The notes beneath the pieces were generated by a model. That model saw nothing but the letters and a program-made list of their open reading frames with translations. It was not told the DNA's origin and ran no database searches. DNA of 60,972 nt, counting the filler, from Vannella sp. (taxonomy: Eukaryota): NCBI GenBank assembly GCA_023345925.1. It is 5 parts of 5 records of this genome, joined end to end, with 100 filler letters (N's around TTAATTAATTAA, not from the genome) between each part and the next. Parts side by side here need not be neighbours in the genome. Positions count along the whole stretch, not along the records: positions 1 to 14,573 come from JAJQQN010000193.1; 4 more parts are not named here. One strand, written 5' to 3'. The position numbers and the translations under genes are program-made. Each line of letters starts with the position of its first letter. Position 1 is the first letter of the stretch. This document shows, piece by piece, positions 1-60,972 of the stretch.

Positions 1-197
1 ATTGTAGATTGTGGAGGAAACTCCCCGCAAAATCCAGATTCAAGGATAATCGCTCTATTCCCCTGAATACTTAGTTTCAGTCAAATGGATAAATAGGGTT
101 TGGAGTCTCTTCGGGCTCCAGCCAATCAGGACGAAGAGTTTCTTTGTTGACAGCTCGTCATCTTCTCGTGACAGATGGGGAAGGAGAATATTTATTG

Positions 198-1162
198 ATG
201 GATCGTCCACGCCGACTTGTCCTCCCACGTCCCCAGTCAGAGGAGTCTTCTGAGCTAAAGGCGAAGGGCAAGGACGAACAAAGGGGACTAGACCTTCACT
301 CCCTCTCCTCAAACAAACAAAGCCAGAGGGCAAGTCCTCTCGTGACTGTCTTCCCTGCTTCAAAGTCAGTGATATTAGAGTCTGTGAAGCCCAAATCAGA
401 ACCTCCAGAGCCCCAATCCCCTCCCTCCCCGCCTCCTCCGCCTCAGTCTTCCTCACCACAGACTATCCAGTCCCCTCCGGTGAAGAGGAAGCGGACTGAA
501 TGGACGCCTGAAGAGGATGCCATCTTCCTTGCAGGTGAGTGAAGCGAATAGCTCCCTCAAATCATCAATCTGACCACTTCCCAGGCCTTGAAGTGCATTC
601 TTCCGACTTTGGCGCTTTGAAAGCTCTCCTCCCGCACCGGAATAGAGCACAGATACGAACACACTATCGTTATTTGGCGACCAGCCTTGAAGCAAACCGT
701 CAGAGCTCTGCTCGTGGAGGTAAGTGAGGAGTGATTTGAAGTTTGTGGGCTCATGGAGGAGCAGAGGTCCCTGCTCGGAGACTACGAACAAGAGGAAGGC
801 CTCCAAGATCAAAACAAGTGGCTGCACCAACTCCTCTCTTCTCTCAGCTGGCAGAGAAGATCACTTTGATTGAGAAGGAAGCTCCTCCACGATCGCCTGT
901 CGCCAAACCAGCATTCCGTGGTGATTTACTCCTCTTCTCTGATACAGGCTATCCTCCCGTGAGCCTCTCTCCTCAACAAGAGAACGTCCACCTTCCCTTC
1001 TCCTTCTCGGCCTCATCCTCCTTCTCGCCCGCTCCCCAGAACGGCTTCACCTTCAAAGCCTCCTTCAAAGTGCCATCCTCCATCATCTTCGCCACTCCAG
1101 ACCTTGAGAGCCTCCCCATCTCCATCAGCTTGCTAAACAATAGTCGCCAACCAACCCCATAA
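198..1162 (+). CDS. Myb/SANT-domain protein with AT-hook-like RGRP motif (3 exons)
   Basis: Splicing GT-AG introns 535-584 and 720-764 joins KRKRTEWTPEEDAIFLAG|LEVHSSDFGALKALLPHRNRAQIRTHYRYL (Myb repeat) and later RTRGRPPR. Start codon uncertain. Confidence 0.8.
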
Positions 1163-1324
1163 AAACGTCCTTAAATTCGCCCTTCACCCATCCCAATCCA
1201 TTTTTTACAGGTTTCTAGAAAATGTAATTTTTTAAGTGTTAGGCAAGACGTTGACGACTTTCTAGAGTGCGCCTCTGGTTCATAAGAAAGCGGTGACACG
1301 GATGATTTCGATCATTTTGTTCTG

Positions 1325-2246
1325 ATGTCGAAGGTTTTGCCGGGGACGAACACCGGGCCGCCTCCCAGCTTCTTTACGGGGATGCTGAAGACGTATGGTC
1401 GCATGAACTTGGTCTCGGGATCTATCGTGTACTTTGTGACTCGTTTGGGTCCTTGGGCTGTGCTTCCCTCGGCGCTAACGATCTATTTGGTATGTTGGAG
1501 GTTAGGAGCCCGCTCATGCAGTGCTCTTACGCTATGTTGGCGGGTAGATTATCGATAGACAAGCTTGGTTTGCACGTATCTATGAGAGAAACACTTGGCA
1601 TAACCGCGAGGTAGCGAGAGTCAAGTACATTGCAGAGGAAGCTGCCGAGGCTCAAACAGCTGCTAGTTACCTCAACAGCACGCTCCCTCGCCCTCTCAAC
1701 CTCTCTCATATTCAACCAGTTACTGCTTCCAGCAACAACAAGATCCGCCGCCAGCGCATCATCAGCGAGAACGTTGCTTTCGTCACTCAGTGCGGTTTGC
1801 TCCCTCGCTTGTCAACATCTCCTCGTGCTGGACTGACAGGGAGCTCATTTTCATGTTAGGTACTATGATTTGCCTCCTGTTGGCGTGCTGGATGTCCGCT
1901 ACAAGGTAGAGTTTGCTGCTCCCCTCTCCCAAGGTGGCAGAGGCTGACTGGGGATGTGGAGACGTACAACTTGAGACACAAGGAACTCAAACAGATGGAA
2001 ACAGAGTTCCAAGAATCCCGCGCCCTGGCGCAGGAAGCCTCTGCGAAGAGAAAGGACGAGCTCGTGTCCTATCGACGACTTCTGGCGATGGCAAAGGACA
2101 TCCAGCTCCCAAAGACAGCCAAGGATGCCTTCAAGTTCCGTACTACCATTGACTTGGGAGTATACAGCAATCCCATCGATGCTGGGAAGTATCGAATGAC
2201 CCGCTTCTTGCGCTCGTGGGTGAAGCCTTCCCCAGCCTCGCCCTGA
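1325..2246 (+). CDS. Hypothetical protein with N-terminal hydrophobic segment (4 exons)
   Basis: ORF pieces join in frame through introns 1490-1547, ~1790-1859 and 1906-1961. No recognisable family. Confidence 0.6.
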
Positions 2247-2316
2247 GGGATAGAACGGTTCCAGGGAGAGTAGCAATACACTCAAACAAGCACAATCAAA
2301 CACTGCTTCATTCTGA

Positions 2317-4982
2317 TCAGCTTTGGGCGGCCTTAAGGGCCTCTTCCTTGTTCTGGATCAGCTGTTGAACTTCGAGCAGCTTTGGGAACATGGGATGGCC
2401 GCGGAATCGGTCTTCTGTCTTGCGCAATAGCGATCTAAGGTGTAGAACGAAGGCGTGGATGGGTTTGCGCGCTTCCGTCTTCAAGTAGAGGTCGGTGAGG
2501 GCCAACTCTGCCTCCACCAGCTTCTGGAAGTCTTCATCCGTCATCACAACAACCTCTGCTTTCGCCAGTAACCTCACTTGCTTCTGTCTTGAGTCCAAAG
2601 CCTGAGCCCTTTGTCAGTTCTAGACAGCACCCTTTCATCGCCCTCCCTACCTTGTCCATCTGCCCTTGGGACTCTTGCAGCGTTGCATAGAGTTCCCACA
2701 CCTCAGGAGTCGATGCCATAAGGTCAGAAGTACGGCTCAGTAACTGCTCCACTTGAGCAGTCTGGAAGTCTGACAAGAAGAATGTCAATTCCAATGGGAC
2801 TTCCACGAAGACTCTTCCTACCTATAGCGCGAGTCCTCTCTGCTTGGTTTGCAGTGGCTTTGATGACATAGGAGACGAGAGTTTTGATCCAAGTGAATTT
2901 GACTTCGGCGCGGCGGAGGTCGAGGAGTCGGTTGATGGCTGTGATGGCGAAGGAAAAGTCTCCGCATTGCAGACTGAGCAAGAAGGCGTTCTCCCACATC
3001 TTCCAGCTCTCTTGCTTGTGCTTCAAACCTTCTTGCGCAGCATTGAATGCCTCTTGACTGGACCCAGCGTTAGAGGAGATGCCGTGAACCCCAAATGGAA
3101 TCTCACATCTTGCCGGATTGCTGAAGTGCGGTACTCAGATTAGCCCAAGCATCTCCATCTTCATGCTCTTGTTGGACACAGCTCGTAAATGCACGAGCAG
3201 CTTCATCCCACAAAGTAGCCTGCATCAGGCAACATCCCAAACTGAACCAAATTCCCGGATATAGCGGATTGAGATCCAGAGACTCGCGGAAGCACTTGAT
3301 AGCCAGTTCATGTTCTTGCTTGCGCAGATAGGCCTTACCCATTAATCGTTGAGCTTGAGCAAAGCGATGATTACTCAACTTCCAGGCTGTTTCGTAGTGA
3401 GAAATGTCACTTTCTAGTTCCCCGAGGATGCACCATAACTCAGGAGATGGTTTGATTGCTAATCGTTCCTTTGTAAGCTGCTTGGCCTTCTCGGGCTCCC
3501 CGATAATGATGTAACTGCGAATCAAGTCATCCCACATGCCCAGTTCGAGGAAGATATCTCTGGCACTCGCTGCAATGCCATACTTGAGATAGCGGCGACC
3601 AAGCTCTTGCTTCAGCAAGTGCCGAGGAGGGTAGTTCAGAGCGTAAATCACTCGCATTCGCTGTGAACCGGGAGGGTCTTCGTCGTCATACTGCTCCACA
3701 AGGGATTGGATCTGCAGAAGAGCGCGATCGAATGTCTTAATAGCGTCGCTCTCAATCTGTGCCTTGTACAGGAGGAAAGCGCTATGAACCATCCAGTTCT
3801 TGCTCTCCAATCCCACTCGATGAAGGAATGCCAGCCGTTCTTCGACTGCGAGAGGGTCTCCTGATGGGTTGCTCGCCTTGATGACACACAGTAGACTAAG
3901 CATCATCGCTTGATCGATGAGGTTGAGTGAGGTGCCGTGAGATTGCTCCTCCCGGAAGGCAGTGTGCTTCAAGAGGAGCTCGTGCTCTTGATCGACCACT
4001 TTGGGCTGCGTTTGGATCTCTTTGCCATCACTCTCGTCCCTTTTGAGGGTACTAGATGCCCTTACGATCAGCTGGCTAGTCTCCTTCTGCTGGAACTTGG
4101 TGCGTTTGCCAAGAGCCCCGGAGATTTCGATGTCCAACCCTGTGATCTGTCTGCCAATGCTCAGGGAGGCGATAGAGAGTGGGATCTCTCGATACTCATG
4201 GAAGAACAAGCTCTTCTCGATGTAGAAGGAGCCCTTTAGCTCGGGGGAGAGCTCTTCACCACTAAGGATGATCAGAGAGTGACCAGGGCGAGCCTGGGAG
4301 CACTTACCGCACACCAAAGAAGTCCTCTAACGTCAGCAAGTGTCTTTTGATGGCCATCTTCAAGGCTGGTGCGCGATCGGTCAACTATCGGAGGAGAAAA
4401 GATGAGAAAGAGCCGAGGAGCTGCACGAAGAGTCCCTACAGTTGTTTGTTGTGCTCTAAGGCAGCGAATACACCACCAAGGTAACGAGAACAAGCTGGCT
4501 GAAGGCGAATAAGGGAAGGTGAGGATGGAACGAGCGGCAAGGAGGAGTTTGGGCTGCACTATGATCTCGTAAACAGACTCCCCGCCCTCTACAAACAGTC
4601 CATTCTCGATCTCATCAGGAGTTAGAGCTTCAGTGAAGAGACTGGGAGGAAGGGCGAAGGCAGGACCCGTCCAATTGAGTTGGACAAACGCTCCAAGACA
4701 TCCCGCACCGAGCAACGTGAGCTTCAGGACCTCTTCATCGTACTGAGTGGGATCTGAGAGCTTGGATACACGCTCATCGATGGAACTGGTGAGTTCAAGC
4801 AACTTTGGAAGCAGTTCCTTGGCCAAGCGGCTCTCAAACAAGGCGGAGAAGTCGCTGTTCGTCACCATTCGGGCTAACTCCATCACTTCTCCCATCGACC
4901 CTTCCTGCGGCGTCTCCGCTTGGATCGCTTTCAAAGACAAAGTATCAGCTAATAGCACTGCTTGCTGCAACGCCACGAGCAT
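2317..4982 (-). CDS. TTC27: TPR-repeat protein, TTC27/Emw1 family
   Basis: Motifs FVQLNWTGP, GALGKRTKFQQKETSQL, NWMVHSAFLL and C-terminal TPRs (ESWKMWENA). Several ~50-nt introns. Confidence 0.88.
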
Positions 4983-5108
4983 GTTACTTCCAAAAGTCTC
5001 CCAACAAATGGCCAATCAGCAATTGGTTAGCATCCCAATGGACCTCCAGGAATAACAATTTCTACAGAGTCATGCCATATGGCCTCTGGCACCTTTTCCT
5101 GACATTAA

Positions 5109-5993
5109 ATGATGGCAGGGAGGGCGAGGAGGGTCCAGGGCCAGCTCCTGTTGAACCCTGAGAAGCTGAATCACTATGTACGTTGGTAACTAGGTGTATT
5201 CTTCGTAGTAAAGCTGATTGGGCCTTGCTAGATCGTAAGGGCGAAGGACTCTCGCGTTCGAAGGCTAACTTGCTGGTTTAGTGCGTTAGAGAGAATGGAA
5301 GGGAGCCAATAGGCGACCTAACGTAATGGGTAGTATGTGAGTGACTCAACCGAAAGGGAGAGCCCTGCACAAAGCTCATTAAGGTCAAAAGGGGGTAAGA
5401 GGTTGAAGTAGGTTAGCAGAAAGCATTAAACAATGGAAGAAAGTGAGTTTCCAGCTTTAAGGGTTGCAAAGTGGGCCACTCAAAAGGCTTTAGACCTTCT
5501 TGGGCAGCGCATCTCAAGCGGGTTGCAAAGAGACAGTCAACTATTTGCTTTCCGTTCGGTGCATCGACATTCAGAAAGGAGTAGGCTCAGCTTTCTTTAT
5601 TATTCGGTCAGAAAAGCATCTGATATGAACGTAGGATGTGAGTGAAGTGATACTTTCTACTTTCTTCGCATTTCACAAACTCATTAATGTAGGGAGTGAG
5701 TTTCCCCAAGTTATCTCTTTAGCCTTCGCGACTTATGACATATTAGACTGTAAGATATCTTTCTTGTGGCCTGCTGGCTGATATCTCTGGGAAAGGGAGT
5801 GAGTTAGGAGGCTTTCAAAGGATGTTCATTTAATCAATTGGTCTTCAGTGGGTGAGAGAGATTATTGGGAGGGGCGTTGAATAACCTCAAAAAGAGCCCA
5901 CTCGATTTAGCCGTGTGTTACCAGCAAGATGAAGTCATTCACATCCTCGTGCACTCCGGAGTCCGGAAATCTCCAGGTTTCACGTCACGTTAA
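5109..5993 (+). CDS. Small ankyrin-repeat protein encoded by 13 exons, ten of them 3-nt micro-exons
   Basis: Exons 5109-5177, 5232-34 ATC, 5282-84 TGC, 5334-36 TAT, 5392-94 GGG, 5440-42 AAA, 5494-5580, 5635-37 GAT, 5693-95 GGA, 5747-49 ACT, 5796-98 GGA, 5849-51 TGG, 5895-5993. Product: MMAGRARRVQGQLLLNPEKLNHY-ICYGK-TFLGSASQAGCKETVNYLLSVRCIDIQKG-DGTGW-SPLDLAVCYQQDEVIHILVHSGVRKSPGFTSR*. All 12 introns are GT-AG, 43-55 nt. The 5' and 3' ends are less certain. Confidence 0.85.
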
Positions 5994-6110
5994 AGAGCTG
6001 AAATCTAAGCTTTTCGCTGGGCCATTCAATGAAAGAGGGGTTTCTACATCCAACGGATTGAGAATCGCGGATGGTAAAGTCTTCCCATCCGTCAATGCAA
6101 TCGAATGAGA

Positions 6111-7133
6111 TTAGAACCGGGCACTCTTCTGCCAAGAGTACGAACGAGGAGAAGACCGAACGCTTGACAGGATAGGAGTGAATACATCATTTGTGTGGAG
6201 AAGCCCAAGTTGACCATACGTATTGTTTCCGAAGACAAGCAAGCTACCATCAGATTTGAAGACAAGAGAGTGACAATTTCCGGCAACCACGGAGCTAACT
6301 TCTTCCAAAGAAGGAATGCGCATTGGTTTGAATGTCTTAGGAGACAGTTTAGAGAGATCTCTTCCAAGTTGCCCTTGAATTGGCTGCGTTAATCCATGTT
6401 GCCAGCTCCAAACGCATCCTGTCTCATCTATGGCAAGAGTATGAAGCCCTCCACAAGAAGCAGTTATCATTGGGGGAATCTCAGCGATCCTTTGCAGTCC
6501 AGGGAGCTGCCCAGAGATCCAAACGCCCCCTTTCAAATCAATTACGATTGCATCATACCCTGCAAAGGTTTCCAGGCAGCGGAGAGGGAAAGAAACCTCG
6601 GATAAGTCCATTGGAGTTGGAGAAAGTGCCTCCTTGGTGCCACCAGCCAGCTTTGGTGCTCCCAAGATCCAAATGCCCCCTTCGTTGGCCTCTCCAATCA
6701 CAAAGCTCGCTCCGCAAGCTACTCTGAGAAGAGGAGGGAACCCATCTACGATCTTTGGGATATCACAGCACCAAGGAAGATGGGTTTGGCTCGTCCATAC
6801 CCAAAGCGCACCATTCGTGTCAATGGCTGCGCTCAGCCTGTCACCTGCAGCTATCTGGGTGATAGGAGGAAGCTCTGAGACTCTCTGGAAGGTTTGGGAT
6901 GGATGTGGCGACCGAAAAAGACCAGAACACCACACACCTCCCTCCTCATCCAGCACCAAAGAGTGATTCCATCCCCAGTCTACCTGCACGGGCCGTGTCC
7001 CCTTCCAAGGCACCTTCACAGCACCAGTATGAAAGTTCTCATGTCCCAATCCAAGGTTCCCCTGTCCCTGATAGCCACAGGCCAACAGATCACCCGCCTC
7101 CGAGATGATCAGCGTGTGATCTCCCTTGGGCAT
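6111..7133 (-). CDS. RCC1/BLIP-II-repeat beta-propeller protein (intronless)
   Basis: RCC1 repeats: GWNHSLVLDEEGGVW, SCGGLHTLAIDETGCVWSW, VAGNCHSLVFKSDGSLLVFGNNTYGQLG. Start uncertain. Confidence 0.85.
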   Translation of the reverse strand: MPKGDHTLIISEAGDLLACGYQGQGNLGLGHENFHTGAVKVPWKGTRPVQVDWGWNHSLVLDEEGGVWCSGLFRSPHPSQTFQRVSELPPITQIAAGDRLSAAIDTNGALWVWTSQTHLPWCCDIPKIVDGFPPLLRVACGASFVIGEANEGGIWILGAPKLAGGTKEALSPTPMDLSEVSFPLRCLETFAGYDAIVIDLKGGVWISGQLPGLQRIAEIPPMITASCGGLHTLAIDETGCVWSWQHGLTQPIQGQLGRDLSKLSPKTFKPMRIPSLEEVSSVVAGNCHSLVFKSDGSLLVFGNNTYGQLGLLHTNDVFTPILSSVRSSPRSYSWQKSARF

Positions 7134-7284
7134 CAATGAAATGCCTGAATAATTATAATCACAATGGTTTTGATGTTGGTTGGGAGAAAGCAAATGAAAA
7201 AAACAACTGAAAAATTCTTGGAAAAGGAAAATTTGCGTAACCAGGGGAACTTTTTCTGCTTCATTTATTTCCTCCACTTCCTTG

Positions 7285-10200
7285 ATGAGTGCTTCGCTGT
7301 TCTTGGGGGGTCTTCCAGAGAGCGTGAAGGGTTTGGTTGCTCAGCGAGTGGCGTCTTCTGAACTGTGGAATGTGGTGGAGATGCCTACCGAGACATGCAC
7401 GCATGTTCTGAGCGACTTTGAGGCGCCTGAGTTTGAGGCTCTCTTCTCTTCTCGACAAAAAGTGATCGGTGCTGGACTCTTGCTCAGTGCACTCTCGCAG
7501 CGAGTGCCTCTCCCGCGGTTGGGACAGCATGGGGCACTCTTCAGTCTTGTTATGGCTGGAGTCGTCTTGACCACCTCTCAGTTATCAACAAAGGAGCGAG
7601 ACCAAATCGAAAAGGAAGCAACATGTATGGGTGCTCGAGTAGTACACAGCTTTGTGTCCTCTGTCACTCATCTCGTCACGAACATCCCAAACACACAGAA
7701 GTATCTGCTCGCCAAGGAGCGAGGTAATCCTATTGTTCTGCCCGATTGGGTTCACCAATGCTGGCGCGAGAACAAACTTGTACCAATCTCTAATGGACTT
7801 TCCGTCAAGGAAGAGAAACAGGCTATCTCAACACCTTTCCTCGATGTAATCCAGAAAGCTGAGGTACCCCAGCTGCCTCTGCAGCAGTGTGTCGCATGCG
7901 TTTCTGGATACTCAATGGCTCAACGAGTGATAATTAGGAAGGTTCTCCATAAGTTGGGGGGACAGTACTCCTCTGGTATCAACAGTAATGTGACCCACTT
8001 CTTGTGCGAGAATGCAGGGCGAAAGAAGTACACAGAAGCCAAGTCATTTGGAATCCCTTTTTTAGTATCTGGGAAATGGCTCGAACGCTGTCTCGAGACA
8101 ACCAGACGTGTGCCCGAGTTAGACTTCACTTTGGTGGAGCCACAAGAACTAGTTCCGAGAACATTGTCTCCTCACGAAGACGAAGTTGAGATTGAGATCT
8201 CAACTCCAACTTTGGCTCTTCTTTGCAATCAGCCGAGGAATGCAAGATGTTTGTTTCAAAGAATCTCGTTCATTTCTCTTGGATTTGATGACCAAGAAGT
8301 AACTGAGCTCTCTAACTTCCTCAAACAGTATGGAGGTGCTGTCAAGCCACAAACTGGATCCTTCGGCAAATCTGATGAGTCGTTACACTCAAACATCGTT
8401 CTGCTTTTGCTTCCCCATGGAAGAATTGAAAGCTCGCCCCATCAAATTGTTACTGTGAATTGGATCGAAAGATGTATCGAAGAAGGCATGCTCTTAGATC
8501 CAACTCAAAGCTGTCTATTTACTCCACTTCCTTGTATTGTACCCTTCAATCACACAAGGAACAAGACAATCTCTCTCACAGGGTTTCAAAGCCAAGAGCG
8601 CCGAAATTTGAAGATGCTTGTGATAGTGATGGGATTCAAGTACTCTGAAAGACTGACTCCTCATGTGGATTTCTTACTCACTATCCCGCCTCTCACTTCC
8701 TCAGGAAAATGCCAAGCTGCTAAGGAATGGAATATCCCCTTTATCCATGCTGATTGGGTTATCAAGAGCGCTCAGCATGGAAACTTATTACAACTGGCCA
8801 AGTTTTATATCATCCCAGATGTTCCAGAGTCGGTTATTCAACTCCCTCAACCAGTGGAGATTGAGGAAGTTTCACAGCCACCAAAAATAGCACCTATCGA
8901 ATCTCTTCTGAACGGAGTCTTTTTGTTCATTACTGCGAGAGTGCGTGAGTCCTTACACGAAGATCTGATCAAGATATCTGCTGCAATGGGAGCCATCGTT
9001 GAAACGAAGTTATCTCACGTTGTTACTCACGTGCTAGATCAAACCCCCTCTTCCAGTCCCTCTTACTTCTTCACAGCTCAGTCCCTTCATAACATCACTC
9101 CAGCGGTGATCAACTCTCATTGCCCTTCTGCCAAAATCACATCTCCTCTTTGGCTCCAGCAGTGCTATTTCCGCCAGGAGTGGCTCCCAGAAGCAAGTTT
9201 CCCGCTCACATCGGCTCCAATTCTTAACATGACGTTAAGTACGGTATCCAAACCTTCAGTGCCGAGTGAACTTGAACATGAATCAACTTTGGCTTTACCT
9301 CAGAAACGCCAGTACTCTCTTGGCTTGACACCTACTCGCCCAATAGCCACCAAGAAAAGGCGTTTGGCTTCTCCTGCAGTGAGAATGTTCGATCTCCATG
9401 ACCAAGAAGAGGAGAGAGCCTTGCTCGAAAAGCAACGCTTGAACCAAACAAAAGCTGCCCCACCTTCATCAGAGTTTGTGAATCTTTGTGACCAAGAGCT
9501 TGAGGATATCCCTGTGGATAAATCTCACCCTCGAACTCTCGAGCACTACCAACAGCTAGGATTCCATTCTCCAGAACTCTTCCCTCTTTCCCCTTCTCCC
9601 TCTCCTCCAGCTGTGGAAGAGAGTTTACCTCCTCAACCCCTGTCGCCGAGCATCAGTTCTTCTGACGAAGAGAAGGAGTCAGGAACCCAATCTGCCATCT
9701 TCGATGAGCTGAAGGATCTCCTTGAGGGCCCGAATTCAGCTCTGTACGCACCATTGGAAGCAGAATCATGTCCTGCGTTGTCAAAGGAGAATTCACAGAC
9801 TTTAGAGAATCAGGAAGTCGAAGCAGAGGAAGAGATCCTTTCTGCTTCAGATTGCGAAAGTGAGGATGATCAGATTGTGACTTACGGCGGTGCTAAAGCT
9901 CGTCCTGCACCTCCTCCGATACCAAAGAAAAAAGTCCCAACCTTGCCAGAAGAGATTCCTTTGAAAGATCTTGCGCTCGCTCTAACAACCACCAAAGTTT
10001 CGAAGTCCTTTGTATTCAGTGGAGTCAGCCGTTCTGTCAAGGAGCGGCTGAGCAAGATAGTAACTGATCTTGGCGGAACCGTCCTTTCCGACCAGGACTT
10101 GGGAGGGATGACTCATCTTGTCACACCAAGCGCCTCTCGCAACCTAAAATACTTGACAGCACTCGCAGGCGGTAAATGGATCGTCTCCCCAGACTACCTT

Positions 10201-10650
10201 TACGAAAGCGCCGCTCGGAGCACCTGGCTCCACGAAGAACTGCACGAAATCTCTGCAGCAGAAGGGCAGACTCCCCCCAAGTATTGGCGCGAACGGATAA
10301 CCGAGGGAGGCCCAGCTGCCAGAATAATCCACGAACAGAAAGTCGCCCTCTTCACCTCCGAAGCCAACTCTGAGATCCAGAAAGTCCTCGCCATGGGAGG
10401 TGCCCAAGTCATCTATTGTGGTTCCTCTCTGGACTCCTCTGGAGTCCTATCTCTAGGAGCCTTGGATATAGCTTATCTTGACGAGTCTCTTGCCAAGCAA
10501 TCTTCCTCAAAGGCGCTCGTCCGCGCCCTTCAAGAGAGGAAGGTTCCTTGCTTTTTCGCCCGTCTTTTCACAGATCAGTTGTTCCTCTTCCCACCTCCAC
10601 CTGAGAAAAAGTACCGAATTTCTTATCGTATTAAACGAAAAACGGATTAA
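7285..10650 (+). CDS. Multi-BRCT scaffold, TopBP1/Rad4/Cut5-like
   Basis: Repeated BRCT signatures (VTHLVT..KY..A...IVLPDWVHQC; VTHFLC..KKY; SLTGF..ER..L; MTHLVT..RNLKYLTALAGGKWIVSPDYL). Confidence 0.8.
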   Translation: MSASLFLGGLPESVKGLVAQRVASSELWNVVEMPTETCTHVLSDFEAPEFEALFSSRQKVIGAGLLLSALSQRVPLPRLGQHGALFSLVMAGVVLTTSQLSTKERDQIEKEATCMGARVVHSFVSSVTHLVTNIPNTQKYLLAKERGNPIVLPDWVHQCWRENKLVPISNGLSVKEEKQAISTPFLDVIQKAEVPQLPLQQCVACVSGYSMAQRVIIRKVLHKLGGQYSSGINSNVTHFLCENAGRKKYTEAKSFGIPFLVSGKWLERCLETTRRVPELDFTLVEPQELVPRTLSPHEDEVEIEISTPTLALLCNQPRNARCLFQRISFISLGFDDQEVTELSNFLKQYGGAVKPQTGSFGKSDESLHSNIVLLLLPHGRIESSPHQIVTVNWIERCIEEGMLLDPTQSCLFTPLPCIVPFNHTRNKTISLTGFQSQERRNLKMLVIVMGFKYSERLTPHVDFLLTIPPLTSSGKCQAAKEWNIPFIHADWVIKSAQHGNLLQLAKFYIIPDVPESVIQLPQPVEIEEVSQPPKIAPIESLLNGVFLFITARVRESLHEDLIKISAAMGAIVETKLSHVVTHVLDQTPSSSPSYFFTAQSLHNITPAVINSHCPSAKITSPLWLQQCYFRQEWLPEASFPLTSAPILNMTLSTVSKPSVPSELEHESTLALPQKRQYSLGLTPTRPIATKKRRLASPAVRMFDLHDQEEERALLEKQRLNQTKAAPPSSEFVNLCDQELEDIPVDKSHPRTLEHYQQLGFHSPELFPLSPSPSPPAVEESLPPQPLSPSISSSDEEKESGTQSAIFDELKDLLEGPNSALYAPLEAESCPALSKENSQTLENQEVEAEEEILSASDCESEDDQIVTYGGAKARPAPPPIPKKKVPTLPEEIPLKDLALALTTTKVSKSFVFSGVSRSVKERLSKIVTDLGGTVLSDQDLGGMTHLVTPSASRNLKYLTALAGGKWIVSPDYLYESAARSTWLHEELHEISAAEGQTPPKYWRERITEGGPAARIIHEQKVALFTSEANSEIQKVLAMGGAQVIYCGSSLDSSGVLSLGALDIAYLDESLAKQSSSKALVRALQERKVPCFFARLFTDQLFLFPPPPEKKYRISYRIKRKTD

Positions 10651-10746
10651 ATGGACCTCTTTGGGGTTGGTTTGGGCGGGAAAGCGGTTGGGACGGTGGC
10701 GACCTTCCTTTGGGCAGATTTCTTCGTGGCTGTGAGTGTGGAGGGT

Positions 10747-11994
10747 ATGTCAGAGGTACCGTCTATCTTAGGAACACGGGGGAAGATCGAGGGGGAGGAG
10801 CAGCCTCGGAAGAGGGTGAAGTTTGCGGAAGATCCTGTGGAAGAGTTGAAATGGGCGTATCACGTGAACCCTCGCATCCATATGAAAGTGGTATCGTGTG
10901 AGGGAGATCTGTCGCCTTCTGTACCTTCATTCCATCCTGAGTTTGCGCACATCTTCTTCGGTGACGATGAACAACTCTCCGGATACAACGAGCCTACGAT
11001 CACGCTGCTCTTCAATGCATGGTCGTTCAAGAGCTATCTGCACTTCTCATATCAGCAGAAGCACCAAGTCCTCCCTGCACCTGACCCAATCGGTTTAATC
11101 ACGCCTTACCTCGCACCCAACTCCTTTACCACGTCCCTGGAGGAGTTCACCTCTCAACTGGAAGCAGACCGAGCTCAGTCAAAGCCATTTGGCTCTTTTG
11201 TATCCTCTTACTCGCTCGAGAACCGCCAAAAGCCGGGAGAAACGGAGGAATTCTCCATATACTTTCATCAGTTCGGCACTTCTGATGACAGCTTTGACGA
11301 GGACTTTTTGGCCTTCCACGAGCGTGCGCAAGCGTTCATTTTGATGGAGATTGACGGAGGAACGTATTTAGAGGCAAGAGACCCGCGTTGGGAGGTTTTC
11401 CTGCTTTACCAGAAGGTTGCCGGATTTCACCGCCTCATTGGTTACTGCACTGCTTATCGCTTCTACGCGTTCCCCGACCGCTTTAGACTTCGGATTTCTC
11501 AATTCTTGTTGTTCCCGCCCTTCCAGAAGAAGGGTCATGGCCGCAGACTCCTCCAAGGAGTGTATGACAGCGCCATTGCTCGAGGGGCCCGAGACATTCC
11601 CGTGGAAGACCCTGCACCCGAGTTTGGTCGACTTAGAGATATGGTCGATCTAATGAACCTCCTGGAAGACAAGGTATTCGACCCCAAAGAGCCCTATCTC
11701 TCCAAAGAGACTTTGAATAAGGTCATTCTGACTCGGCGATTGTGGAAGAGACAAGTTCGCCGCTGCTTTGAGATCTTCCGTTTAGCTCACATTACGGTGA
11801 ATGATGTGGCAGAGTACAGAGTCTATCAAATCTACGTCAAGAAGAGACTTGTCGCACAAAACCGGGAACAATTGGAGCTCTTTGAGAAAGGTGACGAGCG
11901 CAAGGCCGAGTTACATCGCATTTATGAAGAACTGGAGAAAGAGTACTTTCAGATTATCGACAAAATCCGTCTCCAACGAGGAGCAGCAGCATAG
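10747..11994 (+). CDS. HAT1: Histone acetyltransferase type B catalytic subunit
   Basis: FHPEFAHIFFGDDEQLSGY, RLRISQFLLFPPFQKKGHG, VEDPAPEFGRLRD. Confidence 0.92.
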   Translation: MSEVPSILGTRGKIEGEEQPRKRVKFAEDPVEELKWAYHVNPRIHMKVVSCEGDLSPSVPSFHPEFAHIFFGDDEQLSGYNEPTITLLFNAWSFKSYLHFSYQQKHQVLPAPDPIGLITPYLAPNSFTTSLEEFTSQLEADRAQSKPFGSFVSSYSLENRQKPGETEEFSIYFHQFGTSDDSFDEDFLAFHERAQAFILMEIDGGTYLEARDPRWEVFLLYQKVAGFHRLIGYCTAYRFYAFPDRFRLRISQFLLFPPFQKKGHGRRLLQGVYDSAIARGARDIPVEDPAPEFGRLRDMVDLMNLLEDKVFDPKEPYLSKETLNKVILTRRLWKRQVRRCFEIFRLAHITVNDVAEYRVYQIYVKKRLVAQNREQLELFEKGDERKAELHRIYEELEKEYFQIIDKIRLQRGAAA

Positions 11995-12114
11995 ATTGGC
12001 CATTCCCAAGAGAAGACCGCATTGCACCCCTGAATGAAGTGATGAGAAACGAGTTTATCTTGCTATATATAGACTAAAGGGGAAGGCTTGCAAAGGAGAT
12101 TGTGGGATTGGCAC

Positions 12115-14154
12115 TTATCGGTCCTCGCCGTTCTCTTCGTCAGAGTCAAACTCTGCCCCAAACTAGAATTGGAGTCAGTTTCAGTTCCAGCAAGAAGCTT
12201 TGATGTCACGTACCCCAGTCTCGGCACAGATGATTCCTTGGTATTGAGCGGCGTCCTCAGGATGGAATAGGCTATCGATAGTTGCATCTTCGAAGTCCCC
12301 AAGAGAGAAATTTTTGGGGAAATCGTTCTCAAAGTCCCGCTTGAGAGTGTGTTGATAAGCAACAACCGCATCTCCATCTTCGTCTTCGCTAGATTCTGCT
12401 CCAACAGCCCCTCCATGCACCCGGCTCTCGATTTCCAAGCCAGTAGCATAGTTGCCTTCCACGTAGCTCTTCCATATTTCGCTCTGTTGGAGGATTTGAT
12501 TCATCTCTTCGTTAACTGTAGCCGCTCTACATAGGGCTCCTGTCAAGAGAACCACAAAGCCCATGTATCCCCGTCGAGTGTAGCCGTCGCTCTCAAAAGA
12601 GTTGATGTCTTCCACTCCCACTTCTGCCATGCGCTCGTGCAGCTGAGTAGTTTGAATCAGCTTGTTCCCCACTTCCGAATCGTTGCATTCCAAGAGAAGC
12701 GTCACAACCCGTCCAACAATGGCGTGCAAGAAAGTGTTCCAATGCAGCTCAAAGAACAATGCCTGGCTCTGAATGAGTTCCCAATGTACCTGCATCTATC
12801 AGTTGCAACTTACCAATGCAGTCTGGAGCAGAGTGGTATCCAAAAGGGTGTGGTACACGCAGAGGTAGCGCGAAGTGACCAACATTCCCATCATCTCCAG
12901 TGCCTTCATGCGGTTCTGTCCCAGCGCTGGAGAGAGTCCAAAGCTTGTTGGTTGTTGTTCCTGATCCCTTTGATCTCAGAGCCTCGCCCAAAGCACCTGA
13001 CAGAGAACTCACCTGAGGGCCATTCTCCAGAATCTCCTCCAACCGGTTCAGTCTGGCACTGAGAAGGCGAATCACCACTGGTAGATCCTCCGTAGCCATC
13101 TCAAAGTCAAAGAGCTCAGAGGTACGGTGGCGAATGATCTCCGCGAGCACTCCCGTTCCATAAAGGAAGGCAGAAGACTGGTCGTCCGCCAATACAAGCT
13201 CTACCAGAGTCTCCATCTGCTCCTAGGTATGGTTATGAGCGAATGGGGCTTGCAGAAGAGAGAGGACGACCCACTTCGACCTCCAGTTCGTCGAGAAGGC
13301 TGATATCGTAGTCGTTCAGGCCGTTTTGGACGGAGATAGCTACCATGCTTGAAAGGAGCTGTGAGGCGTTCTCATGTGTGTCTCTGGACTCGCCCGCGCC
13401 CAGCTTGTTGACAACGGAAGACACCAAACCTTCGCGGGACAGCCACTACGTCCTTTGGTCAGTTTCTCGGCTCCCTTTCACGTTCTAAAGGATTCTTACA
13501 GAGATAGTTGATACCTCAGCGTCATTGGACGCAAGGATCTTCAGCAGAAGGTCCGCAACGTGCGAATTATCCAGATGAGCGAGACAACTCGCCAGGAAGC
13601 CTGGTTTCCTCCTCAGGAGAGCAACGGTCTCTCCCTTACGCTTGGTTAGGAAGGCAGAGACGACGCGGTTGACGTAGCCAGCGCGAAAGTGGTCCATATC
13701 GCCCGGTTTCATCCAAAAGTCGAGAATCTGATCTATGTGGTCCATGCTGCGGAACAGAGCGTCCTGTAGGTCTGTTATGTCTGCACAGAGGATCTCCATG
13801 GCGATGAATGGGTATCTGGACGTCCCTTTGGTCAGAGAAGCTCGGAAACAGGGGAAAGGACGCTTACTTGTGCTTGAGCTCGTGGTCTAAGCTCTCTTCT
13901 AACTCTGGATGAGGATCAACCACATAAGATATCAGCTTGGTGAGCTCGTTATCGCGTATGAGGCTGTTCAACGGTCAGTCCGCTCTCTCCCTCCCTTCCA
14001 GCGCAGCTCACAAGTCGATCAGCTTCTTGTTCTGCGCTTTGGCCTCGCCAATGATATCGTTCTCACTGAACAGTTTCTCCAAAGAGATGTCCTCCGAGTC
14101 CAACAGCGCATCGATGGCGGAGGTGTCCCAACTTCACGTCCTCCAGAACGCCAT
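12115..14154 (-). CDS. SIT4/PP6 phosphatase-associated (SAPS) regulatory subunit; in-frame TGA at codon 7
   Basis: MAFW...SAIDALLD...EAKAQNKKLIDF, YPFIAMEILCAD, LGQNRMKALE, LFFELHWNTFLH, RRGYMG. Multiple introns. Confidence 0.85.
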
Positions 14155-14573
14155 CTCCAACAAAAAAATGATCGATTTGACATTTTTTATTAAAACATGA
14201 TTAATTAATGCGATGATTGAGAGAAGTCACGAGTGGCGAGGGCAATTTTCCTTGTTTGGGTCCTCAAACATCCAAAAAGTGAAAAAATGAAATCACTCCA
14301 AAAGCTTATCCAGAAGAGATGGAGGTCATCAGGGCAAGCTACGCAAATACGTGTTCTGCCCCTTCTTGTGGTTGAGTGGGGCGGTGTTCTCTCGCTTGTG
14401 GAGCTTCTCCTGATGAACTAACACAAAACGTCCCAGCCAAGTAGACTCCCAGCGTGGACCATCGAAAGCCGGCAGAGGATGGATTTACTTCTTACATCAG
14501 CTGCACGAAGTTGGAGCAAGTGCTATGAGTTGATAGACCTTGATGACACATCAGTTGGAGAGAAGCTGATCCC

Positions 14574-14673
14574 NNNNNNNNNNNNNNNNNNNNNNNNNNN
14601 NNNNNNNNNNNNNNNNNTTAATTAATTAANNNNNNNNNNNNNNNNNNNNNNNNNNNNNNNNNNNNNNNNNNNN
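14574..14673. other. Artificial contig linker (N-run, TTAATTAATTAA, N-run)
   Basis: 100-nt linker with stops in all six frames; occurs four times in the window. Confidence 0.98.
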
Positions 14674-14961
14674 GCCAACAACACTGTGCTTGGCGCCCCC
14701 GGCGCTGAAGGCTTTGTTTTCATCACAGTCAGCAACTCGTTGAACGACACTAAGGTTCAGGTCCTCTTCTCCTCTGCTGAGGGCACTCAGGCTGAGTGCA
14801 CTTCTTCTTTTGTCTCCTCCGCTGCTGGTGGTGGTAGCTGGTGGTGGGTTATCATCCCCATCATCATCGTTATCGTCGTTATCCTCATTCTCGCTGCCGT
14901 CGGTGGATTCCTTTACATGAAGAAGAAGAAGAGCTCTTACCAGTTGTACGAGGACGCATAA
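14674..14961 (+). CDS. C-terminus of a type I membrane protein (5' truncated)
   Basis: Hydrophobic span WWWVIIPIIIVIVVILILAAVGGFLY, then KKKK stop-transfer and a short tail SSYQLYEDA*. Confidence 0.75.
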   Translation, partial: ANNTVLGAPGAEGFVFITVSNSLNDTKVQVLFSSAEGTQAECTSSFVSSAAGGGSWWWVIIPIIIVIVVILILAAVGGFLYMKKKKSSYQLYEDA

Positions 14962-14988
14962 GCGACCAATAATAGAACCGTTTTATTA

Positions 14989-16982
14989 TCATTTCTGTTC
15001 CCTTCCTTTCCCCCTCGCTTTAGCGAGCATTCCAAATAGATCTGCACTTGGCTTGTGTCCCTCTTCACGCAAAAAAGTGAACTCAAACTGGGCCTCCTCG
15101 ACTGTGGATCTCGTCAGAGTGGCCCTTATGAACCTCTCCAAGAGATCGGGTCGGATGGATAGCCCACTTCTTCGGAGAAGGTTTAAAGTGTGTTCTGCCA
15201 TGTCGAAGCGGCCTTCTTGAAGGGAAGTGTGCAGCGTCATTTCAAGAGTTTGCTCGTTTTGTTCCTCTCCGTCCGCTTCGACAGATGCTAGTCTCTCCGG
15301 AAGAGAAGTTCCCTTCATAAGGCTTTGGATGACCTGGACTTGCTCTGGTTCTCCCAAGGACTGGACCACTGGCAATAGGGCCGCGAACGTTTCAGTCCGA
15401 GGGGGTGTGAGCTGATCTTCCATCTGACGGACCATTCGGATGCAGAGACGAATGCCCTCTTCATCAACGCCATTAGAGCGAGCCAGACGCTGAATGAGAA
15501 AGTCCAAAGTAGCACGATTAACGTAAACCCGCGCGTCCGCTGCAAAGTCCAAGAGCGCCTCTATGTTGCAGGCGATTGTCTCAGCTTGCTGTGAGCTCTC
15601 TGCTGCAGTATGAAGGAGGTAGTAGAATGTCAAAGGCGATGGCTTCACAGAGCGGTCCACCATCGTGTCTAGAAGATCCATCATATTCTCGAGCTGGCCC
15701 ACGCGTGCGTAGGCCAGCATCATCGCATTGTAAGAGACTGTATCTGGTACTTGGTTGTGCTTGGTCTTCATCTGACTCAGAAGCTTCTTCGCCTCTGCCA
15801 AGCGATCCTGGCGGACGAAGGCTTTCATCAATGCATTGAGAGTCCCCAAAGCCACAGAGTTACGAAGCTTCTGCATGCGCTCGAACACTTCCAGACACTT
15901 CCCCGTGTCTCCAACAAGCGCGTAGCCCTTGGCAATCGTATTCCAGACCAAAGGAGTGGTAGCGATCTTCTCGGCCTCCATTGTGGCTAGAACACCAGGT
16001 ACATCGTTCATACGATGGGTGTTGGCACACGCAGTGATGAGGGACATGTAAAGGATGTAGTCTGGAGAGAAGCCGCTCTCCTTCATCTGTTCGACAAGTT
16101 TCCAAGCTTTCCCAAAGTCTCCTTGGTTGGCGTAGCCTCCAATAAGAGAGGAGAAGGTCTTGAAGTTAGGTTGTACCCCAGCACTCTCCATGAGGCGAAG
16201 AATGGACTCTGCTCGCTCCATTTGGTTCGCTTTGGCGCACACGTCGATGAGGAGGGTGTATGCGACGATGTTGGGCTGGACACCAGCACTCTGCATCTGA
16301 TCCATCATAGAGAAGGCTTCTTTGACGTCTCCCACTCGACAATGTGCCCTTATCAAGCTCGTGAAGGTGTAAACGTCAGGTTGTAGCCCCAAGTTCTTCA
16401 TTTCTTGGGCGCAGCTGCTCCCAAGGACTCAGTTCATCGTGCAGATGTTATGCGAGTACTCTCAACTTACTCTAGTGTGGCCTTTAGGTCCCCTGCACGC
16501 GTGTAGCCGTCCATAAGGATGTTGAATGTGATAGGGTCGCGTGGTACTTTGTCCTCTTTCATCTGCGCGAGGATATCAGCAGCTTCCTTCATTCTACTAC
16601 TTGAAGTGTATCCCTTGATCAAGGTGTTGTACACGACAGTGTTCGCTTCTATGCGCTCTTCTTTCATTCTTGTTAGAATTGCGTGGGCCTTGGACATGAG
16701 ACCGTTCTTGGTGTAGCAGTTGATCAGAGACGAGTAGACGATAAGATTGGGTGGTACTCCTTCGCTTCTCATCTGAGAGAAGCACTCCTCCACTGTACGA
16801 ACGTCCCCCACCTCTGAATGTGCGTTGATGAGCTTGCTGAAGGTCATAGGAGTCGGTGCAAGGCCCTGATCACGTATCTGAGCAAACTTTTGACTTGCTT
16901 CTACACCTTTCCGTGCTCGGATGAGCGAAACAAGCAGCCGGTCGTGATCATTGGAGAAGAACTTGGACAGGCCGCGCTGCAT
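14989..16982 (-). CDS. Pentatricopeptide-repeat (PPR) protein
   Basis: Tandem 35-aa repeats (PNLIVYSSLINCY, PDVYTFTSLIRAHCRVG, PNIVAYTLLIDVCAK). One intron near 16414-16469. Confidence 0.9.
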
Positions 16983-17046
16983 CCGCTTCCAGGAAGGAGT
17001 GGTGGCTTCAGAGCCTTCATTTCTGATAGATTTATCAAACTTTTCG

Positions 17047-18120
17047 TCATTCTTCGTCATCCAGGTCCCATCCAAGTGACGCTGCGAGCTGTAACATGAT
17101 GGAAGATGCCATTTCTCTTCGTTGCGCGTCGGGCAAGCTCTTTCCTTTCTACTATGAGTTAGAAGTGTTCAGTGAAGAGGTCTGAAAGTCTCAACCTCGC
17201 GTATGGAGTGCATCAGGGCGAAGGTTTGATCGAGATCGTCGGAGAGATCAAGATTAGCGGGATGTAGGTTGTCCTCTTCGAGCACTGGCTTGAGAGTTAG
17301 CGAATAGAGATAAGTTATCACGTTTTCTCACATTCTGGGGCGATGGGTGCCCATCCATCATCGAGGACTCCTTCGAAAGTGGAATCATCCTGAGGATCTT
17401 CTTCTAGAACGGGTGGAGAGGGCTTTTTGGGTGTCTTGCGAGTCATGATCGACCATGGAGTCGTGACAAGGCACTCTGCAAAGCGCTCCCAGCCCTGACA
17501 ATCCTCCAACAGCGACCGTTTCCTTTTCAGATCAACTTGATCTGCAGAGTTGTCGACCAGGAGGAACTCCAATCCATTATCAGCTGCAAATTGCATCTGA
17601 AGTGACTCTTCTGGTGACTCAGGAGAGGCCAAGGAGAGTAGAAGAAGCATTTTCTCCTCCTCTCCTTCAAGATTGAGCTGTAGTGAGGTTTCTTCCTCCT
17701 CACTGGTACTCTCTGTTGAAGGTAAAACCATAGAGAGGAACTCTTCGTGTGCCTTCCATGACTGCGAGGCTTCTGAGCCAACGAACGCGATGATCCCTTG
17801 CGCGGTGGACCTTATCGTAGGATAAGCAAGTCGAAGAGTCTCTGGAGGAACACAAGAGGAGACAAGCACAAAGAAGATCTCTGCTGTAAAGTAAGAAGAC
17901 TCCACGTTCACTAGGCAAACTGCAATGCCCTCCGAAGGGAGTTCCCGAAGGAGATCTCGAAGCAGGGGAGGCAGTTCGTCTTCTGTTTGTCTCTCACATC
18001 CCCCCAACTCTTGATAACCCCATCAGAATTCCAAACTCTCCATGTGAGTGCCGCCTTACTCTGTACGAGACTAGGAACACCTTCGTCCTGAAAAACCAAC
18101 ACCACGTTGCTCTGGCGCAT
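17047..18120 (-). CDS. AAGAB: Alpha/gamma-adaptin-binding protein p34-like
   Basis: VESSYFTAEI, NGLEFLLV, GWERFAECLVTTPWSIM, and C-terminal LPDAQRREMASSIMLQLAASLGWDLDDEE* after splicing. Confidence 0.65.
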
Positions 18121-18272
18121 GACCAAATGACTCATTCCCAGCCAAAAGAGTCTTGTTAAGGGTAGTCCTCCATCTGGAGGACGGGCGAGCGACGGATAAA
18201 GGAAGTGAGTGAGTGACTTGTGTTCTGGGAAAAGGGACTTTTCTTTATGTCAGTGCTCCGCCTGACGGGGGC

Positions 18273-21200
18273 TTACAGAAGTGGCTTCTGATAACAGTCT
18301 CTCGCATAGTCAAATGTTGGTTTCATCTGGTGCAAAGTCAGAAGCCGGGAGGAGGAAGGGGAGGAAGAGGGGAATGTTTGGCGCACCGTTGATTGCAAAA
18401 GGAAGCTCTTGGAAGAGCCAGTAATAAGAAGAAGAGTTAAATTCGATTGAGCATCCACTGTACACGAGCGGATTTGGTCCCAATCCCACCCTTCTTCGTA
18501 GGAAACCAATTCTGTGTCGTTCTTGAAGATGGCGAATCCTTTCGTGGACAAGGCGGCGAACTTCCTTCCCTTCTTCCGCTTCTACAAGGACATGAGGAAC
18601 GCGAAAGAGAAGAGAAGAGAGACGGGAGACGCTTACCAAAGGGAAGAAGGACCAAGTCCAAATATGTTTGGAAAATGCGTTTTGCAGGAAAGCAAGTTTG
18701 GCCTCTCTCACAGACATGGCCGAGCTCATTGGGCTCATAGATTGGGCGGTTTCAGTGATCTTAAGGATGAGCTGCTCGGGCTGCGTCTTCGCAAGGAGAT
18801 AGGGCGGGACAAATTGGTTCAAATTCTGTTTTGTGACCGTCGCAAGTGCCGGTGTTGCTTGGATGATAAACGCACTCAGCCCCAGGACGTCATTCAAGGC
18901 ACAGGAAATGTCAGAAGTGAGGACCACCTGGCGAAGTAGCTCGTAGAGAACATCAATTAACTGTTCGCTCATGTCTGGGAGGAGTCTAAAGTTCCAGACG
19001 AGGACGCCAAAGGCTAATCGAAGGGGAGATTGAACAGCGGATGTCTTGGCTGCGATGTTATCAATCTCCCGTTGGGCCAAAATGTCCACCAACTTCTCAG
19101 TAGGGTGAATGGGCAAGTCCATCGTCTTGTCCTTGCAAATCATAAGTCCAAAGTTATCTACAGAAGGTAGCCGCAAAGTTTCCAGGCCTATCTTGGTGGC
19201 TATTTCTAGAGCGGTACTGCAAGAATCGATGAGAGACATCGTGTTGTTGTTGTGGAGAGTTTTGATCTTGATAGGCTGGTAAAGAGCTCCTTGTTGAATG
19301 GCATTGTACTCCGCTAGGGTTGGTAAACACACTCTTGGGCCCACAGTGTTACGGCGTGACATCTGCAAAAGGCAGTGGCGGGCCAGACAAACAGTTTGCT
19401 GGTCAGGGTCCTCAATACCTTGGAGGTCCACAAAGGAGGATACAATCTCAGCTAGCTGCGTGTTGCTGGGCAAGAAAGCTAAAGAAATCATCGTCATCCA
19501 CTCCCATCCAGCACGAGAGGCTTCTGTTGTCCCATTTTTGATGAGCTGGCGGAGTGCCTGGCAATACAATTCATCTTGAAGCTTGGACTTGGCGGATGCT
19601 TTGGCCACTGCATCACTTGCGCACTTGGTTTTGGAGGAGGCCAAGTACTTTAATTGGAGCGAGTTAAGCTCCAGAGCGACTTTGTTATCTACCGCGTCCA
19701 GCTTGAGAAGGGATTGCGTTAAAGGTTCCTATCACAGTTAAGTCAGAACAAGAGCGGTGTTGAAGCCCTTCCTTTTGCTTACTGAGGAGAAGATAAAGCG
19801 CTGTCCAAGGTCCATAACATACTCAGATTCAAACTTAGTGGCGTGGCAATACTCCCGCGAGTATTCTACCATCAGTGGGAGGATTTCTTCGTTCAAAGGG
19901 AAGTTGCTGGGACGAGTGAGTACGTGGAAAGGAACCAAGAGCGCGTTTCTAACTCACTCAGTAACAACGCGAGTGATGGCGCCAGCACTATGCCCACTTG
20001 GCGAAGTGGCAGCTGTGTGGGTTGTGTGCTTCACAAAAGAGACGGGGAAGTTGCCGTATTGGTCATTTACCATCCCAAACTCCCAGCCATTGCCAGGATT
20101 GTGAGAGATAACCCGAATGACATCGCCCTCTTGGAAGGAGAGGAGATCCCAATTCTGCGCTTCCTTCTCTGGCACATGGGCACGCAAAGCAGTGGCATAG
20201 TCCGACCTTCTAATAAATGCGGATACATAACCTTGCAAATGGCCCAGCAGGAAGGTGCAGTCTGCAGGAGAGGCTTTGAAGGAGAGCAGTGAGGTATGCC
20301 CAGCTATGGTAAGCTCGACAGCATTCGCTGGCGGTTCCAGACGGCGCCAACGGGTCAGTTCTGTCATCGAGAACTGTAAATACAGTTGGTTCAAGTCCTG
20401 GCTGTATATCTCCAGGCCCCCTTCGTGCAAAGCTATCTTGACAGCAGATTGGGAGACTTGCTTCCAGTCTCCCAACTCCAGCATCTCTGCATCCACCATG
20501 AGACAGCCAAAGTGCTTCAGCGATTGACAACAGTGAACAAATTGGCGTTGGCATTGTTCCTTCAGTGTTCCAAGCATACCAAAGTGTCCCTGGTTGAGCT
20601 TTTGGTTCCATTCCTCGGCGGAGTGAAGTGCAATCAGAGCAGAAGGAAGGTATTCAGCCAGTTGGAAGTTCCTATTCTGTTCGTTATGGTCACCAAGGTC
20701 ATATTGGATGCGAGCATAGGCTAATTTGAGTGCTTCCGACTCTGTACAAGGAAGATATCCGCGAAGAATATCGCGCCGAAGCTGTGCAAACAGAAGATTG
20801 AGGATTTGGAGGTCCTGAATTGGTTTCCGGCGCTCAATAAAGAGATATTGAGTCAAGCACAGCTTTCCTTCCCCAGCCAATGTATTCTCCATTGTCCTCA
20901 GGAGGTCTCCAACGCAGCCAGTGGTCACAAAGGTGGGTTCTACAACATATGAGCGCACTTGCGTCACTATCAAGACCAGAGTAAGTACCTAAACGATCAT
21001 CGGAGCCAATAAGATTGAGGGCAAAAAGGTCTCTTGATGGGAAAGGAATGCCAAGTCGCTCACAGAAAGTGTGAATCGCCTCTTTCACGCTCGTGAACGA
21101 ATCCACATAAATGGCCTTTTGAGTGCCCTCAAGGGTGCGCAAGCGGCACAAAAGGGGTGCGCCGCTCTTCTTTGGGTCAGTTTTCTGGAGACAAAGTACA

Positions 21201-23038
21201 GGGAGAGAGTTCTTACTCGAATAGAGGTCACTTCAGGAAGGCTTGGGCCTTCCTTTCGCTTTTTGTTGAGAGTGACGAGCTTTTGGAGACATTGGAAAGC
21301 ATACCAAGCGTATCCGCCCTCCGCTTTGGTCTTTGTCTCAACCCAATTCAGCGCATAGGCTGACAACTTCTTCTGGGGCATCACAAAGATACACAGAAAC
21401 GAAAGGATGTGCCAAAGCTTCTCCATGCTCTCCCTAAACGGCCCTCCAAGCTCAGGAAAAGACCAAGAATCCCACAAAAGTGACTTACGGGCGAGGATTG
21501 TTCGTCATCTGCTTAAATACTTGGCAGTACGCCTCATCCCCCAGTTCAGGACGTTTCAGAATGCCGTCAACAAGGGACTGGAGCTGCAAATCAGGCGAAG
21601 TGACCTTTTCAGCCTTCTTCGCGTCTCCGCAGTACTGGAGGATCTTCTCAAAGAGGTCCAACGCTGCCTTTTGAGTATCCTTGCCCTCAAACTGATGAAG
21701 AGGCTGCGCCAGCTTCTTGGAATGAAGCGTGAGAGTGTCCACGGGAAGGGTGGCCTTTCGAGAGAGCTGGAGACCTCCCTTCTTCGGTGCTTGTTGAAAG
21801 TAAGACTGTGCATACACCATAAACACGATGGGGACATCGTTTGAGTTGATGGGAGAGATGCTGGGCTGTGTAAGGTTCATGAAAGGTCTTCAGGACGGAC
21901 TTACTGAGCCAAGGGACCTTGACAGGAGCTGCTGGTCAGCTCTGTATCTCGAATACAGTAGTTAAGCATGTCGCCGCGCTGAGGAAGATGGGCCATCTTG
22001 CTGCTGTCCTCTTGAGACAAACATTCTTTCAATACCTCGACGCTCTCCGACCTCAGAGCCCGGAGCATCTCTGGAGTCTACAATGAGATGATGTACAGAG
22101 TAAGCTAGCTTCCTTACCTCGTGCCCCTCGCGCAGCAGGGTCAAGCACGCCAATGGGGTCGGAAGGATGCGAAACGGCCGGGCGTTTGGGAGTTGCCCCT
22201 CCTGAGTAGTCAGTAGAGAGCGTGTAAGAGGACCTGGGCCTCTCCATAGGAGCCATAGCGTTCTTGGTGGCCACTACAGAAGGAAGACTGCCTGAGCGTG
22301 GAGAACTTCCCGAGCGGGGAGAAAGGAGACCGAGAAGGTGGGGAGGAGGTGCCAGTGGCTTCACCGGGGGTATGAAACGACTAGAGGAAGGCTGAACCAG
22401 TCCTTCGCTCTCCTCGTTGTCAACCTTCTCGGACAGAACAAGAGGAGGCGGCACATGGGCGTCACTGGATTTCCTTGCGGATAGCGGAGCTGGTAGACTT
22501 GCGGCATTCATGCCAAGAGAGCTTTGTGAGCGTGGAGTTAGGGATGCTGGAGGACGCGGGGGGAGCTTCAGGGCCAGAGGGGACGGCGGAAGAGAGGAAG
22601 GAGAGCGCGGTTGCGGAATAAGAGAAGGATCGAGGGGCCCTGGGACAGGGGAGCCTTCAATCAAACCACTAAGGGGAGATAGATCCCAACTGTCCAGGTC
22701 TGCTTGAGCGGGGATCTTCTCCAAAGGCATGGGGGGCAGTGGGAGAGTTAACCCCAACGGAGAGACCAAGTCTGAGCTACTTGAGAGCCTCTACACCCAT
22801 GCATGTTGTTAGAGAAGGTTCATAGATCATTACGAAGGATAGGAAGAGGACGTACGAGCCCTGATGAAGAGGAAACTTGCAAATCCCCCAAAGAAAGGAG
22901 CGGCCGACCGTCTTCGTTTGCCTTTGAAGGAGACCCAGGAGGCCCAGGAGGCTTCGATATCGACCTGCTCCGCATGCACGGGAGTGCTGTGATGCTTGTC
23001 ACCCTCTGCAAGGAAGCCCCGTTCATGGGGGAGTGCAT
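18273..23038 (-). CDS. Pro/Ser-rich N-terminus + MyTH4-FERM-SH3-MyTH4-FERM protein (myosin VII-type tail, no motor)
   Basis: MyTH4 motifs PELGDEAYCQVFKQMTNNP and LQDELYCQALRQL; FERM LLFAQLRRDILRGYLPC; SH3 LLSFQEGDVIRV..GWEFG..GNFPVSFV. Exons join through ~50-nt introns up to the ATG at 23038. Confidence 0.8.
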
Positions 23039-23143
23039 GAGCGAGGAGAGCCCGCCAACACTGAATGAATCGTTTCAAAGGCTTTGGTGGAGCCTGCTGG
23101 GAGGGAGAAGGCGTATACAAGGCACGAGATCGATGAAAGGTGT

Positions 23144-23587
23144 TTAGGAGGGAGGAGGAAGGGAAGGGGGCCGAGGTATCAGACTGAGGCATCGCCGAAG
23201 CAAAGGTTGGCGATTGCTCCCTCGCAGAAGGGGAAGTAAGTGAGTCTGGTCTTCCTGTACGGCCCAATCTATCGGAGACGCGTTGTCTGAATCGCGAAGG
23301 TCGGGTCGGGCGTTGGCTTGAAGAAGGGCGGAGACAACTTCCTCTCTTCCGCTTTTCACAGCCCAGTGGAGCGCACTCTCTCGAAAGAAGTTGACTTTGT
23401 TCACATCTTCACCTTCTTGTTGCAAAAAGAAGGCCACAAACCGTGGGTCTCTTCGGAGAGCGGCAAAGTGAAGAGGATAACTTCCATAAGTGCTGGTTTG
23501 GTTGAGGTCCTCCATTAGGCGTCCCAACTCGGTTTCTGAGAAAGCTTCTCGGACGACGTATCTGATCAATGGACTCCAGCCGGTCAT
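23144..23587 (-). CDS. Ankyrin-repeat protein (intronless)
   Basis: YGSYPLHFAA, FRESALHWAVKSG, DNASPIDWAV. Confidence 0.85.
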   Translation of the reverse strand: MTGWSPLIRYVVREAFSETELGRLMEDLNQTSTYGSYPLHFAALRRDPRFVAFFLQQEGEDVNKVNFFRESALHWAVKSGREEVVSALLQANARPDLRDSDNASPIDWAVQEDQTHLLPLLRGSNRQPLLRRCLSLIPRPPSLPPPS

Positions 23588-23744
23588 GAAGAGCGGGAGA
23601 AAACTAACGATTTTCGAGCGGAGCCGAAGTGCATTCCCAAAAGGAAATTGTTCAAGTAAAGTGGCTTGTGCCGACACGAGAAAGCCAAAAGGGGTGAAAG
23701 AGACACCAAGTTTGTTTCCTGTTTTGGAGAAGAAAAGTTCCTTT

Positions 23745-25607
23745 TTAGTGAGCGTTCGCAAACACACTTTTCAAAGCAGCTCTGTACTTCTCAAATACTT
23801 CTGCTGAGACAGGAGGAAGCAGTAATCGGATAGTCTTCATCGTACTATCTGTTCTTGAAAGGAGAATGGCGTGCATCGCCCTCATGATTGTGAAGGCCCG
23901 AGCCAGACAGAGAGGGTGCGATTGTAAGTGTTCCGGAAGCTCGTGGCAGAGGAGAAGAGGAAAAGTGAGAGAAGTGACGTCATACTGAAACGCCACATCA
24001 AACATCCCCCGCAAACCCTCAATCAAAACAGAGTCTGGGCCAATCAGCAGTGATTCCGCCACAAAGGAAGGAGGTTTGGTGAGTCAAGGAAAGGAGGGAG
24101 ATGGAGTAGAGGAGAGGGAGGGAAGAAAGAAGGATATCTCGAGCGTTCTCGCCAATGAAATGGAACAAAACGTGAAACTCCCCCAAACAAGAGTGTTTGG
24201 TGATGAAGAAGTCGCCCGTTTGGAAGCTGGCGGAATCACTTTGCAACCGGATCCGTTCAATTTGGCTGTCCAAAGACTCAAAAATGGGATCTGTTCGTGT
24301 TTCGCTGAGTTTGAGCAGTTTCGTGGCACCAGGACTGTTGTAAACCAGAGCGGGATCCGCAATGAAGGCCAATCCTGATAAGCTTGAGGAGAACATTGTT
24401 CTGGCTGCTTTGATAAGAGACATTCTGCCTTCGAGTTAACTGTGAAAGTCGACTGACATGGAGAAGTTGTCTCTTACCGACTTTGCTGAGAGTGACCAAC
24501 TGCTTCTGGAGCTGATAAAGTACTTAATTCGATGTTATACAGCATCGGATTCCGGATTCCCACAGAAACTGTCAGTGATCCTTCAATACCCTTGCTCTGA
24601 CTCTCTCTTGGAGCGTCTTTTCGATCGGTAGCTCCACTGCATGAGCGTTAAAACCAGCTAGGCTCGGAAAGAGAGTCAAACCTTTCTGCATCGCGAAGTT
24701 TAAACCACCTCCGATGACGTTTTGGCTCTCCCTGGTCTTCCTCAGCATCGGCCTCCATTGCGAATGCTTCGTGGTCGATTGTATCGTACTTTTGAACGTA
24801 TTCCCGGAAGGCCACCGCCTGGCGCTTGTTGAGGGAGACCAGTTTGTCCTTGTACTTTCGGTCTAATTCGTTCAATTCTGCCATGTGCTTCTCTACTAAC
24901 GCAGATATACTCATTTGACTCAAGACTGTAGCTTTGTTCATCTCATCTGATTGGCTTTGGTTGGGCTATCAGGGCTTTGGCAAAAGTGACATTCCTGCAA
25001 CTCACTTGGCGTGCATCGAGTCCTGTTCTTCGACTCGCTGAGAGAGGAGTTTGCAGACAACCACTTTCTGTTTCTCTTGGAACTGGACGATCCTTTCGCA
25101 GTCCTCAATGCTGCGGTTACAGAGTCGATGGAAGGTTTGCTCGAAGCCTTCCTTCTATTCGTTCCCTCTGTGAGTCCAAGAGTGCTGGTAGCTCAAGTAG
25201 TCGTACAGAGGATCTGAGGGATTGATTCGTGTTGTGCTGGACGCCTTCATCTGCGTAGAGAGTTCGCCATGACTGTTTGTAGGAAGAGGCGAACCGTTTT
25301 GTCGTCTCACTATCAGAGGAGAGCTCAGCCACTTACAAAACCCTGGTGTTAGTACAGGGTATTCGTTTGGATCCTCTTAGAACTCACCTGCTTCTCTGTC
25401 CTGCTCCCCCAAAGCGGGATCCTTCAGAAGGCGGTCTGCAGTGGCGAGAATCGGTATCTCCAGGTAGACAGGGATGTCCTCCTGGACAAAGAAAGCTCGT
25501 AAAGCCTCCTCGGAATCCTCTCCTTGTCTCAGATTCACCTCTACAAGGACGTACTTCTTCCCCACGGCAAACTTGAACCTCAGAGTCGTCGAGCGGGCCA
25601 CAATCAT
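23745..25607 (-). CDS. C12orf4/FERRY3 (DUF2362) family protein
   Basis: DIPVYLE, GDFFITKHSCLGEFHVLFHF, AFQYDVTSLTFPLLL. Includes an AT-AC intron at 24074-24137. Confidence 0.75.
24074..24137 (-). other. U12-type (minor spliceosome) AT-AC intron
   Basis: Donor ATATCCTTCT, branch TTCCTTGAC, acceptor AAAC. Removal restores the frame ENAR|APSFVAESLL. Confidence 0.85.
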
Positions 25608-25807
25608 CCGCTCCTGGCCTCCACAAACTGCCTGGATCTCTCTAACGGTGTCACAACACTCTGCTACCTCTCTCACATCCAGAAAGGCTCAAACAAACGA
25701 GAAGAAGAGGGAGAAGGGATCAGCATTGATGACTTTGGAGCTTTCCTCTTCATTAAGGGTCTGAGAGGCTCAGTGGGCTGCTTTGGTGGACAGAGGGGAT
25801 GCTGGCG

Positions 25808-26496
25808 ATGGAGGGGAGGGAAAGATGGAGCCATTTGAGGATGGAACGGCTTCAAGAGTGGTTGCAAGAGGCAGGCGAGCACAGTTTGAAGGAGAGTCGA
25901 TCTCTAGTGCGTTTGAATGTAGCTGAAGGTACAATGGGGAAGTTCCTTCAAGTGGTAAGCATGCACGCCCGAGAGGAGGGCGATTTGGTCTACAAAGAAC
26001 GTCCTCTTTGCTCCCTTCAATGCAACCGAGAGGAAGCACTCTGCTGTGCAGCCTGTTTGCAGCCTGTTGGATCATTGGAAGATCAAGTTACTCGCCTTTC
26101 ACCAGAAGATTCGTCCATCCCCGAGCTACTGGCCCAAATGCCGCCCCAAGTGTTCCAGCAGTGCGCCGAGCTCGATCCCTCCTTGCTGTACGATGCCCTT
26201 CCTTGCCGCAATGGATGTGGCAAGTCCTTTTGCTCCTTGGAGTGTGAAGAGCACTACTGGAGTGCTCATCATGCCCTGTACTGTGAGCTACCCCAAACGC
26301 AAAGGTTGCAGTTGGAAGATCTTGAAGCCTACTGCGCTGCCACTCCTGGTGGTGAAGTTCCTTGGCTTTCCTTCCAACTACTTTGTAACACACTCCTCTC
26401 TCAGCAAGCCAAACGCTTGGTGATCTACGATCAGCTCCCTCATCGACTTTGGGTGCCCAACTCTCCCCCTGTAGACGGGGAACAGAGCGAGAAGGA
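25808..26496 (+). CDS. SET-MYND (SMYD-like) lysine methyltransferase, 3' truncated
   Basis: GKFL...REEGDLVYKERP (SET-N), CAACL...CRNGCGKSFCSLECEEHYWSAHHALYC (MYND). Confidence 0.8.
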
Positions 26497-26596
26497 NNNN
26501 NNNNNNNNNNNNNNNNNNNNNNNNNNNNNNNNNNNNNNNNTTAATTAATTAANNNNNNNNNNNNNNNNNNNNNNNNNNNNNNNNNNNNNNNNNNNN
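26497..26596. other. Artificial contig linker
   Basis: N-run/TTAATTAATTAA/N-run. Confidence 0.98.
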
Positions 26597-27913
26597 TCCA
26601 CTTTCAGTGACTAAGGCAGAGATCTTGGACGATTCCAAATGATTTCCAATGAATACCAAGCGAGTACTGCGTGAGGTCGACATGCTTATGTCCCAGGTGG
26701 CCTGGTACCGCCGCCTGCCGCTCCAATGGAAGATAAGACGGCGAGAGGGATTAGAATCCAAGCAGATGAATCCTTTTGCCCGAACAATCGAGTTTGGGAG
26801 CCCTCCATCTGCTTCAGGGGTACAAAAGAGATCCTGCAAGTGCCTTAAAGAGAAAGGAATGTCACTTTCGAAGACAATCGAGCTGAAACTCTCATCCGAA
26901 ATATGCTGCTCCTTCCGCTTTCTCCGAGTTTCTGTTGCCTCTTCTGACCTACTAGTAGCAGCAGATCTCCCTTCTGGTTTACGAAGAATAGGGTCCTCTA
27001 AGGGTCGCCCACAAAGGCAATTTGAGATTAAGAAAACGCGTTAAGTTCAACTCACCTCTGGGCTGGAGAATGTAAGGTATTGTCATAGTCTCTCGCTGTA
27101 TCGCGCCAGCGCCTGACTCGAAGAGCTTGTACTCAACGTCGAGAATGTGAGGCAAAGGGACTCGGCTGTACTCGCAAGGGTAGATTGCTGCGAATGGGAC
27201 CGTGTTCGCAACCCAGGATTCGACGTATTGGAGCTGTTCCTCAGTGACAACGTCCTTCTTATTCAAGAGGACAACGTCAGCGCACCGAAGCTGATTCATC
27301 GCAATCTCACTCTTGATTGTCTTCCCCCCGGCTTGCTGCTCACTCTCTGCTAGTTCAGCATACATGGCATCTGTGTCCATGATGGCGATGACACAGTCGA
27401 GCCTAACGCGTGTCATCTTGCCGTATTTGCGCTCTAAAAGCTCAATCAGAGCGAGTGGGTCGGTGATTCCGCTGGTTTCAATCACCAAATAGTCGATCTC
27501 ATCGAACTGGCGCTCGCTAAAGTCAGAGTAGTCTCCTTGTAGAAGCTTCCAGACTGCATCTTGCAAGTTATCAGACAGAGAGCAGCACAGACATCCATTG
27601 GAGAGAGCTACCACGCCTCTATTGGGGGTGTTGGAGTCAATGGCGCTCTTGGATCTCATCACAAGTGGAAAGAATCTTACGTGTTATGATCTCCTAGATC
27701 AGAAACAAGCTCAGAGTCGATATTCAACGCAGCAAAGTCATTCACCGCAGCGGCAATGCGAAGTTCCTGCTTGTTTGAGACGAGATGGTTCAGTAAAGTC
27801 GTCTTCCCGGCACCCAAGAAGCCTGTGATAAGTGTGACTGGAAGCTGCTTCTTCGCATCAACTCCAAAGGCCCTATTCTCGTAAGCCAAGAAGAGGTGGG
27901 TGCTCTCGTTCAT
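26597..27913 (-). CDS. COG0523/CobW-family zinc metallochaperone GTPase (CBWD/ZNG1-like), 3' truncated
   Basis: [44 protein letters not shown], CobW_C IVRAKGF...LVFIG. Confidence 0.92.
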
Positions 27914-28001
27914 CAAAGAGCGCCAAATAAGAATGGGCATTTTACTGTAATGATAAACCTTAATTTCCAAGCTGTGTGAATTAAATGAGCCAGCCTGGCC
28001 A

Positions 28002-30266
28002 TTATTTGGGTTGTTGCAGTTTGTGGATTTGCAGTCGGTACTGTTTCTCTCGCTTCTACCAGCTTATGTGAGAGTTTGACGAGGGAGAGAGGATGTGGAC
28101 TCACTCTATTCTCTTCTTCTACAGTGCTCATCTTCTCCACGATCTTCTCGGTCTCTCTATCAGCATTAATGACTTTTTGTTTGGCTAAAACAGCATATTG
28201 AGCCTCCAATCTCTGATGTTAAGTGAGTTTGAGAACCCCAACAGTGCCTAACGTACGCGTATAATATCATCCTTCTCCTGAAGCAGCTCCTCTTGATGGG
28301 CAGATTGAACACGAAGCTTCTGCACCTCTGCCTCGAGAACTTCGTAAAGTCTCGCCGGAATTAGTTCTGCACCAGCAGGAAGCTCAATTTGGGGTAAAGA
28401 ACTATTCACTTCTGTAAAGTCAAAAAGATCATCGGTCAGTTCAGCCTCCTCGCCGTCATCGTCGAGGAAAACCAAGTCAGAATCGAGTTTGTCCGAACGA
28501 AGGGACGTTTCCAGCAAGGGGGCCTGTCCTGTTGGACGTCGGCGTTGGGAAGAAGACAAAGATGAAAAGGTACCGTTGATTTGTGCAGCGAGTTGGCTCT
28601 GCTTGGCAAGCTCCGGATCTGAATCCTGGAGGGAAGAGGCAATAAGATCTACTCGGTCACATAGTTCGACAATGCGCTGTCGTTGTGCCTCTACCGTTCT
28701 CTCCTTGTTCTCTAAAGCAATCTTCAGTTGCTTGACTTTGCTCTGTAACATATCTCGGTCCCTCAGCCAGATATTCATGGGGACCCCGCGGTTCTTATCT
28801 GTGATGCGTTCCAATTGCAAATCTCTTTGCTTCAATTCGTTGCGTGCATGGACTAGTTTCTTCTGGAGGTCGACAATCTTGGTCTCTCGGACTCTCTTCT
28901 CTTGTTTAAGAGTGTTCAAGCTCATTTCCATCTCCTGCACGTCCTCGTGGATCCCTTCGAGAGTTGCAATTCGTTTGGTTTTGATGGCCTCCGTGCTCCT
29001 GAGAGTTCGGAGCTCCTCTTGAAGTTTTCTTTCCTTCCTAGAGAGAATGGCAATGCGCTCTGCATACGTAACGTCAGTGGAGAGCTTGCGTTCTTGAGAA
29101 TGTTGTTTTTGTTCTTCAATTTCCCGAGTTGTCTTTTGATAGTACGCTTCCAGCTCTTTGCAACGACGCTGAAGGTCTGCTCTCTCCTTTTTAATCTCCT
29201 CGTACTGGCGTTCTAGCGTGCCCAACTGATTATTCAGCTTCAGCACATGTTGGTAAAGCTCTTCGGGGAGTGGCTCCTCTGAATCGCCATGAATGAGCGA
29301 TTTAGCTTGTTGATAACGCCTCTCCAGTCTCTGCATGGAAGATTCGTTGTCCTTATTCCTCTTCGGAGTCTGCAATCGGGGAGCAGGGACTGAAGTGACT
29401 TTCTGTGCCGAAGCGGCTAGTTGGACAGTCAGGTCTTCTACAGCCTCGTTCTTTGCTTGAATCTCTTGTTCAAACCCAAGTAGTCGCTCTTGCATGCGAT
29501 GGAGCTCTCCATTAAGCTCGAAAACATCCTTATCTCGCTTGCTGAGAGCTCGCTCCAAGCGAGCTGTCTCTGAGATGAGCCCATTGAGCTGGTACTCTTT
29601 GCTTTTCAACTCCCCTTCAAGGCGAAGCTTGTCACCAACAAAGGAGAAGCCGTCACTGTAAGCTGAAGCGTTATCTTCCTCGCTGCCGCGTATTGCTCTT
29701 GAGCGCCCGCGATCTGAGGACCTTGGCGAGTCTCCACCGTCCACAGAAGAGAAGCCAAAGCTTCTTTCCTCTCCATTTGGTGACTGAGAAGCATCATGAT
29801 CCTTGGAAACGCCTTCTCCCATCTCATCCTCGTCCTCAGCGATGAACTCCTCCAGACTTGGCCTTTCAAAGGACAGGAAAGGGATATCCTCTTCAGGTGG
29901 CTCTCTCTTGGTCTCCAGAAGGACTATGTGCTCCACAGGAGGCTCAGATTCTCTTTGATTAGAGATCGAGGAGGAGGCACGAGCTCTCCCAGCCTTGAGT
30001 GGAGTAAGTGAGGCTCTCTGTCGATCTGCATTCACTTGAGGAGCTTCCCTCCCCGTTGACACGGAGGAGCGCCGCACCATCCCTCCAGGACGGACAGACG
30101 GCGAGGAACCCAAAGGAACCATCGACATACGAGGCCCACGCTCCACTCCCACCACCCCAACACTAGAACCAGCCACTAGGCTTCGTCTGGGAGTTGTAAC
30201 TCTTCCCACAGGCGAAGCAATCGGCAACCCGCTCGGGCGGCGACTCGCACTCGGCGCCCGGCTCAT
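28002..30266 (-). CDS. Long coiled-coil protein resembling MAP70 microtubule-associated proteins
   Basis: Coiled coil with [21 protein letters not shown] and [13 protein letters not shown]...QEKDDIIR, recalling MAP70 motifs (compared from memory). Confidence 0.55.
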
Positions 30267-30318
30267 GTAAAATGACTCGTAAGGAGCTCCTGAGGGTGCG
30301 GTATCATGTGCAAGACGT

Positions 30319-31538
30319 TTAGATCCCCTCTGGTAGCCAGAAGGCCACTTGGGAGCAAGCAGAAGCCGCCATCATGCGCTTGGGGTTGAAGAGGACTCGC
30401 CCGACTGGTCCAGGGTGAAGAGAGGGAGCTGTCCAGAGTGCCACAGGGTTCCCGGTAGTGGCTTCCCAGACGTTGACACGACCGTGCTTGGTACCACAAA
30501 GGACGAACTGTCCGTCGGGTGTGAACGACGCTTCGGTCGAGTGAAGGTATGGTCCATCGGGAAAGACGATGTAGTGTCTCTGGAGGGCCTTGTTAGTTGA
30601 GTTGGAGGTATAAGGGGTACTTTCATACCAGTTTACCATCGAATGAGTCCAAGAGAATCAGTCCCTGAGGTGTAGTAAGCAAAATAGAGGTGCCGTCAGG
30701 GCTAAACGACAGACTGTTCCAGTAGAGCTCCGTTTCTGCATGAAGAGAGAAGGTGCTGAATGGTCCTTTGTCGTAGCTACGAGTGTCATAGAGCTTGATC
30801 TCGTTCTCACCCAGAGCCACCGCAAAGATGACTCCCATGGGGTCATAACCTGTTGCTACTGAGTGCCCCAGGAAGCTTCGCGTATCCTTCTTCATCCTCA
30901 AGATACCCTGACATACAGGGTTGCGCAAATCCCACATCCGAACGGTCCCGTCTAACGATCCAGAAGCGAATGTGTCGTTCACGGGGCTCATCTTCAAGGA
31001 GATCACCCTGGAAGGCGGTCAGCTGCATACATGTAGAAGAGAGTCGATATGTCTACCTATCACGATGTCCTTTGAAGTAGCGGAGGTACCGATTGTCGCT
31101 CAGAGACCAGTGTCGGATCGTGTCTGCGGAGGATGAGATGTCAGCTCACTCAGTCACCAGTAGGAGGAGAGAACTTGCCGTCCCAACTATTCTTTGAGGC
31201 ACAGATGACTGATCCCGGCTCGTGGGTGAAGGAGATCCGGTCTACTCCGTACTTCTTGCTGTACAAGGTCAACTCCACCCTCCCCTTCCCCTTAGTGTCG
31301 CCCACGCTCCACGTAACATGTATCTACCCACTTTCCAGTCTCTGTGTTATACAGTCTCATGCTCTCGTCGTCACTGGACGTGATAAGCCGCGCTCCATCC
31401 CTTGAAAAGTCCATCGAGTTGACCGTGTTCGTCTGCCCCTCATCAGACCACCTCCAGCATCTCCCTTCTTCCCCTTACGTTCTCATGGAAGACCTTTGCG
31501 GGCTTGAAGCTGCTAATCACCTCAGGACTGATCCTCAT
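30319..31538 (-). CDS. WDR82: WD40 protein WDR82/Swd2
   Basis: SFKPAKVF, SSDDES, LYSKKYGVD, DNRYLRYFKGH, YDKGPF, EASFTPDGQFV, FNPKRMMAASAC..AFWLP. Confidence 0.92.
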
Positions 31539-31618
31539 GCAGGGCGACCGCGAGAGAAGGACCAAGAAGGGAGACGAGGAGCAAATGAAAGGGCGTATAA
31601 TACAAACGGCAGGCCACA

Positions 31619-32727
31619 CTAGGCACTGGCCATGCGAGCAATGCGGTCTTTGATCCAGCAAGGATACTTCATGAACGGCACGTCCTCCGTTGCTGCTTCT
31701 TCAAGAAGGGAGGCGATGCTGAAGTTACATGGAACGTCGTTGTAAGAGAGTTTGATGGAGAGCGCTACGCTGTAGAAGAATCTTGAAGGAAAGGTGAGTG
31801 GGATGGTGGCGGTGAAAGACTGGGCTCCTTACTCGTCTTTGAGGCGCTGGGAGTCCTCTGCTTGGTGTAACAGATCGCTTAGACGCCCTTGCAGAGCTGC
31901 GAGCTCCTCTTGCAGTGTCTTCTTGTCGTCGTTAGCTTCTTGAAGCTGATCCTGCGAGAGATGAGTGAGCTTCGCTGCAGTAGAGCGAAAAGGAGTGAAC
32001 TACGTACCATGGCTTGGTGGTGCTGGATAGAGAGAGCTTCTACTTGTTGGTTGAGGGTGGCAGTGTGCTTGTCCTTGTAAACCATTCGCTGTTCGAAGGC
32101 TTTCTCAGCTTGAAGGAGCGCTGCAGAGGCGGACTCCTTCTCTTCTTCAACCTGACGACGAAGCTGCTGAGCAAGAGCTTGCTGTTCGGCGATCATCCTC
32201 TGTGCAGCAGCGAGGGACTCTTCGACCATCGACAGCTGTTGGGAGACGTTGTCTAGTTGTTGCTGCTTGCTCAGGACCTCTTCCTGGGTTCTCTTGCGCT
32301 CCTTCTCTGCAGACTCGCACTTGGTACAAGGAGCAGGAGTGGGGGCTTCAAAGAGGGGGAGATTAGCAGATTGTCGGTTGTTCTCTTGGCCCAGAAGGGA
32401 GGGTTTGGATAAGGGAGAGAGGGTTGAGACTGTGGAAACGGCAGAGGGGGTTGGGTTCAGGGAGAGGGGCTTAGGGAGTGGTGATAGACCCTGTTGAACA
32501 CTGCTGAGCTGTTGTTCAGTGCTGACTGGCTTAGAGCTACTTGTGGGTTTCCTGAGTGGAGATAAGGTAGTTGCTGGAGACTCCAGAGGCTGTGCGGGTC
32601 TCAGTCGGGAGGAAGAGGAGGCGGAAGAGGAAGGAAGGACCCCCGATCCGATGGATGGCGGAGTGTAGAACACACTGTTTGCAATACCTCCTCTCTTTGC
32701 GGAGTCTACTGGCTTGACACGTTGCAT
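31619..32727 (-). CDS. Hypothetical Ser/Pro-rich + coiled-coil protein
   Basis: Long ORF with heptad Q/E-rich C-terminal half. Later exons join via short introns to a TAG at 31619. Confidence 0.6.
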
Positions 32728-32990
32728 GTTGAATGATGAAGAGAGGCCAACCGCTGCAAAAACCGTTGTAACCGCAGTTTCCCGCCCTTCTCGCTCTCCC
32801 GCTCCTCCCCACTGCAGCTTCATGTGACAACAACCAAACGAAGGACATCCTTCGTCCTCCTAAGAGCAGGTGAAGCGAGCCTCACCTCATTGCGACTCTG
32901 TCTCCAGCAGCGAAAGAAATGATCAATTCAAAGGGTTTAGAAGGAAAGATCAGATGAAATGTACAACAAAAGACTGGAAAAGGGCGCTTT

Positions 32991-33656
32991 TCACTCTTGA
33001 GAGAGGAGAGGGATCGGATCAGAGATTCGAGAGAGGTCGCGTTCGATGCGATCCTGCTCCTTCTCGATGAGGGAGAGAAGCTTTTGGGTTCGGCTCAGGT
33101 AGTCTTGGCATTGCTGCTTCTTCTGGAGGAGGAGGCGGACGTGTTCATTGATGATGCCTTCCTCCTTTGTTACAGCCGGAGGAGACTCTTCTTCTCCAGC
33201 TGGAAGATCTTGAGAGGAGGAGGTCTTTTGTACCTTGGTTGGGGGCTCGCTAGAGGGCTCACTGGATGTTGAAGCTAAGGAGACAAGGGGGGAAAGTGCC
33301 CGCTCGTTGACTACCGGGGCTTGCGGTGATGATTCGCTTGAAGAGTCCTGTTGGGGATCTCTAGAAGGAGATGTCCCACTCCTAGTCCGCTTGCGAGGCT
33401 CAGGGATGATGGCTGCGTTGGCAGAGAAGCAGTTCTTACAGGGACAGAAGCCCACGCACTTTTGGCACACCCAATCAGCAGATTCACTCACTGCGTTCCA
33501 ATAGGCACCCGTATTCTCGACGCATGGCTTGCACACGATGATAGGGCACTCACAACAAGAGGCGAACTTGCGCCTCGCGCTCTTCACCGTACTGCAGATA
33601 TGACACCGCTCATTCCGACCCTGCATTGGATCAGTTACCTTTGTCTGGTTAACCAT
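32991..33656 (-). CDS. zf-4CXXC_R1 (CDCA7-type) zinc-finger protein
   Basis: CHIC...CCEC...CKPC...WVCQKCVGFCPCKNC followed by a C-terminal coiled coil. Confidence 0.75.
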   Translation of the reverse strand: MVNQTKVTDPMQGRNERCHICSTVKSARRKFASCCECPIIVCKPCVENTGAYWNAVSESADWVCQKCVGFCPCKNCFSANAAIIPEPRKRTRSGTSPSRDPQQDSSSESSPQAPVVNERALSPLVSLASTSSEPSSEPPTKVQKTSSSQDLPAGEEESPPAVTKEEGIINEHVRLLLQKKQQCQDYLSRTQKLLSLIEKEQDRIERDLSRISDPIPLLSQE

Positions 33657-33819
33657 TCCAGGAGGAGGAGGAGGCGGGAGCGTTGCGCGGGGCGTCGGGC
33701 AACGAGGAAAAGCCTCCCGCAAGCTCCCTTCGCGGAAATTTCCATTTCCCCCTCTCCCACCCCTCAAATGCTGGGATTTCATTTGCAGTGTTATTTATTA
33801 TTGTTTGTGGAGGGCGGGG

Positions 33820-34496
33820 ATGGCGGCAAGGCGAGGGAAGTTGGGGGCAAGTCGATGGGCTTTGGAGTTGGGAGGTCCAACAGTGGATTGCGTGGCGCCA
33901 CCAGGATTTCAACCCAAGTTTCAAGCTTCAGAGAGTGTAGGGAGTGAGGGGGAGTGGGGATGGTGGTTAATGGAGGGATTAGAACTCAAAGGCGAAGGAA
34001 AGGAGCGGGATGAATGCTGAGTTGAGAGAGAAGAAAGCTTGGGAGATGGCAAAGACGCCAATCAGTAGTATCATGATGACTGCGTTCATGCTATGGATGA
34101 GTGGCGGCTCTGTCAACATCTTCAGCATATCAATTACCATGTATTCGATCATGGGCGCGATCAGCGCCATCCTCAGCGTCTCCAATGGTAGGTGAACGCA
34201 AACCAAACGAGATCTTCACTTCTCTTTCACAGGATCTGACTGCCATGGGCAGGATTCAAGCGGTTAGAGGAAGAAGGACATTCCTTCGCTCCCCAAAAGA
34301 CCCTCTTCGTCCTACTCCAATCCGTGGTACTTGGTTTAGCCGTCTACAAAGCCAATGCCCTTGGTCTCCTTCCTACAGATGCAGACTGGTCCACTGGACT
34401 TGCCGTCAAGCAGGTGAGGAAGGATTCTCCCTAATGACATGTCTCTCACCCCTTTCATAGGTACGGGAGATATCCACTGTTTATTTGAAGAGATAA
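33820..34496 (+). CDS. EMC4: ER membrane complex subunit 4
   Basis: PPGF, KKAWEMAKTP..IMMTAFMLWMSGGSVNIFSI, YKANALGLLPTDADW. Three introns. Confidence 0.9.
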
Positions 34497-34564
34497 GAAG
34501 AGTAAAGGAATTGATTTGAAAGGATGGGAAAGAAAAAGGGCGGGAAAATCCATTACTTGAGGGG

Positions 34565-35366
34565 ATGGAGTTTGTCAACACGTATGAGAGGTTGAAGGCT
34601 GCCTATGTGAACGAGGTGAACTGCCCGGAGTTGCTCCCGTATGAGGGCGTTGTGATCTCGGCTATTGGTGGGTGATTGTGGACTGGCTTGGTGGCTTACT
34701 GGAGAGCAGAGGCGGATATCCAGGAGCATGAGGCGAAGATCGAAGAGAGACAGCAGGCGGGAAAGGATGCGGAATACTTTGCTAGTAGAGTCCTCTTAAT
34801 GGGGCTCGAGCGCACTAAGTACCTCCTCTCTTCCTACCTTCACTCTCGACTGGCAAAGATTGAAAGGTTCACTGTCTTCTTCCTCACCAATGAAGAGGCT
34901 CGGAGTCGCCTTTCCCCTTCAGAGTTAGACTATGCAACCAAGTGAGAGATCTCTCCTGCCATTGGAGACGTCCATTCATCCCTTTCTGGCAGGTTTAATG
35001 AGTTGGTTGTTGAGTACTATCGAGCAGCTGCTTTGGATCAACTTCCTGCTGCTTACACTGCTCTTGATGATCCTGATATGAGTAAGTTGCTATGGGACTC
35101 AATAGATCCTCAGTGGGCACTCTAACGGAGATGAAGTCCCTCAACCAAATCTGGACTCACACGTGATTTGCCGCGTTGACGACAACATTGGTGACGTTGA
35201 GATTGAACAGGGGTTAGTGCCTGCTCAGTTCAATCAAGAAGTCGTATCTGACCATGGCGTAGCGGAAGTAGTGTCCACTTTGAGAAGGGAGATGTGGTGG
35301 CCATCAGATACCGACCCATCCGAGGGCTGGTGTTGGGGAAGAAAGTCTCTTTTTGCTGAGGAGTGA
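34565..35366 (+). CDS. GINS4: GINS complex subunit Sld5
   Basis: NEVNCPELLPYE, LERTKYLLSSYLHSRLAKIE, LSPSELDYA, PNLDSHVICRV. Four introns. Confidence 0.88.
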
Positions 35367-35449
35367 GGTTAATCGTTTATTCTTCTTGTACAATAAATAG
35401 CCACTGAAGGACTCTTGAGTTTCTCTATTCTTCCGGGAGCATTGCTTCT

Positions 35450-38400
35450 CTAGTGAAGCGTTAATCGTTGGGTGATTGATGAAACCCATTGGAGAAGCTC
35501 GTCCTTTGAGCTGGCAGCTAAGATGATACTATCCCTTTTCCTTTCCATCTGGAAGGCGAAGGGTTTGCCGAGGGAAGGAGCAGCGCAGATCTTGGAAACG
35601 CTTGAAAGAGGAATACGGGATCGATACTTTCGGTCAGCATCCTCTTGAGAGCGGTAAATGTACAGAGTAGAACCTTTGATAATCAAATAGCGCTCAATCC
35701 ACTTCTTTTTCTCCTGTTGGAGTAGGTTGCCGTCGAGAATCTCCGCCACTCCATCCTCTTCTTGTGGTTCAGGGGGAGTTGATGATTGTGACTGACCTAA
35801 AGGATAAACTTCCAGTCCAATACTAATACTACCAGCAGATCGACGAGGTGGCTCTGCCTTGTTCAAAGCTTCGATTTCACCTATGACCCGGAGTGAGACG
35901 CTGGCCATCTTGACACTATTACTGCGCCTCATCCTCTTGTTACTAGGAGCAGCTTTCGTCTGTAATTCGATATCCTTAAAGAGGAATGTGTAGTTGTCCA
36001 GGATGTACTGGAACACTTGATTGACGACCTCGTACTGCAGCGAAAAGGGATTGATGTCTGGGTCTCCGTTGACAAGGACATTTGGCGCGAAGACCACTGC
36101 AATTGATGATGTGTTAAGCTTTGTGGAGGCTTCATTAGCTGCTACTTGACGAAGAAGCTTGAGCATGATTTGGAAGCAGTGGCGATTGGTTTTAGGCAGC
36201 TTGGTATTCAATAACTGGTACAGAGTATCCAATTTCACTGACTTGTCACTGATGGAGTGAGCTGCGATGAATTCATCGTACAGTGGCCACGTGAGAATCG
36301 GCTCTGGTAGTTCCCTTAACCACATCTTAAAGAGAGTAGCCACTGTGTGAATGTCCATGTTGCTAGAGAAGAAGAACTTCTTCCCTTGATCCAATTGGTC
36401 TCTGAGTTTCTCTATCTGAGAAGAGCGACCAGAGATGCGGAAGATACCTTCTGTTTCCAGACCATATTCTTCAATGAAATTGACTGACTTTGTGAGCATG
36501 AGCGGGACAGGTTGGCGGTCCCGTCGTACTAAAGTCTTCAGGTCAACCCCAAACACCTTTCTTTCTCGAATAAAGTCCCGGCGGACGTTGTTAAAGTGAA
36601 GGAGCCATTCTTCCTTCTCCTTCTCATTGTCAAGAGTGACAGTATACTTTGTCTTTTTGCCATTGGGTGCGTTTTGTTGGATGAGAGTCAGTGACATTAC
36701 CGCATCGCTTGGCACTGAGTCTATCTGAAGAGTGTGAATGCCTATTTGACCAACATAGTGGAAGCGACGAGAGTATAGCCGGCGCTGGGTGTAGATCAGA
36801 ACATCAGTAAACAGGAAAAGATAGTCGCTAAGCTTGTCCCCTCCCTCCAGTCGGAAGCGGGCGGCTCCTTCGTGCACAAGTAAACGATCAGGGACAATCA
36901 GGTTGTCATTCAAGTCCTCAATCTCGCTATCTATCTTCTGTAGCTTACTCAGCTGGCTCGCCAAGTCATCCTTCTGACGAGACTGATCCAAGATAGCCTG
37001 AAGCTCCTCGACAGCGTTGGCGAGATTCCCTCGATCTCTAGACTTGGGAGCAGCCAACTGGCAGAACTGCTCCGTATAGACAATGTACAAGTCCACACGA
37101 CGCAGAGGGAGGCTGAGAAGGTCGGTAAAGGACATGTTGTTCTTCTTCTCGAGCTCTCGGAGTTGATGGCGGAACTCCCGGTTCTCTTTCAGCAGCTTTT
37201 CGAGCATTTCCTTCGAGTCGTTGGCGTTCTCATGGTAGATGAGGTACGGAGAGAACTTGGGTGCGTAGAAGAGCATCATTTCCCCGAGTGGGACACTCGG
37301 GTAGCGATCGATCACGTATCGGACATCCTTCAAGAGGGCCTTGTGCAAGGCCAGGAGGTTCTCAAGCTCTGAGAATAGAACAGTGTCCTCTCTTGGTGTC
37401 ATGAAGGGGTGAAGAGGCTCACGGAAGAACTAAAAGTCTGATGAGCGTCACCTAAGGAAGGAAGTGTCGGACTTACCCGTTGAAGATACATCAGTTCGGT
37501 GGTGTAGGAGGTCTCAGACGCGGAAAGTCTTTCTAGGAGGCGATAGGAATCGTCCTGGCGACCGCTTTTGAGGTGTTCGCCTGACTGGACATCGATCAAC
37601 CCGTCGCAGGCCGAGACGACGCGCGAACAGAGGTCACGGAAGCTACGTAGGCTCTTGATGTCTTCGCTTTCCTCGAGAGTAGACATCTCTGCGTCGGCTT
37701 GGTCGCAGGGGGACACAGGAATAGAGGGTTCGGCCTTTTCCGTCTTGGTATGGCAGCTTTCCACTTGTTCCTGCATACAAGCCACCACACTGCTCATTAC
37801 TGTGAAAAGGGAGTTGTTTGAGGTGTTCTGGTACGTTGCTGAGTGTACATGAGCCTCATCTTCCAGTCCTTTGAGCCTTGAACGGAGGGAACGGAGGTTC
37901 TGCGTCACAGATGAGCTCTCAAGGACCATTCAAGTGCGGATTACGTACCTCCAAGGTTAGTTGTTGTTGTATTCTCTTCTCAGAGTCTCTGAAGAATGCT
38001 TCAAAGGAGTCTGACGCTGCTGTAGGAGCCACATCAGCTAAGATCGGGGAAGTTCTCGAGGAGAGCAACGCAGTGGGTTTGGGGAACAAGCTCAAGTCTG
38101 ATGAATCACACGTTTCTCTCCTCGAAGGAACTGGAGTGCTAAAGAGGATCTCATCCGAGTGGCGTGTGCGGGATCCAGTGCTGAGAGAGCGGCGGTGTTT
38201 CTTCTGTTGTTTGCGCGACTCAGACGTTGGCTGGCTAGCACGAAGATGGGGAAGTTCATGCAAGTTCCTTTCAGCAGTAGGCTTCCTCTTGGGAGTGAAA
38301 GACCCTGCAGAATCGCTTCGTGGCAAATCATCTGGTACCTTAAGCGCGGCATCGCCCAGTACTACTTCCTCGCTCTCCACACAGGTTGGAACGTCCTCCT

Positions 38401-38479
38401 GAACCACAATCTCCACAGGAAAAGACACCTTTGATATGCTATCCCCTCGAGCTCGCCCTTCCGCCACCACGGGTTCCAT
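35450..38479 (-). CDS. DH(RhoGEF)-PH-RhoGAP-PH protein
   Basis: SETSYTTEL, LFSELENLLALH, LLSLPLRRV, YLFLFTDVLIY, VFGVDL, TEGIFRISG, FKMWLRELPEP, VVFAPN, C-terminal PH. Confidence 0.88.
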
Positions 38480-38608
38480 CAGGCGGACGAGAAGGACAGA
38501 AAGGCTCCTTTTCCAAGGCGCAGAAACTCCTTTCTTGGTAATAACGGGATCACTCGTTGGCGCAAGGAGTGGGCCAATGTGCTCCTCGTTGACGGCATGT
38601 TTGGTGGT

Positions 38609-40561
38609 TTATTTGACGTGGTCTGCGGCGTATTGGCGCTCGTAGTGAAGGGGATCGACCTTGGCGGGATCTTGGACCCAGAGGAAGTTGTCTGGGTCGT
38701 GTGGGTCGTTGTACTTGATGGCGTCGGAGGTGGAGAAGAGGCGTTCCACGCGGATGTTTAGGTTGAGGCCGATGAAGTCGTAGGCGGAGAGGAGAGCTTG
38801 TTCGACAGTGTTGATGGGTGCGATTACGCACGAGTTCTTTGTCATCTCGTCGCACTCCGTCAAGCTGTTCGCCATGCTACTGGCATCTTGGCACTTGCGG
38901 AAGAACTCTGTTGTGTGTAGGTGTCCTCCACACACGCCATCGGAGAGAGAACCCTTCAGCCAACTCACCACCTCAATGTAGTGCAAGTTAAGGGCGGCGG
39001 CGATGTGCTTGAACATGGGGGCGCGTCGACCGAAGGGGAAGATCTCAATGACAGCTGCACGCGTGGTCAAGAACAGCTGGTTGGTTGCACCAGCACCGTG
39101 GACGACGATGTAGATGTCAGCCTCGGAGATGTCCTTCATGTGTGTCTTTAAGGGGGCAGTATCGCTCGAGGAGATGATCTTCGGTGTAAGGCCGTAGTAC
39201 TTCATCAAGGCAGCGACCTCGTCGACGTTTGACAGCTCGTCCTTGTTGTTATGGCCGCGTTGGTCGATGACGACGATCCCTGTGTAGTCTGGCGTCTCGC
39301 GGTGGTCTCCTCGCATATCCAGTCCTTTAGGAGAGGGAACAGTCATTCCGTTTCGCTCAAAGATCTTCTCACGGAAGCGAAGGGCAGTGTGCAGACCACT
39401 GAAAAGGCGGGGCTTTTGTGATACAATCACCGCGTGGCGAGAGCAGATCAGGTTCTTGGGTGATATCGCCTTCTCTGCATGCTTTCGTGGCGCAGGGTTG
39501 AAGTTCTCGGCCTCTGCAGGGGTGATCTGTAACTTACGATACTCTTCCGGCACGGTTTTGTCACCTTTGAAGTCCTCTAGCTTGGCGGAGCTGCTCATGA
39601 ACCACAGATCAAGTAAGAACGAGGTTTGGGGTTGAGCCATAGTGCGATACATCTCACGCTCGATCCCAGGAGTGAGATAAGACCGTCTTAGGACGACATA
39701 GTCGATGGGGGGCAACTTATCCGTGTCTGGAAGTGTGTTGTTAAGGAACTGAGCGTCCCAAAGATTCAGTCCCTGCATAGAAGAGAGGTAGATGTTGTCC
39801 GCAGTGTCATCATTGGCAGCAAAGTACAATCCGCCAGGCAACACCTCAATCGTCTCTGTCTCTGCCTTCATCGACGCAGGTTGCATCTCGTAAGGGTGAT
39901 GATCCTTATCAGGTCCCGCAAAGGTCGAAGCGAACGGCACATAGTCCGACTTGGCAGGGGGAAAGGGAGTCGGCTCCCAATAGACGGGATCGAGGCTGGC
40001 GCCCTTCTCTGAGCCCTCGAGAGGGTACTCATAGAGGTTCTTGTGGGAAGGAAGCTCAGGATCAAGGAAGATCACGTTGGTTCCGTCGTAGCAGAGGTTC
40101 TCGTACACGCAGATGTCGGAAAAGTCCTCCGCTCGGTAGCATCGCCACGTCGTGCGCCACTGCTCGAAGGGAAGTTCGTGGTCTCTCGCCATCTCTTGGA
40201 CAGAGCGAAGATCGGTTCGCATGCGTTGGGGAACGGCTTCGGCATTCACGGGTGGGATAGGGGCTGGAGGTTCTCCTTGCTCTTCTCGCTCTTCTTGGGG
40301 TGGATCCTCATCACTCAAGGTCCCTGAGACCGTAGGTTGATGGACAGCGTTTGGAGGCTTGTGTTCGGCTGGATTGGCGTTCGCTGGCGCTTGAACTTGG
40401 CGAACAAGAACGTTTTCGAGAAAGCGCATGCGCTCCTCCAAGGCCTGCACCTTCAAGTGGTGCATTTCATCTCGATACTGCATCACCTGTAAGATCATGT
40501 AAAAGATGATCACGGAGGCCAACCCAGCCATGAACACCTGAGGTGTGAACTTTAGACCCAT
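38609..40561 (-). CDS. Type II membrane glycosyltransferase, GT61 (DUF563)-like
   Basis: N-terminal TM, CVYENLCY, and ADIYIVVHGAGATNQLFL...VIEIFP. Confidence 0.8.
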   Translation of the reverse strand: MGLKFTPQVFMAGLASVIIFYMILQVMQYRDEMHHLKVQALEERMRFLENVLVRQVQAPANANPAEHKPPNAVHQPTVSGTLSDEDPPQEEREEQGEPPAPIPPVNAEAVPQRMRTDLRSVQEMARDHELPFEQWRTTWRCYRAEDFSDICVYENLCYDGTNVIFLDPELPSHKNLYEYPLEGSEKGASLDPVYWEPTPFPPAKSDYVPFASTFAGPDKDHHPYEMQPASMKAETETIEVLPGGLYFAANDDTADNIYLSSMQGLNLWDAQFLNNTLPDTDKLPPIDYVVLRRSYLTPGIEREMYRTMAQPQTSFLLDLWFMSSSAKLEDFKGDKTVPEEYRKLQITPAEAENFNPAPRKHAEKAISPKNLICSRHAVIVSQKPRLFSGLHTALRFREKIFERNGMTVPSPKGLDMRGDHRETPDYTGIVVIDQRGHNNKDELSNVDEVAALMKYYGLTPKIISSSDTAPLKTHMKDISEADIYIVVHGAGATNQLFLTTRAAVIEIFPFGRRAPMFKHIAAALNLHYIEVVSWLKGSLSDGVCGGHLHTTEFFRKCQDASSMANSLTECDEMTKNSCVIAPINTVEQALLSAYDFIGLNLNIRVERLFSTSDAIKYNDPHDPDNFLWVQDPAKVDPLHYERQYAADHVK

Positions 40562-40783
40562 CAAGCGGCCACCAGAAACTGTCCCAACTCAGGCCTTCCA
40601 TTTATCCTCAGCTGTTCACCCTTTCTGTCAGATTCTTTCTTGCAGTGGGCTTTGAAACTGCCCTGCCGGTGGGAGGTCCCGTTACTGTTACTGTGCTGGA
40701 GAAGGAGAAGGAGGGCGTTGGGGTTCTCTTGATGTTTATTGGAAGTGAGCACTAAGGAACCACACTAGGTCCTGGTGGGTGGT

Positions 40784-40936
40784 TTAGGGAAGCTTCTTTC
40801 CGGTGAGAGACATGGCAGCTCCGTGGACGGCTCCGTAGACGCCAGCGTCAACTCCAGCAATCTTGCCATCTCCATCAATGTCCTTTCCAGTGACCTTCTC
40901 GGCAGTGTTGATTCCATCCTTCAGCTTGTTGAACAT
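40784..40936 (-). CDS. 50-aa small protein with DxDxDG motif
   Basis: MFNKLKDGINTAEKVTGKDIDGDGKIAGVDAGVYGAVHGAAMSLTGKKLP*. GCCACCATG start context; all Lys codons are AAG. Confidence 0.65.
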   Translation of the reverse strand: MFNKLKDGINTAEKVTGKDIDGDGKIAGVDAGVYGAVHGAAMSLTGKKLP

Positions 40937-41037
40937 GGTGGCTCTCGTGCAAAATGCCGTTGAGAAACCTCCTCTCTGCCTAAATAGCAGCCGGCGTAAT
41001 ATTGCCGCAATAAATGATCCACTTTACGATCATCTAG

Positions 41038-41137
41038 NNNNNNNNNNNNNNNNNNNNNNNNNNNNNNNNNNNNNNNNNNNNTTAATTAATTAANNNNNNN
41101 NNNNNNNNNNNNNNNNNNNNNNNNNNNNNNNNNNNNN
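41038..41137. other. Artificial contig linker
   Basis: N-run/TTAATTAATTAA/N-run. Confidence 0.98.
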
Positions 41138-41670
41138 TTCCACCTGCGGTAGGGTCTGCCACTCCTTCTCTCTCACACACGCTGCATTGATGCCGTAAAA
41201 GAAGCTGGTCACACCTCGACAGAGAGCGAGGACCTGCAAGCCAAGAGGGCGGTGAGATGGAGCGCCCGGGAGGAGGAGTATGTACGCACCAGCTCACGGG
41301 CTCCGAACTGGAAGATGAAGTCTGATGAGTACATGCTCGCAGCTGATCGTGGGAACGACTCGACAGAGGCGAGGTGGGCCAAGTGCTGTAAGGAAACGTG
41401 CAAGTTGGGCGTCTGCGAGAAGCTGAGGAGGTCGGCAGCGACTTCAACGCGCTTCTTCTCTCCCTTAAAGTCTCCGGGGTACCTTTCTATCCAAAGGAGA
41501 AGGAAGCAACGGACGCTGGGCTTGAAACTTAGTTGTTTCAGTCACGCGAGAGCGCTGACTCACCCATCAAGGTCGTATTTCAGTGCTGGATTGGAAACTG
41601 CGGTCCGGATGAAGAACAGAACGCCCAGGGGATCCATGTGCACGTGATTACCGGATAAGAACTCGTTCAT
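41138..41670 (-). CDS. RasGEF N-terminal (REM)-like protein, 3' truncated
   Basis: After splicing: EFLSGNHVHMDPLGVL...GVRCFLLLWIERYPGDF, then FGARELV. 5' end uncertain. Confidence 0.55.
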
Positions 41671-42424
41671 GTCTTCCCTTCCCGTCAACGCGTTCCTTTT
41701 CTTCCTCTTCTCCTCTCACCTTCGTTCCGACAGTTCGCTTGACTCAGCAATCGCTCAAGGCGCACATAGATGCCTTCCTTCCGCACAGCAAAGAAGGAGG
41801 ACTCCATGAGAAATGGTCTTCAGGCGTCAAGGCGCGGGTCTTTGATTGGTCGCTCTTCGTCGACCCGCTTTTCCCAGTGTTGGCTTGAGGCCCCTTTTCT
41901 AACCATGTTAAATCCTGTCGATTGGTGTTGTAACAACCATTACCATGGGAACTGGAATTTTTCCGAAAACGGAATTCGACACTTGGAAGAGAGATTGACC
42001 GAAAAGCCATTGAAAGAGGACGATTCTGATAGAGTGGCTTCGGGAACGGTGAACGTCTTACCCTGCAGGAGGGGTTTATCATTGATTTACCCTTCGCAGG
42101 CCATTCCAGAGTTCACACTCCCCAGTGAACCATGTCCGCTGGACGGAATTTATTAGAAGCACTTTTCAGCGTGGTTTAGTGGGGCCGTGAACTCTCCCAC
42201 CAGATGCGCCTCACTGGTGATGGTGTGTTGCTGAACGTCTGCTGCACAACATTAGGGGTTCCTTTTGAGGCGAGGAGAAGTCAGTTCTTCGTTGATTTTT
42301 CCTTGGTTGGTAACCCTACTAAACCCTAATCTTTCGTTTGCAACATCGCCTTCCGTCTCACCGGTAAGCTCACTAAGCTGACTACAAAGCAGATAATTTC
42401 GTGGATCATTTCTTTTGGTTGTTC

Positions 42425-45277
42425 ATGTCGGACAAGGCGGGCAAACCGACCAAGCCGGAGGATGCCCAAGCCTCTTACAGTCCTTCGAGTAGGAAGAAGC
42501 GAGCAGTGGAGATCACTTCATCACCTTCTGTACGTGGATTTAGGGGAGTGGGCTGCGCGCCAAGTGTAAGTGCCTTCGTGGACACGAACGGAAAGCCGAG
42601 GGACTACACCGCCTCGGTCCCGCGGAAAGACGCTCCTGTGGATAAGACAGAACTACTCAAGAACCCCCGTTATCGTATCCTGAAGGAGATCAAAGACTCC
42701 GAGCGGACGTACCTGACCTTTCTGCAATCCGTTGCTCTTCTCTTCCTATCGCCCTGCAAGAGCTCTACCTCGACAGCAAGCCCCATCCTCACGCCGGCAC
42801 TTATAGAAGACCTCTTTGGGAACATCCTTGAGGTTGTGGAGATCTCAACGCAGGTTCTTCAAGCGATCGAGGTTCTCGCTCATCCACAAGGCTGGGATAG
42901 CGAGAACTCCACTGTTGGAGACCTATTCTTTGAGCTTATCGATGTACGTTCTCTTCCTTGCTCCAGTGAACTGAGTTGACCGTCTACTAAGGGAGACCTA
43001 CCTCGTGTCTATTCAGACTACGTTGCTGGATACGGGAAGCGACTGAAAGCCTTGGCCTCCACACCAGAGCAATTTAACCTCTTTCGTAGATCGCAAGAGG
43101 GCGGGCAGCTTTGTGGGAACCATACGCTGAGTTCGCTTCTTATCACACCCATCCAGCGCATTCCTCGCTATGTCCTGCTCCTCAGGGACCTCAAACGACA
43201 TACTCCAGTAGGACATGAAGATATCCCTTTACTTTCACGAGCCATGAGCGAGTTCGAGAGCCTCACAGACCAGCTGGACCAAATCAAGCGCAAGGCTGAC
43301 ACACGAGACCAGTATTCCACCACTCTTTCAAGCCTTCAGAAGAAGGGAGACCCCAAGATACGGGCTGCTATCGAAAAGGGGGACATTGAAGCCGCTGGAT
43401 TCATTGTTGAATTCCACGAAGGCGAATATGTCCCTCTCTTTTGCGTTCTCTTCAGCGATATGGTGGTGGGATGTGTGCTTAAGAAAGACATGACTGTCGC
43501 TCGAGTTAGATGGTGTATTGATCTTCACAGTGCATATCTGGCACGCGCAACGAGAGAGATTGGCCCTGAACTGGGCAGGAAGCTGGAAATAACCAACGAC
43601 TATATCATTCTTACTGAGCTCCGTTGCATCCACCAAGAGCCATTCAGCCAGAACTTTACTTTTGAGCTGTTCCCCACAAAGGCACCGTATGATATGGGAT
43701 TTTGGTATAATTCCATCCTCACAGTCGTTTCGTCTCTTTGGTTTGACAACAAAGTGCTTTTAAGCAACTCCTACCGGTTTAGGCGGCACATAGAAGATCA
43801 CCTTTTCCCGTTGAGTCAGTGGAGACTGATTCAATTAGCTGGCAGCGAGCAGACCTTCCATCCTGGAGAAGTTATTATTCACGAAGTACGTCACATGATA
43901 CGAAGATTTTGGCATTAGCTCACTATCTCCCACAGGGGACAAAATCACAACAACTTTGTATGATTCTCGAAGGCCAGGTTCGGGTGACCAAACCAAGTAC
44001 CCTCAAAAACACTGTTCTTACTCGTCTAAGAAAGTAAGTGACTCAAAAATGCGGCTTAGATGTTGCTAACAACCTGTAGGCGAGAGTTCTTTGGCGAGTT
44101 CAGCTATTTGACCTTCAATCAAGGTCAATCTGTTTCTACCGTCACGGCATCAACTCGCACAACAATCTCAATGGTTTCATTTAGTGCTCTGACAAATATC
44201 CTCCTCTCTGACCCTCTCATGATGTACCGCTTCTTTCGTTTCCAGTGTGTGGCGATGGCAAATCGGCTGGTTTTACAGCTATTCACTCGCCTTAACAGTG
44301 GCCAAGTCCGCCAAAAGCGGCGAGATTCCCAAATGCTTCAAAAGAATCTATCTTTAATGACCAATACCGAAGAGGATGACGAGGAAGTGAAGGAGGATTC
44401 TGAGGATTCTGCCTCAGAGCTTTATATCCCGTGCGAGTCATCCCCAGAGCCCTTCTCAGCATCTCCTTCCTGCCCACTCTCTAGGAAGTATGCTCATGTT
44501 ATTTCAAAACAGCTTCCTGATAACGAAGAAGTCCTCTTAGAGCTCAATGTAGAGCTGGGAGGGTTTATCGGAACAGGCAAGAAAGGCAAATTCCTCTTCT
44601 TAAACCGCCATATCTGCGTGGTGACAAAGTCTGGATTCAGTCAAAAAGGCCGATTAATCTCTTTTCCAGACATCCAACAGCTTCTGGAAAATGAGAACCA
44701 GCACATGCTGGTCATCATCGGGCGCCTCTTAACAGGAGAGGTCGTCGAGCTTCAATGTTGTTTTGAAACGCATTCGGACTACTGCCGCACCAACTCCCTT
44801 CTTCAGACCATGGTTGCTAACACACACGGCGATCCGCAGTCCCTCCGCGACGAAACTCCCTTCGAGGGTCTTGATTTCGACAAGCAAGAATGGGACTTTT
44901 TCCTCTCTCAAATGCCCCAGAGGAAGTACCCTCGAGGGGATTACTTGGCCAGGTTAGCCACTACAGCAGAAACAGTCTTTTTGGTGCTCTCTGGACAGTT
45001 TGAGATTCGGACAAACCTGGACAAGTCCTCCACAACAGAACACAACCCACTTGTGGGCGCCGGTGCGATTTTTGGTGATCTCACCTTCATTCAAGGTGGT
45101 ATCGCTACAGCAGATATTGTTGCCTTTTCAGAGGACTGTGAAGTCGTCTGCTTTGAAAAGGGCATCATTGACGAACTCACAACCACAAACCCCGCCCTTG
45201 TGGGCAAATTCTATCGCTTCTTGGCTGCCCAAATGGTGGATCGCTTCCTTGCTCTACAATCAAGTCTTCTCAGCTGA
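42425..45277 (+). CDS. DH(RhoGEF)-PH + cNMP-binding-GRAM-like-cNMP-binding protein
   Basis: EIKDSERTYL, LFGNILEV, LLITPIQRIPRYVLLL; cNMP GEVIIHEG...FFGEFSYL and GDYLAR...GAIFGDLTFI; LPDNEEVL...GKFLF between them. Confidence 0.82.
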
Positions 45278-45373
45278 TCAAACCCATTAAAGTGATAAGC
45301 AGAGGCCCATTTGCCAGGAAGTCTGATCCCAAGGGAAAGGGCGAGGAGAGAACGGAACTTTGTTGAGCTGTTT

Positions 45374-45640
45374 TTACTCTGCAAGTCCAGTTGTATCTGA
45401 GTACCTGTTCCCAGAAGTAGTATTAGAGTCTAGACACGATCAGAAGTAAGGGACCACGTACGATTCCATAGCACCCATCACCACTCGAACAGACTCGATA
45501 AAGCGATCGGTACACCGCAGCATGCAGTTCCGTTCTGCAGGCGCTAGCTTCACATCAGGATGCGCCACACAAGCTTTGTAACACTGAGAAGTTGCCGTTG
45601 TAGACAACATCTGCACCGCAGCAACAGCTTGCTCGTCCAT
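45374..45640 (-). CDS. Small Tim chaperone (Tim8/Tim13 family)
   Basis: Twin CX3C motif CYKAC...ERNCMLRCTDRFIES. One intron before a short last exon. Confidence 0.85.
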
Positions 45641-45768
45641 GCCCAAAGACCAAGAATAAATGGACTTCCTGGAAATGCCCAACTTTGATCAATGAGCCGA
45701 CCATTCCATGTGAAATGAAATTTTGCATGTCCCTATTCAATGGAACATTTGAGTTTGCGTCATTGTTT

Positions 45769-47151
45769 ATGTTTGGCTCGTGGAAGAACAGGTTGTCGCC
45801 TCAGCAGTTTTCGAAGCATGAGGATGTTTATGCTGCGGCGCATGAGTGCAAGGAAACAGAGAACCCACAAAGCTGTATTGAGATTGCGTATGCGCTTGTG
45901 TATGCCCCGATGATGGAGCGCAACCCGGTGCTGAGCCGCGCCATCCTCACCCAGTTGTGTTCTGAGCAACATTATGCGCCAGCCTGTCGCTTGTTGGGTG
46001 ATATGGTCACAGATGTTACAAGACCAAAGATAGAGGACCCTGTACAGGAGTCTTTGGCTGCCTACAATGCTGGATGTACTGTGGGAGACCCGATAGCGTG
46101 TCGCCTTTTCGCAGAGAAGGTGGCAGAGAACGACCTGCGAGGGGCAAACCACACACTTATACTCAGATACAACACAGCCGCCTTCCAAATGAGCGAGAAT
46201 CTGCTAAAGCACGTCCCAGAGAACGATCTGGACCAGACTGCTGTCCAACGCCTCCCTAAAGGCCCCCGCCACTATCCCATCCCCACTCGATCACTAGATG
46301 AGGTTGCAGATCTTCACCATAACATGTTCAAGTCCCTCTCAAACATCTTGAGCTCTCCTCTCACAGAGCAAACAGGAGGCGCCATCCCTTTGGTTGATCT
46401 TCACTCACTCGCTTCGCGTGAGATCGATTTGGACAGTACTCTGGCCCGCTTCCGAAGAAACACGGTCTATAGAATCAACACGATCTCTGGACAGTACGAT
46501 GAGGGCTACTTTGTCACCAGCAAAGTGCGAGGGAGCGATGATGCTCATTCGGACATCGTTCCCCCGTGGTTTGCACGTCTGATCACGATATCACTCGATC
46601 CCCCTGTCACTACAAAAGATAGCATCACGGTGGATCAGGCCCGGGCTCTCCGTGATCAACACTTGAATGCGGCACTGAAAGGATACGAGGATCTCTGTGC
46701 TCGTGCTGATCAGGGAAGCTGCTACCATCTCGGAAAGATGTGGAAAGATATGTATCTCCTCGAAAGAGATCAGAGTCACCTGGCCAATGCAGTCACCGCC
46801 TTCCAAAGGGGCTGCAAGAAGAAGGAATCACTCTGTTGCTCCACGTTGGGGGATCTTTACGCTACAGCTTACCGAGCCACTGACCTGCCTGAGGATGTAG
46901 CCAAGTTTAATCACCAGCAAGCTAAGCTCTTCTACTTCCAGAGCTGCAAAGAGGATGCGAGCTCATGTCTTGACCTGGCCACTTCCCTGCGCAAAGAAGG
47001 AGACCTGGACATGGCAGTCAAGATGATCACACATGCTTGCAAGATTGGGGAAAACCCCCAAGCTTGTCAACTCCTCCAAACCGTTCTTCGAGACGACAAG
47101 GCGAACGGCAAAGAAGGTTTCCTTACTCAAGTGTCCAAAGCCTCCAAATAA
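45769..47151 (+). CDS. Cys-rich Sel1-like (SLR/Hcp-type) repeat protein
   Basis: Repeats PACRLLGDM, GSCYHLGKMW, LCCSTLGDLY, SSCLDLA, ACKIGENPQAC. Confidence 0.75.
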   Translation: MFGSWKNRLSPQQFSKHEDVYAAAHECKETENPQSCIEIAYALVYAPMMERNPVLSRAILTQLCSEQHYAPACRLLGDMVTDVTRPKIEDPVQESLAAYNAGCTVGDPIACRLFAEKVAENDLRGANHTLILRYNTAAFQMSENLLKHVPENDLDQTAVQRLPKGPRHYPIPTRSLDEVADLHHNMFKSLSNILSSPLTEQTGGAIPLVDLHSLASREIDLDSTLARFRRNTVYRINTISGQYDEGYFVTSKVRGSDDAHSDIVPPWFARLITISLDPPVTTKDSITVDQARALRDQHLNAALKGYEDLCARADQGSCYHLGKMWKDMYLLERDQSHLANAVTAFQRGCKKKESLCCSTLGDLYATAYRATDLPEDVAKFNHQQAKLFYFQSCKEDASSCLDLATSLRKEGDLDMAVKMITHACKIGENPQACQLLQTVLRDDKANGKEGFLTQVSKASK

Positions 47152-47262
47152 ACCAAATTTACACCCATTTATAACAATGGGTTTCTGTACAAACAAACAG
47201 GTGAAGATGTAAGGGCCGGCCTGACCTGGTTGCCGTAACCTTCACCTGACCACGGGGAACGT

Positions 47263-47793
47263 TCACTCGGCTGAGTGGACGATGTCAAGGAGAGGCACAC
47301 CATCGAGAGACTCTCCCCGCCACCGCGCCCAGTGTTTGGAAAGGAGACAGACTTCAGGGAGCTCTGGGATCTCTTCGTTGACAGAGATGAGAACAGCAAA
47401 CTTCTCAAGGAGGACAACAGTGACGGGGACGGTGATATTGGAGTGAAATCGGGCTCTAACGTGTCGGCCCATCGCCAGGGGGATGGCATTATCGACCTTT
47501 TGTTTCTTCGAGGCAGGCTTGAAGTCGCTGGGAGCATCTTCTACTTCGTGCAGCGACGCGTCGTTCATCTCAAAGATGAGATCATCGGCATCCGTGTCTG
47601 TCTCGTCCTCAACGAAGAGTGCGCGGGTCCTCTTGAGGCGTCGTGAGAGCGGGGGAGAGTACGCCATACGCCGCGACAACATCGGATTAACAACCGTTCC
47701 ATCTCCTTTGAACTTCTCAGCATGAGCTTTCCGCGGTTTGTGAAAGTACTGCAACGCCAAGCTGATGGGCGAAAGGCACGGACCCATGTCCAT
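47263..47793 (-). CDS. Hypothetical protein
   Basis: Intronless ORF with an acidic patch and an NLS-like PASKKQKV. Confidence 0.5.
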   Translation of the reverse strand: MDMGPCLSPISLALQYFHKPRKAHAEKFKGDGTVVNPMLSRRMAYSPPLSRRLKRTRALFVEDETDTDADDLIFEMNDASLHEVEDAPSDFKPASKKQKVDNAIPLAMGRHVRARFHSNITVPVTVVLLEKFAVLISVNEEIPELPEVCLLSKHWARWRGESLDGVPLLDIVHSAE

Positions 47794-47931
47794 GGTCACC
47801 ACAAAGGGAGGAAGGGAAATGATCCTTTTCGAGGGTCCTTCCCAAATGGATGGATCTTCCGATGTGAGAGAAGATCATGCATGTCATGTATAATAATGAG
47901 AATATATTTTCATTTGAATTGGGACTTGGAG

Positions 47932-48591
47932 ATGGAGACGGCGACCCTCAATCCCAACCCTGTTGTTTACGCTTCTGTTGAGGATTTGGACCGGCTTCGG
48001 TTGAGTTTGCGAGCGAGAGATCAGGATGAGAGTGTGGATGATCCATTTGACGCGCTGGAAGTGTTTGATATCCTTTTCTTGCGTTCTCTTTCGCTTTCCC
48101 CTTCAAAGGACGTTTATCCTCCTTGACGCTGCCCCTTTTACATCTGATTAGGAATATCAATGACCCAGAGCACCCTCTGACACTAGAACAGCTCAAAGTG
48201 GTGGACTTACAGAACGTCAGTGTGGACACTGAGACGAACGGCATCCAAATCTTCTTCACTCCTACCATCCCCCATTGCTCTATGGCCACCCTCATTGGAC
48301 TGTGCATCCGCGTGAAGCTTCTGCGATCTCTACCGCCTCGATTCAAGGTAAGACACCTCCTCCAGGCAGAAGGGAAGATGTTCACAAGGTTCAGGTCGAC
48401 ATCAACGTCTCTCCTGGAAGCCATGCCTCTGAAGAAGCAGGTATGCACCTCTTTTCAGTGAACTGGGAGTTGGATTGACCTTGACTTGCGCAGTCAACAA
48501 GCAACTCAACGATAAGGAGCGCATTGCAGCTGCTCTGGAGAACGAACAACTCCTCAAAGTGCTCAACAACTGCATCGCCCACACGGACTAG
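47932..48591 (+). CDS. CIAO2B: Cytosolic Fe-S assembly factor CIA2/MIP18/FAM96B
   Basis: [67 protein letters not shown]. Confidence 0.93.
48068..48141 (+). other. U12-type (minor spliceosome) AT-AC intron
   Basis: Donor ATATCCTTTT, branch TCCTTGAC (48120-48127), acceptor TTAC. Removal restores the conserved EVFDLIR. Confidence 0.92.
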
Positions 48592-48628
48592 CCTGCATGG
48601 AGCTGAAGTTATAGTTTAGTGCCTCTGA

Positions 48629-49780
48629 TCATTGCGCTCTGTTCGGGTAGATCTCTCTCGAGAACTCATGAACGGCATCAATGAAGGAACCAACCTTGAG
48701 TGGATCGTGATCGGGGTAGACTCCGTGCCCCAAGTTGGCGATGTGGTTGACGAGGCCTGTCTCATCGAAGAACTCGTTGATCATACTCTTTGTGTGTGCT
48801 CTGATGAGCTCTGTGTCTCCGTAGAGGATGCAGGGATCCAGGTTTCCTTGCAGACAGACTTTGCGACCCAGCTTGTGGCAGATGTCGATGATGGCACGAG
48901 GATCTGTCTCCCAGTCAAGGCAGATCACTTCGTACTGAGTCTCCTTGAGGATCAGCTCCATGGAGTAGTGCGCGCCCTTAGCGAAGAGGATCATAGGAGG
49001 CAGATACGCGAATCCTTCCTCCTTTCGCAGTGCTTCTCTCACGCGAAGTTCGATCTGCTTGTGGTAGGGCAGGCAGAACTCAGCAAACGCAGAAGGACAG
49101 AGAATACCAGCCCAAGAATCAAAGACCTTCAATAGCTGTGCTCCGCTCTTCGCTTGTTCCACCAAGAAAGAGACGATCACGTCTGTGATCGTCTGAAGGA
49201 GCTGGTGAGAGGCCTCAGGATACTTGTAAAGCCATGACTTGGCCTTAGAGAAGGTCTTGCTACCCTCTCCTTCAATCATGTAGGCCATGAGAGTCCAAGG
49301 AGCGCCTGTAAAGCCAATCAAAGGAACCCTTCCTCCCAGTTGGTGGCGAACTAAACGCACAGCTTCGATCGTGTACGCAAGAGACACCTTAACATCGACC
49401 TCTGCGGAGGTTTTAAGTCGGGAGAAGTCCGCAGGAGTGTTCAGGGGATCGGGGAAAGTCGGGCCTTTCCCACCTTTCATCACGCACTCCAGTCCCAGCA
49501 CCTTGGGGATGACCAGGATATCGGAGAAGATGATGCTTGCGTCCAAGCTGAATCGGTCAATCGGCTGCAGGGTGACCTCTGCTGCCATAGCTGGAGTCTC
49601 ACACATGACAAAGAAGTCCGCCGCCCGGTTCCTCACCTCGTGATACTCCGGCAGATACCGTCCTGCTTGTCGCATCACCCACACAGGCACATGTCCTTGC
49701 GATCTACCCATCGCCGCATCTAACAACAACGAGTTCTCCAGAGCCGGGAACAGTTCACCACTCACTCGGTCGCGTTCCAT
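48629..49780 (-). CDS. UROD: Uroporphyrinogen decarboxylase
   Basis: PVWVMRQAGRYLPEY, IIFSDILV, PLIGFTGAPWTLMAY, FDSWAG, LQGNLDP, IANLGHG. Confidence 0.97.
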   Translation of the reverse strand: MERDRVSGELFPALENSLLLDAAMGRSQGHVPVWVMRQAGRYLPEYHEVRNRAADFFVMCETPAMAAEVTLQPIDRFSLDASIIFSDILVIPKVLGLECVMKGGKGPTFPDPLNTPADFSRLKTSAEVDVKVSLAYTIEAVRLVRHQLGGRVPLIGFTGAPWTLMAYMIEGEGSKTFSKAKSWLYKYPEASHQLLQTITDVIVSFLVEQAKSGAQLLKVFDSWAGILCPSAFAEFCLPYHKQIELRVREALRKEEGFAYLPPMILFAKGAHYSMELILKETQYEVICLDWETDPRAIIDICHKLGRKVCLQGNLDPCILYGDTELIRAHTKSMINEFFDETGLVNHIANLGHGVYPDHDPLKVGSFIDAVHEFSREIYPNRAQ

Positions 49781-49825
49781 CGTAACAATGCGCATTTCCC
49801 CTTCATTTCACCTTCTTGCTGTCTG

Positions 49826-49925
49826 NNNNNNNNNNNNNNNNNNNNNNNNNNNNNNNNNNNNNNNNNNNNTTAATTAATTAANNNNNNNNNNNNNNNNNNN
49901 NNNNNNNNNNNNNNNNNNNNNNNNN
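49826..49925. other. Artificial contig linker
   Basis: N-run/TTAATTAATTAA/N-run. Confidence 0.98.
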
Positions 49926-50364
49926 CAGCCTTGGTCGTTCTTCTGGCCGAGGGCTGCTCGAGTGGGAGGTTGCACTACAAGATCGTGTAAGCATACTCAT
50001 ATACGTGTTAGGGGATTGGACGCTGTAAAGCTCTGCAGAGGGATTTCGGGCACACCCCAGAAGGGCCTCCAACTTGCCAACGAAATCAACGAGTGCTCTG
50101 CTCTGACTGATCGAGGTCTTCCATGAAGCCATTCGCGCCGCCCTCCAGCCCCACTCCAGAAGAGTGCAGGCTGCATCCTATGAGATCCCAACACAACTCC
50201 TCTTCAACACATCCGCTAATCGCACTCGTTGTCCATCCTCTCGAACACCAAAAACTGTCCACAGAATTATTGAATGACCATCTGTTTCAACAATCTCTTG
50301 TTGTAATAAATGCCAAGATTACAGAAGAGGTCATTTACTTGTACCCGATTGGGTGAGGAGCCGG

Positions 50365-52417
50365 ATGGAACCGAACGTGGCAGTGCCGAATAAGCCACGA
50401 AGCAGGTTGAATCTTGAAGAGGGAACAGAGGCACTGAAGATGAAGCGGTTGCAAAGGCTAGTGGAAGGAGCCCTTCAACAGGGACGAAAAAAACTTCGCA
50501 TCATCGAGCTCTCCTTCGCGGAGATCTCCATTCCCAATCAAATCACAAGTGAGACCAAGTCACTATGCTCTATCGTCATAGAGATCAACGAGGTTGGCGC
50601 TCCATCCAGCCTGCCGTTTACGCCCATCTCACTCTCCGCCCTTTTCTAGCTCCTTCGCCCCTTTCCTGAAGCCACAGGGGCTCAAAGCCCACGGCGCCCT
50701 CCTTCTGATCAAGAAGGGAAGTTGGCGTTGTTCAAACACAACGTTGCAGTGATGATGGCGAGCATCTACGCGCGCCTCCGCTCGGTAGAGAGCTTTGTCA
50801 TGAGTACCAACTCGCTTCCGCAAGCAATGGCAGTTGCAGTGACTGTACGAGACATCACGAAGGTAAGAACAGCAACAAACCAACCAGGGCATGCTCTCAG
50901 ACCCTCCGACGGCTTCTGACCTCTCTTGCAGCATCTCAAGATCGTCTCAGACCACAAAGGAGCACGTCTGATCACTGTACCTCCAGAGAAGGAGCGGGGG
51001 ATGCTCGTTCGCAACTCTGATGGACTCCCAGTCAATGAAATGGTCAACTTCTACACCAAACTGGGGAGAGACGACCTTGAAGTCCCTCCTAATGCCTCCA
51101 AACGAATCTCAGCATCAGCGGAACGCAGAGCCTCAGCAGACTCGGTAAGAGAAGTCCAATCGGACGATGAAGTCTCCGCCAGCACCCCTGCTCCTCTCTC
51201 CTCTCGAAGGGAAGGGCCCAGTGAAGAGGAGGAGCCCAACCCAGAGATCCAATTGCGTGAGGATGACAAAATACAAATGGCACTCGCTGTTGAGCGCCGC
51301 ATGAACACTCTCAGCAAGAAGGACGGCCATGACATTGCTGAGATGCTCGAGAACCCTTCCGTTAGCACCTTCTTCTCCATGGACGATAAGAGATCACTTG
51401 ATCCGTCACGTCACAATGCCAGCCGCCTTCTAGAGGTTGGTACAAGCTCTATTCTCTCCGCCAACTTCGAAACTCACTCTGGCACAGAAGGAAGGACGAG
51501 TATTCTACTCTGGCATCCTCAAGAAGAAGGTTTCAACCATGATGAGCTTGAGCAGGGCATGGAAACCCTTCTTCTGGGTGCTAGACTCGTCCCAATTAAG
51601 TTGCTTTCAATCTGATATGGTGAGTGAGGAGTTGGCCAAGTCACTTTGACACTGACTGACTGCTTTTCAGGCCCGCTTTCCTCTCAAATCTTATCCCATT
51701 ACTGGACTTCGCAACTGTTCGTGGGATGGAAGGCTTGCTGAAGTAAGGAGAGAGTTGGAGACGGTCACCTTTGAAGCTAGTAGGAACGAGAAGAAGATGT
51801 CTCTTCAAGCGGAGGATCATTTGGAGATGGTCCGTTGGGTGTGTGCTATCGACGCTATTCAAATAAGTAGGAAGATTGACCCTTCTTTACTCAATCCCAT
51901 CGATAAGCATCGTCTACTGAACTTCTCCTACAAGGATAAGTTCAAGGGCGGGGAGATTGAGTCATCTTATGGAGAATCTTGGTCCTACAGTGCGGAGGGA
52001 GTGCTCAGATCTACAACGAAACAGTCCTTGGAGTTAGTCTATCGCTGGGATGGCGAAATGCTGATCGGTGTGGATAACCTGAGTCGAGAGCTGGGTTCTG
52101 GCAAGTGGGATGGAATCACATTGGTCTGGTACAACGAATCCTCTAATGGAATGATCGCTACACCTGCAGTACGATTTGACTGGAACCTTAGTAGTAGAGA
52201 GTACACAAATGCAATTGAAGATACTCAAGTCTGGAAGTGGACCCGGCACTTCTTGGCTTCCAAGTTTGGTGCAGGAGAATGGATTGTCGAAGGAGATGTA
52301 CCAGAACCAGTTGTCATGTTCCTTCAGATGATAAGAACTTCTCGACTGCAACGAACAGTTGACCAAGAGCTCCCAGTGGAGGACCAAGAGCTCCCTGTGG
52401 AGACCCCAAGTGATTGA
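50365..52417 (+). CDS. PH-domain protein with Trp-rich C-terminal beta domain
   Basis: YSGILKKK...AWKPFFWVL...QAEDHLEMVRWVCAI (PH). C-terminus has repeated W-D-G/W-x-W motifs. Several introns. Confidence 0.7.
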
Positions 52418-52450
52418 ATATTGTATTCTCCACATAAACATGTATTCAAA

Positions 52451-54945
52451 CTAGACGCAGCGCTCAGCTATGTTACTATTCTTTGGCTGAATGAAGCCAA
52501 GTAGTTGCAACTCTGTTAATGCTCTCAAATAGCGGGCTCTACGACCAACACGTGAGTCGCCATCCACCAATCGATAGGTTGCTTACTGCGTTGAATCATT
52601 CGGCTCCTTTCTCTTTGTGCTGGCATCCGTAAATTGAACGTACCAATCGTACAGATTAACCCTTTTCCCTTTCTCTTCATAGAAAGAGAATGCCAGACAA
52701 GTGTCTGGGACCTTATGAGGAGGGAGCGCTCCCAAATAAAGCTCTGGATGGGCCAGACTTTGTCGAATAACAGCTTGTAACTGAGGAGTGAAGGCCTGTT
52801 GCCACATTAAGTAAACAAAAAATGGAGAGAAGTCATTACCTCTTGAAGAGGGCGCATCTGATTGTAGCTGAAGGCTTCGTGAAGAGGAAAGAGAGAGGTC
52901 GGCTTCATAAACTGGTGGAGAAATTTGGTGATAAGCCGTCGCAGCTTTTTGAAAGTCTCTTCTTGAAGCGGCGATCCCGGTCCTTCTTGCTGTGATCGGA
53001 TGAGGCTCATCAAATGAGCCAATGCGGGCAGAACCTTGTCGAAATGTGGTTGATGTGCTTCTAAAATCTCCTTCCACGTATCCAGAACATGAATCGCCAC
53101 GTCAGATCGCTTCAGTCTCTTTCTGTAGCATATCTGAGTACCTTTGCCACAGAGGAAGTATCGAAAGGAACTTACTTGAGGAAGGATTGTCGCAGGATGT
53201 GGAAGCGCTGGAGTGGATCAGGGTGATGTGCATAGAGATACAAGAAGTGCAAGTACTCCTTGGATTTCTCGTGTGAGAAATAAGGAAGATTCGAATAGCA
53301 CTGGAAGGCGACCCTAGAAGGATGGCAGTGAGAAAGTGAAAAAGGAGAATTGCTGAACTTACGAGAAGAGAAGGCGTGAACGAATGATCGTCTCCACCCA
53401 GTAGACAACGTATTGGCCCAGTGCAGAGTCACTCTTTTGGAGCAACTTGGACTTGGCTGGCTCCAACTGACTCAACGCCAGTTGGACGGAAGGAAGAGAG
53501 CGAATATACTTAAAGTGGCACTTTGCAAGCTTCTGTACCAAGTCTGAGGCAGGGAATAGTCCTTTCTCTGTTTGGTCTTCCAAGCTCATAGAAAGGGTGA
53601 GGAAGCTGATTGGGCATTTGAAGAAGTGTTCCATGTAAACGTATTGAAGTGACCTTCTGAAGCTCTCAATTGACACATTTGCTTCTTCAAACCGATTGAA
53701 AATCACCTCTAAAGCCTGGAATCCCAAATGGACCACAGGGGGACTCTCTAGGAACACCTGTTGAAGGATGAGCTTGAGTTGTTCATTCGGAGGCGAGAAC
53801 CGGAATTTCTCCATCATAAGGCGAGAGCAGATGCTTCTGGGAAGCATCTGATGGATACTGGCAACTGACGTGGCCAATCCGATAACAAAACAGAAGGGAA
53901 TCTCTTCCAAGTGGTTACTGCAAATGGACACAAGAAGCTGTGCGACCTCTGTAGAGAAGCATTCAAAGTCAAGCAGTAACACCCCTATTCGTACAGAGCC
54001 TATGGGTACCTTAAGAGACTGACAGAGGCTCGGATACCATTGAAGGAGCTGCCTCATCGTTGCTCCGGCTCGGTTAGCTGGCTTTTGAGCTGAAAGGGAG
54101 GCTGGGTTGAGGGGATGTGACATGCAGAGAGATACCAGAGAGTAGAGTGCGTGTGAAGGACTCGCACAATCCTTGGATTGGAGCGTGATCATCAATGTGC
54201 GACGAGGGACCGCCTTTTTGTTTGTATTTGGAGCTTCTAGCTGCTGTACTAGGTCATGTAGTAGTCTCTTATGGTCTAGAACGTTCATGCCAACCACAAT
54301 TACAGCAGTGGGAAGCTGGGCTTGACCCCCAATCTCCGAAAGATCTTTCAAATATTGCTGGGACTCGGCTGATTGCTCATCCTCAGGTCCTGAGACGAAC
54401 TGGCAGATGTTTTTGAACGTGGCAACATACACAGAGTCCCTGACAGCCTGAATCTGGCGCTGAAGTACCTCCCAATGGTGCTGATATGCGTCATATCGGA
54501 GTTGGCAGGTCTCTTCCGGCTCAGCCCGCCCCAAAAGAGGCGGAAATGCACTGTAGGAGCTTCCCTTAGTTCCTTTTACCTTCGTTGGAGCTACCAAGAA
54601 GCAGCCTTGAGTGATAGAGCGCTCCTCTTCCTCCTGATCACGTTCAGTGCGATTTGGGGTGGCATGCCCTTTCCTCTTCGCAGCCGGACGCTTTGCCGGT
54701 TTCTTTCTCTTTGTGTATGACTCATCCGGATCCTCCCCCTCCTCCGGGTCACTATCCTCCTCCTCCACAAGGCCATCAGCCCAAACAACCTCGTCCTCGT
54801 CACTCTCCACCCCGACCACCTCAAAGTCCTGCTCTACCATCTTCTTCAGCTTCTTCTCCCTCTTCGTCTCCTGCTCCCCCTCACTATCCGAGTGTTCAGC
54901 ATAAGAAACAGCGACCGAAGCATGACGAGACAAACGGCGAGCCAT
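52451..54945 (-). CDS. ORC3: Origin recognition complex subunit 3
   Basis: LRYDAYQHHW, LPTAVIVVGMNVLDH, LQSKDC, DFECFS, FVIGLATS, YMEHF, PLHE, NLYDWY, RALTELQLLGFI. Confidence 0.9.
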
Positions 54946-55000
54946 AATAATACGAAAGAATTTATTAAAAATATACAAAATAAAGGGAAAGGCCGCCGCC

Positions 55001-55593
55001 CTAATAATAGCGAGCAAAGTTGGGCTGAGGTTGAGCTTGTTGAACTTGTTGGGAAGCAAAGCGACCTTGCGGACACGTCGACATGGCCACACCACCTTGG
55101 CGGATGTAGTCATGAAGTAGCTCGTTGGCTTTTTCGGGGGTTCCAGCGAGGGAGAGGAGGTAGGAGTGGAGCTGCTCCATCTTTTGTCGTTTTTCGTCAA
55201 AGAAGGTGGGTTGGGGGAGGAACTGAGGGAGAGTGGCGCTTTGGGTCGCTTGAGGGCTTGTAAAAGTGGTCTGTACTTCCTTGAAGAGACTGGAAAGGGG
55301 AGGGAGCTGAGGGGTGGCTCGTGGTGGGTATTCGGGCGTGGCAACAGGTGTCGACATGGGCTCAGGAGGGGAGGCCTCTCTTGCAGTTGGGGAGGGTGCT
55401 TGAACACGGGGACCCATGGGAAGGCCTCTCTCCTTCCTCTTTTGACACTTGTAGCAGTAGTTGCGCTTAGTAACGATACGGTCGCACCCAGTGTTGTTGC
55501 ATTGGCGCGGCCCTCCGCCTCTTCTCCTTTTCACAACCTCCTCTACAGGTTCAAAGACCAGAGGAGTAGTTGGCGCTGGTTGCACCTGCTGCT

Positions 55594-55628
<35 letters not shown>

Positions 55629-55765
55629 TGTTGTACTGCAAACTCTCTGTTCCTCGCTTGCATTGCGAGGAGAAACCCTGAGCGAGCCTCAGGGGGCATT
55701 TGGGAAAAGTATTGTTGTTGCGCTGGAGTCATGGACAGCACATAGCTGGCGACTCTCGGATCCAT
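55001..55765 (-). CDS. Gln-rich protein with CxxxxC..CxxC zinc-finger-like motif (putative transcription factor)
   Basis: Poly-Q, basic KRRR, CNNTGC...CYKCQKRKERG. Confidence 0.65.
55586..55633 (-). repeat. CAA/CAG microsatellite encoding poly-Gln
   Basis: Mixed CTG/TTG triplets on the + strand. Confidence 0.9.
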
Positions 55766-56121
55766 GGAGAAGAAAGATGTGAAGACTGCGGGAAGAGAAC
55801 CCTAAAAATGACGCAATTCAAGGAAAGATCTTGATTGGTCTCAGCAGAGACAAGTTTGAATAAATTGCACTCAATGCCTCCTTTTTTCATCAGGTTCCTT
55901 TGATTGTGGTTTAGTGGGTGGAAAATGGGTCGATTTAATCACCCACGCTGGCCGTTGAAAAGTGGCTTCAAATTCGACCGGGACCATTACGAATGAACTT
56001 TTTATGTGTTTGCGGACGTGGTTGAGTGGGGCGGTGAATTCTCTCCTGGCGGGGCCTGCGGACGACCATAGTTCTGGTCAAACACACGACAGCAAAGAAC
56101 ATAAGATAAGGCAAGGAGCAC

Positions 56122-58030
56122 TCAAGTTTTATTCTCTTCTTTGATACCCTCCCAAGTCTGTCGGTTGGTGAGGAGAATCTCAGAGCACGTTTTGGTTTTG
56201 GGAAGGAACTTCTCAAGAACAGCAAACAACGGAATCACAAAATAGTCTGCAAACCCAGTTTGCATAAGGGCAAGGTTAGGATTCTCCCGGTCCATGAATC
56301 CAGAAATGTCACGTCCTTCTGTCCGTTCCAAATCGCCCTGTCTTATGTTAGACATTGAAGGAATGGAAAGAAGAATCGCTTACCTGAATGAAAAATTCTT
56401 CTTGAACCATATCGGCCCAGTACCGAGCAACGGGGAAGGGCTTGGCAGGATTAGATATATCGGCAGCCTTAATTAGTATCTGCATGAGCAGCAAATGGTG
56501 ATCCGCATTGTCGGCTTGGAAGCTTCCTGCAGTGGCTTGTGCCTTATTGAGAAGTTCCATATGTTTAGAAAGGTCGGTGGCAAGGATGCATCCAATGACA
56601 AGCTTGCGAACAGTACTGTACTGCACTTTGTCGAGATTCTCGAAGATGTTGCATTCCGGGTCAGACAAGATGGTGAAGGCGAGAGCACAATGGAAGTTCT
56701 CTAACACAGACTGGTCATTGTAGCGAATGGCCAGTTCATGGCGAGAGGTTATCAGATACGGGTTGTTCAGACCAAAATGGCCCACATCGTGGCAGATGGA
56801 GGCAATAAGAACAGCGAAGATCTCAAGATGGTTCAGGAAGGTGGCCCCATCTCCATCCGTTAGAAAGGCGTAGACACTTTGTGTGACGTCGAACCCGTGG
56901 ATGAAGTTGTGGTAAGGATTCTTCGCCACGTACTTGGAACGAACCGTCAGAAGGAACCGCTGGAACTTCTCACGATCAACTTGGAACATCTCAAGCAATC
57001 CAAAGTCATCAAACATGTTGTTGAGGTAGACCACGAGGTCGTCCTCTCTCTTTGACCAGACGTCGTATTGGAAGGTTCGGAGCTCCCTCACCTCCTCCTC
57101 GTTACTTGAAGACCACTCAACCTTACCAGTATCTACCACTTCGTTAAGAACGGAGGCTGTGAACTGGCCTCCAAGCTCAGTTATCAGCCACTTCTTCGTT
57201 ACGCTGTCCACCGATTGGTTTCTCATCATCTTGGTGAAGGCAGGCTTGTACAGGTTGGAAGATGCCAGTGATTGAAGTATTTGGCTGAGAGCAGACTTGA
57301 TCTCAGGCGTCAGATTGGCCTGGGTTTGGAGATCCGCGATTGTTCGAGTGATGGCGTTAATGGGCGTATCTACCGCCTGGTCGATCTTAGAGGTGAGATC
57401 AGTGAGTTGAGACTGAAGGTTCTGTAGTTCTTTGTCTAGGTTGTCGCTTTTGCTCCTCTCCTCCTTGAGCTCTTGAATGATAGCGCCTTCCTTCTTCTTC
57501 TTCCAGATGTTGGACCAGAGGTTCTTCAGTTGTGGTAATCGAACTGGTTTGACCATGTAATCGTCTGCTCCTATGCTTAGACACTTGTACACGGTGCTGA
57601 GATCCTCCGTAGCAGAAACCACTGCAGTTCGGTGTTAGTCGTTACCCCAAAGAGAGGGAGCGGAGGAGTAAATCGGATAAATGACACATACTTATAACAG
57701 ACATCTCATGAGCGTGAGGGAGCTTGCGGATCTCTGTAAGCAAAGCCAAGCCGTCCATCCCTGGCATGAGCACATCACAAAGAGCGATGTGATATGTGTT
57801 GTTCCTGATGAGATCAAGTGCTTCAAATGGAGAAGAACAACATGTGATACCTACAAACAAGTCAGTTCTCCCATCCCAACACCCCCCTTTTGTAAGTGCT
57901 CACACTCATAGCCGCTTTTGCGTAGACCCCGTTCCAGCACCTTCCGTGCTACTGGTTCATCATCAATGACAATGATGTTCAGACTCTTCAACTGAGACTG
58001 AAGATCAGGCGTCCCGTCAGCTGGAGTCAT
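56122..58030 (-). CDS. regA: Response-regulator receiver + class I cyclic-nucleotide phosphodiesterase (RegA-like)
   Basis: Receiver IIVIDDE...CDVLMPGMDG...GADDYMVKP; PDE NPYHNFIHGFDV, HDVGHFG, SVLENFH, ILATDL, ADISNP, QGDLER. Confidence 0.85.
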
Positions 58031-58319
58031 GCAAATGAACTCCCTAACGCCCAAGCAATGCTTCCAAATGGGGCCAGAAAAGGAGCAAAAACGCCCAACC
58101 CACTTCCAACACTTGGCGCAACCCACACCAGAAAAGAATGTTGGATAAATAACAAAACCATTGCAATTAGGGAGGCTCATGGAACACAACCAACCTCATT
58201 TTTGGTGTGAACCCAATCAATTTGCCCAGCCCAAAAGCGGTTCATTTTCATCAACACCCCAGTCGTGTCTAATCTATCAATTGAATTGTTAAGCGGGACA
58301 TTTTTCTTACGCCCGTGTC

Positions 58320-60557
58320 ATGCCGACATACGAGGAGTTGGTGGCGTTGCTGGCGGTGACTGACCCGGCAGCGGTAGTGGAGCTGATTTTGAGGAAGGCG
58401 CACTCGGGAGATGGGTTACAGGCAGCTTGGGGACTGTTGGAGGAGCTGGTGGAACAATCGGCGAGGCCGCCGGTGTTGCGCTCGGTTGATTCTCTCGTGG
58501 AGGAGCCTATTCTTGCCAATGCCTTCAAGAGGTTCTTACGAGAGCGCTTTTGCGTGGAGATGTGGGACTTCTGGTGCGATGCAAAGGCATTCCGGGCCAC
58601 TTTCTCGTCTTGTGGTGAAAGCGCGCGTTTCGCGTACGTTTCGGTCTTCTTCGCTCTTTTGGCGCTTGGAGACTCACAGGAGAAATAGAGAGGCATACAG
58701 AATATACGATACCTACATCAGAGATGGTGCACACTTGCAGGTCAATGTGGACTACGAGATTCGCACTGAAATTGCCTCTTTCTTCGCAGATCTCAAGCTC
58801 CCTGAGACAGCTGACTCACTTTCATTTGAAAAGAAAAGCTTTCGCCCAAGTATGAAAGACTTCAAGGTGCCCAGTGCGTCTGAGAGAGCCCATACAATGC
58901 GAAGAGTCAGCGAGCAGTTTTCGAGCTCCAGCGCCCTCCAGATAACTCAGAAGCTCTTCTGGAAGGCAGAAATGGAAATAGTCTACTTGCTCGAGAAATC
59001 TGAGCTTCCATCCTTCTGCAGCAATCCCTCCTACGCTTCCAAGCAAGTCATTCTTCCTCTTTCGTTCCATCTTACTCACCCTTCACAGCTTGCAACTTGT
59101 CAAAACCAAACGATCGATTGAACTGACCACGGGGAACTACAATCTGCATGACTTTGACTTGGAACCAGGGGAATGGCGACTTTTGATGACAAACGCACAA
59201 GAAAGCAACCACATACGAGGCGAGCAAATCACTGCACAGGGAGAGTACTCTCCCAAACTGTTTTATGTAGTAGATGGAGAGCTAGAAAGTACAACCCAGA
59301 GAGGATCTGGCGTAGTACTGAAATGGCCGATATCTGGGGGTTGTCTCTTCGGAGAGATTACGGTCTTTTCAGGGACTTTCCGGGCTTTCTCAACTGTTTC
59401 TGTGATATCTGAAACGGCAACTATTCGCTGCCTCAACCTACCGATGATCTTTCAGTACTTCCTTTTGGAGCCAGTTGTAGCAATGAGGTTCTATGTGTTG
59501 GTTGGCAAGAGACTCAGCCGATTACTCCAAGCAGCCGACCTTCATTCGGAAGGCGCACTGGAAGAATCAGCAAAGGTCCTGCAGGAGGTATCGGTGACGA
59601 AACTCGAGGAGTTTGAACTTATCAACCAAGAACCCTCGGAAGGTCTCTCTTCAAGTCTTTTCCGGCAGCTTTTCCCATCACTGAGCCAACAAAATGTACT
59701 ATGTGAATGTGATGGTGTGCTGGAAACATCTCTCCGTTCGAGAAAAGTGGTTATTTACATCACTCACAACACGTTCAACTACGTTGACCAAGGCAAGGGA
59801 TTGGTTAGTAGCAAGATAGTGTTGATGTCTCGTTATTAACCCAGTGAAGGTAAAAAGTATCCCCATTCACGAAGCAGAGGTGCTTGTCACACGCTCTTGC
59901 CGATTGCTCCTCATTTGGAGAAGAAAGAGGTGCACGATGCGTTTTCCTGAGAACGGTATTAGAGACCGTGTGGTTATGCTTCTTGAAACTTTGAAATCGA
60001 ACAACAAAGAGCAAACCCTTGAGGAAGCTGTGACGGCTGTCATCAAATTTCAACCTACTTTGACTCAAAGTGATTGGAAAGAACTGATTCGAGTAGCCCA
60101 GCAACACACTGATGAGACTTCTTCATTCGCAAGCCCGGAATCGGAGACAGTAGTGACAAAACATACGTACTACACCGAGTACTCCTTTGGAGATACCATT
60201 TCTAGTCAAGGGCAGCTTCACCAGAGGATCATCCGCGTGATAGAAGGATCTTGTGTCGCTGAGAGAGTGTGCGACCTACCAGATGGTAAAACTTCCTCAA
60301 GGTCTCTTTACACTCTTGGAATGGAAGAAGTGGCCGGGGAAAGTTCCTTTTTCGTGTCAGATACTTCGCACTACTCTCTGATTGCGAACGAGGCTGCTGT
60401 AACAGTCCTTGAGATCAGTGGGACATTCGTACAAACCATCTTCTTCGCCCAAAACCCCCAAGCTGTTGTCCGCTTTTACGACTTCTTCTGTCGCTCATTG
60501 GCTGCCCGCGTCCTCCGTTCATTTGCAGCACTACAAGATAATGATAATATAAACTGA
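58320..60557 (+). CDS. RGS domain + cNMP-binding-GRAM-like-cNMP-binding protein
   Basis: RGS FKRFLRERFCVEMWDFW...IYDTYIRDGAHLQVNVD; cNMP GEQITAQGE...LFGEIT and GDTISSQGQ...VAGESSF. Confidence 0.8.
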
Positions 60558-60972
60558 AGGCTTAGAGGATTTGAAAGGTACAATGGTGGACACTAAGAAA
60601 TCCCATAATAGCGATTTTCAGTTCCACCTTGAGTGGGGATTCTCACTTCCCCGAGACAACTTTTCATGCCCACGCCTGCTGTCCACGACCTGATTCAAGA
60701 CTTTATCTTTGACCTCAACGCTCCGCAGAGCAGTGAGCTAGCAGATGGCGAAGTTGCAGCCACCACCCCACAGAACGACTCCGGTGGGGTGGTGGAGGTC
60801 TGTGGTATAAGCGCTGCTTCTTTTCTGGGAGCCTTTGATGCCGAGGTGGGGGTCTGTGGTGCTTCTCCTCTGGTCAATCCCTTCAATCTTGCTGGTAAGC
60901 GCCTACGCATGGAAGGACGGCGATCCCACACGTTTGGCGACGTGTCGGAGCAGTGTGGCGATTGGGAGATTA

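What the first reader, a model, noticed from the sequence alone, without database searches (positions are those of the whole stretch)
5178..5894. Hidden ankyrin gene with ten single-codon (3-nt) micro-exons in two arrays of five
Seen in sequence: this apparently ORF-less stretch has the pattern AG|NNN|GT ten times at ~50-nt spacing. The exons are ATC, TGC, TAT, GGG, AAA (5232-5442) and GAT, GGA, ACT, GGA, TGG (5635-5851). All 12 introns are 43-55 nt, matching the other introns in the window. Donors are GTACGT, GTAAGG, GTTAGA, GTGAGT (x5), GTAAGA (x2), GTAGGC and GTGAGA. Most have a CTAAC/CTGAT/CTCAT-like branch 8-14 nt before the AG. Joining everything gives one stop-free 94-aa protein with two correctly spaced ankyrin repeats. 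Isolated 3-nt micro-exons are known in animals, and Schistosoma micro-exon genes use larger exons. I do not know of a described gene in which five consecutive codons are each their own exon. ORF and gene finders would miss it.
Basis: partly seen in the sequence, partly recalled or inferred. Interest (0 to 1): 0.97.

Follow-up and report, generated by a model that had tools for sequence, protein, structure and literature searches.

The report
Ankyrin loops spelled codon by codon
In an unidentified, likely amoeba-like microbe, ten three-base pieces lie between normal-looking short introns and would supply, one amino acid each, exactly the five residues of each predicted binding loop of a small ankyrin-repeat protein, likely all spliced in together; one-codon exons like these are already reported in truffle and fruit-fly genes.

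Summary
Ten AG|NNN|GT units form two chains of five; no shuffle gives more than two. The 12 introns match the window's other introns in length and signals, but not each other in sequence. Splicing gives an open 94-codon frame. The second array fills a five-residue gap in an ankyrin profile (43.6 versus 32.1 bits). Both arrays occupy positions 1-5 (DxxGx beta-turn) of the repeat, and the second reads D,G,T,G,W. The profile supports only the last two codons of the first array. No RNA, genome or orthologue was available, so splicing is inferred. Best reading (0.6): a real small ankyrin gene whose one-codon exons are mostly all included, because exon number equals loop length. Rival (0.25): skipping diversifies the binding loops. 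The kind is not new: Tuber nank genes have dozens of alternatively spliced 3-bp exons (seen only through citing papers), and Drosophila sowah has constitutive 3-nt exons. This scan found similar ankyrin-loop arrays before on other DNA (Pelomyxa, an uncultured eukaryote, SOWAH genes). What differs: both loops are fully spelled codon by codon, in the same register, with diverged introns, in a tiny stand-alone gene.

The parts
5109..5177 (+). Exon 1 (23 codons): start ATG, N-terminal cap-like half repeat ending at repeat position 33
   Evidence: In-frame TAA directly before the ATG; best + strand coding score in frame 0, though a reverse frame scores higher, 3.0 vs -1.7; cap-like reading is inference
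5178..5493 (+). Array 1: six introns (54, 47, 49, 55, 45, 51 nt) around five 3-nt exons at 5232, 5282, 5334, 5392, 5440 (Ile, Cys, Tyr, Gly, Lys) = repeat positions 1-5
   Evidence: profile supports only the last two codons
5494..5580 (+). Exon 7 (29 codons): helix-loop-helix body of ankyrin repeat 1, from position 6 to 33 with one extra residue
   Evidence: home-made profile E 0.33 alone; no Pfam hit alone
5581..5894 (+). Array 2: six introns (54, 55, 51, 46, 50, 43 nt) around five 3-nt exons at 5635, 5693, 5747, 5796, 5849 (Asp, Gly, Thr, Gly, Trp) = DxxGx, repeat positions 1-5
   Evidence: consensus DxxGxTPLH from PMC4308713
5895..5993 (+). Exon 13 (32 codons plus TAA): ankyrin repeat 2 body and short tail
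   Evidence: 7 of 8 phmmer hits are ankyrin proteins; Pfam Ank_2 E 0.028, below cut-off, on the stretch 5856-5990; weak hits to designed ankyrin proteins in the PDB

Best explanation
Ten three-base units lie between twelve short introns with this genome's usual signals, and they likely act as real exons that are mostly all spliced in, giving a predicted 94-residue protein with two ankyrin repeats whose five-residue beta-turns are each spelled one codon per exon. Shown: the layout, intron-like signals, open frame, and exact fit of array 2 to the DxxGx turn. Inferred: the spliceosome here recognises each ~50-nt intron across its own length, so exon size hardly matters and skipping (which needs a ~100-nt or longer intron) is disfavoured. 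Retaining any one intron would bring a stop or a frameshift. The arrays are likely old, since the introns have lost all mutual similarity but kept their signals, and selection likely holds them at exactly the loop length. The protein likely works as a small protein-binding adaptor whose turns form part of the binding face; its partner is unknown. Some skipping at the weaker sites (introns 5395-5439, 5581-5634, 5852-5894) is not excluded.
For: Chains of 5 never arise in shuffles. Lengths 43-55 nt against 44-58 nt in 19 reference introns. All 12 introns score at the 94th-99.6th percentile of 8103 GT..AG pairs, and the proposed acceptor is the best one for its donor in 10 of 12. Full inclusion scores 43.6 bits against 32.1 with no micro-exons, and the alignment without them shows a gap of exactly five. 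With array 1 full, full array 2 is the best of 32 patterns; the next is 39.7. Random codons reach the full score in 34 of 2000 (array 2) and 18 of 2000 (array 1) trials. The spliced frame has coding score -0.8 against -35.8 and -38.6 in the other frames; 2 of 1000 shuffles reach it. All 5 introns with length divisible by 3 hold an in-frame stop. Precedent for constitutive one-codon exons: Drosophila sowah ME2, ME3, ME19 and ME119 stand in the constitutive list (PMC8042270 supplements).
Against: No RNA was seen. The profile does not prefer full array 1: the best of 1024 patterns keeps only its last two codons (46.0), none of the five scores 43.3, and full-full ranks 4th. Single skips in array 2 give the canonical 33-residue period and lose only 4-7.5 bits. 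The reference introns were hand-picked by me (19, nearly all from the 118 candidate joins) and are not RNA-verified, so the match is partly circular. The coding score lies in the lower third of 16 held-out coding pieces (-14.9 to 14.1). A search for long introns was inconclusive: 4 donors at 43-60 nt and 3 at 91-330 nt.
Confidence: 0.6

Rival explanations
1. A splice-level diversity device, as in Tuber nank genes. Each phase-0 codon exon can be skipped without a frameshift, so the gene would make a library of binding-loop variants (1024 patterns, 896 distinct proteins) for recognising varied partners or invaders.
For: All ten exons are one whole codon. They sit on positions 1-5, which include three of the high-entropy positions (2, 3, 5) randomised in a designed ankyrin library (PMC4308713 passages). 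Pattern count. Tuber precedent. Three introns have weaker signals, and single skips restore a 33-residue period.
Against: Exon number equals loop length, so skipping can only shorten the turn and offers no spare codons to choose from. The conserved D1 and G4 are themselves on such exons. Full array 2 scores best. The gene has no NACHT or other effector domain and no room for one between its neighbours. No second array lies in the window.
Confidence: 0.25
2. A decaying or silent relic of a once larger micro-exon gene family: the structure is real, but the gene is no longer expressed or no longer spliced efficiently.
For: Only two repeats plus a partial cap. The first motif departs from TPL. Modest coding score.
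Against: All 12 introns keep GT-AG and good scores although their cores are unrelated (highest pairwise z 2.5 among 66 pairs), which needs continuing selection. The frame is open from ATG to TAA.
Confidence: 0.1
3. The three large exons are joined directly across two ~315-nt introns, and the internal AG-NNN-GT units are chance or only splicing waypoints.
For: Direct joining is also in frame (84 codons), and the profile barely needs array 1.
Against: Chance is excluded by shuffles. Direct joining leaves a five-residue gap and a 29-residue period, seen in 1 of 76 natural periods counted. The triplets encode profile-fitting residues.
Confidence: 0.05

Closest known systems
Tuber melanosporum nank (NACHT-ankyrin NLR) genes, Iotti et al. 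2012, PMID 22289772 (paper not held; known here only from passages of PMC4986451, PMC3689799, PMC9815663, PMC10197012, PMC13449251)
   Same: Multiple 3-bp, codon-sized exons in an ankyrin-repeat gene.
   Different: Here there is no NACHT domain, the protein is 94 residues, and there are ten exons (five per loop) rather than tens or dozens. Alternative splicing is not shown, and the host is likely not a fungus. Where the Tuber exons sit within the repeat I could not see.
Drosophila melanogaster sowah (FBgn0036302) microexons ME119 (12 nt), ME3 (GGC), ME2 (TAT), ME19 (6 nt); PMC8042270 supplementary Tables 4 and 5
   Same: Single-codon exons, listed as constitutive. If read in phase 0, a Gly codon and the next codon each have their own exon, as at positions 4 and 5 here. 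That they lie in ankyrin loops comes from earlier AI notes and my recall, not from the paper.
   Different: Two 3-nt exons in the fly list against five in a row, twice, here. Fly spacing is 1-3 kb against ~50 nt. Orthology was not tested.
Schistosoma micro-exon genes (MEGs; features recalled, no call)
   Same: Tandem, frame-preserving micro-exons.
   Different: Here the micro-exons give only 30 of 282 coding bases, are all 3 nt, and lie inside a folded ankyrin domain.
Designed ankyrin libraries (DARPin / ANK-N5C; PMC4308713 passages)
   Same: The micro-exons cover the DxxGx turn, where positions 2, 3 and 5 are randomised.
   Different: Engineered and intronless; a positional analogy only.

Membership tests
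Ankyrin repeat proteins | ~33-residue repeat with DxxGx turn before a TPL-like motif and two helices | tested here: met
   Home-made profile 43.6 bits, period 34; 33 and 34 make up 28 and 30 of 76 natural periods; consensus from PMC4308713
Ankyrin repeat proteins | Pfam Ank score above the curated cut-off | tested here: inconclusive
   Only single exons were scanned: 5856-5990 gives Ank_2 15.4 bits against a cut-off of 27.3; exon 7 gives nothing. The spliced protein was not scanned.
Ankyrin repeat proteins | Ankyrin fold of the whole product | not tested
   No model of the spliced protein was made
Tuber nank genes | Several codon-sized exons in an ankyrin gene | tested here: met
   (DNA level)
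Tuber nank genes | NACHT (NLR) domain | tested here: not met
   ATG-to-stop span 5109-5993 lies between a TPR gene and an RCC1-like gene; no NACHT among the 38 frames scanned
Tuber nank genes | Tens to dozens of mini-exons | tested here: not met
   Ten, five per loop
Tuber nank genes | Extensive alternative splicing; expanded gene family | not testable with these tools
   No RNA run listed; no whole genome held
SOWAH / sowah ankyrin genes | Orthology of the ankyrin region and shared intron positions | not tested
   No SOWAH protein was among the fetched sequences; only the fly micro-exon rows were seen
SOWAH / sowah ankyrin genes | Constitutive inclusion of the one-codon exons | not testable with these tools
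   Fly: constitutive list. This gene: no RNA.
Schistosoma MEGs | Coding sequence made mostly of micro-exons (recalled feature) | tested here: not met
   30 of 282 coding bases

The most novel reading that the evidence does not exclude
The DxxGx beta-turn of the ankyrin repeat is an ancient or repeatedly reinvented site of one-codon exons across amoebae, fungi and animals. This gene is its cleanest form: an intron between every residue of both binding turns, working as a natural, splice-made DARPin-like library of up to 896 variants from 885 bases of DNA.
Probability: 0.2. Interest if true: 0.8.

Novelty: new variant of a known kind. Interest (0 to 1): 0.5.

Why it matters
It shows a gene that a six-frame ORF list misses (longest exon 33 codons), so more such genes may sit unannotated in small-intron eukaryotes. 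It is a compact test case (885 bases, 12 introns) for how a spliceosome handles five 3-nt exons in a row, and for whether one-codon exons in ankyrin loops serve diversity (as reported for truffle) or are constitutive (as listed for fly sowah). The same register in both repeats, with fully diverged introns, bears on whether this layout is old and shared or convergent.

Tried and rejected
No whole genome is held. No RNA holder was listed for 3000-9000; this is no evidence on expression. Orthologue searches with 5856-5990 and with 5494-5625 among longer proteins: 0 of 13 and 0 of 6 candidates scored. phmmer of exon 13 found only generic ankyrin proteins at 36-52% identity, plus one unrelated repeat. 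A DNA pattern for two one-codon exons before a TPL-like motif gave 1 match in the window (0 of 100 shuffles), 0 in viral contigs, 28 in metagenome contigs and 12 in prokaryote genomes as a control. By eye, none of the 28 continues into an ankyrin repeat or carries a chain of varied codons; several are simple repeats. This pattern only sees introns of 41-59 nt with GTRAG donors. The neighbouring TPR gene found no related locus in viral contigs. Recent tandem duplication of an intron unit was rejected: no tandem array over the locus beyond one 15-base, period-7 hit, and no pairwise similarity. Homology of same-position introns between the arrays was inconclusive (z 1.9, 0.7, 0.9, -0.5, 0.8, 0.0; others mean 0.18). 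No Rfam match in 4900-6300. The host taxon is unresolved: the nearest URO-D relatives are unnamed (77-79% identity); the atlas was uninformative for taxon and gave ankyrin leads only, below its recognition threshold. An alignment of exon 7 with exon 13 was out of register and was not used. Paper searches with no relevant hit: '3-nt microexons'+tandem+consecutive, 0; 'single-codon exons', 0; microexons+Amoebozoa, 2 unrelated by listing; micro-exons+protist+3 bp+ankyrin+tandem, 0. The library lacks most subscription papers, so this does not show absence from print.

Full report
Observation. The region 5100-6000 holds 17 AG-NNN-GT sites, against 2-6 for each other spacer length from 0 to 9. The 12 introns are 43-55 nt with the stated donors, and joining the 13 exons gives an open frame of 94 codons and a TAA. 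The longest chain at 44-62 nt spacing is 5 in the window. It is at most 2 for any other spacer on either strand, in 300 of 300 window shuffles, and in 5000 of 5000 local shuffles. A scan for chains of introns around exons of any size up to 15 nt found these two arrays and two low-scoring chains of three.

The introns look like this genome's introns. I hand-picked 19 reference introns, nearly all from the 118 candidate joins of long frames; they are not RNA-verified and the choice leaned on splice signals, so the comparison is partly circular. They are 44-58 nt and end in TAG 8, CAG 6, AAG 4, GAG 1; the array introns end in TAG 7, AAG 4, CAG 1. A branch-like word occurs in 15 of 19 and 8 of 12, against 1047 of 4809 random AG sites. 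With a matrix trained on the reference donors and acceptors and on branch words from recall, the 12 score at the 94th-99.6th percentile of 8103 GT..AG pairs. The proposed acceptor is the best for its donor in 10 of 12; introns 5395-5439 and 5852-5894 have slightly better rivals further on. The intron cores are unrelated to each other (highest z 2.5 in 66 pairs), and no tandem array covers the locus. So this is not a fresh satellite. All five introns with length divisible by three contain an in-frame stop.

The product is ankyrin-like. Exon 13 alone retrieves 8 proteins, 7 of them ankyrin proteins, and weakly matches designed ankyrin proteins in the PDB (best E 0.008). I built a two-repeat profile from 50 segments of those 7 proteins (96 before removing near-duplicates; P0124 dropped as non-ankyrin). 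The micro-exons were not in the query that found them. Full inclusion scores 43.6 bits and direct joining 32.1, with a gap of exactly five residues at array 2. With array 1 full, full array 2 is the best of 32 patterns (next 39.7). Random codons reach the full score in 34 of 2000 trials for array 2 and 18 of 2000 for array 1. Against this, the profile alignment starts only at the third codon of array 1. The best of all 1024 patterns keeps only its last two codons (46.0), and dropping all five costs 0.3 bits, so the first three rest on splice signals alone. A codon-position model gives the spliced frame -0.8 against -35.8 and -38.6 for the other frames; 2 of 1000 shuffles reach it, but it is in the lower third of 16 held-out coding pieces.

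Register. PMC4308713 (passages read) gives the repeat consensus as DxxGxTPLH..., with positions 2, 3 and 5 among the high-entropy, randomised positions, which form a binding surface with helix 1. Both arrays start right after position 33 and end right before position 6. Array 2 reads Asp, Gly, Thr, Gly, Trp, which fits DxxGx; array 1 reads Ile, Cys, Tyr, Gly, Lys, with Gly at position 4. Among 70 distinct natural pentamers before the motif, Asp is commonest at position 1 (23) and Gly at position 4 (36). The period is 34 residues because exon 7 has one extra; 33 and 34 account for 28 and 30 of 76 natural periods (not independent, as they come from seven repetitive proteins). PMC8229355 (passages) added only general background.

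Context. The gene lies head to head with a TPR gene (first Met near 4982, minus strand) and tail to tail with an RCC1-like frame that ends at 6111, leaving about 120 bases on each side and no room for a larger protein. A second ankyrin frame in the window (23147-23770, minus) has uninterrupted loops. The gene content (MyTH4-FERM best matching the PDB chains named Myosin-I heavy chain, RhoGEF/RhoGAP, phosphodiesterase with a weak receiver-domain hit, PPR proteins) suggests an amoeba-like protist; that is inference from recalled domain distributions. The URO-D tree groups the window only with unnamed or unlabelled sequences.

Mechanism. I favour mostly full inclusion. The number of exons equals the length of the turn in both repeats, the conserved Asp and Gly are on such exons, and every skip in array 2 lowers the profile score. 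With introns near 50 nt, recognition across the intron (established knowledge for small-intron eukaryotes, recalled) makes exon size unimportant and skipping harder. My check for long introns in the window was inconclusive. The rival is skipping for diversity: 1024 patterns give 896 distinct proteins, and single skips restore a 33-residue period at a cost of 4-7.5 bits. No RNA holder was listed, no genome is held and no orthologue was found, so the two cannot be separated here.

Comparison with what is known. Five papers, read as passages, describe Tuber melanosporum NACHT-ankyrin genes with multiple, tens or dozens of codon-sized (3-bp) exons that are alternatively spliced (PMC4986451, PMC3689799, PMC9815663, PMC10197012, PMC13449251). 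The source paper (Iotti et al. 2012) was not held, so I do not know where those exons fall in the repeat. This gene has no NACHT domain and is not a nank member. In the supplements of PMC8042270 I saw five sowah micro-exons (12, 3, 3, 6 and 27 nt); the four I looked up stand in the constitutive list. The main text does not mention sowah or ankyrin. That these exons lie in ankyrin loops comes from the earlier notes and recall. This precedent moved me towards constitutive splicing. Earlier notes of this scan also report 18 one-codon exons in one ankyrin loop of Pelomyxa and up to four in a row in small ankyrin genes of uncultured eukaryotes; I did not check them. Four paper searches found no description of this layout in a protist, within a library that lacks most subscription journals.

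Verdict. A real and unusual gene structure, well supported at DNA level and unproven at RNA level. It is a new variant of a known kind: both beta-turns fully spelled by five one-codon exons in the same register, with diverged introns, in a minimal stand-alone ankyrin gene. Interest 0.5.

Noticed in passing
window 23147-23770 (-): A second small ankyrin frame with uninterrupted loops. At 23584-23567 it encodes the same six residues (TGWSPL) that the last three codons of array 2 and the start of exon 13 would give; E 1.3 in the window, so chance is not excluded.
   Followed up: partly
window, introns ending at 42991, 59849 (+) and 23741, 30589 (-): AAG acceptors appear common in this genome (4 of 19 hand-picked introns, 4 of 12 array introns).
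   Followed up: partly
window 4982-5109: Only about 126 bases separate the start codons of the TPR gene (-) and the ankyrin gene (+): a likely shared two-way promoter.
   Followed up: no
window 59703-59849 (+) and 59127-58983 (-): Two low-scoring chains of three candidate introns around 1-6-nt exons; probably chance.
   Followed up: no
window 56351-57634 (-) and 58393-60554 (+): A phosphodiesterase with a weak receiver-domain hit lies next to frames with RGS and cyclic-nucleotide-binding domains; RegA-like is a recalled label.
   Followed up: no
L005 1115-1470, L002, L017: Tandem repeats of 43-55 nt in which each unit carries AG-GGN-GTGAG; the triplet does not vary, so these look like plain satellites.
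   Followed up: no
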